Assembly: GCA_016840065.1 (NCBI GenBank)
Contig: JAEOTB010000012.1
Location: forward strand, 1-25,673
Direction: 5' to 3'
DNA length: 25,673 bases
Source: Candidatus Hermodarchaeota archaeon
Lineage (GTDB): Archaea; Asgardarchaeota; Hermodarchaeia; Hermodarchaeales; Hermodarchaeaceae
In this document: positions 1 to 25,673 of the stretch, piece by piece
Layout: each line of letters begins with the position of its first letter
Position numbering within the stretch: the stretch's first letter is position 1
The notes under the pieces: model-generated
Seen by the model: only the letters and a program-made list of their open reading frames with translations
Databases searched by the model: none
Told to the model about the DNA's origin: nothing
Translations under genes and position numbers: made by a program

Positions 1-2
1 CT

Positions 3-368
3 GCGTATCCGCTAGCCTTTAGCCCTGCCCTCACCGACCAGACCGAACCTTTCAACGCCCCCCTCACCTATGACATCAATGTCTACTCCTGGTTCGGCGA
101 AGACACCTGGACCCTCAACGACACCACTCACTTCACTATCAGCACGGCAGGTATCGTGTTAAATACTCTAGTACTCGCAACTGGAGTGTATGGTCTCCAA
201 GTAACAGTCAATGACACACTCGGACACGAGATTACTGGCGAGTTCACAGTAACCATAGAGTCCCGGGAATTCTTCCCCGTCTTCTTGCCCCTCATCCTAC
301 TGATTGCTCTCATCGCAATCATCATTGTGATTTTGGTCTACATCTGCTATTCCCGCAGGGAGTCGTAA
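3..368 (+). CDS. 5'-truncated membrane-anchored surface protein (last Ig/cadherin-like repeat, C-terminal TM helix, short basic tail)
   Basis: The frame of ORF 156..368 is open back to position 3: AYPLAFSPALTDQTEPFNAPLTYDINVYSWFGEDTWTLNDTTHFTISTAGIVLNTLVLATGVYGLQVTVNDTLGHEITGEFTVTIE. This matches the ~87-aa repeat of the 19775..25456 protein and is followed by a hydrophobic helix (VFLPLILLIALIAIIIVILVYIC) and SRRES*. Confidence 0.85.
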   Translation, partial: AYPLAFSPALTDQTEPFNAPLTYDINVYSWFGEDTWTLNDTTHFTISTAGIVLNTLVLATGVYGLQVTVNDTLGHEITGEFTVTIESREFFPVFLPLILLIALIAIIIVILVYICYSRRES

Positions 369-411
369 GGCTCCCTCTCCACCTTTTTTCTTCTTCCAAG
401 ACCTTGGAATT

Positions 412-1539
412 TTAGCATGCAGGGAATTGTATGCACCGGACCGCTCCACTGATTCCTTCCCGGAAACACTTGTTACAGGAGATGCACCGGCTCTTCGTGA
501 GCTCGCCCTTTCCTGCCTCCTCAGCCCACCGGTCCAGCAGCCAGGGCTCCGTGATGAGGGGTCGTCCAAGCTGTAGTATATCGAATTTATCCTCACCCAG
601 CAGCTTCATGATGGTATCGGGGGACCGGATACCGCCAACAAGCCCAAAGCGAATACTACCTTTCCCAGCGGCTTCTCGGATCTTGAGGGCATCTTCTCGG
701 AAGTAGCCTTCACCGGCCTTCTGGGGACTTTGGACAGCATTGGGTCCGCTGATGATGACGCACCAAGCACCAGCTTTGCCCAACCTCTTTGCCAGTTCGC
801 CCACCTCCTCTGGTGTAACCTTGGGTGACTTGGCATCGACCTTCACTTGAACGGGAATATCCACTTCCTCACGTACGGCTACAACCGCATCGACCGGAGC
901 CTTGGTTCGCCCATCCATTGTAGAACCGGTGTAGGGGTCATCTGGAGGGCGTTCGTTGAAGGTGGGGTCAAAGAACTGCCAGAGACCATACTGGTGGGCT
1001 CCATGGAGTTCGATTACATCAAAGCCTGCTTCAAACGCTCGTCTTGCTGCATCAGCGTAAGCTTTGGTTACCTTTTCAACATGCTCAATCGTCATTCCCT
1101 TCGCTTGAGTCACTCCACCTGTCTGGGTGGGTACGTCTTTCGAGCTGGGACCATAGGCACTCAAGCCACCAGAGAGGAATGGATTACTCTGTGCACCACA
1201 GTGGACTAGCTGAGCACAGGCTAGGCTCCCTGATTCGTGGATAGCATCTGCGAGGCGTTTGAGCCCCTTGGCGTCTTCATGTCTGGTGTTCGAAATCATC
1301 CTAGGTAACTGCTGCCCCTCGGGTAGAACAAACTGAAACCCCGTCACTACAATACCTGCCTTGATTTTCCGGTAAGTCTCAATTATTCGGTCACCACAAC
1401 TTCCGTCCTCCTCAGTCTGACTCATCCAGGTTGCAGCCCGCATGATCCGGTTGGACATCACAACACCATTGGGCAGTTCCAAGTCGCGGAGCGCTGTCTG
1501 CTTCCACATCTCTAAATCAACCATAATGTCACCTCGCAC
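412..1539 (-). CDS. NADH:flavin oxidoreductase, Old Yellow Enzyme family, with C-terminal Cys cluster (probable 4Fe-4S)
   Basis: Motifs NRIMRAAT, AQLVHCG, AARRAFEAGFDVIELHGAHQYGLWQF, VGGIRS, GRPLITEP, and C-terminal CISCNKC-x10-C. The real start may be the ATG at 1524 (MVDLEMW). Confidence 0.92.
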   Translation of the reverse strand: MRGDIMVDLEMWKQTALRDLELPNGVVMSNRIMRAATWMSQTEEDGSCGDRIIETYRKIKAGIVVTGFQFVLPEGQQLPRMISNTRHEDAKGLKRLADAIHESGSLACAQLVHCGAQSNPFLSGGLSAYGPSSKDVPTQTGGVTQAKGMTIEHVEKVTKAYADAARRAFEAGFDVIELHGAHQYGLWQFFDPTFNERPPDDPYTGSTMDGRTKAPVDAVVAVREEVDIPVQVKVDAKSPKVTPEEVGELAKRLGKAGAWCVIISGPNAVQSPQKAGEGYFREDALKIREAAGKGSIRFGLVGGIRSPDTIMKLLGEDKFDILQLGRPLITEPWLLDRWAEEAGKGELTKSRCISCNKCFREGISGAVRCIQFPAC

Positions 1540-1579
1540 ACATATGCCCTTCGGATAGAAAAATCTTGAGCTAGTCTAA

Positions 1580-1930
1580 CTAGCTACCGAAGGGGAGCAT
1601 CATCCCCTCAATGAGGAACAGTATACCAGCTAGATTCCCAAAGATGAAGAGAAGCAGCATCCCTGATATCAGGAAGAACAGACAGGCGGAGCGTTTGCCT
1701 CTTCCACGTAGAGGTCCACTCTGTATGTGGGTCTTCCATCCCAGAAGCCCATAGCCGATCAGGATGACACCACAAGGGATTATCTGGATTATAGTGGCAA
1801 TCCAATCGTTTCCTAGGAAACTCCAAAAGGGATACCAAAAACCAAAGAACGGCAACAGGCTAAGTACGATTCCCAGGACAGCAGCGATAAACGGTAAAAC
1901 CCTGGTTAGGTCCCAATTAGAGCTAGTCAT
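1580..1930 (-). CDS. Small integral membrane protein (3-4 TM helices), function unknown
   Basis: 116 aa with several long hydrophobic segments; purine-rich GGAGA upstream of the ATG on the minus strand. Confidence 0.7.
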   Translation of the reverse strand: MTSSNWDLTRVLPFIAAVLGIVLSLLPFFGFWYPFWSFLGNDWIATIIQIIPCGVILIGYGLLGWKTHIQSGPLRGRGKRSACLFFLISGMLLLFIFGNLAGILFLIEGMMLPFGS

Positions 1931-2057
1931 AACAATCTCCCTTTAGCTTAGAGGTAAAAGATAGGAAAGGGTTGTCTGTCATCCCTTTAGTTTCTTTTGG
2001 GGAGCTAGGATTTATGAGTTCAGAACACCTTCCTTACCTTATTGGTATTGACATGGA

Positions 2058-2705
2058 ATGGTGAAAAACCTAATGCCAAAGGGAAAAACAAAGATTGGAC
2101 CTATTCGATCAAGACGTGTTCACCTATTTGGATCCACAGTAATCGGCTGTCATCCAGATGATTTCATCAGCCACATATCAGGAAAAGACCTCACGATTAT
2201 CCGTAGAGCAACTAGCCGGGGAATCTGGCGCGTCCATCCTTTCTACATATATATCGCTCCTGACTCGCCAATCACCTATTATACCTCTTACAAGGGTGAT
2301 GAGCTTCGAGGGGTTCATGCAGACATCGAAGCTGAAGGACTCACAAGCACTTACGGGAGATATTTCAAGATTTACTTACTCAATGACCTATCAAAAACCA
2401 GAACCGTCAATCCAGCAACGACTGGAGTTTATTCGAAGACTTCGGTCCCGACAATCGGTCGAGTTTATCTCTTGGGACCAGTGGTTGTACAAGTTGAACC
2501 TGAGGATTTCATCGGTCTAACAACTGGAAGCGATTTACCCATTATCTGCAAAATCTACAACAAGGGATGGAAACGCTTTCACTCCTACACCTACGCAGCC
2601 CCTGACACTCCCATAACCTACTACACGAAGAGCAGAGTAGAACTACCTGAGGTACGCATCACTTACGAAACCCAGGAAATGATTCTTCCCAGAGGGCTGT
2701 ATTAA
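2058..2705 (+). CDS. Hypothetical protein with two tandem copies of an ~80-aa domain
   Basis: Internal repeat: RVHLFGSTVIGCHPDDFI...YIYIAPDSPITYYT versus RVYLLGPVVVQVEPEDFI...YTYAAPDTPITYYT. Confidence 0.8.
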   Translation: MVKNLMPKGKTKIGPIRSRRVHLFGSTVIGCHPDDFISHISGKDLTIIRRATSRGIWRVHPFYIYIAPDSPITYYTSYKGDELRGVHADIEAEGLTSTYGRYFKIYLLNDLSKTRTVNPATTGVYSKTSVPTIGRVYLLGPVVVQVEPEDFIGLTTGSDLPIICKIYNKGWKRFHSYTYAAPDTPITYYTKSRVELPEVRITYETQEMILPRGLY

Positions 2706-2808
2706 ATGAAATCTGCTAGCAGGTACAAGTAACAGTCTTAATTTAAGAGCTAGAAACGCTATTCTTACAACGGTCAAGAATGACTAGGAATGGTTCCAAG
2801 TTGGTGAA

Positions 2809-3111
2809 TTGTTTATGGAAGAAGGTGAACCTCAACACGTCCCACTTCAGGTATTGAAATTCTACATGCTTGGTCTAATCGCAAAGATACACCAAGAAGA
2901 CCTTATCGACATGATCGCATCGAAGGGTCTAACGGTTATCGCTGGAAGGATAGGGCGAGGAGACAAGTACCACATCTATATCGCCCACGACCCTGCAGAA
3001 GGGATAACCTACTACTCGGTGGTCGAGGAAGAACTCATCGAGCTAACCGTAGACATCCAAGCAGACCAGATCATCGCACCATTCTCCCGTGGATTCCTAT
3101 TCCAGCGATAA
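2809..3111 (+). CDS. Hypothetical protein, single copy of the same ~80-aa domain
   Basis: FYMLGLIAKIHQEDLI...HIYIAHDPAEGITYYS...VDIQADQIIAP aligns by eye with both halves of 2058..2705. GGTGA SD-like motif upstream. Confidence 0.75.
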   Translation: MFMEEGEPQHVPLQVLKFYMLGLIAKIHQEDLIDMIASKGLTVIAGRIGRGDKYHIYIAHDPAEGITYYSVVEEELIELTVDIQADQIIAPFSRGFLFQR

Positions 3112-3202
3112 GCAGTGAAAGCACTTCAACAGAGCCAGTAAATCGCTAACCTTTAATGAGTGTCTTCATAGCAGTTACCTAACTATTCAGCGAGTTGAGG
3201 AT

Positions 3203-3727
3203 TTGACATTAAGCACAAAGCTCCATAAGTTGGAACTGTCAAAACAGGCCATGATTGTGGAAGTTCATAAAAGGAAGAGTATGGTTGGTTGCGTCCTTAT
3301 GCGCCGCATTTCACCGCAGGTAGATGTAGCGTTAAGCATCCTGGAAACACTGTTTGGTGTTTTCAAGGAAGCGATTGAAGATATGAATGAGGACATGCAG
3401 TACTTTGCTCAAAAACTGAAGATGTATAACGATATGGGGGAAGCCCTTTCCGATTATCTCAGTGGCCTCGTGGATGTCATGAACGAGGGAGGGGGCAGTA
3501 AGGACGAGGAACCTGACACAGAAACCGCGGCTCGAATCGCGGGCAGAGTCGAGCTTGCCGTCAAACCTCTCTCCATCGTCATTGGGCGGATGCAGCACTC
3601 ACCCCTCTACGCTAAATCGAGGCTTGGAAAACAGGCATTACGGTTGAGAACGAGCATGCAGGAGATTACCAGAGAGATTAAGCGTCCACCCAAACCTCGC
3701 TTCAGAATTCAACGCCGAAGAAGCTAG
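3203..3727 (+). CDS. Hypothetical all-helical protein with basic C-terminal tail
   Basis: Amphipathic helical pattern (FKEAIEDMNEDMQYFAQKLKMYNDMGEALSDYL) and tail KRPPKPRFRIQRRRS. Start is uncertain and may be a later ATG. Confidence 0.6.
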   Translation: MTLSTKLHKLELSKQAMIVEVHKRKSMVGCVLMRRISPQVDVALSILETLFGVFKEAIEDMNEDMQYFAQKLKMYNDMGEALSDYLSGLVDVMNEGGGSKDEEPDTETAARIAGRVELAVKPLSIVIGRMQHSPLYAKSRLGKQALRLRTSMQEITREIKRPPKPRFRIQRRRS

Positions 3728-3756
3728 AAGTTCCACCTCCTAGAACATAGAGTAAT

Positions 3757-3806
3757 AAAAAAATCAGACCAGCAGGGGGACAAAACTGGTTCGGCCCTGC
3801 CAGTCT
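3757..3806 (-). terminator. Stem-loop plus U-tract downstream of 3813..4568
   Basis: On the minus strand AGACTGGCAGGG (3806-3795) pairs with CCCTGCTGGTCT (3777-3766; 12 bp, two G-U pairs), followed by T7 (3763-3757). Confidence 0.7.
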
Positions 3807-3812
3807 TGGAAT

Positions 3813-4568
3813 CTAGTTTCTATTGCGTCGACGAAGCAATACTCCACTAAGGAGGGTGAGAGGGACTGTGATTAGAATAGCTAGAAGAGGGAATCCTGGG
3901 ATCGCTGGAGGAGTAGTGGTTGGTGTTGGCTCTGAATAATCGCTGACTACGACGTTGTCGAGCCTCCAACCTCCCTGGGCTGCAAATCGGAATGTAGAGG
4001 ATTCAGTTATCTCGTTGTCGGTCACCTGCATTCTCAGAGTACCATCTATGTAGATTGAGAATGCTCCTGCTTGTGTTCGTGTGAAATTAATTGTATACCA
4101 ACCAGCTACGGGGGTTCCTGGATCTGGATAATAGCTGGTGATTTCGCTAACACCGTCGATTTCCTTGAGAAGATCGAAACCAGGCCCTGGTATCATAATG
4201 CCTCCGGACCATGATCCAGTCCAGACACAAAGCCTATAGTTGATTCCTGATGATATGATGTAGACATAGCAATGGTTTGCAGGGGTATCAACGGCATAGA
4301 CGTCAAACTGCCAGCTTCCATAAGCGACCTCGCTGGGGTGGCTTATCCAGCTCCAGGTACTATCAATGAGTGTCTCAAGGTAACCACTAGCTGCAGAGAA
4401 ACCCAACTCGGAGGTTGGTGTCCAGCCGTCATAGTTACCATCATCGAAAGCATCCTGCCAAACAATGGTGAACGCTCTACAGGTCTTCGGTCCGAGAAGA
4501 GTGGTCCAAAGAAGTAGTATTGCACCAATAACTAGGACTAGAGACAGAACATGACTCTTCCTGTTCAT
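3813..4568 (-). CDS. Secreted/surface protein: signal peptide, probable ConA/lectin-like beta-sandwich, Thr/Pro linker, IPGF-type C-terminal sorting signal (paralog 1)
   Basis: Hydrophobic N-terminus, VWQDAFDDGNYDGW...LDNVVV, then PTPTTTPPAIPGFP + TM helix + RRRNRN. The fold assignment is inference. Confidence 0.85.
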   Translation of the reverse strand: MNRKSHVLSLVLVIGAILLLWTTLLGPKTCRAFTIVWQDAFDDGNYDGWTPTSELGFSAASGYLETLIDSTWSWISHPSEVAYGSWQFDVYAVDTPANHCYVYIISSGINYRLCVWTGSWSGGIMIPGPGFDLLKEIDGVSEITSYYPDPGTPVAGWYTINFTRTQAGAFSIYIDGTLRMQVTDNEITESSTFRFAAQGGWRLDNVVVSDYSEPTPTTTPPAIPGFPLLAILITVPLTLLSGVLLRRRNRN

Positions 4569-4631
4569 ATAACATTCCTCAAATGTATTCAGCGATTGAA
4601 TTCCTTGTGATTCTAACTGGTTTGTGTGATT

Positions 4632-4705
4632 ATGCGAATATTATTCGCATCTCGTTAAGAATCACTTTCTCATACTATGAGAATAGTAACTATTCTAATA
4701 TAAAA
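4632..4705 (-). promoter_or_regulatory. TATA box plus palindromic operator sites upstream of paralog 1
   Basis: TTTTATAT on the minus strand (4705-4698); perfect inverted repeats TTCTCATA-C-TATGAGAA (4667-4683) and ATGCGAATA-T-TATTCGCAT (4632-4650). Confidence 0.7.
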
Positions 4706-4766
4706 TGGTAACGGTTTCGGACCTCAGACCAGTGCTTAGCTATGTTCCCAAACGCCCTTCATGAAT

Positions 4767-4817
4767 AAAAAATCCAGACTAGCAAGGCAACATCGAAGGA
4801 GTTTACCTTGCCAGTCT
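4767..4817 (-). terminator. Stem-loop plus U-tract downstream of 4825..5583
   Basis: On the minus strand AGACTGGCAAGG (4817-4806) pairs with CCTTGCTAGTCT (4787-4776), followed by T6 (4772-4767). Homologous to the 3757..3806 element. Confidence 0.7.
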
Positions 4818-4824
4818 CAAAGGA

Positions 4825-5583
4825 TTAGTGTTTCTTGCGGCGGCGGATCACGATTGCCAGACTGAGGGCAAGGGGTACAGCCAACAGGATGGCGAATAGG
4901 GGAAACCCAGGAATTGGGGGTGGTGGAGTACTGGTACCTGTACCCGTACCTGTTGATGAGAAGTCACCAACGACAACGTTATCGATTCCTGAATTCTCCT
5001 GGGCACCAAACCTGAAGTAGATTGAAGTGGTTATGTCATTGTCGAGAACGGTGATGCGTAGTGTACCATCGACGTAGATATTGAAAGATCCTTGGCTGTC
5101 TCTTGTGACATTGTAGGAATGTAATCCACTGAGTGAGCCAGTAAACCAGTCTGCTATCGAGACAGTCGAACCACCAGACTGTTTCAGGAGTGAAACTCCA
5201 GGACCTGTGGCCCAACCAGCGTAAGAACCGGTCCAAATGCAAAGCCGATAATTAGTAACTGTATCAGGAGAGATGATGTAAACATAAGTATGATTCTGGG
5301 GTGCATCTTCTGATAGTACATCGAAGCTCCAGTATCCATAGGCTGTGTTACTTGGATAGCGGATGAAACTCCAAATGCCACCACTACCTGTAGCGATAAG
5401 TTGATTGCTTGTGATTCCGAAATCGCCAGCGTAGACGGACCATCCATTGTAGTTGCCGTCGTTGAAGTCGTCTTGCCACACTATAGCTGCTGAGCTAGTG
5501 TTCGCAGAGAAGAGGGTGGAGAAGAGAAGGACAATGGCACCTATCATTAGGGTTCGGGATATGATATGGTTTTTTTCAAGCAT
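4825..5583 (-). CDS. Secreted/surface protein with IPGF-type C-terminal sorting signal (paralog 2)
   Basis: Signal peptide, IVWQDDFNDGNYNGW, NYRLCIWTGS (shared with paralog 1 NYRLCVWTGS), TGTGTGTSTPPPPIPGFP + TM + RRRKKH. Confidence 0.85.
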   Translation of the reverse strand: MLEKNHIISRTLMIGAIVLLFSTLFSANTSSAAIVWQDDFNDGNYNGWSVYAGDFGITSNQLIATGSGGIWSFIRYPSNTAYGYWSFDVLSEDAPQNHTYVYIISPDTVTNYRLCIWTGSYAGWATGPGVSLLKQSGGSTVSIADWFTGSLSGLHSYNVTRDSQGSFNIYVDGTLRITVLDNDITTSIYFRFGAQENSGIDNVVVGDFSSTGTGTGTSTPPPPIPGFPLFAILLAVPLALSLAIVIRRRKKH

Positions 5584-5649
5584 GTGATATTCCTCGGGGT
5601 TCGAGATGAATTAATGCCTGGCGATGCGGGGTGTGCCATTCTTTTATCC

Positions 5650-5719
5650 TGCGAGAAATTCGCAAAGATGTAGAATGGTTTTCGCACCGTATGAGAAGCT
5701 CTCTGTTTTCATTATAAAA
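5650..5719 (-). promoter_or_regulatory. TATA box plus degenerate operator sites upstream of paralog 2
   Basis: TTTTATAA on the minus strand (5719-5712); TTCGCACC-G-TATGAGAA (5681-5697) at the same 14-nt spacing from TATA as in paralog 1; TGCGA-N5-TCGCA (5650-5664). Confidence 0.6.
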
Positions 5720-6120
5720 CGCTGATGGTTTCTGCAAAGCTAAGCGGAGATAATTAGGCTCTGGGATCAAATGGGGTGCTTGGGACCCATTAGTTTCGGT
5801 CTACCCTGCACCTATCTTGTCTGCTTGAAAGCACACATGGTGTGGGGGGAGGTCACTGAAAGTATTCTGCCCTCAAGAACACACAACAGACCAGGGCTCC
5901 TGTTGAATGCTTAAAGGAGATAAAATTCTAGTAATATTGCAGATTTTTCGATTCCAATTATGTTGTTTTCCTTGATTTATGTGAAAGCGGAAACCATATA
6001 CATATGTAGAGATAAAGAAGCACCTTATAAAGTGAGCAAAAAGCTGCTCTTTCCCAGAATATAAAGGGACTACAGGGAGGCAAGGAATGCTTTTTGCGTA
6101 ATCCAGGAGGCTAAAAATCT

Positions 6121-7137
6121 TTGAGTAAAATATCCCTAAAGTACACCACAGCTGAAGGAGACCTTGGACAAACCGAAAAAATCAGCACCAGCGAACGCCA
6201 CTTCTCCTTAGTCAAGATGGGCCTGTTATCAGTTGATCTCTCACCCCTCAGTCAATGCGCTAATCTCGAAAGCCTCTCCCTTTACGGAAATCAGCTAGAA
6301 GCGCTTGACCTTTCACCCTTAAGTTCATGTCCTAAATTGACTGGTCTCAATCTAAGCGCTAACAAGCTCTTAGGCATCGACATCACTCCCCTCGGGAAGT
6401 GTATTGCCCTTAGGAGTCTGAACCTAGATAACAACCAAATTGGAGCCATCGATATTGCCCCTCTAAAGACCTGTACCAGGTTGGAAACCCTCCTCCTTGA
6501 TGGCAACCAGCTAAAGGTCATTGACCTATCAGCCCTAGCCAAATGCACAAGGCTAGAATACCTCCACCTAGACGACAACCAGCTCAGGACCGTTGACCTG
6601 TCAGCCCTAGCCAAATGTATAAAGTTGGAATATCTCCACATCGACGACAACCAGCTTAGCAGTATCAGACTCACACCCCTCAGGAAATGTGCAAAGCTCC
6701 GAAGCATAAGTCTCTCCTTCAACAAACTCCGGAGCGTCAGCCTGAAACCCCTAGGAAAATGCCAAAGCCTAGAATACCTATCACTCTTCGGAAACCAGTT
6801 AGAAGACATCGACCTCTCACCCATCTTTGCGCTCCCCGTGCTCGGAGATATCTCAGTGGATGACACGGTTGTCATAACAGCAAAAACACTCCAGCAATCC
6901 TTGCAAGGGAAAGTCCAAGAGACCGAACGCCTCCTTGCCCAAGCAAAGGAGACGACAGATCCCCAGACCCGGAAGACCCTCTTTAAGCAATCAAGGAAAC
7001 TACTCTCTGGAGCACCAGAGCCCAAACACCCCGCCTGGGCATCAGCCTCGCCACAACTACAAGCCTGTGCAGAGAGAATCGTAGATTTATCAGCCAAACT
7101 TGCATGGCTCCAATCAAAAATTAGAGAGCTTCTCTAG
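6121..7137 (+). CDS. Cytoplasmic leucine-rich repeat protein (8 x 24-aa LRR) with C-terminal helical domain
   Basis: Repeat LxxLxxCxxLxxLxLxxNxLxxxD from aa 40 to 231; AGGAGG SD upstream of a TTG start; no signal peptide. Confidence 0.92.
   Translation: MSKISLKYTTAEGDLGQTEKISTSERHFSLVKMGLLSVDLSPLSQCANLESLSLYGNQLEALDLSPLSSCPKLTGLNLSANKLLGIDITPLGKCIALRSLNLDNNQIGAIDIAPLKTCTRLETLLLDGNQLKVIDLSALAKCTRLEYLHLDDNQLRTVDLSALAKCIKLEYLHIDDNQLSSIRLTPLRKCAKLRSISLSFNKLRSVSLKPLGKCQSLEYLSLFGNQLEDIDLSPIFALPVLGDISVDDTVVITAKTLQQSLQGKVQETERLLAQAKETTDPQTRKTLFKQSRKLLSGAPEPKHPAWASASPQLQACAERIVDLSAKLAWLQSKIRELL
6238..6813 (+). repeat. Eight tandem 72-nt LRR-coding units
   Basis: Units 5 and 6 are close at DNA level (TCAGCCCTAGCCAAATG...GACGACAACCAGCT in both). 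Confidence 0.85.
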
Positions 7138-7247
7138 TGGATCGAACAAACCAGATCTTGTTTTAGCAGCAAGTTCTAACATCCATACTATATTCCACAA
7201 ACTATCAGCAAGAAACGAGGCCAACTGATAGTTTCAGAGGAAGGATG

Positions 7248-8360
7248 TTAGTGTATTGTTAGTCGGGCATCAGGGAGGAATAAGTGGTGACAATACCTGC
7301 ATTCAAGAAAGCCTGCAGGTGTGTGGGCTTCAAGGCCAATGTTACCGCCACATTGACTGCATTCATTTCCCAATGAAGTGTAAGGTTGGTATTTGAGAGC
7401 CTTACAGACGGAGCCAATTTGGGTGGCAAAGCGGTTCAGGATTTTCTCACCCTCCTCCTCTTCAAGGGCGTATAATCGAAGAACAACATTACCAGAGATG
7501 TGGGTGGAGGTCACTTGTAATTCAAGTAGAGCCTTATGACCGGAAAAACCCTCAACTATGTATTGAGCATAGGCTGTGAAGTTCTCACCAATGTAACCTT
7601 CATCTTCATCAAATACCGGGAGTCCTTTGAAGATGGCAGTGACGCTCTTGTAGATGGCTCCAGGATTCGTAATGTCAGGGTCGACATCGAAGGAGAATTC
7701 AGTCCAGATGATTGGAGCACCGCTCTTGATTCGACCCACAAGTTCTACCACTTCTTCGTCTGCAGAGCGACGGTATTGCTTCACCCGGTGAGAAAATTGG
7801 CGGTCTAGCTTTAGAGGTACGTCAAGATATTCCTTATCGGAAAGGCGTTTAATGAAAACGATAGTTGAAGGGGTCACCTCAACAGGTGGTGTAGGCCGTG
7901 ACTCCATAACACAAAGTTCAGTGTAGGTGCTGCTCTCCTCATCCCTTATTTCATGGACTACAACGGAGCCATAATCCCACACAGGGCCAATCAGGGTTTG
8001 AAAGAGTCTTGTTTCATCGGTTTCAGTGCTCCATCTCCCAGTGCCATATATTGAGTTAAGAGGAACGGCTAAGGTGATACTGTCTGCTGGCACAGGTTTG
8101 GCTTCATAGATAGAAACCCGATCGTTGTGTTTAAGGCGTCCCTGTATTCTGCTCCCCAATATAATGCGTTCGTGTTTGAGAGGTGAAGTAATGGTTTCGA
8201 CTTCACCAATTTCGGCTACTCTACAATAGACCTTGTCTGGGTTCTCGCTAATGATGAGTATGAATTTCCCTTGAGCCATCCAGGGCCTTGGTTTCCCCTT
8301 AATGTATAAATGGGCCTTGTATCGAAACTCCTCAAATTCCACTCTAAACTTCCCTTTCAT
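7248..8360 (-). CDS. Cdc48/p97 N-terminal-domain-like protein lacking an ATPase, with alpha/beta middle domain and C-terminal Zn ribbon
   Basis: DRVSIYEAKPVPADSITLAVP and LCVMESRPTPPVEVTPSTIVFI fit the Cdc48/VAT N-domain pattern. No Walker A. C-terminal CSQC-x15-CRYC. Confidence 0.65.
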   Translation of the reverse strand: MKGKFRVEFEEFRYKAHLYIKGKPRPWMAQGKFILIISENPDKVYCRVAEIGEVETITSPLKHERIILGSRIQGRLKHNDRVSIYEAKPVPADSITLAVPLNSIYGTGRWSTETDETRLFQTLIGPVWDYGSVVVHEIRDEESSTYTELCVMESRPTPPVEVTPSTIVFIKRLSDKEYLDVPLKLDRQFSHRVKQYRRSADEEVVELVGRIKSGAPIIWTEFSFDVDPDITNPGAIYKSVTAIFKGLPVFDEDEGYIGENFTAYAQYIVEGFSGHKALLELQVTSTHISGNVVLRLYALEEEEGEKILNRFATQIGSVCKALKYQPYTSLGNECSQCGGNIGLEAHTPAGFLECRYCHHLFLPDARLTIH

Positions 8361-8381
8361 ACCTTAATATTGAGTATTATG

Positions 8382-8389
8382 ATATATAA
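8382..8389 (-). promoter_or_regulatory. Probable TATA box for 7248..8360 (leaderless transcript)
   Basis: TTATATAT on the minus strand 22-29 nt upstream of the ATG at 8360; no obvious SD. Confidence 0.5.
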
Positions 8390-8469
8390 GAAGGTTAGTG
8401 GAACCTAGTTACAATACAACCTAACAGTTATACCTGTATCTTACCTATCTATTCCTCCGAAGGAATAGG

Positions 8470-9306
8470 ATGGTGTACGTCGCAATGGGAAGGGATGCGA
8501 AACGGTATGTACGCTTGAAGGAGCTTTCAGGATTCGTCAAGGTAAAATGGGATGTCCTCTTCAAGAAACACGTCGTGATAGCGGGTGTGGGTGGACTAGG
8601 TTCCATAGCTAGTGAAATGTTGACCCGCTGTGGAATCGGCACACTTTCCCTAATTGATATGGATGTAGTGAACGAGGAGAACCTGAACCGCCTCTTCTAT
8701 CGCACAGAACACATCGGTCAACGAAAAGTAGACGTGGCCAAGATCACCCTTGCCCAGGTTAATCCTGATGTTCACGTCGAAACCTATCACACAGATATAT
8801 GCGCCGAAGCCTTCGAACCGGTGTTAGAAAAATTACTCAAAAGATGTGACCTTCTTCTAATGGGGCTTGACAATCTCCCCAGTCGACAATATGTCAACGT
8901 GAAATGTGTTATCACTAAAACCCCTTATGTGGATGCAGGGGTCTCACGGAGCAGTTTATCAGGAAACGTGTTCTTCATAAAACCTCAGGAAACAGCCTGT
9001 GCAGAGTGTATCGGATTTGGACCCCCAATAAGGCACAAGAGGGGTCTACCCTGCAATGCTTCACTACCCACCACATTTGCCATCATCGCAGGCATCCAGG
9101 TTCAGCAAGCCCTGAAATATCTCTTAGGATTTGGAGCAACAAACAGATATCTAGCCTATGACGCCTTCTCCGATGAAATCACATTAGTACGATTTGATAA
9201 GAATCCAGATTGCCATATCTGCAGTGAAACCAGGAGAAGAAGAGCAAAGGCACCAAAAGCTAGCGCTGAAGAACTCGAAGCACTAGCCAGAGAACTAGAA
9301 GACTAG
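8470..9306 (+). CDS. uba5: E1-like activating enzyme (ThiF/MoeB superfamily), UBA5-like
   Basis: GVGGLGSIASEMLTRCGIG, NLNRLFY, Zn ligands C177/C180/C248/C251, catalytic-type C195 in CNASLPTT, and ALKYLLGFG. Human UBA5 as recalled: GVGGVGSVTAEMLTRCGIG, NMNRLFF, CAASLPTT, VLKFLLNFG. Confidence 0.88.
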   Translation: MVYVAMGRDAKRYVRLKELSGFVKVKWDVLFKKHVVIAGVGGLGSIASEMLTRCGIGTLSLIDMDVVNEENLNRLFYRTEHIGQRKVDVAKITLAQVNPDVHVETYHTDICAEAFEPVLEKLLKRCDLLLMGLDNLPSRQYVNVKCVITKTPYVDAGVSRSSLSGNVFFIKPQETACAECIGFGPPIRHKRGLPCNASLPTTFAIIAGIQVQQALKYLLGFGATNRYLAYDAFSDEITLVRFDKNPDCHICSETRRRRAKAPKASAEELEALARELED

Positions 9307-9314
9307 GATAGTTC

Positions 9315-10136
9315 CTAACCCGAATTCTCCCCTCTTTGTCGTTTTCTCCATTCGCTAACAATACAATTTAATTCAGAAACCCACCAGATGTAGATTTCTC
9401 GACTGAAGAAATGAGCAATGCCGTAGGTGGGTTTCCAGGCTCGTTTGAGCTCCTTCATATGATCGTGACATATCGGGTAGAATACCTTGCCATCTTCTTC
9501 GAAAGTAGGTTTCCTGTAGAACTTGCTTGTAAGACCACAGATTCTATCATCGAGAAAGGCACGGGGCATCACCTTAGGATATTCGCTACCTAAAACAACC
9601 CTCAAATCGAACTCCAAAGTGGGCTCTTCGGGCACTTTGATGAATCCCTTCCACTTCTGATAGTTGTCTCCATCCCTAGCACGGGGGACCAGCTGAAACC
9701 ACATGGGTGCTTTAAACCTCTTCATTAACAGATTCTTATAACGCACCATAAAGGCGAGTTCAACTTTGACTCGATCATACCAGTCTCGATCCCTTGGTGT
9801 GATGCGAGAAACTTCCTTTGGCATTTCCGGGAAATGTCTTTCAATTCCAGTATCGAAAACGTCCTCATCTGTCCCCACAATGGTTCGGGGGAGAATCCTG
9901 AAATTAGTACCATACTTTGCTACTACTTCCCCAACCGTTTCGCTTAGTAGATCATCAAGCATGCCGCGATGTTTCTCTTCGCTTTGTATGCTTGTCTCCT
10001 CCAAGGGCAGCCCAAGTTTCTTTATCACATCTCGAACTACTTCCTTGAATAATACGTCCGTGCCAACTACCACTGGTATCTGGTCCCTGCGGACCCCGAC
10101 TGTGGGTTTGAAGATAAGTTTGACCAATCCAAACAC
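9315..10136 (-). CDS. ufm1-ufc1: UFM1-like modifier fused to UFC1-like E2 conjugating enzyme
   Basis: aa 1-88 end in TVGEVVAKYGTNFRILPRTIVG (UFM1 recalled: [22 protein letters not shown]). The remainder has PRDRDWYDRVKVE, EFDL..YP..P, GLTSKFYR, ICHDH (C223), YGIAH (UFC1 recalled: PRDRELWVQRLKEE, EFDI..YP..P, GKTAKMYR, ICLTDH, FGLAH). Likely true start is the TTG at 10127, preceded by GGGTG. Confidence 0.88.
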   Translation of the reverse strand: MFGLVKLIFKPTVGVRRDQIPVVVGTDVLFKEVVRDVIKKLGLPLEETSIQSEEKHRGMLDDLLSETVGEVVAKYGTNFRILPRTIVGTDEDVFDTGIERHFPEMPKEVSRITPRDRDWYDRVKVELAFMVRYKNLLMKRFKAPMWFQLVPRARDGDNYQKWKGFIKVPEEPTLEFDLRVVLGSEYPKVMPRAFLDDRICGLTSKFYRKPTFEEDGKVFYPICHDHMKELKRAWKPTYGIAHFFSREIYIWWVSELNCIVSEWRKRQRGENSG

Positions 10137-10312
10137 CCTATTGACTTAAATCCTTGCCCTCTATGTCCACTTCGTCTTCTAAGAACTTTTCGCTCCAAAA
10201 AAACAACAAAGAAAGGGAAAGATAAAGTGGAAGGAGATGTTACAAACTAATAAGGTTCTAATTCTCATATGATATTAATTGGAACCAACTAGATGAGAAG
10301 GAAGGATTCATC

Positions 10313-11404
10313 TTGGTCAACGGAGTTGTATTGGAGGAAGCCATCAAAAACTACATTCAACACCGTGCAGCTGCGAGCAAAACAGAGGTGTATGGATGGC
10401 TTATCGGTTTTGATAATCCAAAAGGTGACGTGTTCATCACAGCGCCCCTAGACTGCACACGTTATGATAGGCAAAGCGTGAGCGATGCTGTACCCAACAT
10501 AGACGAGTTACATATAGTCTCCGCAATGATGATACAGGGCATGGGGATTGTGGGAATCTACCACTCACACCCAAGAGAAGTATTTCACAGCTCCACTGAT
10601 GACTACACAGTACAGACTTTGGCGAAGATGTATCCAAACATCGTATCCATTGTAACCAACGGCGATGAGACACGCTGTTACCGGCTTCTTGATGGAAAGA
10701 TTGGAGAAGTCTCCCCAACCCAAGAGACCTTGCCTCCCACCAATTATCTCAATTTCCAGTTACCCATCAAATCCCAAGTACACATTGGCAGCAAAACACG
10801 ACATGATCAAATAGATTCCTTGGTTTCTACTCAGCTACAAACAGCACTCCAGGATAGTCTTGAGAAATGCCATTTCAAGCTTGACGGTAAGCGTTTAAAA
10901 GACAAACAACGACTCAGCAAACTCCCATCTGGTAGTGCTGTTCTACTGCAACCCAGTCATTGGCAAATGCCCTCCAAGGATACCCTAACCCTCCAAGGGA
11001 GGCCTATTCTCACCTCAGTCGAGACAACCCTAAAAGCCCGTGTTATAGTAAGGGAAGGGGAACGGCTGAGAGATTTAAGAAATGCCATCGAAAACGAGTT
11101 AGCAGATGATTTAGTCCAGAAAATAGCGTCAGGCAAATACTTCCACAAGGAGAAACGTTACACACCTGCTCAAACTATCTTCATCAAATACTTGCAGGCC
11201 CATCTAAAACTCTACATACCCTTTGGTAAACCAGACCCAGACCAATACAATTACTGTAAAGAACTGGTCAACTCTGCACGACTTTTACTAAAACTCGGTA
11301 AACAGGCAGAAGCGTTGATCCTACTTCTCGGGCTGAGCAAATACTTTGGAGGAGTGGGAGACAAAGAACTCCAAAGCGAGGCAAAGGCAATCTCAGAATC
11401 CTAA
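10313..11404 (+). CDS. JAB/MPN+ (JAMM) metalloprotease with ~240-aa C-terminal extension
   Basis: E25 (EVYGWLIG) and H84-x-H86-x6-S93-x2-D96 (VGIYHSHPREVFHSSTD). Confidence 0.9.
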   Translation: MVNGVVLEEAIKNYIQHRAAASKTEVYGWLIGFDNPKGDVFITAPLDCTRYDRQSVSDAVPNIDELHIVSAMMIQGMGIVGIYHSHPREVFHSSTDDYTVQTLAKMYPNIVSIVTNGDETRCYRLLDGKIGEVSPTQETLPPTNYLNFQLPIKSQVHIGSKTRHDQIDSLVSTQLQTALQDSLEKCHFKLDGKRLKDKQRLSKLPSGSAVLLQPSHWQMPSKDTLTLQGRPILTSVETTLKARVIVREGERLRDLRNAIENELADDLVQKIASGKYFHKEKRYTPAQTIFIKYLQAHLKLYIPFGKPDPDQYNYCKELVNSARLLLKLGKQAEALILLLGLSKYFGGVGDKELQSEAKAISES

Positions 11405-11500
11405 TAATATCAATTCATCAAGAAGAGAACATACTTAAGAACCAATTAACACTACTATTAGAGAAGTTCCCAGGCTGGGGACCAGGATGGATATTTAACA

Positions 11501-12100
11501 ATGGGAATACTCGATAAAATACTCGGAAGAAACAAATTCGACTTAGAGCTTGTAGAGCGTCTGAAGGACAAGATAGACGACTTCATTCTCGACATCCGTA
11601 CAAAGGAACGAATGGCCAAACACCGAATCAAGAGGGCAATTGAGCAGAATCGTCAAGCGCCACCAGCTTTGCTTATGCAATGGAAGATGTCGAGAACACT
11701 ACTGCTTTCACTGGAAAACACTAGTGCGACTTTGGATACTGCCATAACCATGCGAACCTTCATGGAAGGTGTAGCAGAGATCCTTGGTACAAAGGAGATG
11801 GCAAAAGTAGGCGAAATGATGGGCAAAATCGCCACCGAGATGCGTACCATGAGCGCGGGCGTCAGCGAAATGATCAAGATGTCGAAGGGAATAGTGACCG
11901 GCTTGACACGGTTCACCGAGAAAACCGGTATTCAGATGGAGGAATTAAGTGCCATCGCGATGGATGCCTCCGAATCAGATTATTCAGAGATAACAAGAGA
12001 AATAGTCGGTGAAATCAGTGCAGATGACCCAGAGTTCGTCCGATCTCTTCCAAAGGAAACTCTAAGAGATCTAGGGATTGAGAAACAGAAAGGCTCCTAA
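11501..12100 (+). CDS. ESCRT-III/Snf7-like helical protein
   Basis: N-terminal amphipathic MGILDKILGRNK, basic helical hairpin, Met-rich middle helices, acidic C-terminus, ~200 aa. Ends 2 nt upstream of a MIT-AAA gene. Confidence 0.7.
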   Translation: MGILDKILGRNKFDLELVERLKDKIDDFILDIRTKERMAKHRIKRAIEQNRQAPPALLMQWKMSRTLLLSLENTSATLDTAITMRTFMEGVAEILGTKEMAKVGEMMGKIATEMRTMSAGVSEMIKMSKGIVTGLTRFTEKTGIQMEELSAIAMDASESDYSEITREIVGEISADDPEFVRSLPKETLRDLGIEKQKGS

Positions 12101-12102
12101 TC

Positions 12103-13281
12103 ATGGGAGGGCCGGGGAGGATTGCACTGTCTTCGATAAAGGAATTTAAGACCCTGCGGCAACTGCTTCGCGTGCAACTGCAAGCCCAGAAATACGCCGA
12201 GGCAATTGTCACTACTAAGAAGATTCTCACAATACTCAAGGGGCTCGAGTTGTCAGCTCCACAGGAGGTCAAGGATGTTTGGCGGAAAACCGCTGAAAGC
12301 TACAGGACCTTACTAGAAAAACTCGAGAAAACACCCAAGCAAATCGCTGCAATACCAGGGCAAGAGGAAACACCTGATGGTAGCATCGGTGCAGTTGACC
12401 TTCCAAAGGATTGCGCTGAAATGTTCTCCTCAGCCTCAAAGTCAACACTGGGTTTCAACGATCTTGCTGGACTAGAACAAGTCAAGGAGGACTTGAAGGA
12501 TAGCATCGAACTGCCCCTCAAATACCCAGACAAATGGCAGAAACTAGGTGTCAAATCAATATCTGGGCTTCTGCTATATGGTCCGCCAGGATGTGGCAAG
12601 ACCTATGTGGCCAAATGTGCATCTGGTCAATTCAACATCAGACTACTGGTGGCTGACCCATCGGTGGTCATGTCGAAGTACGTTGGCGAATCAGAGAAGG
12701 TCGTCGCCAAATTATTCAAGTGCGCACGAAAGGCAGCACCTGCCATTGTATTTGTCGATGAGGTGGACAAACTCATCCCCCTCGAATCCAAAGGATCTGA
12801 GGTGCCACAGCGAGTGGAGGCACAGTTCCTCCAAGAGATGAGTGGCATAAAGCCTGAAAGCAACTTCATCGTCGTTATGGCAACAAATGAGCCCTGGAAC
12901 CTGAATCCAGCAATCATTCGCCCCGGTAGGATTGACCGATGGGTGTATGTCCCGGAACCTGACAGAGAGACTCGACAGCGAATATTCGAGTTAAACCTCT
13001 CAGGTTTGACCATTTCAGGCGAAGTGAGTTACTATAAACTCGCAGCAATGACGGAACCTACAGATACGCGCTGTTATGCAGCTTCAGATATTACAGCCAT
13101 TTGTGAGGACATCAGGCTTCACATCGCAAAGGACTGGGCAGAAACGGACATCCTGTCACCTGTTACGATGCAACGGGTCAAGGATGCTATGAAGAAGGTC
13201 AGGCCCTCAATCTCCAAGCAACAAATCTCACGATACATCAAATGGGGCAAGGACCCCAAGGCAACTGGACGGAGTGTTTAG
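12103..13281 (+). CDS. vps4: MIT-domain single-cassette AAA+ ATPase, Vps4/CdvC-like
   Basis: MIT-like N-terminus (QKYAEAI...VKDVWRKTAESYRTLLEKLE), Walker A GPPGCGKT, pore loop SKYVGESEK, Walker B IVFVDE, ATNEPW, C-terminal VRPSISKQQISRYIKW. Confidence 0.8.
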   Translation: MGGPGRIALSSIKEFKTLRQLLRVQLQAQKYAEAIVTTKKILTILKGLELSAPQEVKDVWRKTAESYRTLLEKLEKTPKQIAAIPGQEETPDGSIGAVDLPKDCAEMFSSASKSTLGFNDLAGLEQVKEDLKDSIELPLKYPDKWQKLGVKSISGLLLYGPPGCGKTYVAKCASGQFNIRLLVADPSVVMSKYVGESEKVVAKLFKCARKAAPAIVFVDEVDKLIPLESKGSEVPQRVEAQFLQEMSGIKPESNFIVVMATNEPWNLNPAIIRPGRIDRWVYVPEPDRETRQRIFELNLSGLTISGEVSYYKLAAMTEPTDTRCYAASDITAICEDIRLHIAKDWAETDILSPVTMQRVKDAMKKVRPSISKQQISRYIKWGKDPKATGRSV

Positions 13282-13284
13282 AAA

Positions 13285-13947
13285 ATGTTCTTTAGAAGAA
13301 AACCAACTGTAGAAAGAATCGTTGAACGAATCATCAAAATAGGTAAGGAATTACGGGACGCCGGTCAACCAAGTAAGATGAGAGAACTTGCGCGAGATGC
13401 TGCAGGTTTGATAAGAGATGTAACATACGATCAGCGAGAAGAAATCTGGTCATCAGTCAATCTAGAATATTTCAACGAATCAATTGCCTACTATCAACGT
13501 CAAGTTGATGACGCATATCGCCGATTACACAACGAACTTTCTAAAATGCGTAAATTGAAAGAGCAAGGACAACCAATCCCGGATAGTATAGTGGGACTTG
13601 TGAAAGAGCTAGAACTAGAGCTAGACGAAGAATATGCCCTTCTACACCTTCACAAAAGCCGTCAATTGCTGATAAGGCGAATTGTGAAAATGGGACGAAC
13701 CCCAGATCAAGCTGTGAAAGAAAGCATCCGACATACACAGCTATCCCAGGCGCACTTCATGAAACTGCGACACCAGTGGGGAATGTATAAGGAACTAAGC
13801 CGGGAATGGGGATCTGCAGATGAACTACTTGATAAATACGGGTCGCTAGATTATGAATCACCACCTGTAACTGAATCATCCGCAGAAGCCACAGAGGAGC
13901 AGAGTGAAGCAGATCGTCTACTTGAAAAATATAAAGAAGAAGGATGA
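13285..13947 (+). CDS. Coiled-coil protein, possibly a divergent ESCRT-III/PspA-like subunit
   Basis: MFFRRK N-terminus, long helical hairpin, acidic tail with duplicated AD(E/R)LL(D/E)KY. 3 nt after the ATPase; ATGA overlap with the next gene. Confidence 0.6.
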   Translation: MFFRRKPTVERIVERIIKIGKELRDAGQPSKMRELARDAAGLIRDVTYDQREEIWSSVNLEYFNESIAYYQRQVDDAYRRLHNELSKMRKLKEQGQPIPDSIVGLVKELELELDEEYALLHLHKSRQLLIRRIVKMGRTPDQAVKESIRHTQLSQAHFMKLRHQWGMYKELSREWGSADELLDKYGSLDYESPPVTESSAEATEEQSEADRLLEKYKEEG

Positions 13948-14768
13948 CAGAAATCACCTTTATCCCAACTGAGCAGGCCATTCGAGATGTTTTACGCGAA
14001 ATCGAGAAGATGCGGCGTGGCATCCTTAGCCCCCACGCTATTACCATTGAGGCTACGCGATTCTCCTTTTCCAAGGGAAGATTTGGAGGCGGAGGTCTTA
14101 AAGAGAAACGTGTAACAGGTGACCTGCTAGCCATCTGTCCTGTTCTCAAGGAAAACATCGAGTCTGCGAAGGGATTGGGTGATAACCGGGATCTACAGAT
14201 ACAGATTATGCTACGAGTACTCAAAGAATTTCAGTTGGTAAGAAAGGGCGTAGATAGTCTTCGCCAGGCGTTTCACCTCATTGACCGCCTTGAAGCAATA
14301 ACAGATATTGGCCACCCAAAGTCCTTCACCAAAGCCCTCAAGAAGGTCCAATTAAAAATCGAATCCATCCAGCTCCAGCTCTTACTGAACGGTACCCACA
14401 ATCTCGACATCCTCACAGAACTTGAAGCAAGGGTTGAGAAGCTAGAAGCGCAAGTTAAACAGCACCTAGCAGCACCCAGCTTTTCCGAACCGACCATTGA
14501 CGATGTAGAACCCAGTACTACCGTTGAACCCGACACATCACCATTAACACCTGAGGATGCAGCTGAAGCACTCGAAGAATGGCCAAAAGATGATGTGGAA
14601 AAATCCTTCTCACAACTTGATGCGATAATCAAGAAAATGAAGACCGAGGGGCTCACAGAAGCCCCAGTTGGAGACATAGAGCCTAAAATCGTCCGTGCCT
14701 ACATGATCACCCACGATACAAGAATGAGGTATGACATCGTCCAACACAGAATCGTAGACGACGAATAG
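13944..14768 (+). CDS. Hypothetical protein (helical domain, coiled coil, acidic Pro/Thr linker, small C-terminal domain)
   Basis: Translationally coupled by ATGA overlap; LTELEARVEKLEAQVK coiled coil; no family recognised. Confidence 0.75.
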   Translation: MTEITFIPTEQAIRDVLREIEKMRRGILSPHAITIEATRFSFSKGRFGGGGLKEKRVTGDLLAICPVLKENIESAKGLGDNRDLQIQIMLRVLKEFQLVRKGVDSLRQAFHLIDRLEAITDIGHPKSFTKALKKVQLKIESIQLQLLLNGTHNLDILTELEARVEKLEAQVKQHLAAPSFSEPTIDDVEPSTTVEPDTSPLTPEDAAEALEEWPKDDVEKSFSQLDAIIKKMKTEGLTEAPVGDIEPKIVRAYMITHDTRMRYDIVQHRIVDDE

Positions 14769-14800
14769 AAAAATTGAATACTCTCTGGAGGGAAGAAGAT

Positions 14801-15835
14801 ATGAGCGAATGTGAGCAATACCTGAAAAGAGCCAAGAAAGCTGCAAGTGTACTCAAACGGGATTGGTGGACAGCTGGAAGCCACTTTCGGCTGGCAGCAG
14901 ACTGCTTTGAGAACCATGGGAAATGGAAAGAAGCTGCTGATGCCTACCTACAGGCTTGCGAAGCCTTGGGAAAGTATGATAGGGATGAGCGGATGAGCCG
15001 GGAAGGACAGGTACAAACCGCCATCAAGGGAATATTCTGTACTAGTAAAGTAGACAAAGCAGATAGGAATCTTGTTGCAGTTGAATACCTCCTCAAGGTT
15101 CTCACAGCTTTGGATGAACAAATCCTTCGGGAGTTCCTAGAAGTGCATGATTACTCTCAAGCCATTGTGCTTGTTGAAGCGATTGTCGTTGGTTCAAGGT
15201 TTGTGAACAAATCCGAACAAGCCACCGAATACGGGAGAAAACTCGCTATCCTCTATCGCGACTATTCGAAGCTACTTATGGGGCGTCGTGGAATCGATAA
15301 GGCATTTACACTCCTCTCCAAAGGCATTATCAAAGTAACGGCATTAGCGAAACGAAAGGATGTCAACATGCTCATGAAGCAGTATTTTGAAATGCTCTCC
15401 ACCCAAGTGGACATACTAATCGGAAAGAGTGATTGTCAATCAGCAGCCACTACCCTCCACACACGAATAAGAGAGCTTGCCCAATGCGCTTCTGGGAAAA
15501 TCGTCAATCCCTACACATCCAGGTTTCTAAAGCAGATTTCTCAACGGGCAGAGAAACTTTCTGGACCTTGCAAGGAAGTACTGGGTAACGCGGTCACAAT
15601 GTTAGAACCTAGCCCTACCACAGGAACCGAAGCAGATCTAGAAGAGTTAGATGATACAGTGGAAAGCCCTGTAGCTGATGACTTGGAAAGCGAGATATTT
15701 GCAGTGCAGGAATCTATCAAGGCCTTGGAGAAGAAATTCGACGATGGCCTCGTCTCAACCCCTGACTATACTCGTTTACTGCGAGGATACTACAAGTCCC
15801 TCTACACTTTACGATTAAAGCTGGAGAAGGAATAG
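14801..15835 (+). CDS. SNAP-like TPR/alpha-solenoid protein with C-terminal steadiness-box (ESCRT-I)-like hairpin
   Basis: ATG 14801 follows GGAGG (the ORF track starts at TTG 14774). N-terminus EQYLKRAKKA...DWWTAGSHFRLAADCFENHGKWKEAADAYLQA; C-terminus AVQESIKALEKKFDDGLVSTPDYTRLLRGYYKSLYTLRLKL. Confidence 0.65.
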   Translation: MSECEQYLKRAKKAASVLKRDWWTAGSHFRLAADCFENHGKWKEAADAYLQACEALGKYDRDERMSREGQVQTAIKGIFCTSKVDKADRNLVAVEYLLKVLTALDEQILREFLEVHDYSQAIVLVEAIVVGSRFVNKSEQATEYGRKLAILYRDYSKLLMGRRGIDKAFTLLSKGIIKVTALAKRKDVNMLMKQYFEMLSTQVDILIGKSDCQSAATTLHTRIRELAQCASGKIVNPYTSRFLKQISQRAEKLSGPCKEVLGNAVTMLEPSPTTGTEADLEELDDTVESPVADDLESEIFAVQESIKALEKKFDDGLVSTPDYTRLLRGYYKSLYTLRLKLEKE

Positions 15836-15837
15836 TC

Positions 15838-16197
15838 ATGCCTGGGATGAGAGAGAAAGACACCAACCTCAAACAAACCCGCAAAGCTAGCTCCTTCTCA
15901 GATTTATCCCAAGCAGAACAGGCACGCATAGATCCTCAGCTTATCCAACATTTGAATTGGAGGGACGCTTCGTCTCTGGTATCCATCATTGTTAAATTGA
16001 CCAGTTTCGATGACGCGGTGCTCGACACGTTACCCTCTGGTTTCTCTATTCGCCGTCGAATGAAGCTGCTTGCGATGGTGTCGGGTGAAGGCTCGGTTGA
16101 GACCATACTCCAGCTAGCCCAGTGCAGAGGAGTGGTAATGATTTCCGAAGACTTAGAAGTTCAGGCATTGGAGGGTACGGCCCAGAACAGCACCTAA
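15838..16197 (+). CDS. Stand-alone subtilisin propeptide / inhibitor I9-like protein
   Basis: RIDPQL...VSIIVKL...IRRRMKLLAMVSGE...ILQLAQCRGVVMISEDLEVQAL is the typical subtilase prodomain pattern; has its own stop codon. Confidence 0.75.
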   Translation: MPGMREKDTNLKQTRKASSFSDLSQAEQARIDPQLIQHLNWRDASSLVSIIVKLTSFDDAVLDTLPSGFSIRRRMKLLAMVSGEGSVETILQLAQCRGVVMISEDLEVQALEGTAQNST

Positions 16198-16219
16198 CAA
16201 TACAAGGGAGGAATATGTT

Positions 16220-25456: not shown

Positions 25457-25673
25457 ACATGTTCCCTCCTGTAATTCCCTATGGGAACAGACAAATAGGT
25501 TAGTGTGTGCTCTAGATATTTAAGAGTAATGACTCTAAGCGGCTATCCCTCAACTTGAAGAGCTAGCAGACTCTTCTTCCTAGTCGAAAGAACTGTCCAA
25601 TGCTATAACTTCTAAATGCTAAGCTACTCTCACCTAACAATCCTACTCCCACGGTAACCTACAATCTTTTATA

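Follow-up and report, generated by a model that had tools for sequence, protein, structure and literature searches.

The stretch of DNA analysed here, hereafter the window, comprises 25,673 nucleotides of a Candidatus Hermodarchaeota contig (JAEOTB010000012.1) and carries a gene for a JAMM-type protease with a long C-terminal extension, together with genes for a UFM1-like tag fused to a UFC1-like E2, a UBA5-type E1 and a 370-aa protein (Table 1). The 363-aa protease ORF opens with a TTG start codon, and a Shine-Dalgarno-like GAAGGA lies 7-13 nt 5' of this start. A spacer of 176 bp separates the ORF from the 273-aa tag-E2 fusion gene (9315-10136, -), which is read from the opposite strand, so that the two genes are divergent, as an earlier preliminary description of this DNA had claimed. 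The best PDB sequence matches of the E1 are to UBA5 (E 2e-43, versus 1e-25 for MoeB), and residues 104-261 of the fusion score 39.4 bits with Pfam UFC1 (cut-off 25). The tag is only weakly UFM1-like in sequence: Pfam Ufm1 matches 3 of its 25 members (best E 0.044) and has no match in the source genome, and a profile of the tag retrieved no UFM1 chain from the PDB sequences. Pfam UFC1 detects just 7 of 400 Asgard genomes and is therefore unusable for co-occurrence counts.

Table 1. Positions in the window of the protease gene, its predicted parts and the neighbouring cassette genes
Feature	Position	Strand	Basis
JAMM-CTD protease gene, 363 aa + stop	10313..11404	+	ORF; ~100 family representatives at E<1e-10; AF2 pLDDT 93.8
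JAMM/MPN+ catalytic domain (predicted), residues 1-137	10313..10723	+	Pfam PF14464 and PF01398 above cut-offs; VIA match to 6fno_B
Glu25 codon, JAMM general base (putative)	10385..10387	+	E in 46/47 family rows with a residue there
Zinc-site motif H84-S-H86-x6-S93-x2-D96-D97	10562..10603	+	Family conservation
C-terminal UfSP2_N-like domain, residues 138-363, about six main strands and five helices	10724..11401	+	Model, Foldseek, VIA
First strand-helix unit, residues 145-184	10745..10864	+	DSSP on model
Second strand-helix unit, residues 232-272	11006..11128	+	DSSP on model
Terminal three-helix bundle, residues 309-362	11237..11398	+	Model
UFM1-like tag domain of fusion, residues 1-88, ending R84-T-I-V-G88, proposed substrate	9873..10136	-	Conservation; predicted complex
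Linker and UFC1-like E2 part of fusion	9315..9872	-	Pfam UFC1
UBA5-type E1	8470..9306	+	PDB sequence matches
370-aa protein, no Pfam family, fourth conserved cassette gene	7248..8360	-	In 24/30 loci beside E1

The protease belongs to a widespread Asgard family. A word-indexed homologue search returned only five relatives. Only an exhaustive profile search gave access to the family, with 135 representatives at E<=1e-3, of which 100 also lie at E<=1e-10; many representatives are full-length. Members are present in 53 of 400 Asgard genomes and in 28 of 85 genera. One Asgard genome has two copies of the gene, the second of which (G241:C77:57069-58259) contains a single in-frame TAG.

Related loci were retrieved with a 5-row protease alignment and carry the labels Hermodarchaeota (the closest, at 63% identity), Promethearchaeota (Loki), Heimdallarchaeota and Odinarchaeota; two complete Heimdallarchaeum genomes are among them. 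These loci reveal a conserved Asgard cassette whose usual order, on a single strand, is 370-aa protein, UBA5-like E1, JAMM, UFM1-like tag and UFC1-like E2. In the 30 loci with long flanks, on which our synteny counts are based, the E1 adjoins the JAMM gene in every case and the tag/UFC1-like gene does so in 29. The spacing varies at single loci, with a 350-aa ORF (7203-8253) between the JAMM and tag genes of locus L062 and about 2.5 kb between the E1 and JAMM genes of L055. For the 370-aa protein we can offer only a guess, namely that it is an adaptor or E3-like. At its C-terminal end the residues form a Cys-x2-Cys...Cys-x2-Cys/His pattern, which can be aligned to the homologue from Loki.

None of the other window genes recurs in the 30 related loci. 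This includes the ESCRT-III-like gene, the Vps4-like AAA gene and the genes that follow them (window 11501-15835), relatives of which occur within 6 kb in none of the 30 loci. Linkage of these genes to the cassette is thus confined to the source lineage, and we rejected a functional coupling to these downstream genes as a general feature of the system.

The JAMM domain and its C-terminal extension

Residues 9-113 of the protease score above the cut-offs of two Pfam families, Prok-JAB (34.8 bits, cut-off 25) and JAB (25.2 bits, cut-off 22.5). The closest solved chains by sequence are small prokaryotic JAMM proteins, the bacterial BilC deubiquitinase and the Caldiarchaeum Rpn11 homolog, and the MPN part of our model superimposes on the latter (6fno_B) with a VIA Z of 18.9 and an rmsd of 1.7 over 133 residues. 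Conservation was counted on a 53-member alignment (A2), the denominators being the rows with a residue at the column in question. H84 is kept in 49/49 rows, H86, S93 and D96 each in 48/49, and D97 in 40/49. Since residue 94 varies within the family, the family motif reads HxH-x6-S-x2-D; with S93 taken as the motif serine, the spacer falls one residue short of the canonical x7. The earlier claim that the JAMM gene is intact thus agrees with the retention of E25, H84, H86, S93 and D96, which are near-invariant across the family. Judged by this motif, the protein is apparently an active zinc protease.

AlphaFold2, run on alignment A2, gave a confident model of the whole protein as a single body (mean pLDDT 93.8, pTM 0.91), and the extension, residues 138-363, reached a pLDDT of 95.6 when folded separately. 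In sequence the extension is weakly conserved, column identity averaging 18%. Two strand-helix units had been described in it from the sequence, and both are present in the model, the first as strand 145-158 and helix 164-184, the second as strand 232-245 and helix 252-272. No membrane anchor is found, as follows from a maximal 19-residue Kyte-Doolittle mean of 1.36 and a hydrophilic C-terminal bundle.

The preliminary description had further claimed a resemblance of the extension to the N-terminal domain of UFSP2 and to ODR4, and had proposed a Foldseek comparison with these proteins. Run with residues 138-363 against 350,542 PDB chains, Foldseek returned UfSP2/UfSP as the only significant matches: mouse UfSP2 (3oqc, E 2e-5) and C. 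elegans UfSP (5xda and 5ejj, E 8e-5 to 3e-3), the next-best match having an E of 0.014 and a probability of 0.18. Realignment with VIA gave a Z of 9.2 to 3oqc_A (rmsd 4.0, 178 residues) and of 8.9 to 5xda_E, where the matched part of the chain (133-350) is the stretch directly after the MPN domain of that protein. The published six strands and five helices of the UfSP2 N-domain fit the model of the extension. When 48,161 representative chains were aligned exhaustively, without the use of Foldseek, mouse UfSP2 and C. elegans UfSP were the only proteins whose match extended across the beta-rich part, with Z scores of 8.4 (176 residues) and 7.7 (182 residues), all other top rows matching just the last 55 residues, a generic three-helix bundle. 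These Z scores of 7.7-9.2 for the extension are in the middling range for the tool, with rmsd values of 4-5 Å and a Foldseek TM by query of 0.39-0.46.

The likeness turned out to be wider than had been claimed, extending to the whole protein. When the complete model was searched against the PDB, the eight best Foldseek chains were all C. elegans UfSP (5xda, 5ejj; E 1.7e-8, about 350 columns), the Caldiarchaeum Rpn11 homolog ranking behind them. Upon realignment 277 residues are matched collinearly, residues 1-363 of the model to residues 11-430 of the chain, with a VIA Z of 15.1. In the ESM Atlas, where the comparison is between predicted models on both sides, the whole model matches representatives of the ODR-4 cluster (PF14778) with a TM of 0.67 by query (312/363 residues, rmsd 4.4), of an insect UFSP2 cluster (C78 + UfSP2_N + UFSP2_MPN_insect) with a TM of 0.68 over 314 residues, and of a plant UFSP2 cluster with a TM of 0.72 over 332 residues, as against just 0.37-0.51 for other JAMM proteins. 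Because it is the whole protein that matches the predicted ODR4 and plant and insect UFSP2, the homologous unit would be MPN plus extension and not the extension alone.

No corresponding signal was found at the level of sequence. Searched against Pfam with 53 members, the extension was hit by none of the 25 families listed out of 39 matched, so that neither UfSP2_N nor ODR4 appears on it there, and its profile retrieved no UfSP chain from the PDB sequences, giving only designed helical bundles and ZapA (E>0.009). A language-model atlas search of the extension gave TPR-like clusters only, with a score of 0.77 that is below the lead threshold. An ODR4-like Pfam match is sub-threshold (15.9 bits versus a cut-off of 24.5) and falls inside the MPN core, at residues 67-110; the ODR4 profile (PF14778) matches 2 of 53 family members at E<=1.

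The terminal three-helix bundle matches generic three-helix bundles only, MIT domains included (Z 7-9). Against the MIT domains of Vps4/SKD1, spartin and katanin, residues 309-362 reach a Z of about 7, and an ESCRT-III-like gene is adjacent in the window. An assignment of the bundle as a MIT domain was nevertheless rejected, as designed and TPR bundles score equally well or better and the bundle forms part of the region aligned with UfSP2.

Tag forms and the proposed role of the enzyme

In the tag, R84, V87 and G88 are the same in all 25 homologues, while the residues that follow the glycine in fused forms vary. Three states of the tag gene occur in the cassettes: a standalone gene with Val-Gly directly before the stop (about 17 distinct cassettes), a standalone gene with 1-3 extra residues after the Gly (two loci, L021 and L034), and an in-frame fusion to the UFC1-like E2 (about 10 cassettes, including that of the window). 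The protease and its motif are retained in all three. Fused forms were seen in records labelled Loki, Hermod and Heimdall.

Structure prediction for the protease together with tag residues 1-100 gave an ipSAE of 0.81 (median of three runs), with 0.00 for the best control; at least 79% of contacts are shared between runs, and the partner pLDDT is at least 74. The prediction thereby passes the mark used, which was also passed by 58 of 80 solved complexes and by 2 of 110 mismatched pairs. In the predicted interface, JAMM residues 32-34, 59-80 and 95-110 and extension helices 166-176 and 258-272 meet the tag, including its tail (80-89), and E262, kept in 33 of 53 members, is the best conserved interface residue of the extension. 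The prediction supports binding of the protease to the tag of its own cassette, but since JAMM-ubiquitin and UfSP-Ufm1 complexes have already been solved, the pass may reflect likeness to these.

Taken together, we propose that the protein is a soluble zinc isopeptidase of two domains, with the UFM1-like tag encoded in the same cassette as its dedicated substrate, an explanation to which, as a whole, we assign a probability of roughly 0.68. According to this proposal, the N-terminal JAMM domain would provide the zinc site and do the cutting, and the UfSP2_N-like domain, packed on the JAMM domain, would help to hold the globular part of the tag, such that its R-x-x-V-G tail is placed in the catalytic groove. 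What the analysis establishes is the domain architecture, the intact motif, the linkage within the cassette and the match in fold; we infer catalysis, the substrate and the site of cleavage. The source genome encodes the tag in one chain with the UFC1-like E2, so that the enzyme would have to begin by cleaving behind Gly88, yielding mature tag and free E2; across the family, the conserved job would be the removal of the tag from modified proteins.

A narrower role was suggested in the preliminary description, which saw in the JAMM protein the likely maturase, in place of a UFSP-type protease that it did not find in the window. No Peptidase_C78 match was obtained in the source genome (83.9% complete) or in 400 Asgard genomes, in a search run without a positive control. 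Maturation is plausible for the fusion in the window, which could not be activated without a cut, and the cassette has no other protease that could expose Gly88 in a precursor or fused tag. As an account of the family, however, it is incomplete, because the about 17 cassettes in which the tag already ends in Val-Gly before the stop keep the JAMM gene, with its motif intact. The retention of the protease in all three tag states means that maturation cannot be its sole conserved role, and its presence beside ready-made tags points to tag removal from targets as the probable conserved role. We thus consider an enzyme that only matures the tag, with no part in deconjugation, quite unlikely; deconjugation is the simplest common function, to which cutting of the fusion would have been added in the fused lineages.

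One may also imagine that the protein acts mainly as a scaffold or adaptor in the manner of ODR4, gathering the tag, the E1 or the E2 with little or no proteolysis, in which case the fusion would either stay intact or be cleaved by a different protease, for instance another JAMM enzyme of the genome. Its eukaryotic structural counterparts are indeed non-catalytic scaffolds, other Asgard genomes encode an inactive paralogue of the same architecture, and three further JAMM genes are found elsewhere in the source genome. Against this, the catalytic residues are retained by nearly all cassette-linked members, a pattern that would not be accounted for by purifying selection if the protein were purely a scaffold, and the inactive paralogue sits outside the cassette. 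We therefore regard a mainly scaffolding role as very unlikely. An equally improbable alternative concerns the fold itself: the likeness to ODR4/UFSP2 might be due to convergence or to a common alpha/beta arrangement, in which case an Rpn11-like JAMM protein would merely have acquired an unrelated accessory domain. The absence of a sequence-level link between the extension and UfSP2_N/ODR4, the middling Z scores and the rmsd of 4-5 Å are in line with such a view. It does not explain, however, why among 48,161 representatives UfSP chains alone cover the beta-rich part and are also the sole significant Foldseek matches, why the domain order is collinear with C. elegans UfSP over 277 aligned residues, or why the whole protein is closer to ODR4/UFSP2 (TM 0.67-0.72) than to other JAMM proteins (0.37-0.51). 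Moreover, the fold match falls within the same pathway, that of UFM1. We accordingly retain the tag-dedicated isopeptidase as the preferred reading.

Comparison with known systems

In its JAMM domain, the protease has the active MPN+ fold of the Caldiarchaeum Rpn11 homolog (6fno) and of Pyrococcus JAMM1 (5lda), with Z scores of 17-19, and like other archaeal JAMM Ubl proteases it has an operon link to an E1/E2/tag system. The Caldiarchaeum enzyme is reported to combine two such roles, processing of the ubiquitin precursor and deconjugation, with ubiquitinated proteins as substrates (PMC6043591). The Caldiarchaeum and Pyrococcus enzymes are single-domain chains of 130-150 residues, to which the Asgard protease adds a UfSP2_N-like domain of 226 residues. 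Furthermore, their substrates are ubiquitin or SAMP tags with a Gly-Gly end, whereas the tag of the Asgard cassette has a Val-Gly end and goes with a UBA5/UFC1-type cascade.

Two eukaryotic protein families share the architecture as a whole. ODR4/C1orf27 (PF14778), the ER-anchored partner of UFSP2, has like the protease an MPN domain followed by a UFSP2-N-like domain, and both proteins belong to a UFM1-type pathway. This domain composition of ODR4/C1orf27 has been described, as has that of ODR8, in which MPN and the same domain are joined to a catalytic domain (PMC13137144). ODR4, however, is a pseudoenzyme without the JAMM residues and has a C-terminal membrane anchor, whereas the Asgard protease keeps E25, H84, H86, S93 and D96 and is devoid of a hydrophobic anchor. 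In C. elegans UfSP/ODR-8 and in the long-form UFSP2 of plants and insects (PF26560 + PF20908 + PF07910), an MPN + UfSP2_N module is collinear with the protease. In these proteins the MPN domain is dead and cutting is performed by a C-terminal papain-like C78 domain; the Asgard protease, in contrast, has an intact JAMM site and no C78 domain. The N-domain of mouse UfSP2 (3oqc; PF20908) is the best PDB match of the extension, at 8-13% identity and with no sequence-profile signal, but mouse UfSP2 has no MPN domain ahead of it, unlike the Asgard protease. Given its intact active site and its lack of both an anchor and a C78 domain, the protease is thus placed outside both eukaryotic families, with which it shares the scaffold architecture.

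In eukaryotes, the MPN + extension architecture would live on, stripped of its catalytic residues, as ODR4 and as the N-terminal part of long-form UFSP2. This points to a scaffold that was retained while the domain responsible for cutting was exchanged. Common descent with ODR4 and UFSP2 is what we infer from the fold match. With this in mind, one may speculate that the Asgard family is directly ancestral both to ODR4 and to the MPN-N-domain module of ancestral UFSP2, the first deUFMylase having been a JAMM enzyme; in early eukaryotes the gene would then have been duplicated, one copy gaining by fusion a papain-like C78 domain as its new catalytic unit, and both dead copies would have persisted as the scaffold of the ER deUFMylase complex. 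We put this direct-ancestor scenario at somewhat less than even odds. ODR4 and UFSP2 have been proposed to derive from a three-domain ODR8-like protein (PMC13137144), and our comparison suggests an older, two-domain ancestor, itself the protease, that preceded this ODR8-like protein. UFM1, UFC1 and UFSP2 have been stated to be exclusively eukaryotic (PMC10183829). Ufm1 homologues have been reported in nine Asgard clades, in a paper that does not mention UFC1, UBA5, a JAMM enzyme or ODR4 (PMC12962969). In our literature search, which had subscription journals outside its coverage, no paper was found that links ODR4 or UFSP2 to an archaeal JAMM enzyme. The proposal provides a testable account of why the eukaryotic deUFMylase complex contains two dead MPN-type scaffolds, and the protease would offer a small soluble enzyme in which to study how UfSP2_N-type domains recognise UFM1-like tags. 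The inactive Asgard paralogue is an archaeal dead-MPN counterpart of ODR4, and if the direct-ancestor scenario were true, its presence in some Asgard genomes would place the onset of the loss of activity in archaea.

The proteins of this paralogous family, 340-375 aa long, show homology to the JAMM-CTD protein as a whole (hhalign probability 97.8%, E 1e-12, 321 columns) and lack E25, the HxH and the S..D motif (L037:3977-5101 (-); proteins P0139-P0150). Five of the 11 paralogue-bearing genomes of one family of genomes (f12) gave no match to the tag-E2 protein of the window. In these 11, out of the 12 genomes of that family, the paralogue lies between pyruvate kinase and an epimerase, outside the cassette.
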